DNA of 64,000 nt from Bacillota bacterium (GTDB lineage: Bacteria; Bacillota; Sulfobacillia; JAIMAT01), in contig JAIMAT010000001.1 in NCBI GenBank assembly GCA_023511835.1, forward strand, positions 19,142 through 83,141, given 5' to 3'. A program made the position numbers and the translations under genes. Below the pieces are notes generated by a model. It saw only the letters and a list, made by a program, of their open reading frames with translations. It was not told the DNA's origin and searched no databases. Below, one piece after another: positions 1-64,000 of the stretch (positions within the stretch are counted from its first letter, which is position 1; each line of letters starts with the position of its first letter).

Positions 1-234
1 CTCGTGGATGGCCACCACCGGGGCGCCGCTCTCGCGCCCCAGCCGCAGCGCGTCACCCAGGTGGTCGAAGTGCCCGTGGGTGACCAGTACCGCGTCCGCC
101 TCGCGCCAGCCCCGGTAGCTCTCCGGGCAGGCCGGGTTCCCCTCCAGCCAGGGATCGATGAGCAGCCGACGGCCGCCGGGCGTGCGGACCAGCACGGCCG
201 CGTGGCCCAGCCAGGTGATCTCCAGCTCTGCCAT
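1..234 (-). CDS. MBL-fold metal-dependent hydrolase (UPF0173-like); start at 234, continues past the window start (partial)
   Basis: Minus-strand translation from ATG 234..232 gives MAELEITWLGHAAVLVRTPGGRRLLIDPWLEGNPACPESYRGW...VLVTHGHFDHLGDA (metallo-beta-lactamase HxHxDH motif). RBS GAGGAGGGG upstream. Confidence 0.6.
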   Translation of the reverse strand, partial: MAELEITWLGHAAVLVRTPGGRRLLIDPWLEGNPACPESYRGWREADAVLVTHGHFDHLGDALRLGRESGAPVVAIHE

Positions 235-243
235 GGCCAACGC

Positions 244-1410
244 TCACCCCTCCTCTCGCCGCTGCCGCTTCATACGACGGGGGGGAGGCGATTCCTCCGC
301 CGCGCCCCAGCGCACGGCCTGCGGGCCGAAGCGCGCCCGCAGCGCGTCCACCGTCCGCCAGAGCCGCTCCGGGCCGCCGCCCTGCCCGGTAAGGGAGAGC
401 TGCTCGGCGCGCGGCCGCTCCAGCCCGGACACCTGGATGCCCAGCAGGCGGACCGGCTCTCCCGCCCAGGCGCGCTCCAGGAGGAAGCAGGCTTCCCGGT
501 AGATGCGGTCGTCACCGGCCACCGGCTGCGGCAGCGTGCGGCTGCGGCTGCGCGTCCGGTAGTCGCCGGTGCGCAGCTTCAACGTCACCGTCCGCCCGGC
601 CAACCCGTGCGCGCGCAGGCGCGAGCCGACGGCCTGGCTGAGGAGCGCCAGGCGGCGGAGGAGCTCCTCGCGCCGGCGCAGGTCGCGGGGGTAGGTCTCC
701 TCCTCGCCCATGGACCTGGCCTCGCCGCGCGGCGCCACGGGCCGGTCGTCCTCGCCGAAGGCGAAGCGGCGCACCTCCTCGCCGCGGCGGCCGAACCGCC
801 CGAGGAACCAGGCGGCGGGCCGGGAGCGCAGGTCGGCCACCGTGCGGACGCCCTCCCGTTCCAGGGCGGCGGCGGTGCGGGGACCGATGCCCCAGAGGCG
901 TCCCACCGGCAGCGGCGCCAGAAAGGCGGCCACCTCCTCCGGGGCCACCACGCGCAGGCCGTCGGGCTTGGCCAGGTCGGAGGCGATCTTGGCCACCAGC
1001 TTGTTGGGGGCGACGCCGACGGAGACCGCCAGGCCGACCTCGCGCCGCACCTGCGCGCGCAGCTCCGCGGCCAGCCGCTCCGCCTCCGCCGCCGGCACCT
1101 CCAGGAAGGCCTCGTCCAGGCTGAGCGGCTCGACGACGGGGCTGAAGCGGCGGAAGACGGCGAACATGCGCTCGGAGACCTCCCGGTAGCGCTCGTGCCG
1201 CCCCGGCAGAAAGACCGCCTGCGGGCAGAGCCGGCGCGCGGTCGCCATGGGCATGGCGGAGCGGACGCCGAAGCGGCGCGCCTCGTAGGAGCAGGTGGCC
1301 ACCACGCCGTGCGGTCCCAGGCCGCCCACCACCACCGGCTTGCCGGCCAGCTCCGGCCGGTCCAGCACCTCCACGGCGGCGAAGAAGGCGTCGGCGTCGC
1401 AGTGGAGGAC
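244..1410 (-). CDS. dinB: DNA polymerase IV (Y-family translesion polymerase)
   Basis: ORF 244..2637 contains VLHCDADAFFAAVEVLDRPEL...VSVGVAPNKLVAKIASDLAKPDGL...GIGPRTAAAL, the canonical DinB N-terminus and motifs. Start chosen at the GTG for VLHCD (~1410), downstream of the moeB-like stop at 1452. Confidence 0.85.
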   Translation of the reverse strand, partial: VLHCDADAFFAAVEVLDRPELAGKPVVVGGLGPHGVVATCSYEARRFGVRSAMPMATARRLCPQAVFLPGRHERYREVSERMFAVFRRFSPVVEPLSLDEAFLEVPAAEAERLAAELRAQVRREVGLAVSVGVAPNKLVAKIASDLAKPDGLRVVAPEEVAAFLAPLPVGRLWGIGPRTAAALEREGVRTVADLRSRPAAWFLGRFGRRGEEVRRFAFGEDDRPVAPRGEARSMGEEETYPRDLRRREELLRRLALLSQAVGSRLRAHGLAGRTVTLKLRTGDYRTRSRSRTLPQPVAGDDRIYREACFLLERAWAGEPVRLLGIQVSGLERPRAEQLSLTGQGGGPERLWRTVDALRARFGPQAVRWGAAEESPPPRRMKRQRREEG

Positions 1411-1451
1411 GGCGCGCGCGCCGCCCCCCGCCCCGGCGCCGTCCGGCGCGC

Positions 1452-2624
1452 TCACGGCCTTGCTTCCTCCTCCCGCTCCAGCGGAAGCCCGGCCAGCTCC
1501 CAGGCGAGGAGGCCTCCCGCCAGGTTGTAGGCCTCGAAGCCGCGGCCGCGCAGGAGCCGCACCGCGCGGGCGCTGCGCGGGCCGGTGAAGCAGGCCGCCA
1601 CCAGCGGCCGCCCGCGCTCCAGCTCGCCCAGGCGGGCGGGCAGCTCGTCCAGCGGGATCAGGCGCGCCCCGGGGATGCGCATCTCGGCGAACTCCCACGG
1701 CTCGCGCACGTCCAGGAGCCCGGCCTCGCCCCGGCTCAGCCGGCGCCACGCCTCCTCCGGCTCCAGCTCCGGCACCGGTCCGGCCTCCTCCGGCGGCGCG
1801 TCGGCATCCCCGCCTCCCAGGCCGCAGAACGCCTCGTAGTCGACCAGCTCGCGGATGACCGGGTGGTCGCCGCAGGCGGGGCAGTCCGGGTTCCGCTCCC
1901 AGGCCAGCTCCTCGAAGTCGCCCGCCAGCGCGTCGTAGAGGAGGAGGCGCGAGACCAGCGGGCGGCCAGCGCCCAGCAGCAGCTTGATCGCCTCCACCGC
2001 CTCCAGGCTGCCCAGCACGCCCGTCACCGCCCCCATCACGCCGGCCTGGGCGCAGCTGGGCACGCTGCCGGGCGGCGGCGGCGAGGGGAAGAGGCAGCGG
2101 TAGCAGCCCCGCCCCGGCTGGAAGACCGTCACCTGCCCCTCCCAGCGGAGCGCGCTGGCGTCGACCCACGGCTTGCCGAGGAGGACGCAGGCGTCGCTGA
2201 GCAGGTAGCGGGTGGGGAAGTTGTCCGAGCCGTTGACCACCAGGTCGTAGCCGGCGAGCAGCTCCAGCGCGTTCTCGCGGCGGAGGGCGACCGGGTGGAC
2301 GGTCACCTCCACGCCGGGGTTGAGCGCCTTGAGCCGCTCCCGGGCCGACTCCACCTTGGGCCGGCCCACGTCGGCGGTGGCGTGCAGGATCTGCCGGTGG
2401 AGGTTGGTGATCTCCACCCGGTCGCCGTCCACCAGCCCGATGCGCCCCACCCCGGCCGCCGCCAGGTAGAGCGCCGCCGGGGAGCCGAGCCCTCCCGCGC
2501 CCACCACCAGCACAGAGGCCTGGCGCAGGCGCTCCTGCCCCTCCCGGCCCACCTCGGGCAGGATGACCTGCCGGGCGTAGCGCCGCCCGTCGGAAGCAGG
2601 CGCGGCCGCGCCCACGCCTCCCAC
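1452..2624 (-). CDS. MoeB/ThiF-family adenylyltransferase with a C-terminal rhodanese domain (MoeZ/CysO-activating type)
   Basis: 390-aa ORF with RYARQVILPEVGREGQERL...VVGAGGLGSPAALYLAAAGVGRIGLVDGD (E1-like Rossmann fold), CYRC...CPAC zinc motifs and a C-terminal rhodanese-like domain (...LVAACFTGPRSARAV...). Confidence 0.85.
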   Translation of the reverse strand: MGGVGAAAPASDGRRYARQVILPEVGREGQERLRQASVLVVGAGGLGSPAALYLAAAGVGRIGLVDGDRVEITNLHRQILHATADVGRPKVESARERLKALNPGVEVTVHPVALRRENALELLAGYDLVVNGSDNFPTRYLLSDACVLLGKPWVDASALRWEGQVTVFQPGRGCYRCLFPSPPPPGSVPSCAQAGVMGAVTGVLGSLEAVEAIKLLLGAGRPLVSRLLLYDALAGDFEELAWERNPDCPACGDHPVIRELVDYEAFCGLGGGDADAPPEEAGPVPELEPEEAWRRLSRGEAGLLDVREPWEFAEMRIPGARLIPLDELPARLGELERGRPLVAACFTGPRSARAVRLLRGRGFEAYNLAGGLLAWELAGLPLEREEEARP

Positions 2625-2747
2625 CCCCCGGCCCCATAGTAGCGGGCCCGGCCTTGGCAGGCGTACCGCGGCGAGGATACGTTGGGAGGACCGTCAGGGG
2701 CGGGGTGATCCTCCCGGCCGCCGCACGCCCCGGGGAAGGGAGAGCGA

Positions 2748-3701
2748 TTGGAGTATCGCCACCTGGGCCGGAGCGGCCTGCGCGTCAGCGAGATCGGCCT
2801 CGGCTCCTGGCTCACCTACGGAGGAAGCACCGGCCGGCAGGAAGCCCTGGCCTGCATCCGGCGTGCGTACGAGCTGGGCGTCAACTTCTTCGACACCGCC
2901 GACGTCTACCAGGGTGGCGAGGCCGAACGCGTGCTCGGCGAGGCACTGCGCGGACTGCCGCGCTCCTCCTACGTCCTGGCCACCAAGGCCTTCTGGCCCG
3001 TGGGGGAGGGCCCCAACGACCGCGGACTCTCGCGCAAGCACCTCGTGGAGTCGCTGGAGGGCAGCCTGCGCCGCCTGGGCGTCGACTACGTCGACCTCTT
3101 CTACTGCCACCGCTTCGACCCGGAGACGCCGCTGGAGGAGACGCTGCGCGCCCTGGAGGACATGCAGCGCCAGGGCAAGGTGCTCTACGCCGGGGTGAGC
3201 GAGTGGAGCGCCCAGCAGATGGCCGAGGCGCTCCACATCCAGCGCAGCCGCGGCTGGGCGCCCATCGTCGCCGACCAGCCGCACTACAACCTGCTGGCGC
3301 CGGAGATCGAGGAGGAGATCCTCCCCTTCTGCGCCCGCGAGGGCGTCGGCGTGGTCGCCTACTCGCCGCTGGCCCAGGGGGTCCTGGCCGGCCGGTACCG
3401 CCCGGGCGAGCGGCCTCCCGCCGACAGCCGCGCGGGCCGGAGCGGCCCGGCAGGCTCCATGGCGCGCTACCTGGAGCCCGAGGCGCTGGAGCGGGCCGGG
3501 CGTCTGGCGCGCCTGGCCGCCGAGGCCGGCCTCAGCCCCGCCCGCTTCGCCCTGGCCTGGGTGCTGCGCCGGCCCGAGGTCTCCTCGGCGCTGGTGGGCG
3601 CCAGCCGGCTCGAGCAGGTGGAGGAGAACGTCTCGGCCTCCGGCCTCCGCCTGCCGGAGGAGCTCTGGGAGCAGGCCCGCAACCTCGCCGCCGGCTTCTG
3701 A
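2748..3701 (+). CDS. aldo/keto reductase family oxidoreductase
   Basis: MEYRHLGRSGLRVSEIGLGSWLTYGG...VNFFDTADVYQGGEAERVLGEAL...VDLFYCHRFDPETPLEETL: AKR signature throughout the 317-aa ORF. Confidence 0.85.
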   Translation: MEYRHLGRSGLRVSEIGLGSWLTYGGSTGRQEALACIRRAYELGVNFFDTADVYQGGEAERVLGEALRGLPRSSYVLATKAFWPVGEGPNDRGLSRKHLVESLEGSLRRLGVDYVDLFYCHRFDPETPLEETLRALEDMQRQGKVLYAGVSEWSAQQMAEALHIQRSRGWAPIVADQPHYNLLAPEIEEEILPFCAREGVGVVAYSPLAQGVLAGRYRPGERPPADSRAGRSGPAGSMARYLEPEALERAGRLARLAAEAGLSPARFALAWVLRRPEVSSALVGASRLEQVEENVSASGLRLPEELWEQARNLAAGF

Positions 3702-3765
3702 GCGCGCGACCGCCGGCCGACCGGTGCGCGCGCCCCGGCTCGGCGGGAGGCCGGCGGGAGGTCGG

Positions 3766-4104
3766 TCAGCGGGCCTCCCCGTCCGCCGCCTCCCCGCCCG
3801 CCGGCGCCCCCTCCCGGGCAGCGCCCGCCTTGCCGGCGCGGTCGTAGGGGGAGTTGCCGTAGCGCGGCCGGCCTCCGCCGGTCGGCCCCGCGGGCCGGGC
3901 GGAGCCGGAGGGCGCCACGGTCGCCGCCGTCGCCTCCCAGGCCGCCTGCGCCACCTCGCCGCCGGCCGCACGCTCGCCGTAACCGGGGGTGGCCAGGTCC
4001 TCCCCGGCCTGCGCCCCCCCTTGCGCGCGGGCAGCGTCGCGAGGGCCGGGCCTCTCCCGGCCGGGGCGCTGCGCTCCGACAGGGGCGGCTTCCTTTTCCG
4101 TCAT
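3766..4104 (-). CDS. hypothetical small Ala/Gly/Pro-rich protein
   Basis: ORF 3766..4113 has an internal ATG (MTEKEAAPVG...) preceded by a strong RBS GGAGGTG at 6-nt spacing. No recognisable domain; the composition resembles high-GC noise, so confidence is low. Confidence 0.3.
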   Translation of the reverse strand: MTEKEAAPVGAQRPGRERPGPRDAARAQGGAQAGEDLATPGYGERAAGGEVAQAAWEATAATVAPSGSARPAGPTGGGRPRYGNSPYDRAGKAGAAREGAPAGGEAADGEAR

Positions 4105-4182
4105 CCGGACCACCTCCGCGGGCCGTCGCCGGCCCGCGCGCTCTAGCCTGCCCGGGGCCGTCCCCGCCTATGGCGACCCCGC

Positions 4183-6105
<1,923 letters not shown>

Positions 6106-6254
6106 CGTATCGGACCTCCCCGGGGCTTGGCGCCGGCGCCCTCCCCGCTGGCGGGCGGCGCCGGCAACTGCTAGTGTGAAAGCATACCGGTGCCGGGCCT
6201 CGCCGGGAGGAGGTCGGCATCGGCCTTCTTGGATGAGTAGGAGGTTTCGCCCCC

Positions 6255-7898
6255 GTGGCCATCCAGAGTTTCTCCGAGTTGAACCTGAAACCCGAGCTTT
6301 TGCAGGGCATCGTGGCGATGGGCTTCGAGACGCCGACGCCGATCCAGTCCGAGGCGCTGCCCATCGCGCTGGAGGGGCGGGACCTGATCGGCCAGGCGCA
6401 GACGGGTACGGGCAAGACGGCCGCCTACGGGATCCCCATCCTGCAGCGCCTGGAGCCTGACCGCCCGGTCCAGGCGCTCATCCTCTGCCCGACGCGCGAG
6501 CTGACCATCCAGGTGGCCGAGGAGCTGACGCGCATCGGCCGCTTCCTTCCGGCGCGGGCGCTCCCCGTCTACGGCGGGCAGGCCATCGAGCGGCAGATCC
6601 ACGCGCTGCGGCAGGGGCCGCCCGTCGTGGTGGGCACGCCGGGGCGCCTCCTGGACCACCTGCGGCGGGGGACGCTCTCGCTGGACGGGATCCGCTTCCT
6701 GGTGCTGGACGAGGCGGACGAGATGCTGGACATGGGCTTCATCGACGACGTGGAGGCCATCCTGGCGGAGACGCCGTCGGAACGGCAGACCATGCTCTTC
6801 TCGGCGACGGTGCCGGAGGCGGTCGAGAGGCTGGCGCGGCGGTTCCTGCGCGATCCGGCGCGGGTGCGCGTGGCGGCGCCGACGCTGACGGTGCCCGCCG
6901 TCGAGCAGTACTGGGTGGAGGTGCGCGACCGGGAGAAGCTGGAGGCGCTCTGCCGCTTCCTGGACGTGGAGGACCCGGGCATGGCGCTGGTCTTCTGCCG
7001 CACCAAGCGCGGAGTGGACGAGCTGGCCGACCACCTGCAGGAGCGCGGCTACCTGGCCCAGGCGCTCCACGGCGACCTCAGCCAGCGCGAGCGGGACCGC
7101 GTCATGGCCCAGTTCCGCTCCGGCCAGGTGGAGATCCTGGTGGCCACGGACGTGGCCGCGCGCGGCCTCGACATCGAGGGCGTCGACTACGTCTTCAACT
7201 ACGACATCCCCCAGGACCCGGAGGTCTACGTTCACCGCATCGGGCGGACCGCCCGCGCGGGGCGGAGCGGCGTGGCCATCACCTTCGTCACCCCGCGCGA
7301 GCGGAGTCTCCTCCGGCTGATCGAGCGGCTCACCCGCGCGCGCATCGAGCGGCGCGCCGTGCCGACGGTGGCCGAGGTGCGCGAGCGCCACTTCCGGGCG
7401 CTGGCCGACCGGGTGCTGGACGCCCTGGAGCCGCGCCAGGAAAACGGCGCTGAGGCGGCCGAGGGGGAAGAGCCGCGCGAGCCCGACCTGGCGCCCTACG
7501 CCCGCATCGCTCACGAGCTCCTGGAGCAGTACGAGAGCGAGCGGGTGGTCGCCCAGCTGCTCCGCATGCTGGACACGGGGGTGCGCGCCGGCTCGCTGGC
7601 CGACGAGGAGGCCGAGGAGGAGCCGGCCGCCTTCGGCGATACCGGCGCGGAGCCCGGCATGGTCCGGCTCTTCATCGACATCGGCCGCCGGGACCGCGTA
7701 CGGCCGGGCGACATCGTCGGCGCCATCGCCGGCGAGTCGGGCATCCCGGGGAGCGTCATCGGCCGCATCGACATCTACGACCGCTTCACCTTCGTGGAGG
7801 TGCCGCAGGAGCACGCCGCCCGCGTCCTCCGGGCGATGCGCGACAACCAGATCCGGGGCAAGTCGGTCAACATCGAGCCGGCGCGCCGGGAGCGCTAG
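6255..7898 (+). CDS. DEAD-box ATP-dependent RNA helicase (CshA/DeaD-like) with C-terminal DbpA-type RNA-binding domain
   Basis: Q-motif and motif I ([39 protein letters not shown]), DEAD (VLDEADEML), [11 protein letters not shown](A)G. C-terminal ...[49 protein letters not shown] start with RBS TAGGAGG. Confidence 0.9.
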
Positions 7899-8262
7899 GC
7901 GGCGGGCCCGCGCCCGGCGCCCGGGGGCCGGCTCCCCTCCCCGCGGGCGCGTCGGGCTCGACCAGGAGGGAGAAGCCGGCGCGGCCGGTGACGCGCACCC
8001 GTTCGCCCGGGGCGAGGTTGCCGGCCGCCGTGCCGCGGGCGCTCCAGACCTCGCCCCCGGGTTCGAGGCGGACGAGGCCCGCCCGCCCGGGGCGGGGCGA
8101 GCGGAGGAGCCGGCCCGCCCGCGGGAGGTCGGCCTCCGCGCCCGGCGTGCCGCGCGGCGCGCCTCCCTGCGTGAGACGGCGCAGGCGGGCCTCGCCGCGG
8201 AGCGAGAGCCAGCCCAGGAGCGCCGCCGCCAGCAGGAGCAAGAAGCCCTCCATCCCGGCCAC
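7867..8262 (-). CDS. NfeD-like short membrane protein (N-terminal TM helix plus OB-fold beta-barrel)
   Basis: N-terminal hydrophobic helix MEGFLLLLAAALLGWLSL, then GLVRLEPGGEVWSARGTAAGNLAPGERVRVTGRAGFSLLVEP, which matches the NfeD C-terminal pattern (G.V.l.p.GeVw.A......i..G..V.V....G..L.VeP). [12 protein letters not shown]. The 3' end overlaps the convergent helicase by ~32 bp. Confidence 0.45.
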   Translation of the reverse strand: MAGMEGFLLLLAAALLGWLSLRGEARLRRLTQGGAPRGTPGAEADLPRAGRLLRSPRPGRAGLVRLEPGGEVWSARGTAAGNLAPGERVRVTGRAGFSLLVEPDAPAGRGAGPRAPGAGPPPSAPGAPARC

Positions 8263-8369
8263 CGCCTACGGCCCCCTCCCGCCCCTGCCTCGCTTCGTCC
8301 CGCGCGGCGGCAGCTCCTCCCGCCGGGCCGGCGGGAGGGGTGCGCCGCGCGGAGGCGAAGAAGCCGTAC

Positions 8370-10145
8370 ATGAGCCTGCCCGGTACAAGCCTTCCGGCCC
8401 CGGCGCCGCGACCCCTGCCGCGCTCGCGCCTCCTCTGGCTGGCCCTTCCGGTCGCGCTCCTCCTGGCGCTCGCCGCCTGGTTCCTCTGGCCCCTGCCGCG
8501 CCTCTCCTGGGCGCCCGCGGGGGGCGCCGTGCTGGTGGAGGGCAGCGAGCGTGCAGAGGTGCAACCCTGGGTGGCGGGGAGCGGGGCGGAGGCGAGCGTC
8601 TTCCTCCCCCTCGCCTGGGTGCGGAGCCGGCTCGACCCCCACATCGTCTGGGACTCGGCCGCGGGCCAGGTGATCGTCACCCGTCCGCAGGCGGTCTACC
8701 GGCTGCCGCTGCGCTTCCCCGTCGTCCTGCACGACGGCCAACCGTGGATGGAGCTGGATCTCCTCCGCCGCCTCTACGGCGCATCCCTGGCCTGGGTGCC
8801 GCAGAGCCGCACGGTGGTGGCGGATCCGGACGGCGCCGCCTACGCCGCCGGGCAGGTGCGCGGCTCGGGCGCGGTTCCGCTGCGGGCGCGACCGGCTTGG
8901 CGCAGCGGCAGTTACGCCAGCCTGGCGCCGGCCACTCCGCTGCTGGTGCTGCGGCAGTCCTCGCTCTGGCTTGAGGTGCGCGACCCCCAGGGCCGCCTGG
9001 GCTGGCTGCCCATCTGGCGCGTCCGCCTCGGCGGCGGCCGCGTCGCCCGGGCCGGTCAGCCGGCGGGGCTGGAGAGCCCGGCCGCGGCGGGAGGGAGCGG
9101 CGCGCCGCCCGCGCTGCCCGCCTGGGCCCCGCACCCGCCCGGGACGGCCGCCGGCGCCGCGGCCGGGCCGGTCATCCCGCCGGGAGAGCGGCTCAACCTG
9201 GCCTTCGCCATGGTGACGCAGAAGGATCTGCCCGCCCTGCCCCCGGCGGCGCCGCCCGGCGTCAACGTCCTGGCGCCCACCTGGTTCGAGCTGGCCGACG
9301 CCGGCGGCGACGTGGCCAACCTGGGCTCGGTGGTGGTGGTCAACGCCGCCCACCGGGCCGGCCTGCAGGTCTGGGCGGTGGTGACCAACAGTTTCGACCC
9401 GCTGCGGACCCACGCCTTCCTGGTCAGCGCGGCGGCACGGCAGCGCTTCGTCGCCGCCCTCCTCGACCTGGCGGCGCTCTACGGGCTGGACGGGATCAAC
9501 CTGGACTTCGAGAACGTGCAGGCGGCCGACGGCCCGCTCTACACCCAGCTGGTGCGCGAGCTGGTGCCTCCGGCCCACGCCCGGCGGCTGACCGTCAGCG
9601 TGGACGTGGCGGTGGTGGGCGGCTCCTCCAGCTGGTCGGCCTTCTTCCAGCACGCCGAGCTGGCGGCCAGCGCCGACTTCCTGGTACTGATGGCCTACGA
9701 CCAGTACTGGAGCGGCTCGCCGGTGGCCGGGCCGGTGGCGGCGGTCGACTGGACGGAGACGCAGCTGCGGCAGGCGCTGCAGAAGGTGCCGGCCGAGCGG
9801 CTGCTGCTGGGCGTCCCCTTCTACACCCGCGTCTGGACGGAGAGCCCGACGGCGGGCGGAGGCTCCAAGCTCACCTCGACGGCCGTCTCCACCGCCCAGG
9901 GCTGGAGGCTGGCGGCAGAACACGGCGTGCAGCCCGTCTACGACCCGCGCACCGGGGAGTACGTGGCCCGCTACCGGCAGGGGGCGGCGCAGGTCAGCCT
10001 CTGGCTGGACGGGCCGCGCACGTGGCAGGCGCGCGTCGACCTGGTCCGCCGCTACCGGCTGGCCGGCGTGGCCAGCTGGCAGATGGGCTTCGCCACGGGC
10101 GACCTCTGGAGCGCGCTCCAGGGCATTCAGCAGCCGCCTTACTGA
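8370..10145 (+). CDS. glycoside hydrolase family 18 protein (YaaH/YdhD-like spore peptidoglycan hydrolase type) with N-terminal membrane anchor and copper-amine-oxidase-N-like domain
   Basis: GH18 catalytic motif LDGINLDFENV (DxxDxDxE), MAYDQYW and GVPFYTRVW. N-terminal signal/TM LLWLALPVALLLALAAWFLW and a domain like ASVFLPLAWVRSRLDPHIVWDSAAGQVIVT. An alternative GTG start at 8340 sits directly against a GGGAGGGG run. Confidence 0.75.
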   Translation: MSLPGTSLPAPAPRPLPRSRLLWLALPVALLLALAAWFLWPLPRLSWAPAGGAVLVEGSERAEVQPWVAGSGAEASVFLPLAWVRSRLDPHIVWDSAAGQVIVTRPQAVYRLPLRFPVVLHDGQPWMELDLLRRLYGASLAWVPQSRTVVADPDGAAYAAGQVRGSGAVPLRARPAWRSGSYASLAPATPLLVLRQSSLWLEVRDPQGRLGWLPIWRVRLGGGRVARAGQPAGLESPAAAGGSGAPPALPAWAPHPPGTAAGAAAGPVIPPGERLNLAFAMVTQKDLPALPPAAPPGVNVLAPTWFELADAGGDVANLGSVVVVNAAHRAGLQVWAVVTNSFDPLRTHAFLVSAAARQRFVAALLDLAALYGLDGINLDFENVQAADGPLYTQLVRELVPPAHARRLTVSVDVAVVGGSSSWSAFFQHAELAASADFLVLMAYDQYWSGSPVAGPVAAVDWTETQLRQALQKVPAERLLLGVPFYTRVWTESPTAGGGSKLTSTAVSTAQGWRLAAEHGVQPVYDPRTGEYVARYRQGAAQVSLWLDGPRTWQARVDLVRRYRLAGVASWQMGFATGDLWSALQGIQQPPY

Positions 10146-10678
10146 GCGCGCGGGGACGACCCTGACCCGCCGTCCGGGGCGGCCGGGGAGCGCGGCGCCC
10201 CGGGGAGGAAGACGTGGATCCAGCCCTCCTCCTCGCGGCAGCGGAGCCCTGGAAGCCGCTCCCGGCCGCCGCCCAGGCGGACTCCTTCCGGCCCGTAGAG
10301 GGCGCCGCAGCCGGGGCAGCGGAAGAGCGATTCCTCCTGGCGCCACTGGACGAATCGTCGGTCGACGGGACAGACGCCCTCCAACGCCCGGGGAGGGCCG
10401 CCGGGTTCCGGGCGCAGCACGTAGACCGCCCGTCCCTCGGCCACCCGCAGGCGCGGCTCCGCCGTCACCGCCGCCGAGGGTAGGAGCCGCTCCCAGCGCC
10501 CGCCAGCCAGCGCCTCCGCCAGCTCCAGCGGCCGCTCCATCTCGCCGCCTGCTCCCGCCTGGCGGGTGAAGTTCTCCACCGTCTGGGCGAGCGAGGCCAG
10601 CAGGATGCGGAAGAAGTCCTTGCGGCCGGTGCGGCGCTGCAAAAGGTCGTCCGGCTCCCCTTCCCGCCGCTCCTCCAC
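10139..10678 (-). CDS. hypothetical Cys-containing protein (Rieske-like/zinc-ribbon-like C-terminal region)
   Basis: 179-aa ORF with GTG start. N-terminal ...LLQRRTGRKDFFRILLASLAQTV (RR-plus-hydrophobic stretch, Tat-like) and C-terminal VCPVDRRFVQWRQEESLFRCPGCGALYGPEG...LRCREEEGW. No confident family assignment. Confidence 0.35.
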   Translation of the reverse strand: MEERREGEPDDLLQRRTGRKDFFRILLASLAQTVENFTRQAGAGGEMERPLELAEALAGGRWERLLPSAAVTAEPRLRVAEGRAVYVLRPEPGGPPRALEGVCPVDRRFVQWRQEESLFRCPGCGALYGPEGVRLGGGRERLPGLRCREEEGWIHVFLPGAPRSPAAPDGGSGSSPRAQ

Positions 10679-10845
10679 CCCCGCGACCCCCCGCGCTTCC
10701 GACCCGGCCGGCGCCCGCCGATCGTCGGCGGGGAGCCGGTGCGGCCGTCCGTCTCCCGCATTCTACCGCCGCGCGGCGGCGCCGGGGGTCGCTCGGCGGG
10801 GCCGCGCGGCGGAGGTGGTAGAGTTCTCGCCGAGGGGGTAGAGGG

Positions 10846-12339
10846 GTGGAGGAGGGCGCGGACCCGGCCCGTCTCTATCTGGAGAGCGCCGGCGAACGGC
10901 TGATCGTGGAGGAGGGTTTCGAGTGGGCGCAGGGCGTGCCGCCGCTCCTGGCCGAGCTGGCCGACCGCGTCCTCATCCGCGAGCGCTGGGGACGGCTGGA
11001 GCTGCTGGCCCTTCTGCCCCCGCCGGTGGCGGCCGGGGCGGAGCGGCTGGAGGAGGCGCTCGGCGAGCTGGCCGCCTGGGCGCAGGGGCTGCACGAATGG
11101 TCGGGGCGGCCCGTCGAGGCTGCCGCCGTCGCCGTAGCGGGGGACGGGCTGCCGGTCGCCCAGGCGCCCGGCACCCTCGCGGCGGGAGGGGGGACGAGCC
11201 TCCACCTGCTGGTCGTCGACCCGACCCGGGGCCGCCTCGAGGGACCCGCCCGCGCCGCCCGCCATCCGGCGCTCCGCCGCTTCGCCCCCATCGGGCCGGA
11301 GGAGCGCCGCCGCATCGAGAACGAGCCGCTCCCCCGCCGGCGCGGGCTGGGCCGCTGGCTGGCCATGCCGGGCAGCGCGGCCGATCCCTGGGCCACCACC
11401 CTCCTCCTGGGTGCCATCGGCCTGGTGGGGGTCCTGGAGGGCGCGCGCAGCGACCCCTTCTCCACCTCGCTCCTGGTCGACTGGGGCGCACGGCTGAACG
11501 CCTTCATCGTGCTGGGCGAGCTCTGGCGCCTCATGGCCTACGCCTGGCTGCACGGCAGCTGGCTGCACCTGCTGCTCAACGGCTTCGCCCTTCTCCAGAT
11601 CGGGCCGCTGGCGGAGGGCGCCTACGGCCACGGGCGCATGCTGCTCATCTACCTGGCGGGCGCCGTGGTGGCCGGGCTGGCCGGCCTGGTCGGGCTGCCC
11701 GCCACCGGCCTGGCGGTGGGAGCCAGCGGCGCCATCATGGCGCTCCTGGGCGCCGTCCTGGTGGCGCTGGCCTCCAACCGGGGCGCCCTCCGCCAGCAGA
11801 TGCTGGCTCCCATGGTGATCTGGATCCTGGTCATCCTGGGCTACGGGCTGGTGGTGCCCAACATCGACAACTGGGCCCACCTGGGCGGTCTCCTGGCGGG
11901 CGTCGTGCTGGGCCTGCTCATGGGGCGCCCGGGCGAGCGCCCCGCCGCCCTCGCCTGGCCGGCCATGGCGCTGGCCGGCCTGCTCGCCGCGGCGCCGTTC
12001 CTCCCGCTCCTCCTCCCCGCCTCGCTCCCGCCGCTGCGGGCGGCGGTCCGCGACTTGGTGCCCGTCTCCCAGCGGCCCGGCTACTACGACCTCCTCCTGC
12101 GCTACGGACGAGAGGCGCTGGATACGGGCGACCTGGCCGCCGCCCGGGAAGCGCTGGAGGCGGCCACCTGGTCCGAGCCCTCCAGCGCCGACGCCCACTT
12201 CCTCTACGCACAGGCGCTAGCCGCCTCGGGCCAGAACGCCGAGGCGCTCCTGCAGGCGGAGGCGGCCGCCCGGCTCACTCCCTCGGACCCGCGCATCGAG
12301 TCGCTCCTCCGGGAGCTCCGCCTGCGCACCGGCTCCTGA
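10846..12339 (+). CDS. rhomboid-family intramembrane serine protease with long N-terminal extension and C-terminal TPR-like region
   Basis: Rhomboid catalytic GASGAIMALLGA (Ser) and NWAHLGGLLAGVVLG (His) within multiple TM helices. C-terminal ...DLAAAREALEAATWSEPSSADAHFLYAQALAASGQNAEALLQAEAA (TPR-like). Confidence 0.8.
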   Translation: MEEGADPARLYLESAGERLIVEEGFEWAQGVPPLLAELADRVLIRERWGRLELLALLPPPVAAGAERLEEALGELAAWAQGLHEWSGRPVEAAAVAVAGDGLPVAQAPGTLAAGGGTSLHLLVVDPTRGRLEGPARAARHPALRRFAPIGPEERRRIENEPLPRRRGLGRWLAMPGSAADPWATTLLLGAIGLVGVLEGARSDPFSTSLLVDWGARLNAFIVLGELWRLMAYAWLHGSWLHLLLNGFALLQIGPLAEGAYGHGRMLLIYLAGAVVAGLAGLVGLPATGLAVGASGAIMALLGAVLVALASNRGALRQQMLAPMVIWILVILGYGLVVPNIDNWAHLGGLLAGVVLGLLMGRPGERPAALAWPAMALAGLLAAAPFLPLLLPASLPPLRAAVRDLVPVSQRPGYYDLLLRYGREALDTGDLAAAREALEAATWSEPSSADAHFLYAQALAASGQNAEALLQAEAAARLTPSDPRIESLLRELRLRTGS

Positions 12340-12384
12340 GCGGGTCGCCGCCGCCGGGCCGTCCTGCGCCCGGCGGTACCTCCC

Positions 12385-13407
12385 TCACCGGCCGCGGGCC
12401 TCGCGAAAGATCGCCTTCAGCGCCTCCAGCTGTCGCTCGGCCTCCCGGCGGCCGGCCTCCACCATGGCCGGCAGGCGCTCCATCTCGGTCAGGCCGGCGC
12501 GGGGCAGGAGCGGCCGCAGCACCAGGTCGGCGGTGGAGGCCAGCTGCCAGCGCGTCAGGTGACGTCCGGCCACCTCGGCGCTGCGTCCGAGGATGCGCGC
12601 GATGCCCCGCACCTCGCCGGGCGGCTCGGCGACGCTTCCCAGGTCGACGGCGACGACGCGCCGGGCTCCCAGTAGCCGCGCGGAGGGAGCGGGAACCGGC
12701 TCGCTGACGCCGCCGTCCACCAGCACCCGGCCGCCCAGGCGCTTGGGCGTGTAGATCCAGGGGATGGAGCTCGAGGCGCGCACCGCCGCCGCCACGTCGC
12801 TCGCCGCCACCAGCACGTGGCCCTCGCCAGCCGCGGCCGCCGCGCCCTCGAGCCGCCGGGCGCCGGCCAGCCAGCGGCTCCCGGTCAGCACCACGGTGGT
12901 TCCGGCCAGCAGGTCGCAGGCGACCACGGCCAGCCGCCGCGGCAGTTCCTCGAAGCGGGCCACGGGGAGGTTCTCGCGCAGCCAGGCCTCCAGGCGGAGT
13001 CCGGTGGCGAGACCGCTGGGCGCCGGTCGCACCCAGCGGCTGCGGACGCCCAGCGCCTCCAGGAGGACGCGCGAGCCCACGTAGGCCAGGTCCAGGGGGT
13101 TGCGGCTCAGGTCCAGGACTTCGGCCGCCTGGAGGCCGCCGATCCTCCGTTCCACCTCGCGGGCCTCCAGGCCGCCCGCCCAGAGCGCGCCCACCAGCGC
13201 ACCCACGCTGGAGCCGGTGACCAGGTCGGGTTCCAGACCGTGCTCCTCCAGCACCTGGAGGACGCCGATGTGGGCACCCCCTCGGACCGAGCCCGACCCC
13301 AGGGCCAGCGCGACCCGCGGCGGCGGCAGCGGTCCGTCCTCGTCGGGCTCGGTCACACGCGGAAGCCTTCCGGCCGCCATGCCCGCTCCTCCTTCCCGTC
13401 CCCGCAC
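12385..13407 (-). CDS. patatin-like phospholipase
   Basis: ALALGSGSVRGGAHIGVL (Gly-rich oxyanion hole), TGSSVGALVGAL (GxSxG nucleophile elbow) and ...VLVDGGVSEPVP (DGG catalytic Asp). Confidence 0.8.
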   Translation of the reverse strand: MRGREGGAGMAAGRLPRVTEPDEDGPLPPPRVALALGSGSVRGGAHIGVLQVLEEHGLEPDLVTGSSVGALVGALWAGGLEAREVERRIGGLQAAEVLDLSRNPLDLAYVGSRVLLEALGVRSRWVRPAPSGLATGLRLEAWLRENLPVARFEELPRRLAVVACDLLAGTTVVLTGSRWLAGARRLEGAAAAAGEGHVLVAASDVAAAVRASSSIPWIYTPKRLGGRVLVDGGVSEPVPAPSARLLGARRVVAVDLGSVAEPPGEVRGIARILGRSAEVAGRHLTRWQLASTADLVLRPLLPRAGLTEMERLPAMVEAGRREAERQLEALKAIFREARGR

Positions 13408-13443
13408 GCCATCATGCTACACTCGCCGGCGGGGAGGGGCCGG

Positions 13444-14148
13444 ATGGCCAGGGGCGTGCGAGACGAGGCGCCCCGCACGGGCGGGGCGGCGACGCGCCGG
13501 GTCGTGACCGGGGAAGCGAGCGGCGAGCTGGACGTGAAGCGCTCCCGCTTCGTCGCCCGGCTGGCGCCGGCCGTCACGCCGGCCGAGGCGCGCGGCTTCT
13601 GGCTCGAGCTCCGCCGCCGTCTGCCCGACGCGCGCCACCACGCCGTCGCCTGGCGGGTCGAGGAGGCGGGACGGCTCAGCGAGCACGCTTCCGACGACGG
13701 GGAGCCGGCGGGCACGGCCGGCCGACCCATCCTGGCGGCGCTCCGCCAGCACGGCCTGGAGCAGGCGGTGCTGGTGGTCAGCCGCCACTTCGGCGGCATC
13801 CTGCTGGGCGCGCCGGGGCTGGTCCGCGCCTACCGGCAGGCGGCGGAGCTGGCCATCGCCCGGGCGCCCCTGGTGCGCCTCGTCGCCCGCCCGGCCTGGG
13901 AGCTGGAGGTCTCCTACGCGCTCTGGGAGCCCCTGCAGGCGCTCGCCCGGCGCGCCGGGGCGACGCTGGAGTCGCCCCGCTACGGGGAGCGCGTCCGCTC
14001 CCTCCTCCTCCTGCCCCCGGTGGGGGGCGAGGCCCTGCTGGAACGGCTCCGCGAGATGGGCCCGCCGCCGCCCGCCTTGCGGCCGCTGGGGAGCCTCTGG
14101 CGACCCGAGCCTGGCGACGTCCCCCCTCAGCCGGTCAGCTCCGGGTAG
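13444..14148 (+). CDS. YigZ/IMPACT-family protein (UPF0029)
   Basis: KRSRFVARLAPAVTPAEARGFW...HHAVAWRVEE...SDDGEPAGTAGRPILAALRQHGLEQAVLVVSRHFGG, the family signature. The start is only 36 bp from the divergent patatin gene. Confidence 0.8.
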   Translation: MARGVRDEAPRTGGAATRRVVTGEASGELDVKRSRFVARLAPAVTPAEARGFWLELRRRLPDARHHAVAWRVEEAGRLSEHASDDGEPAGTAGRPILAALRQHGLEQAVLVVSRHFGGILLGAPGLVRAYRQAAELAIARAPLVRLVARPAWELEVSYALWEPLQALARRAGATLESPRYGERVRSLLLLPPVGGEALLERLREMGPPPPALRPLGSLWRPEPGDVPPQPVSSG

Positions 14149-15065
14149 CGGAGGCGAAGAAGCGCGGCCAGCGTCGAGAGCACCGGCGTGCCCAGGTCGT
14201 GGCGCTGCGCCCGCCGGACGACCGACTCCACCAGCTCGATCTCCAGCCGCCGGCCGGCGCGGAGGTCCGCCAGCATGGAGGTGGGCTGGTCGGCCATGGC
14301 GCGCGAGAGGGCGAGACCGTCGGGGACGACACTCTCGGCCAGGTGATAGCCCTCCGCCTCGGCCACCGCCGCCACCTCGCCCATGCCGGCCACGGCCACC
14401 GAGCGGGCGCCCGGCTCCTCCAGCACGGCCCCGATCTCGCGCTCCGCCAGGGCGGTGAGCGGGTTCCAGACCGCGTTCCAGACCAGCTTGGACCACTTGG
14501 CGGCCAGGATCTCGGCGCTGATGGTGAGGGGGATGCCGCCGCGGCCGAGCGCGGCCTGGAGCGCCGTCAGCCGCCCCTCCGCCAGCGCCTGGCGGGCGGC
14601 GGGCAGCCCCGGCGGCAGCCCCGCCGTCATGCGCATGGGCCCGCCCTGGCGTACCCGTCCGGGCCCCAGCTGCTGCGCCGGACCGTAGACCACGGCCGGG
14701 AAGACGCGCTCCGCCCCCAGCAGCCGGCCGAGCACCTCCTCGTTGTCGACGCCGTTCTGCGGCGAGAGGACCGGCGTCGCCGCCGGCAGCGCCTCCCGCC
14801 AGGCGCGCACGGCCTCCTCGGTGGCCCAGGACTTGACGGTCACCACCAGCCAGTCCGGCTCGGGAAGCCTGTCGCCGGGCTCGAGGAAGCGCGCCCGCAC
14901 CTCCGTCTCCCCCTCGCTCCCCTCCACGACCAGCCGCCCCCCGTAGGCCGCCGCACGGCCGGGGCGGACCAGAAAGAGCACCTCCTCGCCGGCGCGCACG
15001 AGCGCCGCCGCCAGGCAGGCGCCGATGGCGCCCGCACCGAGGATGGCGACGCGCAAGTCGCCCAC
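14127..15065 (-). CDS. panE: 2-dehydropantoate 2-reductase (ketopantoate reductase)
   Basis: VGDLRVAILGAGAIGACLAAALVRAG...VVTVKSWATEEAV...ILAAKWSKLVWNAVWNPLTALAEREIG...LEIELVESVVRRAQRHDLGTPVLSTL: ApbA/PanE N- and C-domains. GTG start at 15065..15063. Confidence 0.8.
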   Translation of the reverse strand: MGDLRVAILGAGAIGACLAAALVRAGEEVLFLVRPGRAAAYGGRLVVEGSEGETEVRARFLEPGDRLPEPDWLVVTVKSWATEEAVRAWREALPAATPVLSPQNGVDNEEVLGRLLGAERVFPAVVYGPAQQLGPGRVRQGGPMRMTAGLPPGLPAARQALAEGRLTALQAALGRGGIPLTISAEILAAKWSKLVWNAVWNPLTALAEREIGAVLEEPGARSVAVAGMGEVAAVAEAEGYHLAESVVPDGLALSRAMADQPTSMLADLRAGRRLEIELVESVVRRAQRHDLGTPVLSTLAALLRLRYPELTG

Positions 15066-15255
15066 CTCCCGGAGGGGAGTTGGCGCGGAGGGGCGGTGCT
15101 TCCTCCCGCCGGACCGGGGCAGGACCGCCGGCCGCCCGGTTGGCCCCCCGGCGCGTCTTGGGGTAGGGTGGACCTGCCCGTCCGGGTTCGGGCGTCCCCG
15201 GCCACCGCCGGCGTCCGGGCGATCCGGCCAGTTCCTCCCAGGAGGCGAACCTGTC

Positions 15256-16254
15256 TTGTCCGCGGAAGTCGAACGCATTCGCATCCCCGGTCTCGACCGC
15301 GAGGTCTCGCGCATCGGCCTCGGCACCTGGGCCATGGGCGGCTGGATGTGGGGAGGCAGCGACGAGGCCGGCGCCGTCGCCTCCGTGGAGCGCGCCTTCG
15401 AGATGGGGATCAACCTGGTGGACACGGCCCCGGTCTACGGCTTCGGCCGCGCCGAGGAGATCGTGGGCCGTGCGCTGCGCCGCATCGGTCACCGGCAGGA
15501 GCTGGTGATCGCCACCAAGGTCGGCCTGGAGTGGAACGCCCGCGGGGAGATCCGCCGCAACTCGCGTCCGGAGCGGATCCGCCAGGAGGTGGAGGAGAGC
15601 CTCCGCCGCCTGGGCGTGGACGTGATCGACCTCTACCAGGTCCACTGGCCCGACCCCTCCACGCCCGTGGAGAGTACGGCCGAGACGTTGCTCCGCCTGC
15701 GCGAGGAGGGGAAGATCCGCGCTATCGGCGTCAGCAACTACAGCGTGGCGCAGATGGAGCGCTGGCGCCAGGCGGCGCCCCTGCACACGGCCCAGCCCCC
15801 GTACAACCTCTTCGAGCGCGAGGCCGAGCGGGAGATCCTCCCCTACTGCCGCGAGCACGGCGTGGCCACGCTCACCTACGGCGTGCTGGCGCGCGGGCTC
15901 CTGACCGGGAAGTTCACGGCCGGCACCACCTTCCCCGAGGGCGACCTGCGCCGCCAGGACCCGAAGTTCCAGGGCGAGCGCTTCCGCCACTACCTGGAGG
16001 CCGTCGATCGCCTGCGCCCGCTGGCCGAGCGGCACGGGCGCTCCCTGGCCCAGCTGGCCGCGCGCTGGGCGCTCCAGCAGCCCGGGGTCCAGGTCAGCCT
16101 CTGGGGCGTCCGGCGGCCGGCGCAGGTGGAGGAGGTGGCCGGCGTCTGGGGCTGGAGCCTGGACGCCGGCGAGCTGGCGGAGATCGAGCGGATCCTGGCG
16201 GAGAGCATCCCGGAGCCGGTGGGGCCGGAGTTCATGGCGCCCCCCGAGGCGTAG
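15256..16254 (+). CDS. aldo/keto reductase family oxidoreductase (second copy, distinct from 2748..3701)
   Basis: ...RIGLGTWAMGGWMWGGSDEAGAVASVERAFEMGINLVDTAPVYGFGRAEEIVGRAL...IDLYQVHWPDPSTPVE... TTG start at 15256 with GGAGG 10 nt upstream. Confidence 0.85.
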   Translation: MSAEVERIRIPGLDREVSRIGLGTWAMGGWMWGGSDEAGAVASVERAFEMGINLVDTAPVYGFGRAEEIVGRALRRIGHRQELVIATKVGLEWNARGEIRRNSRPERIRQEVEESLRRLGVDVIDLYQVHWPDPSTPVESTAETLLRLREEGKIRAIGVSNYSVAQMERWRQAAPLHTAQPPYNLFEREAEREILPYCREHGVATLTYGVLARGLLTGKFTAGTTFPEGDLRRQDPKFQGERFRHYLEAVDRLRPLAERHGRSLAQLAARWALQQPGVQVSLWGVRRPAQVEEVAGVWGWSLDAGELAEIERILAESIPEPVGPEFMAPPEA

Positions 16255-16303
16255 GCCGCCCGCCCGGCCCCCGTCGCGCGGGGCGGCCCGGGCGGCCCGG
16301 CGC

Positions 16304-18964
16304 CTAGGCCGTCCTGCGCAGCCGCTTCACCCCTTCCCACCAGAGGGTGGCAGCCGCCGCCGCCGCGCCCGCCACCAGGAGGCCGCGCGCCTCCAGCGGC
16401 GCGGTCCCCAGCGCCGGTCGCAGGGAGGGGACGTAGAGGCCGGCGGCCAGGAGCAGAAGTGTTCCCGCCGCCAGCACCCAGCGGCTCCGGCGACCGGCGG
16501 GATTCTCCCCGGCGGGTCCGGCGCCGTCGGACGGCCGCCCCAGCAGGCCGGCGAGAAGCGGACGCCGCTCCGAGCTCATGCTCAGGACCAGCAGCACGTT
16601 CCCCAGGAGGAGCGTCGCCAGCCCCATGGAGCGGGCCGTCGCCTCGCCCAGGCCCTGGCGGAGCGCCACCAGGTCGACCAGGAGCGTCGCCGCCAGCAGC
16701 GTACCGCCCAGGGCGAGCGCCTGGCCGAGCAGCCTCGCGTCCACCAGCGGGGCCTCCGGCGGGCGCGGCGGGCGGCGCATCAGGTCGGGCTCCTCGGGCG
16801 TCGTCTCGAAGACGATGGAGCAGGTGGGGTCGAGGATCAGCTCCAGGAGCGCGATGTGGATCGGCCAGAGAAAGAGCGGCAGGCCCAGCAGCGGGGCGAG
16901 GAGGGCCAGGCCGGCGATGGGCACGTGAATGGCCAGGATGTAGGCGACCGCCTTGCGGATGTTGTCGTAGATGTGGCGCCCCTGGCGAAGGGCGTTGGCG
17001 ATGGTGACGAAGTTGTCGTCCAGCAGCACCATGTCGGCCGCGTCGCGGGCCACGTCGGTCCCCCGGCCGCCCATGGCGACGCCGATGTCGGCCTCCTTCA
17101 GGGCCGGGGCGTCGTTGACGCCGTCGCCGGTCATGGCCACCACGCGGCCCTGCCGCCGCCAGCTGCGCACCAGGCGCAACTTCTGCCCGGGGACGGTGCG
17201 CGCGAAGATGCGCACCCCCGCGCCCCGGCCCGTGGTCAGGAGCCGGTCCAGCTCCTCCTCCCCGAACCGGTCCAACTCCTCGCCCGTCACCGTGCCCGCG
17301 CCGCCGTCCAGCCCCACCTCGCGGGCGATGGCCTCCGCCGTGGCGGGATGGTCGCCAGTGATCATCACCACGTCGACGCCGGCTCCGCGGCAGAGCGCCA
17401 CCGCCTCTCGGACGCCCTCCCGCGGCGGGTCGGCCAGCCCCAGCAGGCCCACCAGGCGGAGGCGGTGGTCCGCCAGGCGCTCGGGGTAGGGGGCCCGGAG
17501 GCCGGGGTCGCCCTCCTCCCCCCGCGCCACGGCCAGGACGCGCAGGCCGCGCGAGGCCAGCCCGCGCACCCGCTCCTCCGCCGCCTGCCGCTCCTCCGGC
17601 TCCAGCCGACAGAGGGGCAGGACGTTCTCGGGCGCTCCCTTGACCGCCAGCTCGCCCACACCCGAGGGATCCTCCCAGATGTGGCCCATCCAGCGCTCCT
17701 GGGGACGGAAGGGGTACTCGTGGACCAGGCGGCGCCCGGCGCGCACCGCCTCCGGCTCCAGGCCGCGCTCGCCGCTCCAGCGCCCGATGGCCAGGTCCAT
17801 GGGGTCATACGGCTCCTCCTCGCAGGCCAGGACGGCGGTCCGGACCAGCTCCTCCCAGGCCTCGGGGCCGGCCTCCTCGCCCGCCCGCCCGGACGCCTCG
17901 CCCCTCCCGCCCGCCACGGCCGCCGGCGCCCAGGCGACGGCGTCGCGGACGCTCATCCGGTTCTCGGTCAGCGTGCCCGTCTTGTCCACGCAGAGCAGGC
18001 TGACGGCGCCCAGCGTCTCCACCGAGGGCAGCCGGCGGACCAGCGCCTTCTGCCGGGAGAGGCGCCAGGCCCCCAGGGAGAGAAAGACGGTCAGCACCAC
18101 CGGGAACTCCTCGGGGATCATGGCCATGGCCAGGGAGATGCCGGCCAGGAGCGCCTCCGTCCAGGCCCTGCCCGAGCCGGCGCGAACCGCCTCCCAGGCC
18201 ACCAGCCCCCCCACTGCCAGGCAGAGCACCGCGCCCACCAGGAAGAACTGCCGCACCAGCGAGCGGATCTGCCGCTGCAGCGGGGTGGGATGCTCCTCCA
18301 CCGAGGCGATGAGGCGGCCGATCTCGCCCAGCCGGCTGCGCTCCCCCGTCGCCTCCACCTCGCCCCATCCCTGCCCCTGCAGGACGACCGTGCCGGCGTA
18401 GCAGGCGTCGCCCGCCGCCTTCCAGACCGGCTCCGACTCGCCGGTCAGCATGGACTCGTCCACGGAGAGGTCGGCGACGGAGGAGAGCCGGACGTCCGCC
18501 GGGATCCTCTCGCCCTCGGTGAGGGCCAGGAAGTCGCCCGGCACCACCTCGCGGGCCGGGATCCACTCCCAGCGGCCGTCGCGCAGGACGCGCGCGCGCG
18601 GCGCCGCCAGCTCCCGCAGCGAATCGAGCGCGCGCTCGGTCCGCCACTCCTGCACCACCGTGATGGCCACCACCGCCACCACGAAGGCCAGCATGGTCAG
18701 GCCCTCGCCCGTGTCGCCCAGAAAGAAGTAGACCGAGGCGGTGATGAGGAGCAGGAAGAACATGGGTTCGCGCAGCGCGTCGAGCAGCCGCCGCCAGCCG
18801 CTCTTCCTGCGCTCGCGGGCCACCTCGTTGGGGCCCCAGCGGCGCAGCCGCCGCGCCGCTTCGTCGCTGGCGAGCCCGGCCTGACCGGCGGGAAGGCCCT
18901 CCCTGCCCCCGGGCTCGGCCCTTCCCTCCGGCTGACTCCACGACTCTTGGCGGGACAGATCCAA
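16304..18964 (-). CDS. P-type cation-transporting ATPase, P2 (Ca2+/Mg2+ pump-like) type
   Basis: TGES (SVDESMLTGESEPV), DKTGTLTEN, MITGDHPATA, GDGVNDAPALKEADIGVAMG, and TM4 IPEEFPVVLTV (PEGL-type, not the CPC of heavy-metal P1B pumps); 10-TM layout. TTG start at 18964 with RBS GGGGGAG. Confidence 0.85.
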   Translation of the reverse strand: MDLSRQESWSQPEGRAEPGGREGLPAGQAGLASDEAARRLRRWGPNEVARERRKSGWRRLLDALREPMFFLLLITASVYFFLGDTGEGLTMLAFVVAVVAITVVQEWRTERALDSLRELAAPRARVLRDGRWEWIPAREVVPGDFLALTEGERIPADVRLSSVADLSVDESMLTGESEPVWKAAGDACYAGTVVLQGQGWGEVEATGERSRLGEIGRLIASVEEHPTPLQRQIRSLVRQFFLVGAVLCLAVGGLVAWEAVRAGSGRAWTEALLAGISLAMAMIPEEFPVVLTVFLSLGAWRLSRQKALVRRLPSVETLGAVSLLCVDKTGTLTENRMSVRDAVAWAPAAVAGGRGEASGRAGEEAGPEAWEELVRTAVLACEEEPYDPMDLAIGRWSGERGLEPEAVRAGRRLVHEYPFRPQERWMGHIWEDPSGVGELAVKGAPENVLPLCRLEPEERQAAEERVRGLASRGLRVLAVARGEEGDPGLRAPYPERLADHRLRLVGLLGLADPPREGVREAVALCRGAGVDVVMITGDHPATAEAIAREVGLDGGAGTVTGEELDRFGEEELDRLLTTGRGAGVRIFARTVPGQKLRLVRSWRRQGRVVAMTGDGVNDAPALKEADIGVAMGGRGTDVARDAADMVLLDDNFVTIANALRQGRHIYDNIRKAVAYILAIHVPIAGLALLAPLLGLPLFLWPIHIALLELILDPTCSIVFETTPEEPDLMRRPPRPPEAPLVDARLLGQALALGGTLLAATLLVDLVALRQGLGEATARSMGLATLLLGNVLLVLSMSSERRPLLAGLLGRPSDGAGPAGENPAGRRSRWVLAAGTLLLLAAGLYVPSLRPALGTAPLEARGLLVAGAAAAAATLWWEGVKRLRRTA

Positions 18965-19002
18965 GGCGCTCCCCCGATTCTCTGCAGTCTCGGCGAAAGG
19001 AA

Positions 19003-19019
19003 GCGTACACGAGGTACGC
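19003..19019. promoter_or_regulatory. perfect inverted repeat GCGTAC-ACGAG-GTACGC, candidate MerR-type operator (mer-box-like)
   Basis: Read directly from the sequence; lies 39 nt upstream of the ATPase TTG start and ~150 nt upstream of merR. The CGTAC/GTACG half-sites resemble the Tn501 mer operator TCCGTAC-N4-GTACGGA. Confidence 0.5.
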
Positions 19020-19170
19020 CGTCACCATTACCACGAGCGGCGGCGCGGAGCAACTCTTTTTGAAAGTGAATTTCGTTTCGCAGATTCGGCCGCCGCGGTA
19101 GGGTAGATTCGAGCGGCGGGGGCGGCCGCAGCCCATCCGGGGGAGCGGCCGCCCGTCAGGGGGTCTTGGG

Positions 19171-19623
19171 ATGCGGATGCGCATCGGTCAGCTGGCGGCC
19201 CAGGCCCGACTTTCCGTGGACGGCCTGCGCTATTACGAGCAGCTCGGCCTGCTGGCGCCACGCGAGCGGAGTGAGGCCGGCTATCGCCTCTACGACGAGG
19301 AGGCGCTGGAGCGGCTTCGCTTCATCCGCCGCGCCCAGGAGCTGGGCCTCCGCCTGCAGGAGATCCGCGAGATCCTGGAGATCCGGGCCGGCGGACGCCC
19401 GCCCTGCCGCCACGTGCGCGACCTCCTGGCGCGGCGCCTGGGCGAGGTGGAGGCTCGCCTGGCCGAGCTGGAGCGGCTGCGCGACGGGCTCCGGAGCCGC
19501 CTCGAATGGGCGGAGGCGCACCCGGATCCGCGCTGCGACGAGCGCGAGGTCTGCGTCTACCTCGGCCCGCCGGCGCCCGCGGGGGGCGCGCCCGGGCGCG
19601 GCGGGCGGAAGCGCCTCCCCTAG
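19171..19623 (+). CDS. merR: MerR-family heavy-metal-responsive transcriptional regulator
   Basis: MRIGQLAAQARLSVDGLRYYEQLGLLAPRERSEAGYRLYDEEALERLRFIRRAQELGLRLQEIREILE (HTH plus coiled-coil dimerisation helix). Three Cys at about positions 79, 122 and 128 (CRHV...PRCDEREVC), the metal-binding pattern of MerR/ZntR/CadR-type sensors. Confidence 0.8.
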   Translation: MRMRIGQLAAQARLSVDGLRYYEQLGLLAPRERSEAGYRLYDEEALERLRFIRRAQELGLRLQEIREILEIRAGGRPPCRHVRDLLARRLGEVEARLAELERLRDGLRSRLEWAEAHPDPRCDEREVCVYLGPPAPAGGAPGRGGRKRLP

Positions 19624-19663
19624 CCGCGACCCGCCCCGGTCCGCCGGAAGCCGCCCGCCCGCC

Positions 19664-21418
19664 TCAGCCGGCGCAGCAGGAGAGGCGGCTCACTTCCTGG
19701 TCGAAGGCGAGGGCGGCCAAGCGGAGCCCCTCGCCCATGGTCAGGTAGGGCGCCAGGCTCTCGGCCAGGTCGGCCACCGTCAGACCGCCGCGGAGCGCCA
19801 GCGCCGCGGCGTAGATCACCTCGCCCGCCTCCTCGGCCAGCAGGTGGGCGCCCAGGAGGCGCCCGCCGGAGGCGTCGGCCACCAGCTTGTAAAGGCCGCG
19901 CGCGGCGCCGTTGACGCGCGCGCGCGCCAGCGCCTCCGCGGGCAGGACGGCGCTTCGCACCGGGTAGCCGGCCTCTCGGGCCCTGGCCTCGGTCAGGCCG
20001 ACGCTGGCCACGGCGGGCCGCGTGAAGATGACCGAGGGGACCAGGCTCAGGTCCAGGTCGCGCGCGCCGAGCCCGAGGGCGTTCTCCGCCGCCAGCTTCC
20101 CCTCGTGGGCGGCCACGTAGACGTACTGCGGGCCGCCGGTGACGTCGCCGGCCGCGAAGACGGCCGGATTCGTGCTGCGCAGGCGGCCGTCCACGGCCAC
20201 CCCGCCTCCCGGCGCCAGCGCCACGCCCGCGCGCTCCAGCGCCAGCGCCTCGGTGGCGGGGCGGCGGCCCGTGGCCACCAGCACTTCCTCCGCCTCCACG
20301 GCGCCGGGCTGGCCGGAGGCGTCGCGATAGCGGACGAGCCGCCCGGCGGCGGTGCGCTCGACGCGTTCGGGACGGACGCCGGCGAGGAGGCGGATCCCCT
20401 GCTCCTCCAGAAGTTGTCGCAACGCCTCGCCGATCTCGGGCTCATGGCGCGGGAGGAGACGCGGACCGCGCTGCATCAGCGTCACCTCGGCCCCCAGGCG
20501 GGCCAAGAACTGGCCCAGTTCCAGCGCCACGTAACCCGCGCCCAGCACCGCCACGCTCCGGGGCAGCCGGCCGAGGGCCAGGACCTCGCTGCTGGTGAGG
20601 TAGCCGGCCTCCTCCAGCCCCGGCAGCGGAGGCACGGCGGGTACGGCCCCGGTGGCCACCAGGAAGCGCTCCCCCTCCAGCACGCGCTCCCCTTCCGGGC
20701 CCCGGACCCGGACGCGGCCCCCGTCGAGGAAGGAAGCCTCGCCCTCCACCATCTCCCAGCCGTACTCCGCGATCAGGTCGGTGTACTTCTCCCGGCGCAG
20801 CCCCTCCACCAGCGCCTCCTTGCCGGCCATCAGCGCCGGCAGGTCGACGGCCTCGGCGCGCGTCCCGAGCCCCGGGTAGCCGCCCTGGCCGGCCAGATCG
20901 TGGATCTCGCTGGCGCGGAGGAGGTACTTGGAGGGGACGCAGCCCACGTTGACGCAGGTGCCGCCCACGGTGGCGCGCTCGACCATGGCCACGCGCGCGC
21001 CGGCCTGGCTGGCGCGGATGGCCGCCGCGAAGGCGGCGCTGCCCGAGCCCAGGATGACCAGGTCGTAGCGCCCGCCGCCGCCCGGCCCGCCCCCGCCCGG
21101 CTTTCCGTGCCCCCGCCGGTCCGTCGGCACCGGTTCGGCTTCCTCCAGCTCGACCAGCTCGCCCGCGCGGTAGCCGGCGGCGGCGACCGCCTCCCCCAGC
21201 CGCGCCGGATCGGGCCGGCCGGCGTACAAGAAGAGCGCCTCGCCGCGGCGGAAGTCGGCGCTCACCTCCTCGGCGCCTGCCGAGCGCAGCGCCTCGGCCA
21301 CATGCCGCTCGCAACCGGTGCAGGTCATGCCGTCGACGCGCAGGCGGAAACGCCGCCGTTCCGCAGCGCTCCTGCCGTCCCCGGGCGCGTCGAGGCGGCC
21401 CTCTTCCCAGCCGTTCAT
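19664..21418 (-). CDS. merA: mercuric reductase MerA with N-terminal HMA (NmerA) domain
   Basis: N-terminal GMTCTGCERHV (HMA metal-binding motif), FAD/NAD disulfide oxidoreductase core with redox-active GGTCVNVGCVPSK, and C-terminal ...SRLSCCAG (vicinal Cys pair ending CCAG as in Tn501 MerA). Start chosen at MNGWEEGR (RBS GGGGAGG 9 nt upstream); an upstream in-frame ATG at 21457 is the alternative. Confidence 0.9.
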   Translation of the reverse strand: MNGWEEGRLDAPGDGRSAAERRRFRLRVDGMTCTGCERHVAEALRSAGAEEVSADFRRGEALFLYAGRPDPARLGEAVAAAGYRAGELVELEEAEPVPTDRRGHGKPGGGGPGGGGRYDLVILGSGSAAFAAAIRASQAGARVAMVERATVGGTCVNVGCVPSKYLLRASEIHDLAGQGGYPGLGTRAEAVDLPALMAGKEALVEGLRREKYTDLIAEYGWEMVEGEASFLDGGRVRVRGPEGERVLEGERFLVATGAVPAVPPLPGLEEAGYLTSSEVLALGRLPRSVAVLGAGYVALELGQFLARLGAEVTLMQRGPRLLPRHEPEIGEALRQLLEEQGIRLLAGVRPERVERTAAGRLVRYRDASGQPGAVEAEEVLVATGRRPATEALALERAGVALAPGGGVAVDGRLRSTNPAVFAAGDVTGGPQYVYVAAHEGKLAAENALGLGARDLDLSLVPSVIFTRPAVASVGLTEARAREAGYPVRSAVLPAEALARARVNGAARGLYKLVADASGGRLLGAHLLAEEAGEVIYAAALALRGGLTVADLAESLAPYLTMGEGLRLAALAFDQEVSRLSCCAG

Positions 21419-21450
21419 GCGATCACGCCTCCCCGCTGTGGTACACTCGC

Positions 21451-21482
21451 ATTCCACACCCTGGAGCCCGCTCCGGAGTCAA
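21451..21482 (-). promoter_or_regulatory. candidate merA promoter: TTGACT - 20 bp - TGGAAT with a dyad inside the spacer
   Basis: Minus-strand reading cTTGACTccggagcgggctccagggtgTGGAATgcg...GGGGAGG..ATG. The -35 is identical to the Tn501 mer -35; a 19-20-bp spacer is the MerR-promoter hallmark. The spacer contains the inverted repeat GGAGC-GG-GCTCC. Confidence 0.4.
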
Positions 21483-21511
21483 GAGGGCCGGCGGGAGGCG
21501 AAGCGGCGAAA

Positions 21512-22018
21512 ATGGAGGAATATGTGGTTTACACCGACGGCGCCTGCTCGAACAACCAGGCCCCCGGCGGCCAGCCCGGCGGCTGGGCGGCCGTCTTCCG
21601 GGACGGCACCTGCCTGAGCGGCGGCGACCCCGCCACCACCAACAACCGCATGGAGCTGACGGCGGTGATCGAGGCGCTGCGCCATACGCCGCCCGGCAGC
21701 TCCGTCGCCGTCTGGAGCGACTCGGCCTACGTGGTCAACGCCTTCCTGCAGGACTGGTTCTCGGGCTGGGAGCGCCGCGGCTGGCGGAACAGCCGCGGGC
21801 AGCCGGTGGAGAACCAGGACCTCTGGCGCGAGCTGCTGCGCCTAGTGCGCGAGCGGCGCGTCACCTGGCACAAGGTGAGCGGGCACAGCGGCGACCCGCT
21901 CAACGAGAAGGCGGACCGGCTGGCCGTGGCCGCCATCCCCCGGCCGGCTGCGAGGGCGGCCGCTCCGGGCGGAGGGCCGGCCGGAGCCGGCGGCACCGGG
22001 GCGGCGCGACCGGCCTGA
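21512..22018 (+). CDS. rnhA: ribonuclease HI
   Basis: MEEYVVYTDGACSNNQ...GGWAAV...TNNRMELTAVIEAL...AVWSDSAYVVNAF..W...WHKVSGHSGDPLNEKADRLA: RNase H DEDD residues and conserved motifs. Confidence 0.85.
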   Translation: MEEYVVYTDGACSNNQAPGGQPGGWAAVFRDGTCLSGGDPATTNNRMELTAVIEALRHTPPGSSVAVWSDSAYVVNAFLQDWFSGWERRGWRNSRGQPVENQDLWRELLRLVRERRVTWHKVSGHSGDPLNEKADRLAVAAIPRPAARAAAPGGGPAGAGGTGAARPA

Positions 22019-22022
22019 ACGC

Positions 22023-22048
22023 GCCCGCCCAGCCCGGCCTGGGCGGGC
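22023..22048. terminator. GC-rich perfect hairpin (GCCCGCCCAG-cccggc-CTGGGCGGGC) between convergent rnhA and the ABC permease
   Basis: 10-bp perfect stem read from the sequence. No U-tract on either side, so intrinsic-terminator function is uncertain. Confidence 0.4.
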
Positions 22049-22099
22049 GCCCCGTCCGGCCGGCCGGGGCGACGAAGCCCCGGCCGGCATCGGGCCCCG

Positions 22100-23278
22100 T
22101 CATTCGTAGCGGAGCGCCTCCACCGGATCCAGCGCCGCCGCCCGCATGGCCGGGTAGACGCCGAAGAAGAGGCCGACGGCCGCCGAGAAGACGAAGGCGC
22201 CGACGATGGCACTCCAGGCGACCACCGGTGGGAAGTGCATCAGCCGGTCGATGACCAGCGAGCCGGCCACGCCCACGGCCATGCCGATGACGCCGCCCGC
22301 CAGGCTGAGGACGGCCGACTCGGTCAGGAACTGCACCAGGATGTTGCGGCGCGTCGCGCCCAGCGCCTTGCGGATGCCGATCTCGCGCGTCCGCTCGCTC
22401 ACCGTCACCAGCATGATGTTCATGATGCCGATGCCGCCCACCACCAGCGAGATGGCCGCGATGGCCGCCAGCATCATGGTCAGCGTCTGCGTCGCCGTCC
22501 CCAGCGCGGAGAGCAGCTGCGTCTGGTTGAAGACGCGGACCGGGGGCTCGCTCTCGCCCGGCTGCCCGTGCTCCAGGTCCATCACGGTGGCGATGTGGTT
22601 GGCGGCCAGCTGGGCGTCCTGCGCGCTCCGCGCCTGGGCCATGATCTGGTTGACGCGGTTGGTGCCGGCGATCTGCTGGGCCAGGCTGAGCGGCAGAAAG
22701 ACCACGTCGTCGTTGTTCTGGCCGAAGCTGGAACCGATGGGCGCCAGCTCGCCCACCACCGTCACCTCGGTGCCGTTCACCTCCAGGCTCTGGCCGATCA
22801 CCGGCCCGCCCCCGAAAAGCTCCTGGGCCACCGTCTGGCCGATGACCGCCACGGGCAGGCGGTAGCTCTCGTCCAGCGGCTGGAGGAAGCGCCCCTGCGC
22901 CATCTTCAGGTCCCGGATGGTCGCGTACTGCGGCCAGGTCCCCTCCACCGTCGTCGAGTAGCTGGCCCGCCCCCTGGCGACGGTGCCGTTAGGCACGTTG
23001 AGCACCGGCACGGCGGCGGTGATGGTGGGCACCCGCTGCTCCAGCTCCTGCGCATCGGCGGCGGTCAGCTGCACGCCGCCCCCGCCCGTCACCGAGATCA
23101 GGTTGGAGCCCAGCCCCTCCAGCTGGGAGGTGACCGAGGAAGAGGCGCCCTGTCCCACCGAGACCAGCAGGATGACGGCCGTCACCCCGATGATGATGCC
23201 GAGCATGGTCAGGAAGGTGCGCAGCTTGTTCTCCCCGATGCGCAGCACGGCATCCCAGACGCCCTCGAGCCCGTTCAC
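22100..23278 (-). CDS. ABC transporter permease, FtsX/MacB family (YknZ-like)
   Basis: 392 aa. N-terminal TM ([21 protein letters not shown]), large extracytoplasmic domain, C-terminal 3 TM with [22 protein letters not shown] overlaps the upstream stop (ATGA). Confidence 0.85.
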
Positions 23279-23994
23279 GCTCCGCCTCCCTCCCCCGTCC
23301 CGGCGCCGGCGGCCGCCGGCACGCGCTCGTCGGCCACCAGCCGCCCGTCCCGGATGCGCAGCTGGCGCCGGGCGCGCGCGGCCACGGCGGCGTCGTGGGT
23401 GACCAGGATGACGGTCATCCCCTCGCGGTTGAGCCGCTCGAAGAGCTCGAGCACCTCTGCCCCGGCGACGCTGTCCAGGTTGCCCGTCGGCTCGTCGGCC
23501 AGAACGATGGCGGGCTCGGTGACCAGCGCCCGGGCGATGGCGACCCGCTGCTCCTGCCCGCCGGAGAGCTCGGTGGGCCGATGGTCCATCCGCTCGGCCA
23601 GGCCCACCGCCGCCAGAGCCGCCTCCGCGCGCGCCCGCCGCTGGCGCGCCGGCACGCCGGCGTAAAGGAGCGGCAGCTCCACGTTCTGGCGGGCGGTGAG
23701 GCGGGGGAGCAGATTGAACTGCTGGAAGACGAAGCCGATGCGCCGGTTGCGGATGCGCGCCAACTCCTCGTCGCTCCGGTCATGGACGGGGGTGCCGTCC
23801 AGCCGATAGACGCCCGAGGTGGGCCGGTCGAGGGCGCCCAGGATGTGCATGAGCGTCGACTTGCCCGAGCCCGAGGGGCCGGTGAGCGCCACGAACTCGC
23901 CCTTCTCCACGGCGAAGGAGACGCCGCGCAGCGCGTGGACGTCCACACCGCCGCGGTGGTAGACCTTCCTCACGTCCTCGACCTCGATGATCAC
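23275..23994 (-). CDS. ABC transporter ATP-binding protein (MacB/LolD-type; YknY-like)
   Basis: Walker [11 protein letters not shown]-loop, signature [15 protein letters not shown], Walker [14 protein letters not shown]-loop VTHD. GTG start overlaps the adaptor stop (GTGA), with GGGAGG RBS 9 nt upstream. Confidence 0.9.
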
Positions 23995-25898
23995 TGGCCG
24001 GCGCCTCCCGTGTTCCCACCGCCCCCGCCGGCTCCTCCGCCGAAGCCGCCGCCCTGGCCGCCGCGGGTGTTGGCCCGCGTACCTCCGCCCGCTCCGCCGC
24101 GGTCGAAGCCGCCGCCGAAGCCGCCAAAGGCGCGGCCGCCCGGCCCGGCGCCGAAGCCGAAGGGCCGGAAGCCCGCCTGCGGCGTCCCGCCGTTGGAGGA
24201 AGCCTGGCTGGTGGCCACGATCACCTGCTCGCCCTCGTTGAGGCCGGAGACGATCTCGGTCCAGGCTGGCGTCACCACGCCCAGCTGCACCACCCTGCGC
24301 ACCGGCTGCCCGTTCTGCAGCACCTGCACCAGCCCGCGCCCGTTGGGCGTGGCGCTCAGCCCGCCGCTGGGCTGGACCACCGCCTCCGTGGGGACGCGGA
24401 GCACGTTCTGCCGCTGGGTGACCACGATCTGGGCGTGACCGGTCATCCCGGGCAGGAGCCCCTCGGGCTGCTGGACGGCGATCCAGACCGGGAAGGTGGC
24501 CACCCCGTTCTGCGAGGTCGCCTGCCCGGCGATCTCGGTGACCGTGCCCTGGAAGAACTTGCCCGGGAAGGCGTCGACGGTGACGGTCGCCGCCTGGCCC
24601 ACGTGCACCTGGCCGATGTCCAGCTCGTTGACGCTGGCCTCCAGGTCCATGTCGCCCTGCGGTCGGATGGTGAGGAGCCCGCCCGAGCCCGCCTGGGCGG
24701 CGGCGGAGCCCGAGCCGCCCACGCCGCCGGCCCCGACGGTCTCCCCCACCTGCACGGCGACGTCGGTGACGACGCCGTCCACCGGCGCCACCACGTGCAG
24801 CTTCGCCTGCTGGTCCAGGTCCGCCTGGAGCTGCAACTGGTCCGTCTGCGCCTTGAGACGGGCCTGGCTCACCTGGGTGGCGTCGGCGGGGTTGGCCTCG
24901 AGCGAGAGGAGCCGCTGGCCGGCGTTCACCCACTGGTTGGCGCTGACCAGGACGGTCCCCACCGTCCAGGAGCTGCCCGTCTGCGGCGCCAGCACCTGGA
25001 CCGGGTCGTTGTCGGCGAAGCTTCCCTGCTCCACCAGCGGCCCCTGGGCCGTCTGGATCGTCGCCTGGCCCGTCATCCCGGCCTGCAGCAAGCCCGGGTT
25101 GGTCAGGCGCAGCTTGACGGTGTAGAGGATGGTCTGCGAGCCGGGGGTCCCCGTCCGGTCCACGCTCACCACCGTGGCCGGGATCGGGTCGGGGGCGAAG
25201 TTGTCGGCCACCACCGTCGCCTTCTGGCCGGGCTGGATGCGCTCCATGTCCGGCTGGATCACCTGGCTCTCAAAGAGGATCGTCCGGTCGTCCACCAGGT
25301 TCGCCAGCACCGACTGGGGCTTCACCTGCTGGTTGGCCGAGACGTTGAGCGACTGGAGGCGCCCGGCCGCCGGCGCCGTCACCCAGATCTCGCCCGGCAG
25401 CGTGGCCGACATGGCCTGGCTCGGCGGCACGTTCAGCAGGTTTCCCAGCGAGACCAGGTCCTGCTGGACCTGGATCTGGTCCCTCTGGACGGCCATGTCC
25501 AGGTTCGAGTCGCTCAGGTCGACCAGCGGATCGCCCTTATGCACGGTCTGGCCGTTCTGGACGTGAACGGCGGTCACCACCATCTGCCCGCTCACCTGGG
25601 GCGGACTGACGGTGACCGCGTTCGGGCTGGCCAGCGTGCCGTCCGCCTGCACCGTCACCGTGATGTCGCCGCGGCTGGCCGGCACGGTGGTGTAGCGGAT
25701 GTCCGACTGGGCGCTCAGAGTCCGGGCGCGGAGATACCACCCGGCTCCGCCCACCACCGCCAGCACGATCACCGCGGCCAGCGCCCACTTCCACCAGCTG
25801 CCCTTGCGCACGGAGCTCCCCCCACCCTGCCTCTGCGATTCCACATCAATCCAGCGGAATGATAGTCTCGCTCCCGGGATCCAACCTGAGAGGCGCAT
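23991..25898 (-). CDS. HlyD/MacA-family periplasmic adaptor (membrane-fusion protein; YknX-like) with long Gly-rich C-terminal tail
   Basis: N-terminal anchor [22 protein letters not shown], coiled-coil region (...[14 protein letters not shown]...), beta-barrel/lipoyl-like segments, and a C-terminal ~60-aa tail [55 protein letters not shown]. Confidence 0.8.
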
Positions 25899-26004
25899 GA
25901 GAGAAGGCTATGAACCCGCCGAGATTTCCTATTAGTTCACATAACTGGAAGGAATGCGACGGAGCAGCCCCGGCGGCCCGCCGTCCCGGGGGCTGACGCG
26001 GATG

Positions 26005-26451
26005 TCAGCGGCGGCGCAGGTGGTCGACCAACGCCTCCAGTGCCAGCTCGTAGCCGAAGGCGCCGAAGCCGGCGACGGTCCCCAGCGCCACCGGCGCGAT
26101 GACCGAGCGCCGCCGGAAAGGTTCGCGGGCGTGGATGTTCGAGAGGTGGACCTCCACCACGGGCAGCCCCACCGAGGTGATGGCGTCGCGCAGGGCCAGG
26201 CTGTAGTGCGTCAGGGCGCCGGGATTGAGCAGGATCCCCTGCTGCCGGTCGAGGGCGCGGTGGACGGCCTCAACCATCTCCCCCTCGCCGTTCCACTGCT
26301 CGAAGGCGAGCGTGCACTCCAGCTGCGCGGCTCGGCGCTCCAGACGCCGGCGGATGTCGTCCAGCGTCTCATGCCCGTAGACGGCGGGCTCCCTCCGCCC
26401 GAGCAGGTTCAGGTTGGGCCCGTTGAGGACCAGGATGCGCTCTCCCGCCAC
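26005..26451 (-). CDS. aroQ: type II 3-dehydroquinate dehydratase
   Basis: ILVLNGPNLNLLGRREPAVYGHETLDDI...EQWNGEGEMVEAVH...GILLNPGALTHYSLALRDA...VEVHLSNIHAREPFRR: type II DHQase signature. Confidence 0.85.
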   Translation of the reverse strand: MAGERILVLNGPNLNLLGRREPAVYGHETLDDIRRRLERRAAQLECTLAFEQWNGEGEMVEAVHRALDRQQGILLNPGALTHYSLALRDAITSVGLPVVEVHLSNIHAREPFRRRSVIAPVALGTVAGFGAFGYELALEALVDHLRRR

Positions 26452-26556
26452 CTTGGCTCGCCTCCCCGCACCGCCGGCGCGGCCCGACGCGGCTCCTTCC
26501 GGCGGGAGGAAGCTACGCGGGAGAAGGCTCCTCCTCCTGCCTCCAGCCGCCTTCCC

Positions 26557-27621
26557 TCACGTCCCGGCGCCCGCCAGGTCGCCCAGCCAGCCGAGTGCGG
26601 CCGCGGCGGCGGCGGGGGCGTTGGCCAGCATGGAGGTGAGGGCGAAGACGCGCCCGATGTGGTGGGGATCGCTCGCTTCCTGCCGGAGGGTGTTGAAGAG
26701 GACGTTGAGCGAGGCGGTGGCGAACCGGCTGGCCAGGAGCGCCGCGCCCGCCAACCAGGGGGAGGGCGCCAGGCCGCAGAGGGCGACGCCGAGGCCGTAG
26801 AGCAGGATACCGGCGGGCATGAGGGTCGCCGGCCTGGGCTTCCGCGCCAGGAGCGGGAGGAGGAGGCCCGCCAGGGCGTTGCCCGCCGCCGCCGCGCCCA
26901 TGACCAGGCCCGCGGCGCCCGCCCCCAGGCGCAGGTCGCGGGCCAGGTGGAAGAGGGCCAGCGGGCCGGCGGCGGCCCCGAAGAGGTTGCAGGCGGCCGT
27001 GACCAGCGTCGCCGTCCAGAGTAGCCGGCGCTTCCTCACGTAGGCCAGCTCCGCCAGGAGCCCACCCGTCTCCGACGGGGGGCGGGGCGCCCGCCGCGCG
27101 GGCCGGATGCCCTGGAAGAGCGCGGCCAGGAGGACGAAGGAGAGCGCGTCGGCCAGCAGCCCGGCCGAGCCGCCGAACCTTCGCGTGAGGAAGCCGCCCA
27201 GCACCGGCCCGGCCACGGAGCTGGCCGCGAAGACCAGGCTGAGCCGGGCGTTGGCGCGCGCCCGCTCGGCCGGCTCGACGAGATCGGGGACGAGCGCCTC
27301 GAGCGCCATCCACTGGGCGAAGGCGGAGAGACCGACGGCGAAGGCGAAGAAGAGGAGCAGCGGGAGGCCCGGCCACCTCCGCAGCAGGCCGGCCAGGAGC
27401 AGGAGCTCGGCGGCCGCCGCCAGCGCGGCCCGCCGGGCCGCGCGGTAGGGCCCGAAGCGGTCGAGCCAGCGGCCGACGCGCGGCCCGAGAAGGAGGTTGG
27501 GCGCGTACTGTACAAAGCGCAGGACGGTGAGGGCGGCGGCGCGCCCCGTCAGGACGTAGGCGAGCCAGGGCAGGACGAAGCTGCGGTTGCGCCAAAGGGT
27601 CGCCTGCCGCACGTCCGGCAC
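26557..27621 (-). CDS. MFS-family transporter
   Basis: Multiple TM helices with an MFS-type loop (...FGPYRAARRAALAAAAELLLLAGLL...). GTG start with RBS GGGGGAGG 6 nt upstream. The overlapping ORF 26513..27721 in another frame is rejected. Confidence 0.7.
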   Translation of the reverse strand: MPDVRQATLWRNRSFVLPWLAYVLTGRAAALTVLRFVQYAPNLLLGPRVGRWLDRFGPYRAARRAALAAAAELLLLAGLLRRWPGLPLLLFFAFAVGLSAFAQWMALEALVPDLVEPAERARANARLSLVFAASSVAGPVLGGFLTRRFGGSAGLLADALSFVLLAALFQGIRPARRAPRPPSETGGLLAELAYVRKRRLLWTATLVTAACNLFGAAAGPLALFHLARDLRLGAGAAGLVMGAAAAGNALAGLLLPLLARKPRPATLMPAGILLYGLGVALCGLAPSPWLAGAALLASRFATASLNVLFNTLRQEASDPHHIGRVFALTSMLANAPAAAAAALGWLGDLAGAGT

Positions 27622-27738
27622 CGCGCTCCTCCCCCGTTCGCCGGCCGCCGCCCGCTCCGCGGTCGTCCCCGCCTGCCGCCCGCGCGCCGGGGCGGGGGCG
27701 GGAGGCGGGATCCTCCGCCATGGAGGGGGGCTGGGGCC

Positions 27739-27945
27739 ATGAGACTCGTGGTCGCTACCTTCTGGTTCCTGCTGGTCTTCGTCGCGGCGATCGCCCTCTA
27801 CTTCGTCCCCGCCATCGTGGCCTACCGGCGGCGCGCGGAGCCGCGCCTCGCCATCCTCCTGCTCAATCTCTTCTTCGGGTGGACGCTTTTGATCTGGATC
27901 CTCCTGCTCATCTGGGCCTACGAGGCGAGGTCCTCGCCCGCGTGA
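27739..27945 (+). CDS. superinfection-immunity-like small membrane protein (Imm_superinfect / PF14373-like)
   Basis: 68 aa, two TM helices: YFVPAIVAYRRR...AILLLNLFFGWTLLIWILLLIWAYEA matches the family pattern YF.P.I.A.R......[28 protein letters not shown] 8 nt upstream of ATG. Confidence 0.55.
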   Translation: MRLVVATFWFLLVFVAAIALYFVPAIVAYRRRAEPRLAILLLNLFFGWTLLIWILLLIWAYEARSSPA

Positions 27946-28327
27946 GCGGGCCGGCAGGCGGCTGCGGAGCCGATCCCGGAGCGTGCCACCCCGGCCGGGC
28001 TTACAAGGCGATCTCGAAGCCCACTCCTTGGCGGACGGCGCGAAGGCAGGCGGCCTCGAGCAGCCGTACCTCCGTACTGGCGAGTCCATGGGAAAGGAAG
28101 ATCGTCACGTCCTCGGGGCGGCGCTTCACCGCATCCGCCACGAGGCGGCTCAGACCGCGCGCTCGACGAGATCCGGACCGACTTCCTGCCGGCCGGCCCG
28201 CCCTCCCCTTCACCCGGGCGGAGCGGCCCCCGGGGCGCTTCGAGGCGTTTCCGGGAGCGTGCAGGAAACGCCGGTCGCCCGCTTCCCTTGCGGGGCGGGC
28301 GACTCCGGCTTCCATCCAAGCTCATTT

Positions 28328-28403
28328 TGGTGGAGGTAACGGGACTCGAACCCGTGGCCTCGTGAATGCCATTCACGCGCTCTCCCAGCTGAGCTATACC
28401 CCC
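28328..28403 (-). tRNA. tRNA-Ala (anticodon GGC)
   Basis: Minus-strand GGGGGTATAGCTCAGCTGGGAGAGCGCGTGAATGGCATTCACGAG..GGGTTCGAGTCCCGTTACCTCCACCA: cloverleaf with G3:U70 identity pair, anticodon loop AUGGCAU, encoded CCA. Confidence 0.9.
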
Positions 28404-28514
28404 ACGGAATCCGCACCGGAAACCGTCCGAACGTCGACGTCCATCAGCTCCGGCAATCCCAGGAGTTTAGGCGGTCGACCCCCGTCTGTCAAGCCGCGAC
28501 CGGCCTCGCGCCCT

Positions 28515-28856
28515 TCAGGGCGCGGCCGCCTCGACCCGCCGGGCGTCCCGCCAGAGGCGATCGAGGTCGTAGAACTCCCGCGCCTCCTCGGTGAAGAGGT
28601 GGACCACCACGTCGCCGTAGTCCAGGCAGATCCAGCGCCCCGCCTGATAGCCCTCGGGGCGGACCGGGCGCTCGGCGGGCAGCTCCTCCCGCAGGGCGTC
28701 CGCCTGGGCGCGCAACTGGATGGGGTTGCGGCCGCTGGCCAGGACGAAGTAGTCGGCCACCGCCTCCAGGCCCGTCAGGTCGAGGATGACGGTGTCGAAG
28801 GCGCGATGCTCCTCCAGGATGCGCACCGCCGCCCGCGCTCGCTCCAGGGCTTGCAA
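28515..28856 (-). CDS. rsfS: ribosomal silencing factor RsfS (Iojap)
   Basis: ...AFDTVILDLTGLEAVADYFVLASGRNPIQLRAQADAL...RPEGYQAGRWICLDYGDVVVHLFTEEAREFYDLDRLW. Confidence 0.85.
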   Translation of the reverse strand: MQALERARAAVRILEEHRAFDTVILDLTGLEAVADYFVLASGRNPIQLRAQADALREELPAERPVRPEGYQAGRWICLDYGDVVVHLFTEEAREFYDLDRLWRDARRVEAAAP

Positions 28857-28898
28857 CCGGCACTCCCACCTCGCTTCGCGCCGAGCTCCCGTCCGTGC

Positions 28899-29537
28899 TC
28901 AGTGTAGCACGGGCGCCTCCCTGCCCAGCCCCGCCTCCAGCTCCGCCAGCAGGCGGAGCGAGTCGCCCTCGATGAGCGCGCCCTGGCTCCGCAGGAAGCG
29001 GATCGAGGAGCGGAGCGCCGAGGCCATGGCTTCCTCCAGCGACTCGCAGGCCTGCCGCCGCAGCTCCTCCACGCCGGGATAGCTGCGCGTCGGCTCGATG
29101 CTGTCGGCCAGCCAGACGACGCGCGCCAAACGGGACATCCCCGGCCGGCCGACGGTGTGCAACTCGATCGCCTCCAGCACCGCCTCGTCCTCGAAGCCCA
29201 TCTCCTCGCGCAGCAGCGCGGCGGCCACCGGCCCGTGGAGGAGCGCTGTCCGGTAGCCGCCCGCCCGCTCGGGCAGCCCGAAGCGGCGTGCCACGGCGGC
29301 CGTCTCCTCGTCCGTCAGCTCGCGCGCCCAGTCGTGCAAGAGGCCGGCCAGCCGCGCCCGCTCCGGGTCGACGCCCCAGCGGGCGGCCAGCAGCACCGCC
29401 GTGTCGGCCACACCCAGGCTGTGGTAGTAGCGGGGTGGCGAGACCCTGGCGCGCAGCCGCTCCGCCCACTCCAGCCACTCCGCCATGCTAGCGCTCCCCT
29501 TCCCCGGCTTCCGGCCGCGCCTCTCCCTCTCCCCCAT
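28899..29537 (-). CDS. yqeK: HD-domain protein YqeK (bis(5'-nucleosyl)-tetraphosphatase type)
   Basis: ...RYYHSLGVADTAVLLAARWGVDPERARLAGLLHDWARE...LEAIELHTVG... The real start may be the internal MAEWLEW (~29486), which would remove the overlap with nadD. Confidence 0.8.
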   Translation of the reverse strand: MGERERRGRKPGKGSASMAEWLEWAERLRARVSPPRYYHSLGVADTAVLLAARWGVDPERARLAGLLHDWARELTDEETAAVARRFGLPERAGGYRTALLHGPVAAALLREEMGFEDEAVLEAIELHTVGRPGMSRLARVVWLADSIEPTRSYPGVEELRRQACESLEEAMASALRSSIRFLRSQGALIEGDSLRLLAELEAGLGREAPVLH

Positions 29538-30141
29538 CGTCCAGGTAGAGCCGGTTCTTCATGATGTACTGCTCCACCGGCTCGGGCAGGAGGTACTTGA
29601 TGGGCGCCCCGCGGGCCACGCGCCGGCGGATCTCGGTGGAGGAGATGGCCAGCGCCGGGATCTCGATGCTGACGATGCGCTCCGCCGCCTCCGGCGGCAG
29701 CTTCGCCCGCACCTTCTCCAGGCCCGAGCGCGGGTAGCCCGGCCGCGTTGCGGCGACGAAGCAGGCCAGCCGGAGGAGCTCCTCCGGGTCCTTCCAGTCC
29801 AGGATCTCCAGCGTGGCGTCGGCCCCGGTGATGAAGTAGAGCTCGCCGTCCGGGCCCAGCTGGCGGCGGAAGGCGCGGAGCGTGTCGATGGTGTAGGAGG
29901 GGCCGGGCCGCTCCACCTCCAGGTCCGAGACATCGAAGGCCGGGTTGGACATGGTGGCCAGCACCGTCATCAGGAAGCGCTGCCTCCCCGGCGTCACCCG
30001 CCTCCCCCGCTTGTGCGGCGGGTGGCCGGCCGGCACGAAGACCACCCGCTCAAGGCCGAAGTGGTGGTAGCTCGACTGCGCCGCCACCAGATGTCCGTAG
30101 TGGATGGGGTCGAAGGTGCCGCCCATGATGCCCAGGCGCAC
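29488..30141 (-). CDS. nadD: nicotinate-nucleotide adenylyltransferase
   Basis: VRLGIMGGTFDPIHYGHLVAAQ...VVFVPAGHPPHKRG...SYTIDTLRAF...ISSTEIRRRVARGAPIKYLLPEPV. GTG start with RBS GGGAGGTGG at 4-nt spacing. Confidence 0.8.
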   Translation of the reverse strand: MRLGIMGGTFDPIHYGHLVAAQSSYHHFGLERVVFVPAGHPPHKRGRRVTPGRQRFLMTVLATMSNPAFDVSDLEVERPGPSYTIDTLRAFRRQLGPDGELYFITGADATLEILDWKDPEELLRLACFVAATRPGYPRSGLEKVRAKLPPEAAERIVSIEIPALAISSTEIRRRVARGAPIKYLLPEPVEQYIMKNRLYLDDGGEGEARPEAGEGER

Positions 30142-30166
30142 GTGGCCACCTCCCGCGACGGGGATC

Positions 30167-31486
30167 TCAGGTGCGGGGCGCCGCCTCCTGTTCCAGCTCG
30201 AACTCCAGTTCGCCCACGCGCACCCGGGCGCCGGGCTCGGCACCCGCCTCGCGCAGCTTCCGCAGCACCCCCGCCCGCGCCAGCCGGCGCATCAGCCAGC
30301 GGACGGCCTCCGGGTTGCCCAGGTCGGTCATGGCCACCATCCGCTCCACGCCGCCGCCACGCACGACGAAGACGTCGCCCTCCCGCTCCACCGCCAGCGG
30401 CGGCCGCGGCCGCAGGCGGAAGACCGCCTCCTCCGGCGCGCCGGCGCCGCCCGGCGGCTCCCCCGCGCCGGCCGGCTCCTCCGGGAGCCGCCTGCGCAGC
30501 TCCAGGATCCGTCCGAGCAGCCGTTCGACCCCCTCGCCGGTGGCCGCCGAAAGCGGCCAGGCCTCCAGGCCCTCCGCCTCCACCGCGCGCCGGAACTCCT
30601 CCCAGCGGCGACGCGCCTCGGGCAGGTCCCACTTGTTGGCCGCCACCAGGGCCGGCCGCCGCACCAGTCCCGGGTCGTAGCTGGCCAGCTCCCGGCGCAG
30701 CACCCGCAGGTCGTCCAGCGGATCGCGCCCCTCGCTGCCGGCCAGGTCGACCACGTAGACCAGGATGCGGGTCCGCTCCACGTGCCGCAGGAACTCGTGG
30801 CCGAGGCCGGCACCCCGGTGCGCTCCCTCGATCAGGCCGGGGATGTCGGCGACGACGAAGCTCTCCTCGCCGCCCCGCAGGGCGACCACGCCCAGTTGCG
30901 GTTCCAGGGTGGTGAAGGGGTAGCCCGCGATCTTGGGGCGGGCCGCGCTGATGCGCGAGAGCAGCGTCGACTTGCCGGCGTTGGGCAGCCCGGTCAGGCC
31001 CACCTCGGCCACCAGGCGGAGCTCCAGCTCCAGCTCCCGGCTCTCCCCCGGCTCGCCCTTCTCGGCGAAGTGCGGCGCCTGGTAGGTGGGGCTCTTGAAG
31101 TGGACGTTGCCCCGCCCGCCGCGGCCGCCGCGCGCCACCATCACGCGCTGGCCCGGCCGCACCAGGTCGGCCAGCAGCTCGCCCGTGGCAGCGTCCCGGA
31201 CCAGCGTCCCCACGGGTACGCGCACCACCACGTCCGCGCCGTCGGCGCCGCGCGCCCGGCTGTGGCCACCGGGGGCGCCCGGCTGCGCCACGAAGCGCCG
31301 GTGGAAGCGGAACTCGGCCAGCGTGGTCAGGCCGGGGACCGCCTCCACCAGCACGCTCCCGCCGCGCCCGCCGTCCCCGCCGTCCGGGCCGCCCCGCGGT
31401 ACGTACTTCTCGCGCCGGAAGGTGGCCGCCCCGTCGCCACCCCTGCCGGCTTGCACGTGGATGCGCGCTTCGTCGACGAACGGCAT
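30167..31486 (-). CDS. obg: GTPase Obg/CgtA
   Basis: [45 protein letters not shown] (Obg fold), G-domain [15 protein letters not shown]...[26 protein letters not shown]...ANKWDL, and C-terminal TGS/OCT-like domain. Confidence 0.9.
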
Positions 31487-31562
31487 CGCCTCGACCCGAC
31501 CCTTCCAGCTCCCGGTTCGGCGCTCCCGGCCCGGTCAGAGCCTCTCCCGGCCCCCGCCCGCC

Positions 31563-32114
31563 CTACTCGGAGTGCGCGGAGGCCGGCGGGAGCTCGGCGG
31601 CGGCCGCCTCCCGGGCCTGGGGCCCGATCCAGCGCCAGACCCGGTGCGAGGCGGGCTCCCCATGCGGCCGCTCCCAGGCGGTCAGCTCCAGGCCCGAGAC
31701 GCCGCCCTCGCGGAAGGGAACGATGGCCACCTCGCCCACCCCGGGCCGGCGCTCCAGCTCCTCGACGGCGCGGACCAGCTCCTGGCCCAACGAGGCGGGC
31801 GCCTCCGGAGGAAGCCAGCCCCTCGGCGCCGGCTCCACCCGCACCGAGGCGCCGCGCAGCTCGGCCTGGGCCCGCGCCACCAGGATGCCGCCCACCAGGT
31901 CCTCCGGCATCCCGCGCCGCCAGAGCCGGTCCCGCTCGGCGGCGTCATGCAGTTGGCGGATGTAGGCCAACGCCTTCTCGCCGTTGCCCATCTGGAGCCA
32001 ACCTGCGATCACCTGAAGGTCGTTGAGGGTACGGTGACGGTCGGCCGAGTCGACGGCCAGGATGGCGCGGCTCTCCCACCGCGCGCCTTCGGGCACCGAC
32101 TCCTGCGGCACCAA
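31563..32114 (-). CDS. Spo0B-like sporulation phosphorelay phosphotransferase (candidate)
   Basis: Sits in the slot of spo0B (between rpmA and obg, as in Bacillus). ...DSADRHRTLNDLQVIAGWLQMGN... aligns with B. subtilis Spo0B LLGHSRHDWMNKLQLIKGNLSLQ around the phospho-accepting His. The remainder is weakly conserved. Confidence 0.45.
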   Translation of the reverse strand: MVPQESVPEGARWESRAILAVDSADRHRTLNDLQVIAGWLQMGNGEKALAYIRQLHDAAERDRLWRRGMPEDLVGGILVARAQAELRGASVRVEPAPRGWLPPEAPASLGQELVRAVEELERRPGVGEVAIVPFREGGVSGLELTAWERPHGEPASHRVWRWIGPQAREAAAAELPPASAHSE

Positions 32115-32193
32115 GCTCCCCCCCGCGCGTCGCCCGCGCCTCTGCGCGGACGGCGGTGCCCCTTGCGGGCACCGCCGTCCGCCCTCGCTCCGC

Positions 32194-32847
32194 CTAGGCG
32201 CTTGTCGGCCACGCCGGCAGCACGTGGACGGCCTTGCGGTTCTTGCCGCGGCGGGCGAAGCGGACGTAGCCGTCGCGGAGGGCGAAGAGGGTGTGATCCT
32301 TCCCCACGCCCACGCCCTCGCCCGGCAGGATCCGGGTCCCCCGCTGGCGGACCAGGATGTTGCCGGCGCGGACCTGCTGGCCGTCGAAGCGCTTCACCCC
32401 CAGGTACTGGGGATTGGAGTCGCGACCGTTGCGCGAGCTGCCCAGCCCCTTCTTGTGGGCGAAGAGCTGGAGATCCATCTGACGCACAGGCTCACCTCCC
32501 CGCTCCCGGCCGTCACCGGCCAGTACTTCCTCCTGCAGGCGGACAAAGGCACCCGCCTCGCGGGCCGTCGCCGCCAGGCCCAGCACCGCCGTGGCCAGGA
32601 TGTCCTGGGCCCGCTCCACGTCGGCCTCCGGCAGCCCCCGCAAATCCAGGCAGAAGTCGCCGCTGGCGAGGCGCACGGCCGGACGCAGCCCCAGCCTCTC
32701 CTCCAGGCCGAGCAGGGCCGTCTGGGCGATGGCCGAGACGGCGGCGCAGACCACGTCGCGCCCCGCCTCCGCGTAGCCGGCGTGGCCCCGGATGGCCAGC
32801 CGGAGGATCCTCCCGCGGCCGTCGCGGCCGACCCGCGCCCGGATCAC
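32194..32847 (-). CDS. rpmA: single ORF encoding the ribosomal-processing cysteine protease Prp fused in frame to ribosomal protein L27 (L27 portion about 32194..32478)
   Basis: N-terminal 110 aa [50 protein letters not shown]...AFVRLQEEV is Prp/YsxB (His/Cys dyad). After a 15-aa linker ([15 protein letters not shown]) it continues [36 protein letters not shown]...[31 protein letters not shown], which is L27 with the Firmicute-type cleavable N-terminal extension. No stop codon lies between them. An internal RBS GGGAGGTGA precedes the L27 ATG (32478). Confidence 0.7.
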
Positions 32848-32857
32848 GGGGCCCGCC

Positions 32858-33181
32858 TCAGCCCTCGATCTTCTCGATGCGCACCCGGGTGAACGGCTGA
32901 CGGTGCCCCGTCTTGCGCCGGTAGTTCACCTTGGGCTTGAACTTGAAGACGATGATCTTCGGCGCCTTCAGCTGGGCGACGATCCGGGCGCGCACCCGCG
33001 CCCCCTCCACGAGCGGCGTGCCCAGCCGGAGGTCGCCGCCCTCGCCCTCCGAGGGCGCCAGGGCCAGCACGCGGTCGAAGTCGACCTGCGCGCCGGCCTC
33101 GCCCTCCAGGCGGTCGACGTCCAGGAGGTCGCCCTCGCCTACGCGGTACTGCTTGCCCCCTGCTTCGATGATGGCGTACAT
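32858..33181 (-). CDS. rplU: 50S ribosomal protein L21
   Basis: [27 protein letters not shown]...[42 protein letters not shown] 7 nt upstream of ATG. Confidence 0.9.
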
Positions 33182-33267
33182 CCGTCGCCCTCCTGCTCCG
33201 TTCCTCCCGCCGGCTCGCAAGCCATCGGGCCGGAATCCAGAAGAAAGCCAAGCGCACCGCCGGTGCG

Positions 33268-33297
33268 CACCGAACGAGTCTACCATCCGGTTTCGGC
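33268..33297 (-). promoter_or_regulatory. candidate sigma-A promoter for rplU operon (TTTACA - 18 bp - TAGACT) followed by a structured leader
   Basis: Minus strand: cgccTTTACAcccgccgaaaccggatggTAGACTcgttc, then the leader hairpin GCGCACC-ggc-GGTGCGC (perfect 7-bp stem) before the RBS. Placement is consistent with an L21 autoregulatory leader. Confidence 0.45.
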
Positions 33298-33342
33298 GGG
33301 TGTAAAGGCGCCCCTGCCCCGGAGGCCGCCTGCCGCAAGCGC

Positions 33343-35046
33343 TCAGCCCTGCACCGGCTCCAGCAGGCGCGCCTTGGCGTAGGTGCGGAAGGCGCGCGTC
33401 ACCTCCACCCGGACCCGCCGGCCCACCAGCCCTCCGGCGCCGGCGATGTCCAGGACGTAGCCCTCCAGGCGCGCGATGCCGTCGGCCGGGTTGGAGGCAT
33501 GGGGCTCCGCCACCTCCACCTCCAGACGCTGGCCGGCGTGGACGGGGAGCGCCTTGGCCTCCACTTCGGCCCGGTCGCCCAGCGCGCGCAGGTTCATCTC
33601 CTCCAGGTGGCACTCCTCGGAGCCGCGGATGAAGATGGTCCGCCGGGTCTCCCGCTCCAGCTCCTTGAGGTTGGCCCCGCCGGGGCCGATCAGGAGCGAG
33701 GCCACCGAGGGATGGGCCTCCAGCAGGATGGCCTCGGCGTCGGAGGTGCGCAGGATGCGCTTGATCTCGCGCCGGATCTTGCGCGAGGTGGCTTCCTCGG
33801 AGAGGACGCGGCCGCGGCCGGAGCAGTAGGGGCAGGGCCGCGTCATCGCCTCCAGCAGGTTGCGGCGGCTCTTCTTCCGCGTCATCTCCACCAGCCCCAG
33901 ATCGGTCAGGCCCAGCACGCTGGACTTGGTCCGGTCCCGCTGGAGCGCCTCCTCCAGGGCGCGGAGGACGGCCTGGCGGTGCTCGCCCACCTCCATGTCG
34001 ATGAAGTCGATGACGATGATGCCGCCGATGTCGCGCAGGCGCAGCTGGCGCGCGATCTCCCGCGCCGCCTCCAGGTTGGTGTGGTAGACGGTCTCCTGCA
34101 AGTCGTCAGAGCCCACGTAGCGCCCCGTGTTGACATCGATGGCCGTCAGCGCCTCGGTCTGGTCGATCACCAGGTAGCCGCCGCTTTTCAGCCAGACGCG
34201 GCGCGAGAGCGCCCGCTCCAGCTCCTGGTCGACGCCGTAGAGCTCGAAAAGCGGGTGGTCGGGGTCGTGGTAGAGCTCGACGCGGGGCTTGAGCGCCGGG
34301 GCGAAGACCTCCAGCAGCTCCAGGATGCGCTCGAACTCGCGGCGGTCGTCGACCAGGATGCGCGTCACGCTCTCGTCCAGCTCGTCGCGCAGGACGCGGT
34401 AGACCAGGCCGGCCTCCTTGTGCAGGAGCGTGCCGGGCTTCGCTTCCTTGGCCTTCTGGTAGAGGCGCTCCCAGAGGCGGATCAGATACTCCGCGTCGCG
34501 GCGAAGCTCGCCCTCCTCCTGCCCCTCGGCGGCCGTACGCACGATCAGGCCCAGGCCCGGCGCCTGGACGGACTGGGCGATGGCCCGCAGGCGCTCGCGC
34601 TCGGCCTCGTCGGCGATGCGCCGCGAGACGCCCACGTGCTCGCTGGCCGGCTGGAGGACCAGGAAGCGTCCCGGCAGCGTCAGCTTCCGGGTGACGCGCG
34701 CCCCCTTGGTGCCGACCGGCTCCTTCACCACCTGCACCAGCACCTCCTGGCCGGGGCGCAGGATCTCCTGGATGGAGCGCGCCTCCGGAGGCGGAAGCGG
34801 CTCCCCGTCCAGCGGGACGCCCGGATAGGCGTCGTCGACGAAAAGGAAGGCGTTCCGCTCCAGTCCGATGTGGACGAAGGCGGACTGCATGCCGGGGAGG
34901 ACGTTCTCCACGCGGCCCTTGTAGATGTTGCCGACGATGCGCTGGTTGAGCGGGCGGTCGACCTCGTACTCCACCAGCTGGCGGTCCTCGAAGACGGCGA
35001 GCTGCGTCTCGTCGTGGTCGATGCTGACCAGGATCTGCTTCTCCAT
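33343..35046 (-). CDS. rng: ribonuclease G/E family endoribonuclease (Rng/CafA-like)
   Basis: S1 domain (...[35 protein letters not shown]...), catalytic domain (...[16 protein letters not shown]...), Zn-link [13 protein letters not shown] at 35046 with GGGAGG 7 nt upstream; the longer ORF start at 35496 is rejected. Confidence 0.85.
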
Positions 35047-35192
35047 GCCCGAGCCTCCCGGAAAGCCGGCCGAAGCCGGTGCGGCGGTCAGGTCCGCGTG
35101 CGGACGAAAACGGGCTCTGCCCCGGGGGTCTTCCGCCCCCGGTTGAGCATACCCGTTCCCTCGCCCGCCCAGGAGTGGAGGCGGCCGCGAGG

Positions 35193-36071
35193 TCAGGAGC
35201 CCGGACCGGCGTCGAGGAGCCTCTCGATGGGGACGGCGCCGCCCAGGCGGAGGAGGCCGTCCAGAAGCCGGGCCTGGTCGACTGTGCCCGCCACCCGGCC
35301 CTGGGCGTCGATCACCCAGAAGACGTGGTAGACGTCGCCCGCCAGGCTGCGCGCGGCGGCCAGCAGGGCGGTGCCGCCCGGGACGGCCAGGGCGCGCACC
35401 GGAAGCGGCGCGGGCGGCGCTCCCTGCAGGCGGAGGCGGAGGAGCTCGCGCGCGGAGCGGAAGGCTTCCTCTGGAAGGGGGCGGCGCGCGCTCCACATCA
35501 GGAACCCCCCCAGCACGGGCAGGTTGGGTACCAGAATGCCGGCCAGCGCCAGCGCCACGCCACCGGCGAAGAGAAGGGCGCCCAGGCGGGCGCCCCAGCG
35601 CCGCAGCAGGCGGACCGCCGCCGCCTCGCCCAGGCGCGGCGCCAGCAGCAGTTGGGCCAGGCGGCCGCCGTCCAGCGGCAGGACCGGGAGCAGGTTGAAG
35701 AGCGCCAGCGAGAGGTTGCCCTCCAGGAAGAAGTCGAGCAGCGGGCCGCCCGCCCAGCCGCCCTGCCGCAGCGCCACCCCCAGGGCGAGGAGGAGCAGGT
35801 TGTCCAGCGGTCCGGCCAGCGCCAGCAGCGCGCGCAGCGCGGCCGGCGCCGTCTCCAGCCCCTCCAGGCGGGCGACGCCGCCGAAGGGCAACAGCTCCAC
35901 CTCCCGCACGCGCAGGCCGGTCGCCTGGGCGAGCGCCAGGTGGGCCAGCTCGTGGCTGAGTAGAAGCGCCAGCACCACGGCCACCGCCAGCCCCTGGCCG
36001 CCCAGCACGGCCGCCGCCAGCAGGACCAGAAAGGCCGGGTGGATGCGGAGGGCGACCCCGCCGACGCGCAC
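35193..36071 (-). CDS. site-2 (M50) intramembrane metalloprotease, SpoIVFB-like
   Basis: HELAHLALA (HExxH in a TM helix), ...NLLPVLPLDGGRL (LDG motif), C-terminal CBS-like region. Position downstream of the spoIVFA-like gene matches the B. subtilis spoIVFA-spoIVFB arrangement. Confidence 0.7.
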   Translation of the reverse strand: MRVGGVALRIHPAFLVLLAAAVLGGQGLAVAVVLALLLSHELAHLALAQATGLRVREVELLPFGGVARLEGLETAPAALRALLALAGPLDNLLLLALGVALRQGGWAGGPLLDFFLEGNLSLALFNLLPVLPLDGGRLAQLLLAPRLGEAAAVRLLRRWGARLGALLFAGGVALALAGILVPNLPVLGGFLMWSARRPLPEEAFRSARELLRLRLQGAPPAPLPVRALAVPGGTALLAAARSLAGDVYHVFWVIDAQGRVAGTVDQARLLDGLLRLGGAVPIERLLDAGPGS

Positions 36072-36091
36072 CGACGCCGCGCCCCCGCCGT

Positions 36092-36919
36092 TCAGCCGCG
36101 CCCGCTCACCCGCAGCAGCACCAGGGGGTCGACCGGCTGGCCCTCCCGTTCCACCTCCAGGTAGAGGTTGGAGCCTCGCTCGCCGCTGGCTTTCCCCGCG
36201 GTGGCGATCACCTGGCCCGCCCGCACCTGCTGCCCGGGGCGGACGCGGACCGATCCCAGGCGCGCGTAGAGGAGCGTCCAGCCGCCCGGGCTGGCGACGC
36301 GCACGCTGGCGCCCAGAGCCCCCTGGCGCTCCACCTGGACCACCCGCCCGTCGGCCGCGGCCCGCACCGGCGCCCCGGCCGGCAGGCGCCAGTCGACGCC
36401 GGGTACGAAGTGGACCACTTGGCCCGCCCGCCGCCAGCCGAAGCTTCCCACCAGCTGCGCCCGGTCGCCGCCGGGGGAGGTCATGGCCAGGAAGGGGAGG
36501 CCGGCCGGGCGGTCCGCCGTCGCCGCGGGGGCACCCTGCGCGGCGGCGGAACCGGCGCTGCCGCTCTCCGCCGGCCGGCTCTCCCCGCCCCCGCCGGCTC
36601 CGCCAGCCAGCGCGGCGACGCGCTCCAGCGCCGCCCGCAGCCGTGCCACGTCCAGCTGGTCGACGGGCGCCAGCTGGCGCACGCGTGCGGCCGCCTGGCG
36701 CGCCAGCTGCGACGGAAGGTGCGCTGCCGCCGCGAAGAGGAGGAGGAGCAGGAGGGCGCCGGCCAGCTGCTGCAGGAAGGGTCCTCGCCGCCGCACGCCG
36801 CCTCGCCGGGCACGGCGCGCTCCGCCGGCGAGCGCGCCGCCGGCGCGACGCATCCGGGACAGCCGGAGCATGGGCACCGCCTCCGGGAGCATGCCTATGC
36901 CGCCCCCTGGCCGGCCCAT
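36092..36919 (-). CDS. SpoIVFA-like membrane protein with degenerate LytM/M23 peptidase domain
   Basis: Cytoplasmic basic N-terminus, one TM (LAGALLLLLLFAAAAHL), C-terminal M23-like domain HFVPGVDWRLPAGAPVRAAADGRVV...GSNLYLEVEREGQPVDPL in which the catalytic HxH is replaced by NLY (inactive). ATG at 36919 with GGGAG RBS; the longer in-frame extension overlapping rodA is rejected. Confidence 0.65.
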   Translation of the reverse strand: MGRPGGGIGMLPEAVPMLRLSRMRRAGGALAGGARRARRGGVRRRGPFLQQLAGALLLLLLFAAAAHLPSQLARQAAARVRQLAPVDQLDVARLRAALERVAALAGGAGGGGESRPAESGSAGSAAAQGAPAATADRPAGLPFLAMTSPGGDRAQLVGSFGWRRAGQVVHFVPGVDWRLPAGAPVRAAADGRVVQVERQGALGASVRVASPGGWTLLYARLGSVRVRPGQQVRAGQVIATAGKASGERGSNLYLEVEREGQPVDPLVLLRVSGRG

Positions 36920-36939
36920 GACAGGCTCCCGGCGCGGGA

Positions 36940-37983
36940 TCAGAAGGCCAGCTTCTTGCGGTGGACGGCGACGGACTCGAGAAGGCCGACGGAGGCCAGG
37001 TTGACCACCAGCGAGCTGCCGCCCACGCTGACCATGGGCAGGGGGATGCCGGTCACCGGCATGATGCCGGTCACCATCCCCACGTTGACCACGACCTGGA
37101 CGGCGATCATGGCCGTGATGCCGGCGGCCATCACCTGGTAGAAGGGCTCCTGGGCCTCGGCCGAGATCTTCCAGCCGCGCCAGAGGAGCAGCGCGTAGAG
37201 CGCCAGGAGCGAGAGGCCGCCCACCAGCCCCAGCTGGCTGGCGACGACCGTGAAGATGAAGTCCGTGTGGCTCTCGGGCACGTAGAGCGCGCTGGTCGGC
37301 GTGAAGAGGCCGTAGCCGAAGAGGGAGCCGGAACCCACGGCCATCTGCGACTGCAGGATCTGGTAGCCTCCGGTGGCCGCGTAGGCCACCGGATTGAGAA
37401 AGACGATCAGCCGCTCCAGCTGGTACTGCTTGAGGGGAAAGTCGAGGTGGGCGCGCAGCTGGAGGGCGATCACCCCGGCGGCCGCCAGCAGCCCGCCCAG
37501 CGCCCCGCCCCCCACCAGCCAACCGGAGAAGCCGGCCGTGTAGAGGGCCGCCAGCCCGATGGCGACGAAGACCAGGGAGGTCCCCAGGTCCGGCTGGGCC
37601 AGGATGAGGAGGATGGGCACGGCCAGGGCCAGGGCCGGCCCGCCGATCTCCCGCCAGGGGCGGACGCGCGGCCCCCTCTCCACCGTCTCCGAGCGGTTCT
37701 CGCTGAGCAGCGCGGCCAGCGTCAGGATGACCAGGAGCTTGGAGAGCTCCGCCGGCTGGAAGCTGAGGGGCCCCAACCCGATCCAGCGCTCGGCACCCCT
37801 GGCGGAGACGCCGACCAGCTTGACGGCCACCAGGAGGAGCAGGTTGAGGGCGTAGAGCGGCCGCCACCAGAGGGCGAGCCGCCGGGGATCGAGGGCGACC
37901 AGCGCGGCCCCCGCGAGAAGGCCGACGAAGGCGAAGACCGCCTGGCGCTCGGCCTGACCCCAGGTGGAGGCCTTGCCCGGCAC
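36940..37983 (-). CDS. rodA: SEDS-family peptidoglycan glycosyltransferase RodA
   Basis: 10-TM FtsW/RodA/SpoVE family: ...LVFLNPVAYAATGGYQILQSQMAVGSGSLFGYGL...SHTDFIFTVVASQLGLVGG...PVTGIPLPMVSVGGSSLV. Position after minE. Confidence 0.85.
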   Translation of the reverse strand: MPGKASTWGQAERQAVFAFVGLLAGAALVALDPRRLALWWRPLYALNLLLLVAVKLVGVSARGAERWIGLGPLSFQPAELSKLLVILTLAALLSENRSETVERGPRVRPWREIGGPALALAVPILLILAQPDLGTSLVFVAIGLAALYTAGFSGWLVGGGALGGLLAAAGVIALQLRAHLDFPLKQYQLERLIVFLNPVAYAATGGYQILQSQMAVGSGSLFGYGLFTPTSALYVPESHTDFIFTVVASQLGLVGGLSLLALYALLLWRGWKISAEAQEPFYQVMAAGITAMIAVQVVVNVGMVTGIMPVTGIPLPMVSVGGSSLVVNLASVGLLESVAVHRKKLAF

Positions 37984-38142
37984 GGCACCCGTGGCCGAGG
38001 CGACGACCAGCAGGCCGAGGCCGCTGATGGTCAGCGCCGCCCCCAGGAGCAGCCAGTCGAAGCGCTTCAGGTCGAGCTCCAGCGTCCGCCCCCCCGAGCC
38101 GTCATTATAGCCCGGGAGTCGCGGCGGACGCGGCGCCCGCCC

Positions 38143-38403
38143 TCAGCGGCGACCGCCGCGATGGACGGAGCGGACCGGGACGCTGGCCACCAGGGAGACG
38201 CCGCCGGTGCGCGAGGCGAAGGTGACCTCAAGCCCGCGCTCGTCCACGTCCAGGTAGCGGGAGAGCGTCCGCACCAGCTCTTCTTTGATGTCGTCCATCA
38301 TGCCCGGCGAGAGGCTGGCTCGGTCCTGGGCGAGCACCGCCTGGAGCCGCTGGCGGGCCATCTCCTTGCTCCGCCCGGGCGAGCGGCGAAAGAAGTCGAA
38401 CAC
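38143..38403 (-). CDS. minE: cell division topological specificity factor MinE
   Basis: VFDFFRRSPGRSKEMARQRLQAVLAQDRASLSPGMMDDIKEELVRTLSRYLDVDERGLEVTFASRTGGVSLVASVPV. GTG start with RBS GAGGGGG. Confidence 0.85.
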   Translation of the reverse strand: MFDFFRRSPGRSKEMARQRLQAVLAQDRASLSPGMMDDIKEELVRTLSRYLDVDERGLEVTFASRTGGVSLVASVPVRSVHRGGRR

Positions 38404-38423
38404 GGCCGTCCCCCCCCCCTCGC

Positions 38424-39215
38424 CTAGCGCGCGCCGAAGATGCGGCGCAGCCGGCCGAAGAGCCCGTCGGGCTCCAGCGGGGTGAAGGGCACATCCTCGC
38501 CGTCGACCCGGCGGGCGATCTGGACGTACGCCTCCCCCGCCCGCGAGCGCGGGTTGGTCACCGCCGGCTCGCCGCGGTTGGTGGAGACCACGATCCACTC
38601 GTCGTCGGGCACTACCCCGATCAGGTCGACGGCCAGGATCTCCACCACCTCGTCGATGGCCATCATGTCGCCGCGCGAGACCATCTGAGGCCGGACCCGG
38701 TTGACGATCAGCTGGGGACGCCCCAGCTCCTCGGCCTCCAGCAGGCCGATGATGCGGTCGGCGTCGCGGACCGCGGAGACCTCGGGCGTGGTCACCACCA
38801 GCGCGCGGTGCGCGCCGGCGATGGCGTTGCGAAAACCCTGCTCGATCCCCGCCGGCGAGTCCACCAGCACGTAGTCGAACTCCCCGGCCAGCTCGCGCGT
38901 CAGCTCGCGCATCTGCTCCGGGCTGACCGCGGTCTTGTCCTTGGTCTGGGCGGCCGGCAGCAGGTAGAGCCCCTCGAAGCGCTTGTCCTTGATGAGCGCC
39001 TGTCTCGTCTTGCAGTAGCCCTCGACCACGTCCACCAGGTCGTAGACGATGCGGTTCTCCAGCCCCATCACCACGTCCAGGTTGCGCAGGCCGATGTCGG
39101 CGTCGACCAGGACGACGCTCTTGCCCATCCGCGCCAGCGCCGTGCCGAGGTTGGCAGTGGTGGTGGTCTTGCCCACGCCTCCCTTGCCGGACGTGATCAC
39201 CAGGACCTGTCCCAC
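38424..39215 (-). CDS. minD: septum site-determining ATPase MinD
   Basis: MGQVLVITSGKGGVGKTTTTANLGTALARMGKSVVLVDADIGLRNLDVVMGLE... deviant Walker A; 263 aa. Confidence 0.9.
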   Translation of the reverse strand: MGQVLVITSGKGGVGKTTTTANLGTALARMGKSVVLVDADIGLRNLDVVMGLENRIVYDLVDVVEGYCKTRQALIKDKRFEGLYLLPAAQTKDKTAVSPEQMRELTRELAGEFDYVLVDSPAGIEQGFRNAIAGAHRALVVTTPEVSAVRDADRIIGLLEAEELGRPQLIVNRVRPQMVSRGDMMAIDEVVEILAVDLIGVVPDDEWIVVSTNRGEPAVTNPRSRAGEAYVQIARRVDGEDVPFTPLEPDGLFGRLRRIFGAR

Positions 39216-39269
39216 GGCGGTCTCCTCCTCGTGGCCCGCGGCGCCCTTGCGCGCTCGCCCTGCGGCTGG

Positions 39270-40004
39270 CTATTCGTGGAGATTCCGGGGATTTCCTGTC
39301 CAGAGCGCCTCCGGGCTGAGCGGCTCGATGACGATCCGCCCCTCGCGGACCCGCGCCACCTCGGGCGTGGCAGGAAGCTCGTCGCCCCCGTCGGGTGCGC
39401 GCCCGATGACGGAACCGATGCGCAGCTGCACCGCGCGCAGGCGGAAGGCGGCGATGCGCGCGCTCTCGTCGCCGCGCGCGCCGGCGTGCGCCACGCCGCG
39501 CAGCACGCCCATGACGATGACGTCGCCGGTGGCCACCACCTCGGCGCCCGCGTGGACGTCGCCCAGGACGATGACATCGCCCTGGCGGTGGACGGCCTGG
39601 CCGGAACGGAGCGTCCGCTTGATCACCGTCGCCGGCCGCTCCGCCCGCTCCGCCCCCCCTGCCGGCAGGGCCACCGCGGCCGCCGGCGCGCCCTGCGGGG
39701 CTGCCGGCGGCTCCTCCGCCCGGCGGTCCAGCTGGAATTCTCGCCCCGCCGCCCCGTTGACGATCTGCAGGAAGTGAACCCCCCAGCGCAGGCGGAAGAG
39801 CTCCTCCAGTTCGGCGATCTGCCGGCCGTCGAGGCTGCGCCGGCCGACGTCCAGCGTGACGCCGCTGCCCCGGAGGACCAGCCCCGAGCGTTCGATCCGC
39901 TCTACCAGTCGGCGCCGGAGGTCGGCCAGGTCCTCCTCCTCGTCCAGCCGGATCCAGACGCCCGCCCGCGTCGAGCGGACCGAGATGCCGCGACTGGCCG
40001 CCAT
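39270..40004 (-). CDS. minC: septum formation inhibitor MinC
   Basis: ...VHRQGDVIVLGDVHAGAEVVATGDVIVMGVLRGVAHAGARGDESARIAAFRLRAVQLRIGSVIG... (MinC C-terminal beta-helix) and N-terminal FtsZ-interacting domain. Start taken at MAASRGISVRS. Confidence 0.85.
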   Translation of the reverse strand: MAASRGISVRSTRAGVWIRLDEEEDLADLRRRLVERIERSGLVLRGSGVTLDVGRRSLDGRQIAELEELFRLRWGVHFLQIVNGAAGREFQLDRRAEEPPAAPQGAPAAAVALPAGGAERAERPATVIKRTLRSGQAVHRQGDVIVLGDVHAGAEVVATGDVIVMGVLRGVAHAGARGDESARIAAFRLRAVQLRIGSVIGRAPDGGDELPATPEVARVREGRIVIEPLSPEALWTGNPRNLHE

Positions 40005-40130
40005 GGGCCGACCCCACCCCCGGGACCAGCTTCTGCGCCGCGGGGCGGGCTCCTGCACCTCCTGCGCGCCGCCTGTCGCGCCGCCTGTCGCAACGCGTCG
40101 AGCGCCGCCCTGCCCCCCCCCCCGCCCGGG

Positions 40131-42359
40131 CTAGGGTCCGGCGCCCCCGGCGGGGTTTCCCGGCGGCGTGCCCCCGGGCGGCTCCGGGCCAGCTTGCGAC
40201 GGGCTGCTCGTGGCCGGCTGCGTCCCGGTTTCCCCCGACGCCAGCGCACCGTGCGAAGGTTGCGCGCCGGCGGCGGCCGCGGAGGGGGCCATCGCGGGCC
40301 GGGCGGCGGCCCCCGCCTGGTCCTGCGCCTGCAGGGCGGCCGCCTTGTCCATCCCGAAGTAGGCCTCGAAGATCTGCTCGGCCACGGGGGCGGCGGCGAC
40401 GGCGCCGCCATTCCCGTGCTCCACCCAGACGGCGACGGCGATCTCCGGCTTGTCGTAGGGGGCGAAGCCGATGTACCAGCCGTCGGGCACGCCCCGTGCC
40501 ACCTGGGCGGTCCCCGTCTTGCCGGCCACTTCGATGCGGCGGCCGATGGTCGCCAGCGATTTCTGCGGGAAGCCCCCGAAGGTACTGTAGGCCAGGCCCA
40601 CCGGGCTCGTGCCGTGGAATCCGGGATTGTAGCTGTTGACCGCCAACATGCCTTCCCGGATCACCTGGAAGTCGGCCGCCGGCGCCGCCACCCGGCCCAG
40701 CACCTCGGGCTGCGCCTTCTTCACCAGGCGGCCGTCGGGCGTTCGGATCTCGCTGACCACGTACGGTCGGTAGCGTGTGCCGCCATTGGCGATGATCGCC
40801 GCCATCTGCGCCATCTCCAGGGTGGTGAACTGGCTCACCCCCTGCCCGATGGCGGCGTTGAGCACCTGCCCCTGCGTCCAGATCTCGCCCGGGTGGGCCT
40901 GGGCGAAGGTGGAGGGGGTGGTCATGGTCCCCTGCGCCGTATCCAGCTCGCGCAGTCCGCTGGGCACGCCCATGCCGAACTGGTAGGCCATGTTGGCCAG
41001 GTCCTGCCAGCGCAGGTGTTCGGCCAGCGTCCAAAAGAAGACGTTGTCGGAGCGGGCCAGCGCCTGGACCATGTTCATCCAGCCGCCGGCGGCCGGGTAG
41101 CTCCAGTTCTTGCCAAAGAAGCTCCCGTACCGGAGGTAGCCGGGGTCGTAGACCCAGGTGTCGGCGCTGGCCACACCGCTGGCCAGGGCGGCCATCCCCG
41201 TCACCGGCTTGAAGGTGGAGCCGGGCGAGCGCGGCGTCAGGCGTGCGTGGTCGGTCAGGATCTGGCCGGTCTTGTCATTCAGCCACTGCTCGATCTGCTG
41301 CGCCTCGGGCGAGCGGCCGGGGTCGGCCATCTTGGAGGCGACCCGCGCCCAGACGTTGGGGTCGAAGGTGGGGTAGGAAGCCATGGCCAGGACGGCGCCG
41401 GTGCGGACATCCAGCACCACAGCCGCCGCCCGCTGCGGGTAGCAGTCGCTGCGGATGCCGTCGCAGCCCGAGGGGGGAGGCGCCTGGTTGAGCTTCTGTA
41501 CTTCCTCCGCCAGGGCGCGCTGCGCCACCTCCTGGACATGGGCGTCCAGCGTCAGCACCAACGTGTCGCCCTGGACGGGCGGCGTCGAGCTGAAGACCTG
41601 GATGGGCCGGCCGGCCGCGTCCACCTCCACCAGGTCGATCCCCGGCTTCCCCTCCAGGTAGGCGTTCATGCTCCGCTCCAGGCCCGCCCCGCCCACGAGG
41701 CGGGGAGCCTCGCGCGGATCCTGGTTGGGGTCCTGTCGAACGTAGCCCAGCACGTTGGCGGCCAGCGTCCCGCCCACCAGCGGGTCGTCAGGAGCACCGG
41801 GATAGACCCTCACCGGCTCGATGTCCACCTGCACGCCCGGCAGCTGGTCCTGGTACTCGCGCAGGAGCGTCCACTCGCGGGCGGTGAGGCCCAGCTTCAG
41901 CCGGATCGGCTGGTACGGGATGCCCCGGGCCGAGCGCTGCTGCTGGATCGCTTTCTCGATGGCCGCCGGGTCCAGCTGGAGGATGGAGGCGAGGAGCCGG
42001 ACGCTGGCCTCGCTGGGCGGCTTCTGCGTGTAGGCCAGGAGGGCCGCCCAGACTCCCCGCGAGGTGGCCAGGACGGTGCCGTTGCGGTCGAGGATCTCCC
42101 CCCGCGGCGCCGGGGTCTGTACCTCGCGGAAGACCTGGCCCTCGGACATGGTGCGCCAGCGCTCCGCCTCGACGCCCTGCATCCAGGCCAAGCGCCCCGC
42201 CAGGACGAGCAGGCCCAAGAGCGTCACCAGCCAGAGCGCCCGCGCCCTGCGGCTCTGCTCCTGTTCTCTCCGCTCCCTGGGATCCGTCCTCTTCGCCCCC
42301 CGGCCGCCCCCGGACGGGCCTCCCCGGCCACCCGCCCGCGGCCGGCCTCTGCTTCCCAT
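40131..42359 (-). CDS. mrdA: penicillin-binding protein 2 (elongasome transpeptidase)
   Basis: TM anchor ALWLVTLLGLLVLAGRLAWMQ, dimerisation domain, transpeptidase motifs GSTFKP (SxxK), SDN, KTGTAQV (KTG). Located between mreD and minC. Confidence 0.85.
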   Translation of the reverse strand: MGSRGRPRAGGRGGPSGGGRGAKRTDPRERREQEQSRRARALWLVTLLGLLVLAGRLAWMQGVEAERWRTMSEGQVFREVQTPAPRGEILDRNGTVLATSRGVWAALLAYTQKPPSEASVRLLASILQLDPAAIEKAIQQQRSARGIPYQPIRLKLGLTAREWTLLREYQDQLPGVQVDIEPVRVYPGAPDDPLVGGTLAANVLGYVRQDPNQDPREAPRLVGGAGLERSMNAYLEGKPGIDLVEVDAAGRPIQVFSSTPPVQGDTLVLTLDAHVQEVAQRALAEEVQKLNQAPPPSGCDGIRSDCYPQRAAAVVLDVRTGAVLAMASYPTFDPNVWARVASKMADPGRSPEAQQIEQWLNDKTGQILTDHARLTPRSPGSTFKPVTGMAALASGVASADTWVYDPGYLRYGSFFGKNWSYPAAGGWMNMVQALARSDNVFFWTLAEHLRWQDLANMAYQFGMGVPSGLRELDTAQGTMTTPSTFAQAHPGEIWTQGQVLNAAIGQGVSQFTTLEMAQMAAIIANGGTRYRPYVVSEIRTPDGRLVKKAQPEVLGRVAAPAADFQVIREGMLAVNSYNPGFHGTSPVGLAYSTFGGFPQKSLATIGRRIEVAGKTGTAQVARGVPDGWYIGFAPYDKPEIAVAVWVEHGNGGAVAAAPVAEQIFEAYFGMDKAAALQAQDQAGAAARPAMAPSAAAAGAQPSHGALASGETGTQPATSSPSQAGPEPPGGTPPGNPAGGAGP

Positions 42360-42365
42360 CTTCGC

Positions 42366-42893
42366 TCAGAAGCCGGGTGGAACCGAGAACTGGCCGGCAT
42401 GCCCCGGGCGCGCCGGGCGCCCCGACCGGGGCCAGAGGACGTGGATCGCGCTGCCCACCAGCGTCTCGTAGACCGCGGCGTGCAGTCCCAGCGGCAGCAG
42501 CGCCCAGGGGTCGCCGGGCAGGTGCGCCAGCCAGCCGACGGCCAGGCCCACGCTGACGGTCTGGGCGAAGGCCAGAGGCGGCAGGACGGCGGCGGGGCCG
42601 AGCAGGTTCTCCTCGTAGAAATTGCGTGCGAAGCGGCCTCCGGCCCAGCCGGCCAGCCCCTTCCAGAGCGCCGGCAGGCCCACCAGCCGCCCGACCGCCA
42701 GGTCGGCCACGAGGCCCGCAGCCAGCCCCCAGGCGGCGCCGCGCCACGGGCCCTGTCGGAGGCCGACCAGCGCCGCGGCCACCAGCAGGAAGTCCGGCCG
42801 GACCCCGGCCACCTCCAGCCGCCAGGCCAGGCTCCAGTCGAGGACGATGGCGACGGCCACGGCGGTCAGCGCCTCGGCGTCAGCGCGGCGCAC
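42366..42893 (-). CDS. mreD: rod shape-determining protein MreD
   Basis: 175-aa polytopic membrane protein immediately downstream of mreC, overlapping it by 14 nt; hydrophobic helices throughout. Confidence 0.7.
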   Translation of the reverse strand: MRRADAEALTAVAVAIVLDWSLAWRLEVAGVRPDFLLVAAALVGLRQGPWRGAAWGLAAGLVADLAVGRLVGLPALWKGLAGWAGGRFARNFYEENLLGPAAVLPPLAFAQTVSVGLAVGWLAHLPGDPWALLPLGLHAAVYETLVGSAIHVLWPRSGRPARPGHAGQFSVPPGF

Positions 42894-43713
42894 GGATGAC
42901 CAGGACCTCCTCCAGGCGGTTGAGGTCGGCGGCGCTGCTCAGGTCGGCCAGCCGCGCCAGCCCGTCGGAGGCCGTGTGGACGGCGGTGACGGTGCCGACG
43001 GGAATGCCCGGCGGGTAGCGGCCGCTGAGCGGCGAGGTGAGGATCACGTCGCCCTTGCGGACGTCCGCCCCCGCCGAGAAGAAGCGCATCACCAGCCGGC
43101 CGTCGCCCGCCGCCTGGACCACGCCCTGGGCGCGCGAGTCGGCTCGTTCCACCACGGCGCCGACGGCGCTGCTGGAGTCGGTGACGAGCAGCACCGTGGC
43201 GCTGTTCCTGGATACGCGGATCACCCGTCCCACCAGACCGCCGCTGTCGACCACCGCGTCGCCCACGCCGACGCCCTGCGAGCTGCCTGCGCTGATCTGG
43301 ACGGTGTCGAACCAGGCGTCGGGATTGCGGCCGATGACCAGGGCGCCCACGGTCTGGAGCGGGTACTGGAGGCTGAGCGTTTCGCGCATGGCCAGCAGCT
43401 GGCGCAGCCGCTCGTTCTCCTGGCGGACCTCCTCGAGCTGCCGGCCCAGAAAGAGCTGCTGCTTCAGCTGCTGGCGGAGCTGCCGGTTCTCGGCATAGGC
43501 GCCCGCCAGGCTATGCGCGAAATTCCAGGCGCCCACCACCTGGTCGGCCACCCAGCTGACGCCGTACTCGAACGGGTAGAGCAGCTCGTCCAGCGTCGCC
43601 TGGGGCCAGACGGGCAGGCTGCCCGGGCGGACGGTGAAGGCGGCCGCCGCCAGGCAGCCGGCGACGACCAGGAGGACGGCCGCCCTGCGCAGCGGGCGCC
43701 GCCAGCGGCTCAC
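42880..43713 (-). CDS. mreC: rod shape-determining protein MreC
   Basis: N-terminal TM, coiled-coil (NRQLRQQLKQQLFLGRQLEEVRQENERLRQLL), then beta-domains ...GDAVVDSGGLVGRVIRVSRNSATVLLVTD... and GDVILTSPLSGRYPPGIPVGTVT. Confidence 0.85.
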   Translation of the reverse strand: MSRWRRPLRRAAVLLVVAGCLAAAAFTVRPGSLPVWPQATLDELLYPFEYGVSWVADQVVGAWNFAHSLAGAYAENRQLRQQLKQQLFLGRQLEEVRQENERLRQLLAMRETLSLQYPLQTVGALVIGRNPDAWFDTVQISAGSSQGVGVGDAVVDSGGLVGRVIRVSRNSATVLLVTDSSSAVGAVVERADSRAQGVVQAAGDGRLVMRFFSAGADVRKGDVILTSPLSGRYPPGIPVGTVTAVHTASDGLARLADLSSAADLNRLEEVLVIRAPR

Positions 43714-43717
43714 CCCG

Positions 43718-44761
43718 TCATCCCGCCCGGTTGTACCGGATCAACATCCGCTCGTACTGGCTCCAGTTCTCCACCATCACGCCCGTCCCCCGCACCACGC
43801 AGAGAAGCGGCTCCTCCGCCAGGATGACGGGCATGGAGGTCTCCTCGGCCACCTTCCTCTCCATCCCCCTCAGGAGAGCCCCTCCCCCGCTGAGCAGGAT
43901 GCCGCGGTCCATGATGTCGGCGGCCAGCTCGGGCGGGGTCGTCTCCAGCGTCGTCTTGATCGCCTCGACGATCTCGTTGACGGGCCCGGAGAGCGCCTCG
44001 CGCACCTCGGCCGAGGTGAGGCGGAGATTCTTGGGCAGGCCGGTGACCAGATCCCGCCCGCGCACCTCGATGGAGGCGTCGTCGTCCACCGGGAAGGCGG
44101 AGCCGATGGCGATCTTCACCTCCTCGGCCGTCCGCTCCCCGATGAGGAGGTTGTAGTTCCTCTTGACGTAGGCCGCGATGGCCTCGTCCATCTCGTCCCC
44201 GCCGACGCGGATGGTCCGGTGCGTGACGATGCCGCCCAGGGAGATGATGGCGACGTTGGTGGTGCCGCCGCCGATGTCCACGATCATGTTCCCGGTCGGC
44301 TCCTCGACGGGCAGCCCCGCCCCGATGGCGGCGGCCATCGGCTGCTCGATCAGCTCCGCCTGGCGGACTCCCGCCTGTTCGGCCGCCTCGCGCACCGCCC
44401 GCTTCTCCACCTCGGTGACGCCCGACGGTACGCCGATCAGCACGCGCGGACGCTGCCTCAGGAAGCCACCCCCGCGGCTGGCCACCTCGATGAAGTGGCG
44501 GAGCATGCTCTGGGTGATGTCGAAATCGGCGATGACACCGTCGCGCATGGGCCGGATGGCCAGGATGTTGCCGGGCGTCCGGCCGATCATGGCCTTGGCG
44601 GCGTTGCCGACGGCCACCGGCGTCTTCCGCGCCGCGTCGACGGCGACCACGGAGGGCTCCTGCAGGACGATGCCGCGCCCGTGGACGTAGACCAGCGTGT
44701 TGGCCGTGCCGAGATCGATGCCCATGTCCCGGCTGAACAGGCTGAAAAGACCGTTGAACAA
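43718..44761 (-). CDS. mreB: actin-like rod shape-determining protein MreB
   Basis: [30 protein letters not shown]...[21 protein letters not shown]...[13 protein letters not shown]: actin/Hsp70 fold motifs. Confidence 0.9.
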
Positions 44762-44790
44762 GAAATGGCTCCTCCTCCGGCGCCCGTCGG

Positions 44791-45489
44791 TCAGAATGCG
44801 ACTCCGCGCTCCCTCAAGCTGACGTAACCATTATGTCCGATGATGATGTGGTCCAGTACGTCAATCCCTAGCAACCGGCCCGCCTCCACCAGCCGGGCGG
44901 TGACCGCCAGGTCGTCCGGGCTGGGTTCGGGATCGCCGGAGGGATGGTTGTGCGCCAGGACGATGGCCGCCGCCCCGCGCCGGACCGGCTCCCGGAAGAC
45001 CTCGCGCGGCGCCGCGGGCGAGGAGTCCAGGTCGCCCAGGGAGACCCGTTCGAGACCGATGACGCGGTGCCGGGTGTTGAGCAGGACGGTGCGGAACTCC
45101 TCCTGCGGCAGGGCCGCCATGCGCCCGCGCAGGAAGCGGGCCACGTCCCGGGGAGAGCGGATCCGCTCGCCCAGGGCCCTCCCCTCGCCCGCGCGCCTCC
45201 CCAGCTCCAGCGCCGCCCGCACCGTCACGGCCTTGGTCGGACCGATGCCCGGCACCCGGCAGAGCTCCTCCACGCTGGCCTCCGCCAGCCAGGCCAGGGG
45301 CGGCCGTTCGCCGGCCATGGCCAGAAGCCTCCGGGCCAGTTCCAGCGCCGACTCCCTCCCGCTGGCGTTGCCGGTGCGGAAGAGGATGGCCAGGAGCTCG
45401 GCGTCGGTGAGAGCCGCCGGGCCTTCGGCCAGGAGACGCTCCCGCGGCCGCTCGCCGGGGGGCAGCGCGCGCAGGGGCAGGCCGCTCAC
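44791..45489 (-). CDS. radC: RadC-family (JAB/MPN) DNA repair protein
   Basis: HhH N-terminus ([25 protein letters not shown]...[13 protein letters not shown]) and JAMM-like [18 protein letters not shown]. Conserved position upstream of mreB. Confidence 0.85.
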
Positions 45490-46421
45490 GAGGCCCCGCC
45501 CGCCGCGCCCAGGCTACCATACCAGCCCTGGAACCCGACCACCAACTGGATGAATGTGGACATGGCCTCCACCACCGTCTGCCGGTCGGGCGAGCCCGCC
45601 GCCCAGCTCGCCACCGCCTCCCGGTTGGTCGCGGCCAGCTGGAGGAGCGGACCGAGCCCCTCCATGCCCGCCGGCGAGGGCGTGACCGAGGTGGCCGACC
45701 GCCAGGCCTGCTGCGCCGCCGCCAGCTCCCGGCCCAGCTGGTCGCTCCGCTGGACGGCCTCCTGGGCGCTGGCCGAGGTGCCGAGGAAGTCCTCCTCCCA
45801 GAGGCGGGCCTCGTCCCACAGGTACTGGGTGAGCGTCTCCACGGCCTGGCGCGCCGCCTCCGCGCCCGCACCGCCGGCCAGGCGGAGCGGGGCCGGGCGC
45901 AGCACCTCGGCCGTCACCGAGGGCCGAAGCCCCGCCGGCAGGCCGGCCGCGTAGGTCTCGGCGCCGCGGCGGCTCTCGAAGTACATGAGGACCACGCGGC
46001 CGCCCGGCAGCGGCTCCGCGGCGAAGCCGGCCGCGTTCAGCCCCGCCGCCTCGCGCGTGGCCGCCGCCGTGTCGGCGAAGCCCGTCAGCTCCAGGCGGTA
46101 AAGGGTGAGGGTGGTGCCGGGGATCTCCACCGGCTCTGGCGCCGGTGCGGGGGCCGGAGCGGGCGCGGGCGCGGTCGCCGCCTTCCCTCCGCTCCCGGAG
46201 GCGCCGGCTGCCGTCGGCCCTGCCGGCACGCGCGGCGGCTCCAGGCCCAGCGCCGCACGCAGGAAGGTGCTGCCCAGAAAGTAGCCCGCGCCGGCCGCCA
46301 GGGCCGCCAGCAGGAGGATCGCCGCCGCCAGCGCCCAGCCCCGGCGCAGGCGACGGCTCCCGCCCTCGCGCGGGCGGCCGGCGGGCGCCCGTGAAGCGTT
46401 GGCCGTCCGTCTGCGGCTCAT
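45486..46421 (-). CDS. membrane-anchored protein with PA-repeat linker and SPOR-like (peptidoglycan-binding) domain
   Basis: TM WALAAAILLLAALAAGAGYFLG, linker TAPAPAPAPAPAPEP, then LTLYRLELTGFADTAAATREAAGLNAAGFAAEPLPGGRVVLMYFESRRGAETYAAGL resembling SPOR repeats. The C-terminal region is unassigned. Confidence 0.4.
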   Translation of the reverse strand: MSRRRTANASRAPAGRPREGGSRRLRRGWALAAAILLLAALAAGAGYFLGSTFLRAALGLEPPRVPAGPTAAGASGSGGKAATAPAPAPAPAPAPEPVEIPGTTLTLYRLELTGFADTAAATREAAGLNAAGFAAEPLPGGRVVLMYFESRRGAETYAAGLPAGLRPSVTAEVLRPAPLRLAGGAGAEAARQAVETLTQYLWDEARLWEEDFLGTSASAQEAVQRSDQLGRELAAAQQAWRSATSVTPSPAGMEGLGPLLQLAATNREAVASWAAGSPDRQTVVEAMSTFIQLVVGFQGWYGSLGAAGGAS

Positions 46422-46513
46422 GCGCCACCTCCGGAGTCCGCTTGGTTGGTAAAGTCTACCATGGCGGTGAGCCCGTCGTCACCCCTCGCGGCCCCGCTCT
46501 CCCGCGCACCCGG

Positions 46514-49246
46514 CTAGAGGGCGCCCAGCTGGCGGAGGCGAAGGCGGAGGAGCGCGGCGGCCGCCTCCTTCTCCTCCACCGCCCGCCGGCTCCTCTCCAC
46601 CACCTCGGGCGGCGCCTTGCGCACGAAGCCGTCGCTGGCCAGCCGGGCGCGCTCGCGCCCCAGCTCCTCTTCCAGGCGCTCGAGCTCGCGGGCGAAGCGG
46701 GCGCGCAGCTCCTCGCGGTCGCCCAGGCCCTCCAGCGGCAGGATCAGCTCCGCCCCCCCGGCCACGTCGGCCAGGAAGCTGCCGGGCTCGGGCTCGGCGC
46801 CCGGCTGCACCGGCTCCAGGCCGCCCAGGCCGGCCAGCGTGCGGACCATGCGCGCCTCGTCCAGGAGCAGCCCGGCCCCCTCGCCGCGGACCAGGAAGCG
46901 CGGACGCGCGGAGGGCGCCAGGCGCAGTTCGCTGCGCAGGTTGCGCATGGCGCGGACGGCGGCCATGAGCCGCCCCATGGCTTCCTCGGCCGCGGCGTCC
47001 CGCCGCTCCTCGGCCGCCGGCCAGGCGGCGCCCATCAGGGCGGGGCCCCGGTGGGGCAGGTGCTGCCAGATCACCTCGCTGACGAAGGGCATGAAGGGAT
47101 GGAGGAGCCGCAGCGAGCGGTCGAGCAGGCCCAGGAGGACCCGTTGCGCCACGCCCCGGTCGGCTTCCGCCGCCTCGTCGCCGGCCTCCGGCCGCAGGCG
47201 CGGCTTGATGGCCTCCACATACCAGTCGCAGACCTCGCCCCAGAGGAAGTCGTACAGCTCCCGCGCCGCCTCGCCGAACTCGAACTGGCCGAGCCGCCGG
47301 TCGACCGCCTCCGTCACCGCCCCCAGGCGCGAGAGGATCCAGCGGTCTTCCAGGCGCAGCCCTTCCTCGGGCAGGAGCGGCAGGCCGTCCGCATCGAAGC
47401 CCGCCTTCAGGTCGCCCAGGTTGAGGCGCGCAAAGCGCGCCACGTTCCAGACCTTGTTGGCGAAGTTGCGGGCGCCCTCCACCTTCTCGCGCAGGAAGCG
47501 CTGGTCGTTGCCGGGCGAGACACCCACCACCAGGCTCCAGCGGAGCGCGTCGGCGCCGTAGACGTCGGCCACCTCCAGCGGGTCGACCCCGTTTCCGCGC
47601 GACTTGGACATCTTCCGCCCCTGCTCGTCGCGGATCAGCCCGTGCAGCACCACCGTCCGGAAGGGCACCTGGCCCATGAACTCGAGCCCCATGAAGAGCA
47701 TTCGCGCGACCCAGAAGAAAAGGATGTCATAGCCGGTGACCAGCACCGAGGTCGGGTAGTAGAGCTCCAGCTCCCGCGTCCGCTCGGGCCAGCCCAGCGT
47801 CGTGAAGGGCCAGAGCGCCGAGCTGAACCAGGTGTCGAGGACGTCGGGGTCCTGCTCCAGCTCCGTCGAGCCGCAGCGCGGGCAGCGCTCCGGCGCCTCG
47901 CGCGCCACCGTCAGCTGACCGCAGTGCGCGCAGGTCCAGGCCGGGATGCGGTGCCCCCACCAGATCTGGCGCGAGATGCACCAGTCGTGGAGGCCGTCAA
48001 GCCAGTTGAAGAAGATCCGCGTGAAGCGCTCGGGCACGAAGCGCACCTCGCCGCGCTCCACCGCCCGCCGTGCCTTGTCGGCCAGGGGCCCCACGCGGAC
48101 GAACCACTGGCGCGAGACGAGCGGCTCCACCACCGTACCGCAGCGGTAGCAGCGGCCGACCGCCTGCTCGTAGCGCTCCTCCCCCGCCAGGAAGCCCCGC
48201 CGGCGCAGCTCTTCCACCACCGCCTCGCGCGCCGCGAAGCGCTCCATCCCCGCGAAGCGCCCGGCCTCGGCGGTCAGCCGGCCTTCCTCGTCGATCACCT
48301 GGACCGGCTCCAGGCCGTGGCGCCGGCCGATCTCGAAGTCGTCGGGGTCGTGCGCCGGCGTCACCTTCAGGGCCCCGGTACCGAAGTCCGGGTCGACCGC
48401 CTCGTCGGCGATCACGGGAAGCTTCCGGTCCACGAGCGGGTGGCGCAGGGCGCGGCCCACCAGGTGGCGGTAGCGCCCGTCGCCGGGATGGACGGCCACC
48501 GCCACGTCGCCGAACATGGTCTCCGGGCGGGCCGTGGCCACCTCCAGCGCCTCGCCGCTCTCGCGCCCCTCCCCGTCCAGCAAGGGGTAGCGGACACGGT
48601 AGAGGCGGCCCTCCGCCGGCTCGTGCTCCACCTCGATGTCCGCCAGGGCGGTGCCACAGTCGGGGCACCACTGGATGATGTAGTCGCCGCGGTAGATCAG
48701 GCCCCGCTCCCAGAGGCGCACGAAGACCTCGCGCACGGCGCGGGAGAGCCCCTCGTCCATGGTGAAGCGGAGGCGGCTCCAGTCGGGCGAGGCGCCCATC
48801 CGCCGCAGCTGGCGGAGGATGTTCGCCTCGTACTCGTCCTTCCAGCGCCAGACCCGCTCCACGAAGGCCTCGCGTCCCAGGCTGCGCCGGTCGAGCCCCT
48901 CCTCCGCCAGGCGCACCTCCACCACGTGCTGGGTGGCGATGCCGGCGTGGTCGGTGCCCGGCTGCCAGAGGGTGGCGTCGCCGCGCATCCGGTGCCAGCG
49001 GACGAGGATGTCCTGGAGCGTGTTGTCCATGGCGTGGCCCATGTGCAGGTTGCCGGTCACGTTGGGCGGCGGCATGACGATCGAGAAGCGCTCGCCCGTC
49101 CGGCTCCGCCCCCCCTCGGGCGCCCGGTAGAGGCCGGCCTCCTCCCAGATGCGGGCGGCCTCGGGCTCGCCCTCGGCCGGGTTCCACGCCTTCGGCAGCT
49201 CCTCCGCCACCTCTTCGGCGGCCAGGCCTTTCCGTCTCTCCTCCAT
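46514..49246 (-). CDS. valS: valine--tRNA ligase
   Basis: PPNVTGNLHMGHA (HIGH), ...KMSKSRGN (KMSKS), editing/CP1 and anticodon-binding domains, C-terminal coiled coil; 910 aa. Confidence 0.9.
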   Translation of the reverse strand: MEERRKGLAAEEVAEELPKAWNPAEGEPEAARIWEEAGLYRAPEGGRSRTGERFSIVMPPPNVTGNLHMGHAMDNTLQDILVRWHRMRGDATLWQPGTDHAGIATQHVVEVRLAEEGLDRRSLGREAFVERVWRWKDEYEANILRQLRRMGASPDWSRLRFTMDEGLSRAVREVFVRLWERGLIYRGDYIIQWCPDCGTALADIEVEHEPAEGRLYRVRYPLLDGEGRESGEALEVATARPETMFGDVAVAVHPGDGRYRHLVGRALRHPLVDRKLPVIADEAVDPDFGTGALKVTPAHDPDDFEIGRRHGLEPVQVIDEEGRLTAEAGRFAGMERFAAREAVVEELRRRGFLAGEERYEQAVGRCYRCGTVVEPLVSRQWFVRVGPLADKARRAVERGEVRFVPERFTRIFFNWLDGLHDWCISRQIWWGHRIPAWTCAHCGQLTVAREAPERCPRCGSTELEQDPDVLDTWFSSALWPFTTLGWPERTRELELYYPTSVLVTGYDILFFWVARMLFMGLEFMGQVPFRTVVLHGLIRDEQGRKMSKSRGNGVDPLEVADVYGADALRWSLVVGVSPGNDQRFLREKVEGARNFANKVWNVARFARLNLGDLKAGFDADGLPLLPEEGLRLEDRWILSRLGAVTEAVDRRLGQFEFGEAARELYDFLWGEVCDWYVEAIKPRLRPEAGDEAAEADRGVAQRVLLGLLDRSLRLLHPFMPFVSEVIWQHLPHRGPALMGAAWPAAEERRDAAAEEAMGRLMAAVRAMRNLRSELRLAPSARPRFLVRGEGAGLLLDEARMVRTLAGLGGLEPVQPGAEPEPGSFLADVAGGAELILPLEGLGDREELRARFARELERLEEELGRERARLASDGFVRKAPPEVVERSRRAVEEKEAAAALLRLRLRQLGAL

Positions 49247-49580
49247 CCTCGACCCCGCCTCCCAAAGGAAAGGGTCCCTCCGTGAAGGACGGAGGGACCC
49301 GCGGTACCACCTTCGTTCCCGCGCCGGCTCGTTCCGGCGCGGGCTCTCGACCCGGTATCGGCGGGCCGCCGGGCCACCCGGGGTGGCCGGCCTCGCGGGC
49401 GACCTTCGGGCGTTTCACCGGGCGGGCTTCCAGCCTCGGCCGCGCGGCCTCGACCCGCCTCTCTGCGACGGCTCCACGCCGTACTCCTCCCGCTCCTCGG
49501 CCTCTGGCCTCTCTGGCGTCGCGGCGGCCGGGCCGCCGCGGAGTGTGCCTTATTCTAGGAAGCGCCGCCCGCGCCGTCAA
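49247..49580 (-). promoter_or_regulatory. valS promoter (TTGACG - 17 bp - TAGAAT) and T-box riboswitch leader with terminator hairpin
   Basis: Minus strand: -35 TTGACG (49580..49575), -10 TAGAAT (49557..49552). T-box conserved sequence AAGGTGGTACCGCGGG (~49315..49298). Perfect terminator GGGTCCCTCCGT-CCTT-CACGGAGGGACCC (49300..49272) followed by a TTTCCTTT run, then RBS GGGAGG and the valS ATG. Confidence 0.65.
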
Positions 49581-49614
49581 CCGGCTGCACCCTGCCGGCG
49601 GGCGCCCCCGGCGC

Positions 49615-50505
49615 TCAAGAGTAGAGCAGCCCCAGTTCGCGGGCGCGGGCCGCCGCCCGCCCCACCGCCGCCTCCAGCGCCTGGCGGAAGCCCCGCTGTT
49701 CCAGGGCGGCCAGCCCCGCCATGGTCGTCCCGTTGGGCGAGGTGACCTCCTCGCGCAGCCGGGCCGGATCCTCGCCCCGCTCCAGCGCCATCTTGGCCGC
49801 GCCGAAGACCGTCTGCAGCGCCAGCTCCCGGGCCACGCCGTACTCCAGCCCTTCCTTGACGCCGGCGGCGATCAGCGCCTCGAGGAGGAGGAAGACGTAC
49901 GCCGGGCCGCTTCCCGACAGGCCGGTGACGGCGTCCAGCGCCTCCTCCCCCACCTCCACCACCCGGCCCACACCGGCGAAGAGCTGCCGGGCCAGCGCCA
50001 GCTCGCGCGGCCCGGCCAGCCGCCCCGCGGCCAGCGCGGTCGCCCCCTCGCCCACCCGGCTGGGGGTGTTGGGCATGGCGCGCACCACGGGCAGCTCGCG
50101 CCCCAGGCGGGCCAGGATGGCCTCTGTGGGCAGGCCGGCCACCACGCTGACCAGGGCGGCGCCCTCGCGCACGTGGGGCCGCAGCTGGGCCAGAGCCTCG
50201 GCCGCGTCGGCCGGCTTGACCGCCAGCACCAAGAGGTCCGCCTCGGCCAGGGCGGCCTTCTCCCGCGTCGCCCTCACCCCCCAGTGCGCAGCCAGATGCT
50301 CCAGCCGGGCGCGGTTCGAGCGGTTGTTCACCAGGATGCGCTCGGGCCGCAGGCGCCCGCCGCCCACCAGTCCCGCCAGGAGCGCCTCCGCCATCTCGCC
50401 GGCTCCCACCAGGCCGAGGCGGATGGACTCCAGGCCGGGCGTCGTCCGCCCGACCGCCTCCTCCTCGGGCTCCCCCGTCATCCGTCGCACCGCATCCACC
50501 CCGGT
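49615..50505 (-). CDS. proC: pyrroline-5-carboxylate reductase
   Basis: IRLGLVGAGEMAEALLAGL (NADP Rossmann), ...LVLAVKPADAAEAL..., C-terminal ...LREEVTSPNGTTMAGLAALEQRGF (P5CR dimerisation signature). Start uncertain (GTG ~50505 or ATG 50484). Confidence 0.8.
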   Translation of the reverse strand, partial: TGVDAVRRMTGEPEEEAVGRTTPGLESIRLGLVGAGEMAEALLAGLVGGGRLRPERILVNNRSNRARLEHLAAHWGVRATREKAALAEADLLVLAVKPADAAEALAQLRPHVREGAALVSVVAGLPTEAILARLGRELPVVRAMPNTPSRVGEGATALAAGRLAGPRELALARQLFAGVGRVVEVGEEALDAVTGLSGSGPAYVFLLLEALIAAGVKEGLEYGVARELALQTVFGAAKMALERGEDPARLREEVTSPNGTTMAGLAALEQRGFRQALEAAVGRAAARARELGLLYS

Positions 50506-50577
50506 CGCCCCCTTCCTCCGCCTGCGTCTCGCGAGCGGCCCCGTCCGCCCTTCCGGCTCCGCGGCCATGCTCCGCGA

Positions 50578-50868
50578 CGAAAAAAGAGGCCCCCCGCCCG
50601 CAAGGACGGAGGACCCCGTGGTACCACCTTGCTTGGAGGACGGAGCGGCGCCGGCCCGCCAAGCCGGCAGCCTGGCCCATCCCCCCGCTCATGTGCCCGT
50701 ATCGCGGGCCTGCGGGCGGCTCCTCGCCGCCTCCTCCCGGGCGGGTTCGGAACGGCCGGCCTTCCAGCCGCGGACCGGCTCTCTGGGCGTCCCTTCGCTC
50801 CCGTTCATCGGCTTGCGTAGGAAGGTTTCGGTGAAAGGCACTATAGCCGCTCTCCGCCCGGGCGTCAA
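50578..50868 (-). promoter_or_regulatory. proC promoter (TTGACG - 17 bp - TATAGT) and T-box riboswitch leader with intrinsic terminator
   Basis: Minus strand: -35 TTGACG (50868..50863), -10 TATAGT (50845..50840). T-box sequence AAGGTGGTACCACGG (~50628..50614). Terminator GGUCCUCCGUCC-UUGC-GGGCGGGGGGCC (12 bp with 3 G-U pairs) followed by UCUUUUUUCG. Proline-responsive T-boxes upstream of proline biosynthesis genes are established in Bacillus. Confidence 0.6.
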
Positions 50869-50951
50869 CGGCGCCTTCCGTCGCCCGTGCCGGCAGCCCG
50901 GCCGCCGGCGCGCGGCCCCCGCCTGGCTCGCCCGCCGCCGGCCCGCCCCGC

Positions 50952-51620
50952 TCAGCGGAACGGGAAGAGCGCCATGGCCGCCATGTCCCAGAGCGCGTGC
51001 GAGATCAGGTTGGGCCAGAGCCGGTGGAAGAGGCGGTACATGAGCGACCAGACCAGTCCCGCCGCCAAGGCGGCCAGGATGAGCATCGGGTTGCCCGTCG
51101 ACAGGTGGATGCCCGTGTAGAGCACGACGGTCAGGAGCATCGCCCGGTTCTCGCCCAGGCGCGCCTCCAGCTGGCGCTGCACCCAGCCCCGCCAGAAGAT
51201 CTCCTCCCCCGGACCGATGAGGAGGAGGAGCAGGAGCGCCACCAAGCCCACCGGGGTGCCGTGGCGGATGGCGTAGATGGCGCCGATCTGGAGCCCGGCC
51301 CCCGGCAGCAGGCGTCGCGAGAGGAGGTTGCCCAGGGCGAAGAGGGCGTAGAGCAGCGCCGCCGATCCCGCGCCCAGGACCGCATCGCCCGCCGTCGGAC
51401 GCCGGTGCTCGAAGGGGTTGCCCGCGAAGGCCAGCGAGATGGCGATCAGCGCCCCCTGGGTGAGGCTCATCAGCAGCCAGAAGTTGAGCGGCCGCCAGAC
51501 GAACATGACCGCCCAGAGCAGGGCGGCGAAGAGCCAGCTGGCCGCCAGCTTCCAGGCGAAGGAGCCGTCCGTGGCGGCGCCGGACCGCCGGTCGCCCGCG
51601 CCCGCTGCGGGCCATCTCAC
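50952..51620 (-). CDS. CPBP-family (CAAX protease/bacteriocin-processing type) intramembrane metalloprotease
   Basis: GEEIFWRGWVQ (EExxxR motif 1), ...YTGIHLS... (motif 2 FxxxH), ISHALWDMAAM (motif 3 HxxxD/N); several TM helices. GTG start overlaps the upstream stop (GTGA). Confidence 0.7.
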   Translation of the reverse strand: MRWPAAGAGDRRSGAATDGSFAWKLAASWLFAALLWAVMFVWRPLNFWLLMSLTQGALIAISLAFAGNPFEHRRPTAGDAVLGAGSAALLYALFALGNLLSRRLLPGAGLQIGAIYAIRHGTPVGLVALLLLLLIGPGEEIFWRGWVQRQLEARLGENRAMLLTVVLYTGIHLSTGNPMLILAALAAGLVWSLMYRLFHRLWPNLISHALWDMAAMALFPFR

Positions 51621-52528
51621 AGGCCGACCCCCCCCAGGAGGGCGGGAAGTCCCGTGCCCAGCGCCAGGAGCAGCCCGAAGACCATGTGCAGCCGGGCGCT
51701 GAGCGGCTCCACGGGCAGGAGCTCCCGCTCGTCGGCCAGCCCCCGCGTCACGTGCCGCCAGGGTTCCGCCGCCGCCGGCAGGCTGAGGAGGACGAGAAGC
51801 GCGGTCCAGGGTAGCGCCTGCAGGGCGGCCAGGAGCAGGACCACCCCGTAGGCGCCCGCAAGCAGGAACCGGTAGATCCAGGCCGAGGTTGGCAGGCCCA
51901 CCAGGCCGGCCAGGGTGGCGATGCCGGCACGGCGGTCGAGGGCCAGGTCGCGCATGTCGTTCCCGTGCAGGATGGCCGCCACCAGGAAGCCGACCGGCAG
52001 CGACGTCCAGACCGGGAGGAGGTCGAAGCGCCCCGACTGGACCATGAACGAGGCGAGCACCTCCAGCGGCCCCATCAGCAGAAAGACCAGCGGCACACCC
52101 AGCGCCAGGTACTTGTACCCCTTGGGCCCGGCCGTGTACAGGTAGCCCGCCAGCGCCCCCAGAGCCCCCAGCCCAAGCACCCAGAGCGTGGAGCGGACGG
52201 CCAGCCAGAGGCCGATGACCAACGCAGCCACCAGGCTGGCCACGCCGGCGCGGAAGGCGGTCCGCGCGGGCAGCCGCCCCTCCAGGACCACGCGGCTGGC
52301 CCCGGCCGTCTCCGCGGTGTCGACGCCGCGCTCCACGTCCACCACTTCGTTGACGATGTTGGTGCCGATCTGGAGCAGCACCGCGCCCACCAGCGTGAGC
52401 AGAAGCTCGGGGAGCCGGAAGAAGCCCAGGTCGGCCGCCACCGCCGCCCCGACCAGCACCGGCACTACCGAGGCCGTCCAGCTGAAGGGGCGGGCGATCT
52501 CCCACCAGTCGCGCAAGCTGCCTCTCAT
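51617..52528 (-). CDS. UbiA-superfamily aromatic prenyltransferase (MenA-like 1,4-dihydroxy-2-naphthoate polyprenyltransferase)
   Basis: NIVNEVVDVERGVD (NxxxDxxxD-type Asp-rich motif 1), second Asp-rich region NDMRDLALDRRAG, ~8-9 TM helices. ATG overlaps the upstream tetR stop (ATGA). Confidence 0.8.
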   Translation of the reverse strand: MRGSLRDWWEIARPFSWTASVVPVLVGAAVAADLGFFRLPELLLTLVGAVLLQIGTNIVNEVVDVERGVDTAETAGASRVVLEGRLPARTAFRAGVASLVAALVIGLWLAVRSTLWVLGLGALGALAGYLYTAGPKGYKYLALGVPLVFLLMGPLEVLASFMVQSGRFDLLPVWTSLPVGFLVAAILHGNDMRDLALDRRAGIATLAGLVGLPTSAWIYRFLLAGAYGVVLLLAALQALPWTALLVLLSLPAAAEPWRHVTRGLADERELLPVEPLSARLHMVFGLLLALGTGLPALLGGVGL

Positions 52529-53151
52529 GCTCCCCCGCGCCCCCGCAGCCTCCCGTCCCCGTCCGCCGCCGGCTCGCGCGCCGGGGCGGGAAGCAGGCCG
52601 ATCCCGCGCAGGGCGAAGGGGGCCAGCTCCCCCAGGGAGGCCTGAAGATCGGCCGGCCGGCCGCCCATCAGCCAGCGCACGGCCAGCGCCTCCAGCATCC
52701 CCAGGAGCGCGGTGGCCACCGTCTCCGTCTCCCGCACGGCCAGCCGCCCCTCGCCGGCCAGCTCGTCGAGACCGGCACGGATCCGGGCGATGAGCCGCTC
52801 CTTGACCGCCTGCTGCCGCCGGCGGGGTGCCTCGCCGCCCACCGGTGCCTCGACCAGGACGATCCAGGCCAGGTCCCGGTGCTCGGCCAGGGTGCCCAGC
52901 ACCGCGGCCAACGCCGCCTCGACCCGGGCGGCCGCTCCGCGCCGCTCCGCCAACGCCCGTTCCATGGCCTGCGCCAGGAGGCCGCCGAGGCGGTCGATCA
53001 GTTCGAGGAGCAGCTCCTCCTTGGAGGTGAAGTAGTGATAGAAAGCGCCTTTGGAGGCGCCCGCCCGGCGGACCACATCCTCCACCCGGGCGCCGTGGTA
53101 GCCGCGTTCCGCCAGCACCTGCTCGGCCGCGCGGAGAAGCCGGTCGCGCAT
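52525..53151 (-). CDS. TetR/AcrR-family transcriptional regulator
   Basis: MRDRLLRAAEQVLAERGYHGARVEDVVRRAGASKGAFYHYFTSKEELLLELI: TetR N-terminal HTH. Start taken at the internal ATG; the 45-codon upstream extension is rejected as low-complexity. Confidence 0.75.
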   Translation of the reverse strand: MRDRLLRAAEQVLAERGYHGARVEDVVRRAGASKGAFYHYFTSKEELLLELIDRLGGLLAQAMERALAERRGAAARVEAALAAVLGTLAEHRDLAWIVLVEAPVGGEAPRRRQQAVKERLIARIRAGLDELAGEGRLAVRETETVATALLGMLEALAVRWLMGGRPADLQASLGELAPFALRGIGLLPAPAREPAADGDGRLRGRGGA

Positions 53152-53272
53152 CGGCGGCGTGGTCTCCCCCTGCGGGGAAGAGGCCCCCTCGCCAGGCTCC
53201 GCCGTCCGCGGTCGGCCCTCGCCGGATGCTCCCACGATGCGCCTCCCGGGGATCGACCGACCGGTCGGTCCC

Positions 53273-53830
53273 TTATCCGCTCCCATTCAACGCAGCCTCG
53301 CCGGCCGTGTCAACCGGCCCCTCCAAAGCGCGCGCCATCAGCAGGACGGCGCGGCCCTCCGCGGAGGAGCGGGCGGAGAGGATCCCCTCCAGGCGGAAGC
53401 CGACCGCCCGGTAGCAGCGGATGGCCCGCTCGTTGTCGGCGAAGACCCGCAGGTGGATGCGGCGGACGGAGGGGTCCGCGGAGACTTGCTCCAGCATCTG
53501 GCGGATGGCCTCGCGGCCGATGCCCCGCCCCCAGAGGTCGGTGCGGCCGATGCAGATCTGCATCTCCGCCGACCGGTCGTCCTCGTCCAGGTCATATAAT
53601 CCAAGGTAGCCGATGGGCTCTCCCGACCGTTCGATCATCCAGACGCGGTGCGGGAGTCGCTCCATCAGGTCGTAGCGGCCCCGCCGGGGGTGGCCGAGCC
53701 AGTACTCGACGGCCGGGTCCGCCTGCCAGCGGGCGATGAGAGCCTCCTCCCCGGGACGCCGGGGGCGGATCGTCACCGGCGCCGGTCCGCGGTCGGGAAG
53801 CGGTTGGGACAAGGGGCCACCCCTCTCCAT
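53273..53830 (-). CDS. GNAT-family N-acetyltransferase
   Basis: ...MQICIGRTDLWGRGIGREAIRQMLEQV... (acetyl-CoA-binding motif A) and ...IHLRVFADNERAIRCYRAVGFRLEG. Start codon uncertain. Confidence 0.7.
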   Translation of the reverse strand: MERGGPLSQPLPDRGPAPVTIRPRRPGEEALIARWQADPAVEYWLGHPRRGRYDLMERLPHRVWMIERSGEPIGYLGLYDLDEDDRSAEMQICIGRTDLWGRGIGREAIRQMLEQVSADPSVRRIHLRVFADNERAIRCYRAVGFRLEGILSARSSAEGRAVLLMARALEGPVDTAGEAALNGSG

Positions 53831-53995
53831 CGGGAGACGGCTCAAACCGCCGGCGATTCGCGTCGAACGCCGGTGAGGATTCGTTCCGCACCCGGCCTGC
53901 ACCTTCCGTCAAATCCGTCCAGGCGCTCCAGAGAGCCGGCTTTGGGAGGCGGGCGGCCCGCACCCGCCGCCGACCGGCAGAGCGGGGGTCGAAGC

Positions 53996-55303
53996 ATGGT
54001 CGACGATCGGCCGGAGAAGGCGGAGAAGCGCGAGAAGGTCTTACTCCTCGGAGTGGCCGCCGAGCGCGCCCGGGGCGAGGCCTCGCTGGAGGAGCTGGCG
54101 GCGCTGGTGGCCAGCGCCGGTGGCGAAGTGGTGGGGCGCGCGTTGCAGGTGCGCGACGAGCCCGACCCGCGCACCTACGCGGGCCGGGGCAAGGTGGCGG
54201 AGGCGGCCGCCGCCGCCCGGGAGGCGGGTGCCGAGCTGCTGGTCTGCGACGACGAGCTGACGCCCGCCCAGGCGCGCAACCTGGAGGAAGCCACCGGCCT
54301 GGCGGTGCTCGACCGCTCGGGCGTCATCCTGGACATCTTCGCCCGCCGTGCCCACACCCGCGAGGGGAAGCTCCAGGTGGAGCTGGCCCAGCACCTCTAC
54401 CGGCTGCCCCGGCTGGCGGGGCGGGGCACCTCGCTCTCGCGCCTGGGCGGCGGCATCGGCACGCGGGGCCCGGGCGAGACCAAGCTGGAGGCCGACCGCC
54501 GCGCCGTCCGCGAGCGGGTCGCGCACCTCCGGCGCGAGCTGGCCGAGGTGCGCCGCCAGCGCGAGCAGCAGCGCTCGCTGCGGCGGCGGGCGGCGCTTCC
54601 CGTGGCGGTGCTGGTGGGCTACACCAACGCCGGCAAGTCGACGCTGCGGGCGGCGCTGCTGGCCCGCTTCGCCGCCGGCCAGCCGGCCGAGGCCGAGCCC
54701 GCCGGCAACCCGCGCCTTTTCGACACGCTCGACCCGACCACGCGCCGCCTCAAGCTGCCCGGCGGCCAGGAGATCCTCCTCACCGACACGGTGGGCTTTG
54801 TGCGCAAGTTGCCGCACACGCTGGTGGCCGCCTTCCGGGCGACGCTGGAGGAGGTGGCGGCCGCCGACCTGATCGTGCACGTGCTGGACGCCGCCGACCC
54901 GGCCCGCGAGGAGCAGATGGAGGCGGTCCGCGCCGTGCTGGCCGAGATCGGCGCCCTGGAGCGGCCCTCGCTCCTGGTGGCCAACAAGGTCGACCTGCTG
55001 GCGGATCCTTACGCGCTGGTGGTTCCGCCGGGGGCGCTGCCGGTCTCGGCGCGGACCGGTGAGGGCGTCGAGCAGCTGGCCGCGGCCATGGAGCGTGCGC
55101 TCTCCGAGAGCCGCGTGCGCGCCCGCTTCGTCGTCCCCTACAACCGGGGCGAGCTGCTGGCGCTGCTGCACAGCCGCGGGAAGGTGCTGGAAGAGCGTTA
55201 TACCGCGGAGGGAACGGAGCTGGAGATCGAGATGGAGGACTGGCTGGCGGGGCGGATCGCCGCCGCCCTGGTACCGGCGCCGCTCAGGGGTGGGCGGCGC
55301 TGA
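53996..55303 (+). CDS. hflX: GTPase HflX
   Basis: N-terminal HflX domain (...LLVCDDELTPAQARNLEEATGLAVLDRSGVILDIFARRAHTREGKLQVELAQ...RLGGGIGTRGPGETKLE...), G-domain VGYTNAGKSTL...DTVGFVRKLPHTLVAAFRATLEE...ANKVDL. The 116-codon in-frame N-terminal extension in the ORF track is rejected. Confidence 0.9.
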   Translation: MVDDRPEKAEKREKVLLLGVAAERARGEASLEELAALVASAGGEVVGRALQVRDEPDPRTYAGRGKVAEAAAAAREAGAELLVCDDELTPAQARNLEEATGLAVLDRSGVILDIFARRAHTREGKLQVELAQHLYRLPRLAGRGTSLSRLGGGIGTRGPGETKLEADRRAVRERVAHLRRELAEVRRQREQQRSLRRRAALPVAVLVGYTNAGKSTLRAALLARFAAGQPAEAEPAGNPRLFDTLDPTTRRLKLPGGQEILLTDTVGFVRKLPHTLVAAFRATLEEVAAADLIVHVLDAADPAREEQMEAVRAVLAEIGALERPSLLVANKVDLLADPYALVVPPGALPVSARTGEGVEQLAAAMERALSESRVRARFVVPYNRGELLALLHSRGKVLEERYTAEGTELEIEMEDWLAGRIAAALVPAPLRGGRR

Positions 55304-55311
55304 GGGGGCCC

Positions 55312-56301
55312 GTGCGCCCGCCCGCCGCACGGCAGGCGCTCCTGGCCGACTTGGCGCTGGCCGGGGTGACGCTGATCTGGGGCGCCACCTTCGTGGTCAT
55401 CAAGGCGGCGCTGGCCACGGTGACGCCCTTCGCCTTCCTGGCGGCGCGCTTCCTCTTGGCGGCGGCGGTCCTGCTCCTGCTCGCCCGCCGCGGTCTCGGC
55501 CGGCTCGGCCGCCGGGAGTGGACGGGGAGTCTTCTGGCCGGTCTCTTTCTCTTCGCGGGCTACGCCGCGCAGACCATCGGTCTCCAGCAGGCCTCCCCGG
55601 CCAAGGCGGGCTTCCTGACCGGGCTCTCGGTGGTGCTGGTGCCCCTGCTCGCCCCCCTGGCAGGGGGGCGGCCGCGGCCGGCCACCTGGCTGGGCGTGGC
55701 GCTGGCCACCGCGGGACTGCTGGTGCTGACGCTCCCTCCCGGCGCCTCCTGGAACGAGCTGGGGCGCCTCCAGGCGGCCGATCTCTGGCTCCTGGCCTGC
55801 GCCTTCGCCTTCGCCCTGCAGATCCTCTCCGTGGGGCGGCTGGCCTCCTCCGTCCCGGCCGAGGCGCTGACCGCCGTGCAGATGCTGGCCGTCGCCCTGC
55901 TCTCACTGGCCGCCTGGGCGTTCCTGGAGGCGCCGCGCCATCCCCTGGCCGCCACCTGGCCGGCGCTCGTCCGGGCGACCCCCGCGTTGCTCATGACCGG
56001 CCTTCTGGCCAGCGCCCTGGCCTACTGGGTGCAGAGCCGGGCGCAGGCCTTCACCACGCCCACCCACGCGGCGCTCCTCTTCACCCTGGAGCCGGTCTGG
56101 AGCTACCTCTTCGCCGTCCTCTGGGCCGGCGAGCGCCTCGCGGCCCGTCCCGGCGCCGGCGGCCTCCTCATCCTGGCCGGCATGCTCTGGACGGAGTGGA
56201 GCGGCTCACGAGCCGGCGGCGCTTCCTCCCACCCCGCCGGGGCCCGCTCCCAGCCCGCCTCCAGGAAGCGCGCCTGGACCCCCGACCCCGGCGCGGAGTA
56301 G
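55312..56301 (+). CDS. EamA/DMT-family transporter
   Basis: Two EamA repeats, 10 TM: ...LIWGATFVVIKAAL...LLAGLFLFAGYAAQTIGLQ..., second repeat ...LASALAYWVQSRAQAFTTPTHAALLFTLEPVWSYLFAVLWAGERL. Confidence 0.8.
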   Translation: MRPPAARQALLADLALAGVTLIWGATFVVIKAALATVTPFAFLAARFLLAAAVLLLLARRGLGRLGRREWTGSLLAGLFLFAGYAAQTIGLQQASPAKAGFLTGLSVVLVPLLAPLAGGRPRPATWLGVALATAGLLVLTLPPGASWNELGRLQAADLWLLACAFAFALQILSVGRLASSVPAEALTAVQMLAVALLSLAAWAFLEAPRHPLAATWPALVRATPALLMTGLLASALAYWVQSRAQAFTTPTHAALLFTLEPVWSYLFAVLWAGERLAARPGAGGLLILAGMLWTEWSGSRAGGASSHPAGARSQPASRKRAWTPDPGAE

Positions 56302-57927
56302 GCGCGGCTCACCGCGGACGGCGGCGGCCAGCGCCTCCTCCAGGCGCTCCACGCCCTGCACCCGCGCGCCCGCCAGCTCGCGGTGCTCCACGCCCTCCAC
56401 CTCGGGCAGGTTGTCACGGGGCACCAGGATGTGCCGCGCCCCCGCGCGGACCGCGGCCAGCACCTTGGCGGGGACGCCGCCCACCGGCCGGATGGTGCCG
56501 CGCGCCGTCACCTCGCCGGTGATGGCCACCCGGTTGTCCACGGGCAGGCCCATCAGCGCCGAGTAGACGGCGACGGCGATGGCCGCGCCCGCCGAGGGGC
56601 CGTCCACCGGCACGCCGCCGGGGAAGTTGACGTGGATGCGGTGCCGGTCCACTTCCTCGCCCAGCAGGCGGCGGAGCGCCGTGACGGCGTTCTCGGCGGC
56701 CGCCCAGACCATGGAGCGGCGCCGGACGCGGCGGCCGCCCAGCGAAACCATCTCCTCCTCGTCGATGATCCCGGTCACCTGGAGGCCGCCTGCGCCCAGC
56801 GGCGCCGGCCGCGCGCTGGCCTCGATCTCCAGGAGGGCGCCCACGTTGGGCCCGACCACCGCCAGCCCGTTGACCACGCCCACCTGCGGCTCGGGCGCCA
56901 CGGTCGGCTCCAGGCGGGGCGTATACTGGCCGGTACGCACCACCCACTCCAGGTCGCGCCGCTCGATGCGCCCGCGGCGCTCGCTCTCCACCAGGCCGGC
57001 CGCCACCTGGACGAGGTTGACGGCGTCGCGCCCGTTGCTGGCGTAGCGCGCCACCAGCTCCTCGCCGCCCTCCGCCAGCGGCATGCCCAGGCGGGCCGCC
57101 GCGTTGCGCGCGATGGTGGCCACCTCCTCGCGGGTCAGCGGACGGAAGAAGACCTCCACGCAGCGCGAGCGGATGGCCTGGGGGATCTCCTCCGGAAGGC
57201 GCGTGGTGGCGCCCACCAGGCGGAAGTCGGCGGGCAGGCCGTTCTCGAAGATGTCGCGGATGTGGCTGGGGATGTTGGGATCCTCGGCGTTGTAGTAGGC
57301 GCTCTCCAGGATCACCTTCCGGTCCTCCAGCACCTTGAGCAGTTTGTTCAGCTGGATGGGGTGGAGCTCGCCGATCTCGTCGATGAAGAGGATGCCGCCG
57401 TGGGCGCGGGTGACCGCCCCCGGTTTGGGCTGGGGGATGCCCGCCATGCCCATGGCGCCCGCCCCCTGGTAGATGGGGTCGTGGACGCTGCCGATGAGCG
57501 GGTCGGCGATGCCCCGCTCGTCCCAGCGCGAGGTGGCCCCGTCCACCTCGACGAAGCGGGCCTCGGGGCCGAAGGGCGAGAGCGGGTTGGCCTTCGCCTC
57601 CTCCAGCACCAGCCGGGCGGCAGCCGTCTTGCCCACGCCGGGCGGGCCGTAGATCAGGACGTGCTGCGGGTTGCGGCCGCAGAGCGCGGCGCGGAGCGCC
57701 CGCAACCCCTCCTCCTGGCCGACGATCTCTTCGAAGCGGGTGGGCCGCGTCCTCTCCGAGAGCGGCTCGTTCAGCCGGATCTGGCGCATCTGCTGAAGGC
57801 GCTCGATCTCCCGGCGCGACTCGCGCTGGATGGCCACCCGCGCTCCCTGCTGGGTGCGCAGCAGGTTCCAGAAGTAGAGGCCGATCACCACCGCGAAGAA
57901 GAGCTGTACCGCCGCCACGGCGCTCAT
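56206..57927 (-). CDS. lonB: LonB-type ATP-dependent protease (membrane-anchored, no Lon N-domain)
   Basis: N-terminal TM VQLFFAVVIGLYFWNLL, AAA+ (GPPGVGKTAAARLV...ILFIDEIGEL), proteolytic domain with ...VDGPSAGAAIAVAVYSAL (catalytic Ser) and ...K... Position next to clpX matches the Bacillus clpX-lonB arrangement. The 3' end overlaps the convergent EamA gene by ~95 bp; the Gly-rich C-terminal tail may be over-extended. Confidence 0.85.
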   Translation of the reverse strand: MSAVAAVQLFFAVVIGLYFWNLLRTQQGARVAIQRESRREIERLQQMRQIRLNEPLSERTRPTRFEEIVGQEEGLRALRAALCGRNPQHVLIYGPPGVGKTAAARLVLEEAKANPLSPFGPEARFVEVDGATSRWDERGIADPLIGSVHDPIYQGAGAMGMAGIPQPKPGAVTRAHGGILFIDEIGELHPIQLNKLLKVLEDRKVILESAYYNAEDPNIPSHIRDIFENGLPADFRLVGATTRLPEEIPQAIRSRCVEVFFRPLTREEVATIARNAAARLGMPLAEGGEELVARYASNGRDAVNLVQVAAGLVESERRGRIERRDLEWVVRTGQYTPRLEPTVAPEPQVGVVNGLAVVGPNVGALLEIEASARPAPLGAGGLQVTGIIDEEEMVSLGGRRVRRRSMVWAAAENAVTALRRLLGEEVDRHRIHVNFPGGVPVDGPSAGAAIAVAVYSALMGLPVDNRVAITGEVTARGTIRPVGGVPAKVLAAVRAGARHILVPRDNLPEVEGVEHRELAGARVQGVERLEEALAAAVRGEPRLLRAGVGGPGALPGGGLGAGPGGVGGSAAGS

Positions 57928-58073
57928 GGCACGCCTCGCCTCCGACGGCGGTTAGTATGCCAGCCGCTCCTCCCGGGTATCAGGGGCGAGGTCGCCGGGC
58001 GCCCGGGGACGAAGAGGCCCCGCCGGACGGATCGGCGGGGCTCCGCGGGCTGCCGGGGTGGAGCGGCCCGTCT

Positions 58074-59327
58074 TCACGCCGTCTCCGCCTTCGCCTGCTC
58101 CTTGGAGATGACGTCCGGCTCGCGCAGCTTCCGCACCGCGTCCAGCGTGATGCGGACCTTGGCCACGTCGCTCCGCGACGGCATCTCGTACATGACGTCC
58201 AGCATCACGTCCTCCAGGATGGCGCGGAGCCCGCGCGCCCCGGTCTTCCGGGCCAGCGCCTGATGCGCCACCTCGCGGAGGGCGTCGGGGTCGAAGTCGA
58301 GCTCCAGGCCGTCCATCTCGAAGAAGCGCTGGTATTGCTTGACCAGGGCGTTCTTCGGCTCGGTCAGGATGCGGACCAGCGCCTCCTCGTCCAGCGCGTC
58401 CAGCGTGGCGATGATGGGCACGCGCCCGACGAACTCGGGGATCATCCCGAACTTGAGCAGGTCCTCGGGCAGAACGTGGGAGAGGATCTCCCCGATGCGC
58501 ACGTCCTGCTTGCCGATCAGCTCCGAGTTGAAGCCGATGACGCGCTGGCCGAGCCTGCGCTGGATGATCTTGTCCAGCCCTTCGAAGGCGCCCCCGACGA
58601 TGAAGAGGATGTTGGTGGTGTCGATCTGGATGAACTCCTGGTGCGGGTGCTTCCTCCCGCCCTGGGGCGGCACGCTGGCCACCGTCCCCTCCAGGATCTT
58701 GAGCAGCGCCTGCTGGACGCCCTCGCCCGAGACGTCGCGGGTGATGGAGGGGTTCTCCGACTTCCTCGCGATCTTGTCGATCTCGTCGATGTAGACGATG
58801 CCCCGCTCCGCCTTCTCGATGTCGTAGTCGGCGGCCTGGATCAGCTTGAGCAGGATGTTCTCCACGTCCTCGCCCACGTAGCCCGCCTCGGTCAGGCTGG
58901 TCGCGTCGGCGATGGCGAAGGGGACGTTGAGGATCTTGGCCAGCGTCTGGGCGATCAGCGTCTTGCCGGAGCCGGTGGGGCCGATCAGGACCACGTTGGA
59001 CTTCTGCAGCTCGACGTCCTCGTTCTTGGTACGCGAGTTGATCCTCTTGTAATGGTTGTAGACGGCTACGGAGAGGATCTTCTTGGCCCGCTCCTGGCCG
59101 ATCACGTACTGGTCGAGGATCTCCTTGATCTCGCGCGGCTTGGGGACGTCGCGGAGGTCGAACTCGGCCTCTTCGTTGAGCTCCTCCTCGATGATGTCGC
59201 TGCAGAGCTCCACGCACTCGTCGCAGATGTAGACGCCGGGCCCGGCGACGAGGCGCTTCACCTGGTCCTGGTACTTGCCGCAGAAGGAGCACTTGAGCTG
59301 CCCCTTCTCCTCGGTGAACTTGAACAT
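58074..59327 (-). CDS. clpX: ATP-dependent Clp protease ATP-binding subunit ClpX
   Basis: Zn-finger [30 protein letters not shown], Walker [16 protein letters not shown], ...[10 protein letters not shown]..., GYVG pore loop. RBS AGGAAGGAG upstream of ATG at 59327. Confidence 0.9.
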
Positions 59328-59356
59328 CCGGCCCCCACTCCTTCCTGCCAAGCCCC

Positions 59357-59971
59357 TCAGTGCTCCTTCCGCTTGGACCGGGGGATCAGGATATCGTCGA
59401 TGAGGTGGTAGGCCTTGGCTTCCTCGGCGGACATGAAGTAGTCCTTCTCCGTATCGGTGTTGATCTTCTCGATATCCTGGCCAGTGTGATAGGCGAGAAT
59501 ACGGTTGATCCGCTGGCGGTCCTTCATGATCTCCTCGGCGTAGATCTTGATGTCCGTCGCCCGGCCCTGGAGGCCGCCGGTCCAGGGCTGGTGGATCAGG
59601 ATCTTCGAGTTGGGCAGCGCGTAGCGCTTGCCCGGCGTGCCACCGGCCAGGAGGACGGCCGCCATGCTCATGGCCACGCCCACGCAGATGGTGGAGACGT
59701 CGGGCTTGATGTACTGCATGGTGTCGTAGATGCCCAGCCCGGCGTCCACGGAGCCGCCCGGCGAGTTGATGTAGATGGAGACGTCGCGGTCGGGGTCCTC
59801 CGTCTCCAGGAAGAGCAACTGGGCGATCACCAGGTTGGCGATGGTGTCGTCGATGGGGGTGCCGATGAAGATGATGCGGTCGCGCAGAAGGCGGGAGTAG
59901 ATGTCGTACGCCCGCTCGCCGCGGTTGGTGGTCTCGATCACCATGGGAACCAGGTGGTCCATGCTTCTCAT
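59357..59971 (-). CDS. clpP: ATP-dependent Clp protease proteolytic subunit ClpP
   Basis: ...[23 protein letters not shown]...[21 protein letters not shown]...[15 protein letters not shown]...ILIHQP (Ser-His-Asp triad context). ATG overlaps the tig stop (ATGA). Confidence 0.9.
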
Positions 59972-61341
59972 GCCTCACCGACCTCCTCCTGGCCTTGCTC
60001 GCCATCCCCTGCGGCTGCGCCCTCTGCCTCTCCGCTTCCATTCTCCACACCGGCCAGGCCCATCTCCACCAGGCGCTCCACCGCCTTGCGGCGCGCGATC
60101 CCGGCGGCCACCCCGGCGCGGTTGGCAGGCTGGCGGAAGAGCTGGCGGACCGAGGCCGCCCGCTCACCGTAGGCCGCCGCCATCTGCTCGATCTCCTCGT
60201 CCACCTCAGCCTCGCCGGCCTCGATGCCCTCCCGGCGCGCCACCTCGGCCAGCACCAGCTCGGCCTTCAGGTCCTCCACGGCCTGCGGCCGCAGCTCGTC
60301 CAGGAGCTGCTCCAGCGTCTGCCCGCTCCGGCGCAGGAACTCCTCCAGCTCGAGGCCCTGGCGGCCCAGCTGGAGGCGAAGATCCTCCAGTCGGTGGCCC
60401 AGCTCGTGCTCCACCATGGAGTCGGGGAGCTCGACCCGCGCCTTCTCCACCACCTGCCGCACCGCCTCGCGCTCCAGCTCGCGGCGCTGTTCGGTCTCCT
60501 TCCGCTCCCGCAGGCGGCGCCGCAGGAGGGCGCGCAGCTCCTCCAGCGTCTCCAGCCCTTCGCCGCGGGAGCGGGCGAAGTCGTCGTCGAGGTCGGGGAG
60601 CTCCTTCCTCTTCAGCTCGTGCAGCCTCACCGTGAAGAGGGCCTCGCGGCCGGCCAGCGACGTCTCGGGGTACTCCTCCGGGAAGCGGACGGTCAGCCGC
60701 CTCTCCTCCCCGGGGTGCATCCCCTCGATCCCCGCCTCGATCTCCGGCAGAAGCCTCCCCGAACCGAGCTCGACCATGTACCCCTTGGCCTCGCCGTTGG
60801 GGATGGGCTTGCCGTCCATCTCGCCGCGGAAGTCGATGACGGCGAAAAGGCCGCGCTCCGCGGCGCTTTCCTCCGGGACCGCCACCAGTTGGGCTTCCCG
60901 CTCGCGCAGGGCCTGGAGCTCGGCCTCCACCTCCTCCTCGGAGACCTCCACCGGCCGCGGCTCCAGCTTGAGCGTACGGTAGTCGTCCAGCTCCACCTCG
61001 GGCCGCACGTCCACCGTCGCCCGGAAGGTGAAGGGCTCGCCCTTTTTCATGGTGAGGATGTCGATGTCCGGTTCGGCCACGGGCTCGAGGCCGCTCTCCT
61101 GGAGCGCTTGCCGGTAGGCCTCGCCGACCAGCTCGTCGACGGCCTCGTCCCAGAGCGCACCCTCCCCCAGGTACCGCTCGAGAAGCCCGCGCGGCGCCTT
61201 CCCCTTGCGGAAGCCGGGGATGTTCACCCGGCGGACCAGCTTGCGGTAGGCGCGTTCCAGAGCCTGCTCGACGCGCGGCACCTCCACCTCGATCTCCAGG
61301 ACGGCGCGGCTCTTCTCCTTCTTCGCCAGCGTGGCTCGCAA
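59968..61341 (-). CDS. tig: trigger factor
   Basis: ...[52 protein letters not shown] (ribosome-binding GFRxGxxP), PPIase domain (...[43 protein letters not shown]...), C-terminal chaperone arm. TTG start at 61341 with RBS GGGGGAGGAGGA; the alternative-frame ORF 60206..61408 is rejected. Confidence 0.85.
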
Positions 61342-61429
61342 CCGGTGGTCCTCCTCCCCCGCGGCCGCAAAACTCGAAAAATGGCCCCGCGCTTGACTTT
61401 TCGGGCATCCCACCCCGCGGGTACGGCTC

Positions 61430-61438
61430 ATTATAGCA
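61430..61438 (-). promoter_or_regulatory. extended -10 promoter element (TGcTATAAT) upstream of tig
   Basis: Minus strand ...gcggagcgaTGcTATAATgagccgtacc... ~90 nt upstream of the tig start. Perfect -10 with TGn extension; no good -35. Confidence 0.5.
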
Positions 61439-61538
61439 TCGCTCCGCACGCCTCTCCGGCAGCCCCTCCGCCGGGGGGCGGGCGCGCCCGGGGAGCGCGC
61501 AGGGGCGGCGCGCCGCGCCGCCCCTGTTCCGTCAGATC

Positions 61539-61623
61539 TGGTGCGAGGAGAGGGATTCGAACCCTCACGCCTCTCGGCACGGGATCCTAAGTCCCGCGTG
61601 TCTGCCGGTTCCACCATCCTCGC
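61539..61623 (-). tRNA. tRNA-Leu (anticodon TAG), class II with long variable arm
   Basis: Minus strand GCGAGGATGGTGGAACCGGCAGACACGCGGGACTTAGGATCCCGTGCCGAGAGGCGTGAGGGTTCGAATCCCTCTCCTCGCACCA: 7-bp acceptor, anticodon loop CUUAGGA, long extra arm, encoded CCA. Confidence 0.9.
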
Positions 61624-61631
61624 TCTGCGAC

Positions 61632-61706
61632 TGGCTGGGGCGGCAGGATTCGAACCTGCGCGTGGCGGTTCCAAAGACCGCTGCCTTACCGCTTGGCGAC
61701 GCCCCA
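61632..61706 (-). tRNA. tRNA-Gln (anticodon TTG)
   Basis: Minus strand TGGGGCGTCGCCAAGCGGTAAGGCAGCGGTCTTTGGAACCGCCACGCGCAGGTTCGAATCCTGCCGCCCCAGCCA: U1:A72 as in E. coli tRNA-Gln, anticodon loop CUUUGGA. Confidence 0.9.
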
Positions 61707-61714
61707 AACGGAGG

Positions 61715-61792
61715 TGGGGTGGCTGGTGGGACTCGAACCCACGGCCTCCAGGGCCACAACCTGGCGCTCTGACCGCCTGAGCTACAGCCACC
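61715..61792 (-). tRNA. tRNA-His (anticodon GTG) with genomically encoded G-1
   Basis: Minus strand (G)GTGGCTGTAGCTCAGGCGGTCAGAGCGCCAGGTTGTGGCCCTGGAGGCCGTGGGTTCGAGTCCCACCAGCCACCCCA: anticodon loop UUGUGGC; G-1 opposite discriminator C73. Confidence 0.9.
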
Positions 61793-61805
61793 GCGAAAGA
61801 CCTGC

Positions 61806-61881
61806 TGGCGCGCCCGGCAGGAGTCGAACCTGCAACCAGCGGCTTAGAAGGCCGATGCTCTGTCCATTGAGCTACGGGCGC
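61806..61881 (-). tRNA. tRNA-Arg (anticodon TCT)
   Basis: Minus strand GCGCCCGTAGCTCAATGGACAGAGCATCGGCCTTCTAAGCCGCTGGTTGCAGGTTCGACTCCTGCCGGGCGCGCCA; very similar to E. coli argU. Anticodon loop CUUCUAA. Confidence 0.9.
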
Positions 61882-61889
61882 CCGCGCAC

Positions 61890-61963
61890 TGGAGCGGGTG
61901 ACGGGAGTCGAACCCGCGTACCCGGCTTGGAGGGCCGGTGCTCTACCGTTGAGCTACACCCGC
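61890..61963 (-). tRNA. tRNA-Gly (anticodon TCC)
   Basis: Minus strand GCGGGTGTAGCTCAACGGTAGAGCACCGGCCCTCCAAGCCGGGTACGCGGGTTCGACTCCCGTCACCCGCTCCA; anticodon loop CCUCCAA. Confidence 0.9.
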
Positions 61964-62139
61964 CGAAACCCTGGCCGGAGCAGACCCATTGTACTTGGCC
62001 CCGCCCGCGCGCGCCAGCAGGCGGGCCGCGCCGGCCATCCTATTCTGCCGCGCCGGGCTGCGCCTGTCGAGGCACGCCGATAAGATGGTGGCGGGCCGGG
62101 GCCGCCGGGGCCTCGCGGCCCGGGCAGGGAGGGACGGCC

Positions 62140-62502
62140 ATGATCCGCGTCAAGCGTGTCTACGAGCCGGCGGAGGAGGGGGACGGGCTGCGCTGCCTGG
62201 TCGACCGCCTCTGGCCGCGCGGCCTCTCGCGCGAGGCGGCCGGCGTCGACCGTTGGCTGAAGGAAGCGGCGCCCTCGCCGGAACTGCGCCGCTGGTTCGC
62301 CCACGATCCCGCGCGCTGGGCGGAGTTCCGGCGCCGCTACAGCGCCGAGCTGGAGGCGCGACCCGACGCCTGGCAGCCGCTCCTGGAGGCGGCGCGCTCG
62401 GGCGGCGTCACCCTTCTCTACGCGGCGCGGGAGCCGGTCTACAACAACGCTGTCGCCCTCAAGGCCTTTCTCGAGGAGCGCCTGGAGCGGTCGCCGGACT
62501 GA
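62140..62502 (+). CDS. DUF488-family protein (YeaO-like)
   Basis: MIRVKRVYEPAEEGDGLRCLVDRLWPRGLSREAAGVDRWLKEAAPSPELRRWFAHDPARWAEFRRRY... matches the DUF488 pattern (VKR.Y......G.R.LVDRLWPRG......W.K..APS..LR.WF.H....W..F...Y). RBS AGGGAGGGA 5 nt upstream. It is the only plus-strand gene inside the tRNA cluster. Confidence 0.7.
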   Translation: MIRVKRVYEPAEEGDGLRCLVDRLWPRGLSREAAGVDRWLKEAAPSPELRRWFAHDPARWAEFRRRYSAELEARPDAWQPLLEAARSGGVTLLYAAREPVYNNAVALKAFLEERLERSPD

Positions 62503-62542
62503 GCCGAGGGCCCGCCGGTCCCCGCGGCCGGGCCGGACAAAA

Positions 62543-62619
62543 TGGTCGGAGCGGCCGGATTCGAACCGGCGACCTCCTGCGCCCAAGGCAGGCGCGCTGC
62601 CAAGCTGCGCCACGCTCCG
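62543..62619 (-). tRNA. tRNA-Pro (anticodon TGG)
   Basis: Minus strand CGGAGCGTGGCGCAGCTTGGCAGCGCGCCTGCCTTGGGCGCAGGAGGTCGCCGGTTCGAATCCGGCCGCTCCGACCA: C1:G72 (typical of tRNA-Pro), anticodon loop CUUGGGC. An initiator-tRNA call was considered and rejected (anticodon is UGG, not CAU). Confidence 0.9.
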
Positions 62620-62631
62620 CAAAAATGGATG

Positions 62632-63264
62632 CTAGCATCCGAGCAGTTCCCGCCGCAAGATCGGCACCAGCGCCCGCATCGCTTCCCCGCGGTGGCTGTA
62701 ACGGTTCTTCTCCTCTCCCTCCAGCTCGGCGTACGTCTTTCCCAGCTGCGGCAGGAGAAAGAGCGGGTCGTAGCCGAAGCCGTTCGACCCCCGCGGGGCC
62801 TCCAGGATGCGGCCGGGCGTCTGCGCCACGGTCACCCATTCGCGCCCGTCGGGCGCCACCAGCGCCAGCGCGGCGTGGAAGGTGGCGCCGCGCCGCTCGG
62901 GCGGCAGGCCGGTCATCTCCTGCAGAAGCTTCCGGTTGTTCGCCTCGGCCGTCGCCCCCGTTCCCGCCCAGCGCGCCGAGTGGATGCCTGGCCGGCCCCC
63001 CAGGGCCTCCACCGCCACGCCCGAGTCGTCGGCCAGCGCCCACGTCCCCGCGGCGCGCGCCGCCGCCCGCGCCTTGATCAGGGCGTTCTCCTGGTACGTG
63101 GAGCCGTCTTCCTCGGGAGGCCGGTAGCCGGGCAGGTCGTCGAGCGTGAGGAGCCGGAGCCGCCCCGTCTCCACTCCCAGCGCGGCCATGAGCGCCACCA
63201 GCTCCTCCACTTTGCCCGGGTTGTGCGTCGCCAGCACCAGGCTCGGCCGGCCGTTCGCCTCCAA
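62632..63264 (-). CDS. rdgB: non-canonical purine NTP pyrophosphatase (dITP/XTP pyrophosphatase, RdgB/Ham1 family)
   Basis: LVLATHNPGKVEELVAL...LLTLDDL...EEDGSTYQENALIKARAAA...ADDSGVAVEALGGRPGIHSARW...FGYDPLF...KNRYSHRGEA. TTG start at ~63264 with RBS GGGGAGGA (or GTG at 63237). Confidence 0.8.
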   Translation of the reverse strand: MEANGRPSLVLATHNPGKVEELVALMAALGVETGRLRLLTLDDLPGYRPPEEDGSTYQENALIKARAAARAAGTWALADDSGVAVEALGGRPGIHSARWAGTGATAEANNRKLLQEMTGLPPERRGATFHAALALVAPDGREWVTVAQTPGRILEAPRGSNGFGYDPLFLLPQLGKTYAELEGEEKNRYSHRGEAMRALVPILRRELLGC

Positions 63265-63390
63265 AGGGCATCCTCCCCGCGACGCGGGCGAGGCGGTGCG
63301 GCGGCAGGCATCCTCCGCCGCCTCGCACGGAACGGGCGCCGGGGTCTGGCCCCGGCGCCGCTCCTCCCGCAAGGATTGGGTCCTGGAAAG

Positions 63391-63740
63391 TGGTGGAGGT
63401 GCGGGGGAGCTGCCCCCCCGGTCCGCGAACGAGCCCACAGGGATTCTACGAGCGTAGCCCTCGTACGGATCTCGCCGTCGCCGCGCCCGAGGGCGGGCCC
63501 GGCGGCAGCCACCCCGCCTGGATCTCGTCACCCTCCCCGCGGGGAGGGGGTAGGGCGACCAGCCTGCCGAGTGACGTCGAGCGGCGACCGCAGGCAGGTC
63601 CGCCGTCGACGTGGCGTGCTAGTTAGGCAGCCAGAGCGTACTCTTCGTTGGCACCTGATGGTGCTTCCGCGGTTTTCCGAGACGCGGTGCTCGGCTCGCT
63701 GCCCCTGCCAGCCCGGCTCGCGTCGAGCCTGCTCACCCCC
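63391..63740 (-). ncRNA. ssrA: tmRNA (ssrA), tag peptide (A)ANEEYALAA
   Basis: Minus strand 5' end GGGGGTGAGCAGGCTCGACGCG... (tmRNA 5' consensus GGGGnUGnnnnGGnUUCGACG). Tag ORF GCC AAC GAA GAG TAC GCT CTG GCT GCC TAA (63652..63623) = ANEEYALAA-stop. 3' end ...GCACCTCCACCA with G3:U70 alanine-type acceptor pairing with the 5' end. Immediately downstream of smpB. The T-loop is atypical (GGCAGCU). Confidence 0.8.
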
Positions 63741-63769
63741 GCAAATCTTCCGGGCGTCGCGGGCGGCGT

Positions 63770-64000
63770 TCAGCGCTGGCGCAGGGCCCGCTCGATCCGC
63801 CGCCTGGCGTCGCGCTCCGCGATCGCCCTCCGCTTATCATACTGCTTCTTGCCGCGGACCAGCGCCAGCTCCACCTTGGCCCGCCCGCGCGCGATGTAGA
63901 GGCGGAGCGGCACCAGGGTGAAGCCCTGCTGGCGCACTCGTCCGTAGAGGCGGTCGATCTCGCGGCGGTGGAGGAGGAGCTTCCTGGGGCGCAGGGGGTC
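63770..64000 (-). CDS. smpB: SsrA-binding protein SmpB (3' portion; start lies beyond window end)
   Basis: Minus-strand translation ...[72 protein letters not shown]-stop: SmpB C-terminal region and basic tail. Confidence 0.85.

Follow-up and report, generated by a model that had tools for sequence, protein, structure and literature searches.

A tail-to-tail merR–merA pair in a Bacillota genome, very probably a minimal mercury-resistance cassette with MerR acting on merA's own promoter

The window analysed here is a stretch of 64,000 nucleotides of Bacillota DNA. It contains what is very probably a minimal chromosomal mercury-resistance cassette of only two genes, merR and merA, arranged tail to tail, with MerR acting on a promoter that belongs to merA itself. 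Its host is an uncultured Bacillota with high GC content that seems to belong to the Limnochordia. The reading is carried by the identities of the genes, by an operator and promoter that are conserved, by the co-occurrence of the regulator with merA, and by the fact that the pairing of the regulator with a neighbouring P-type ATPase is not conserved. That P2-type ATPase and rnhA are very probably mere flanking genes, and the ATPase no new MerR target. The features are listed in Table 1.

Table 1. Features of the merR–merA region, numbered from the first nucleotide of the window
Feature	Position	Strand	Basis or judgement
P2-type cation ATPase, 886 aa, outside the mer unit	16304..18964	-	Pfam, NCBIfam, PDB
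Dyad GCGTAC-ACGAG-GTACGC between ATPase and merR	19003..19019		judged an inverted repeat due to chance and no MerR operator
merR, heavy-metal MerR-family regulator, 150 aa	19171..19623	+	Pfam, PDB match, clade Cys residues, merA linkage
Gap between the convergent merR and merA stops, 40 bp	19624..19663		stop positions, fold test
merA, mercuric reductase, 584 aa, fused N-terminal HMA (NmerA)	19664..21418	-	TIGR02053, Pfam, PDB alignment
PmerA, predicted MerR-type promoter and operator	21451..21482	-	conserved box, leave-window-out matrix
rnhA (RNase HI), divergent from merA	21524..22018	+	Pfam RNase_H, NCBIfam PRK00203, gene call

By its sequence, the reductase is a genuine MerA, as the initial annotation had claimed from the motifs GMTCxxC, CVNVGC and CCAG. 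It passes the TIGR02053 equivalog model (559.6 bits, where the cut-off is 454.45), contains the Pfam domains HMA, Pyr_redox_2 and Pyr_redox_dim, and aligns end to end with the solved MerA structures 5x1y (E 2.5e-162) and 1zk7, the Tn501 core. This alignment preserves the GMTCTGC and CVNVGC motifs, the tyrosines of KY and PYLTM, and CCAG at the C-terminus. The gene starts with the ATG at 21418, preceded by the Shine-Dalgarno sequence GGGGAGG. The stop codons of merR (19621-19623) and merA (19664-19666) face each other across the gap, exactly as had been described, and no intrinsic terminator is predicted within it (fold z-score +0.31). With its two genes tail to tail, the locus departs from the classical arrangement, in which merR is transcribed away from the structural genes and its promoter overlaps theirs. 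The divergent neighbour of merA is rnhA, also as annotated before; the gene call uses a GTG start, and there is an in-frame ATG at 21512. This adjacency is not conserved, since in the closest related locus a TetR-family gene stands divergent from merA. The absence of merT and merP near merA was likewise correctly noted: no Pfam family of merT, merP or merC occurs among the called genes from ~9 kb upstream to ~10 kb downstream, and tblastn with HMA, MerT and MerP queries (approximate Tn501 sequences) finds nothing further in the window. The classical uptake genes merT/merP (or merC, merF, merE) were thus not found in these 64 kb.

The regulator had been described as a MerR-family sensor with a three-Cys metal site, and this holds. 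Its product matches MerR_1, MerR-DNA-bind and MerR in Pfam, in keeping with a winged helix-turn-helix (HTH) and a dimerisation helix. Cys79, Cys122 and Cys128 are present and are kept throughout the alignment of the close clade, which shares the motif WAEAHPDPxCD-x4-CVYL; they are the predicted Hg(II) site. Among solved structures the top match is Bacillus MerR (4ua1), with Cys79 aligned, and 5crl, CadR and CueR are matched as well. The three cysteines fall opposite the Hg ligands of Bacillus MerR, Cys79/114/123, in an alignment where the C-terminus of that reference is approximate. The spacing is somewhat different, with C-x5-C between the second and third cysteine against C-x8-C in characterised MerRs, and 43 residues from Cys79 to the second cysteine against 35 in this approximate Bacillus sequence, a distance longer by 8. 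In the search against subfamily profiles that the initial annotation had proposed, metal-sensor models do come out on top in NCBIfam (ZntR, MerR and CadR), the ZntR models with 103.7–109.4 bits scoring above the MerR model with 90.7, but every one of them, and CueR likewise, lies under its cut-off. For the MerR equivalog TIGR02051 the cut-off is 150.85 bits, and it is probable that this model does not cover the Thermus-type MerR clade. The gene is intact, with its HTH and Cys ligands conserved, and has an alternative ATG start at 19177.

It had been argued that, with no divergent promoter shared by the two genes, merR cannot drive merA in the classical way. The layout is indeed not the classical one, but the implication that merA is left without MerR control is not supported, since merA has a predicted promoter of its own that is conserved in close relatives. 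This MerR-type promoter and operator had been missed. In PmerA, a -35 hexamer TTGACT (21482..21477) and a -10 hexamer TGGAAT (21456..21451) are separated by a 20-bp spacer which holds the 9-4-9 dyad ACTCCGGAG-CGGG-CTCCAGGGT (21479..21458). It is a predicted palindromic operator in a promoter whose spacer is of the 19/20-bp class, in front of a mer structural gene. The hexamers match the consensus at 9/12 positions, the -10 hexamer being weak, and transcription of merA is predicted to start near 21444. At up to 3 mismatches the box is unique in the window, where 0 are expected by chance. A matrix built from the relatives alone, with the window's own site excluded, scores PmerA at 22.8 bits, the best of ~128,000 positions in the window, and the next best reaches 5.4. 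Across 6 loci, 7 sites keep the operator and promoter in the same register, and the box was found upstream of merA or HMA-merA in L007, L008, L009, L093 and L095. The architecture of MerR-family promoters has been described, and for firmicute MerR and for ZntR it combines a 22-bp palindrome with a spacer of 20 bp (PMC1526738); PmerA has the same architecture. On the strength of these sequence features, PmerA is most likely controlled by MerR in trans. In metagenome loci the same box serves many MerR regulators of heavy metals other than mercury, so it indicates control by a MerR-family protein and not specificity for mercury. Two mer boxes have been published, TCCGTAC with a 7-4-7 layout in proteobacteria and ACCGTGTAC with a 9-4-9 layout in firmicutes (PMC1526738). 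The half-site at PmerA has more in common with the ZntR box than with either of these, and the box of the Thermus-type MerR clade as a whole, ACCyTGGAG-N4-CTCCAGGGT in a 20-bp spacer, is ZntR-like.

The regulator is consistently found together with merA. Its nearest homologues are 81% and then 61–59% identical, and all lie beside merA. Where the regulator is at least 55% identical and enough flanking sequence is available, merA stands beside it in 12 of 12 loci, and the same operator box precedes merA or HMA-merA at every such locus examined. In a scan of metagenomes for the operator, merA lies a short way downstream of the box at all 7 loci that have enough sequence and a MerR of 55% identity or more. 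Layouts vary among the relatives. The 81% homologue, P0002 of a Bacillota MAG, is tail to tail with merA exactly as here, and others have merR...HMA-merA (Meiothermus), merR-HMA-merA, merR-x-merA or the Thermus-type oah2-merR-HMA-merA. The nearest relative is L007, from the Bacillota MAG GCA_029961055.1, which shares the tail-to-tail cassette, the fused NmerA and the PmerA box with its 20-bp spacer. Here MerR is 81% and MerA 73% identical, and DNA homology (78% over 2214 nt) covers merR-merA alone, from 19176 to 21355, and ends at the flanks. These have nothing in common, since in place of the ATPase and rnhA L007 carries short-chain dehydrogenase, TetR and acyl-CoA genes. That the pair and its operator are kept at this level of identity in a different context argues for selection on merR-merA as a unit.

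The neighbouring ATPase was correctly assigned to the P2 type. Its TM4 motif is AMIPEEFP and not CPC, Pfam finds Cation_ATPase_N, E1-E2_ATPase, Hydrolase and Cation_ATPase_C, and the possibility that a CPC or HMA architecture had been misread was checked, with no CPC and no HMA domain present. A P1B heavy-metal pump was rejected on these grounds, together with a score of 252 bits against the 346 of TIGR01525. The best NCBIfam models are of P2 type, P1B models scoring far lower, and the ATPase passes no equivalog cut-off for Ca-, Mg- or H-ATPases. Its best solved relative is the Listeria monocytogenes Ca2+-ATPase LMCA1 (E 1e-124), with which it shares a P2A-like architecture and the TM4 Glu of the ion site. 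Unlike LMCA1 and other Ca2+-ATPases, it has His for Asn in TM5, and in TM6 Glu and Leu for two Asn (LELILD for INLVND). With these changes, and with 488 bits against a cut-off of 798 for the PMR1-type Ca model, it was not classed as a P2A Ca2+-ATPase.

The question had been raised whether MerR controls this ATPase, and a control of the ATPase, alone or together with merA and through the dyad between the genes, would make a non-heavy-metal pump a target of MerR. We consider this very improbable. The two genes are divergent over a 207-bp intergenic region, the dyad has the GTAC core of the classical operators TCCGTAC-4-GTACGGA and ACCGTGTAC-4-GTACAGGGT (PMC1526738), and GTGACG, a 4/6 match to the -35 consensus, abuts it on the ATPase strand. 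The dyad does exist as claimed, but the 261 bp examined hold 11 inverted repeats, this one included. Perfect inverted repeats of 6 bp whose arms are 3–8 nt apart occur 1.27 times per 207 bp in the window, at least one being present in 57% of 207-bp windows, so this one is no more than chance would give. Its centre has 5 nt and not 4, and its arms have only 6 bp. The best -35/-10 pair flanking it on either strand matches at 6/12 positions, against 9/12 at PmerA, and at a spacing of 19–21 bp the best -10 reaches at most 2/6 on the ATPase strand and 3/6 on the merR strand. The hairpin has a fold z-score of -0.98, and there is no Rfam match at the dyad. At all 7 sites the box of the clade is of the CTGGAG and not of the GTAC type, and the matrix scan finds no such operator upstream of merR, the best score in the intergenic region being -4.5 bits against 22.8 at merA. 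Conservation points the same way. A MerR-like gene within 5 kb is present at 3 of 80 loci with an ATPase orthologue and absent at the other 77; in one of the 80 (L046) it lies ~740 bp upstream on the opposite strand, which would favour a link, but at the closest orthologue (L013, 62%) there is no MerR gene and the dyad is missing upstream, and the nearest relative of the cassette keeps merR-merA without the ATPase, homology stopping at 19176. A wider idea, in which the Thermus-type MerR clade would define a third kind of mer operator and MerR would also moonlight on the ATPase through the dyad, is very doubtful too. Were MerR to act on the ATPase via the dyad, this would link mercury stress with a cation pump of the non-heavy-metal kind, and that would be the truly new part.

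Another improbable reading is that the regulator responds to a different thiophilic metal, for example Zn(II), Cd(II) or Pb(II), or to a broad range of them, and that the box at merA belongs to a general heavy-metal regulon. The ZntR models lead in NCBIfam, ACTCCGGAG is a half-site similar to the ZntR consensus ACTCTGGAG (PMC1526738), HMA and P-type ATPase genes at other metagenome loci also have this box in front of them, and the C-x5-C spacing is unlike that of characterised MerRs. Against this stand the NCBIfam scores, which are all under the family cut-offs, the best solved relative, which is the Hg sensor of Bacillus, and the three-Cys pattern, which is typical of MerR. The extra ligands of ZntR are Cys115 and His119, and these are not apparent in the clade alignment, which holds no ZntR sequence. 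At 55% identity or more, moreover, every member of the clade is tied to merA, the Thermus-type operon included, and genetic studies report that Thermus-type merA confers resistance to Hg(II) (PMC6445937, PMC8261052). A last alternative is that merA is constitutive or under some other regulator, merR being a decaying remnant or acting elsewhere and the tail-to-tail layout a scar of rearrangement. Constitutive expression is known in some early-branching lineages such as Aquificae (PMC3466566), and the weak -10 hexamer and the lack of an operator in front of merR would fit. We give this very little weight: merR is intact with conserved HTH and Cys ligands, and pair and operator have been kept together in a second MAG in another genomic context.

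For the two-gene cassette we infer Hg(II) specificity, the mechanism of activation and a constitutive expression of merR along the following lines. MerR would be expressed from a promoter of its own somewhere within the 207 bp that precede merR, apparently without autoregulation, and as a diffusible dimer would bind the palindrome ACTCCGGAG-N4-CTCCAGGGT in the over-long spacer of PmerA. Without Hg(II) it would keep the promoter in a poor conformation. Hg(II), bound by Cys79 of one subunit and Cys122 and Cys128 of the other, would cause MerR to under-twist the spacer and thereby activate transcription of merA, and MerA with its fused NmerA metal-binding domain would then reduce cytoplasmic Hg(II) to volatile Hg(0). 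As in Thermus thermophilus, Hg(II) would enter the cell with no dedicated Mer transporter. Outside the 64-kb window there may be a second MerR paralogue or genes for mer transport.

How Hg(II) enters the cell had been raised as a question for this locus. By analogy it is not peculiar to it, since Thermus already provides examples that lack transporters, and there the experimentally studied mer operon of Thermus thermophilus consists of merA, merR and oah2 only (PMC6445937). The loci of Thermus thermophilus HB27 (oah2-merR-merA) and of the Meiothermus type are the closest known counterparts, with a MerR of the same clade (57–61% identical, motif HPDPxCD-x4-CVYL), the same box upstream of merA or HMA-merA, and a minimal gene set without merT, merP or merC (PMC6445937); L095 was likened to the Thermus operon by gene order alone. 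The window differs from them in that merR is tail to tail with merA and not co-directional, that HMA is fused to MerA instead of being a separate small gene, and that there is no adjacent oah2. With the classical mer systems of Tn501/Tn21 and Bacillus RC607 it has in common a three-Cys MerR activator with a palindrome in an over-long promoter spacer (PMC1526738), and a MerA with NmerA, redox-active CxxxxC and C-terminal CC. Unlike them it lacks a shared divergent promoter as well as merT, merP, merC and merD, its operator half-site is ACyCyGGAG against the classical TCCGTAC or ACCGTGTAC, its spacer has 20 bp, as in firmicutes and ZntR, and not 19 bp, and its regulator scores under the TIGR02051 cut-off. 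In E. coli, ZntR acts at PzntA on the 22-bp palindrome ACTCTGGAG-TCGA-CTCCAGAGT in a 20-bp spacer (PMC1526738), which is almost the same architecture as ACTCCGGAG-CGGG-CTCCAGGGT here, but in the window the target is merA and not a P1B ATPase, and the regulator has a MerR-like three-Cys site and misses both ZntR cut-offs.

The initial annotation had placed a P2-type ATPase, a three-Cys MerR, MerA and rnhA at this locus, and the ORF listing and profile searches agree with it, also in that merR and merA are convergent, their stop codons 40 bp apart, and that rnhA is divergent from merA. The G+C content is about 75% across the whole window. MerA aligns over its full length with the solved mercuric reductases 5x1y and 1zk7, and keeps GMTCTGC, CVNVGC, both active-site tyrosines and the terminal CCAG in that alignment. 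In profile searches the regulator scores about equally on the ZntR, MerR, CadR and CueR models and lies under every cut-off. Its clade carries an insertion of 8 residues ahead of the second Cys, with the spacing C-x5-C (motif HPDPxCD-x4-CVYL), and this is probably why the MerR equivalog cut-off is not reached. The reported absence of merT and merP also holds: among the called genes from ~9 kb upstream to ~10 kb downstream none of the MerT, MerP or MerC families is on record, and tblastn with HMA and Tn501 MerT and MerP queries gave no overlooked merT or merP and no further HMA gene in the 64-kb window. Beyond rnhA, and directly adjoining, lies a MacB-type tripartite efflux set that is, as far as can be seen, unrelated to mer.

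Features of the mer locus and its surroundings (window coordinates)
Feature	Position	Strand	Remarks
P2-type cation ATPase	16304..18964	-	886 aa; Cation_ATPase_N, E1-E2_ATPase, Hydrolase, Cation_ATPase_C; HMA domain absent
Dyad	19003..19019		GCGTAC-ACGAG-GTACGC
Inverted repeat	19120..19154		just upstream of merR start codon; GGGCGGCCGCAGCCC / GGGGAGCGGCCGCCC; 15-nt arms, 87% complementary, 5-nt loop
MerR-family regulator (merR)	19171..19623	+	150 aa; profile search; Cys79, Cys122, Cys128
merR-merA gap	19624..19663		40 bp
merA	19664..21418	-	above MerA equivalog model cut-off (559.6 vs 454.45 bits)
Predicted merA promoter/operator (PmerA)	21482..21451	-	TTGACT-CCGGAGCGGGCTCCAGGGTG-TGGAAT (-35 hexamer, 20-bp spacer, -10 hexamer)
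rnhA	GTG start 21524, or ATG 21512	+	divergent from merA
MacB-type efflux set	22100..25898	-	FtsX/MacB permease, ABC ATPase, periplasmic adaptor with Gly-rich tail

Within 93 bp upstream of the merA start codon lies a predicted MerR-type promoter, PmerA, which the initial annotation overlooked. MerR-family promoters are defined by a strong palindrome within a 19- or 20-bp spacer, and firmicute MerR and ZntR alike use 22-bp palindromes in 20-bp spacers, the ZntR consensus being ACTCTGGAGTCGACTCCAGAGT (PMC1526738). PmerA shares this architecture, with a 9-4-9 palindrome (ACTCCGGAG-CGGG-CTCCAGGGT) in its spacer. With up to 3 mismatches allowed, no second copy of the site occurs in the window (0 expected by chance). 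On a weight matrix built from six sites, with the window's own site left out, it scores 22.8 bits, the highest of ~128,000 positions on both strands; the second-best position reaches 5.4 bits. Transcription is predicted to start at ~21444, followed by a Shine-Dalgarno sequence (GGGGAGG) and the ATG at 21418. A generic sigma-70 scan, which considered only 16-18 bp spacers, gave no promoter in 18900..21600, a result that has no bearing on PmerA either way because of the ~75% GC genome and the 20-bp spacer. It is worth noting that both candidate rnhA starts lie 30-42 bp from the PmerA -35 hexamer (region 21419..21523), and therefore any rnhA promoter must overlap the predicted MerR-bound region. 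In layout this resembles the classical merR/merT divergon, except that the partner gene is unrelated, and the merA-rnhA adjacency is not conserved: the locus L007, from the Bacillota MAG GCA_029961055.1, has a TetR gene ~430 bp away instead.

The contigs encoding five close relatives of the regulator were looked up. P0002, the homologue encoded at L007 (81% identical), has the same tail-to-tail merR and merA; the ATPase is absent and the flanks are dehydrogenase, TetR and acyl-CoA genes. In blastn, the alignment of the window with its closest relative is limited to 19176..21355 (78% over 2214 nt), exactly merR plus merA, and the flanks outside it are unrelated; the minimal merR/merA system has probably been exchanged as a two-gene cassette. 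In Meiothermus (P0003) HMA-merA lies near merR, while the gene order is merR-HMA-merA for P0005, merR-x-merA for P0006 and Cys_Met_Meta_PP-merR-HMA-merA for P0004, the last being also the order in the mer operon of Thermus thermophilus, an operon studied by experiment and made up of only merA, merR and oah2 (PMC6445937). The box seen at PmerA, here as TTGACC-yTGGAGC-N3-CTCCAGGGT-T-TAnnnT, stands directly upstream of merA or HMA-merA in all five loci, and in Meiothermus additionally upstream of merR. The tight merR/merA spacing is likewise kept in L007. No intrinsic terminator is predicted in the gap of the window (fold z +0.31; no Rfam match), and if merR transcription reads through, antisense RNA would cover the merA 3' end.

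An exact-pattern scan of metagenome contigs (TTGACCYTGGAGC-N3-CTCCAGGGT) gave 72 further loci with the box (L096-L167). A heavy-metal MerR gene abuts the box in about 60 of the 72, either divergent or downstream; the downstream cases are likely autoregulated merR-first operons. Where there was enough sequence and the MerR was at least 55% identical to that of the window, merA followed just downstream of the box (7 of 7), while regulators of lower identity precede HMA or P-type ATPase genes (L102, L123, L146, L154). The same box thus serves a wide range of heavy-metal MerRs and therefore marks heavy-metal MerR control generally; the tie to merA belongs to the regulator clade, not to the box. 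As an annotation rule, a regulator at least 55% identical to the one here together with TTGACC-yTGGAGC-N3-CTCCAGGGT-T indicates a merA promoter, which could serve mer annotation in metagenomes and the design of thermostable Hg biosensors. In three scanned loci (L097, L117, L138) the gene after merR is convergent with it and encodes a MerA-like oxidoreductase (32-40% identical). Among the Thermus-like loci, L009 has a 34-aa hydrophobic ORF at 9019..9123 (also in L010-L012) that ends in FPCCG and overlaps the merA end, and after it AhpC/TSA-like and DsbD_TM-like genes (9205..10369) with no window counterpart. These may be Hg-handling accessory genes; tblastn found no homologues of such accessory genes in the 64-kb window, and translation of the small ORFs adjoining merA in two further relatives' loci (L093, L008) gave nothing consistent.

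The initial annotation had asked whether MerR controls the divergent ATPase, with the dyad between them as a site to probe. Its reading of the pump as a non-heavy-metal P2-type ATPase is upheld: the TM4 motif is AMIPEEFP, an HMA domain is absent, and the best models are P2-type (PMR1-type Ca, 488 bits), all under their equivalog cut-offs, with P1B models much weaker. The pump falls outside the P1B ATPases on their membership tests, and lies under all Ca-, Mg-, H- and K-ATPase equivalog cut-offs. Compared with its best solved relative, the Listeria Ca2+-ATPase LMCA1 (E 1e-124), it keeps the TM4 Glu (IPEEFP), but the TM5 Asn is a His (YILAIHVP) and INLVND in TM6 is LELILD. No papers turned up when the literature was searched for a PEEFP motif in P-type ATPases. 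Control of this pump by MerR, whether in addition to merA or instead of it, is very improbable. Neither a mismatch search nor the clade matrix found a MerR-type operator in the merR-ATPase intergenic region, where the best matrix score is -4.5 bits. The dyad shares the GTAC core of the classical mer operators, TCCGTAC-4-GTACGGA and ACCGTGTAC-4-GTACAGGGT (PMC1526738), but has a 5-nt centre, and the MerR clade of the window uses another half-site. It is one of 11 short inverted repeats within 261 bp and lies at chance frequency: each 207 bp of the window contains on average 1.27 perfect 6-bp repeats whose arms are 3-8 nt apart, and 57% of 207-bp stretches have at least one. Enumerating all -35/-10 pairs at 19-21 bp spacing gave no promoter around it, the best flanking pair matching 6 of 12 positions against 9 of 12 at PmerA. 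The pairing is not conserved either. Orthologues of the ATPase (37-62% identical) are frequent among Clostridia, Limnochordia and Sphaerochaeta. Only 3 of the 80 loci found in a genome-collection scan have a MerR-like match within 5 kb, one of them possibly divergent; the closest orthologue, from a Limnochordaceae MAG, has none within that distance. The ATPase is a bystander to the mer unit, and a false lead on MerR targets is now removed. A riboswitch or other structured RNA (e.g. Mg or Mn) in the ATPase leader was also rejected (no Rfam match at E<=1 in 18800..21700; fold z -0.98). The inverted repeat before merR, larger than the dyad, could be a merR leader structure or mere GC-rich palindromic sequence.

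A role of the regulator as a sensor of the Zn/Cd type, or as a broad one, would fit its slightly higher ZntR model scores and the ZntR-like box, but this is unlikely given the three-Cys pattern, the best structural relative and the strict linkage of the clade to merA, which all point to Hg. Slighter still is the chance that merA is constitutive and merR vestigial, against which stands the intact pair with its operator, conserved in another genome whose context differs. On the best-supported reading, MerR has a promoter of its own and acts on PmerA in trans. Since neither the window nor L007 has a box ahead of merR, that promoter of merR appears not to be autoregulated, and merR would be expressed constitutively. 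Following the family mechanism (PMC1526738), an apo MerR dimer would sit on the palindrome in the 20-bp PmerA spacer; the Hg(II)-bound dimer would under-twist the DNA, aligning the -35 and -10 hexamers so that merA is transcribed. The Hg ligands would be Cys79 from one subunit and Cys122/Cys128 from the other. In the PDB alignment Cys79 falls on the Cys79 of Bacillus MerR, and in a multiple alignment Cys122 and Cys128 fall on its Cys114 and Cys123.

The locus cannot be classed as a Tn501-type operon because the divergent promoter and merT/merP are both absent. How Hg(II) enters had been raised as a puzzle of this locus. Uptake without MerT or MerP is not peculiar to it: mer operons are simple in early-branching lineages, and that of Thermus also lacks a transporter (PMC6445937, PMC3466566). 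Boyd and Barkay call Thermus merR "convergent" with merA (PMC3466566); since the two are co-directional in the Thermus-type loci examined (P0005, P0004), the word is read here as co-directional, not tail-to-tail. This is a new locus of an already known type of system, the idea that MerR controls a P2 pump finds no support, and the significance beyond annotation is little. Judged by its sequence, the locus belongs with the Thermus/Meiothermus-type minimal mer systems and presumably works like them. It differs from them in the tail-to-tail merR/merA, a layout common to one other Bacillota MAG, in the NmerA fused to MerA, and in that oah2 is not adjacent; a high-GC Bacillota organism, Limnochordia-like as judged by its nearest relatives (a Bacillota MAG and a Limnochordaceae MAG), thus has the minimal merR/merA system without transporters that is also found in Thermus and Meiothermus.
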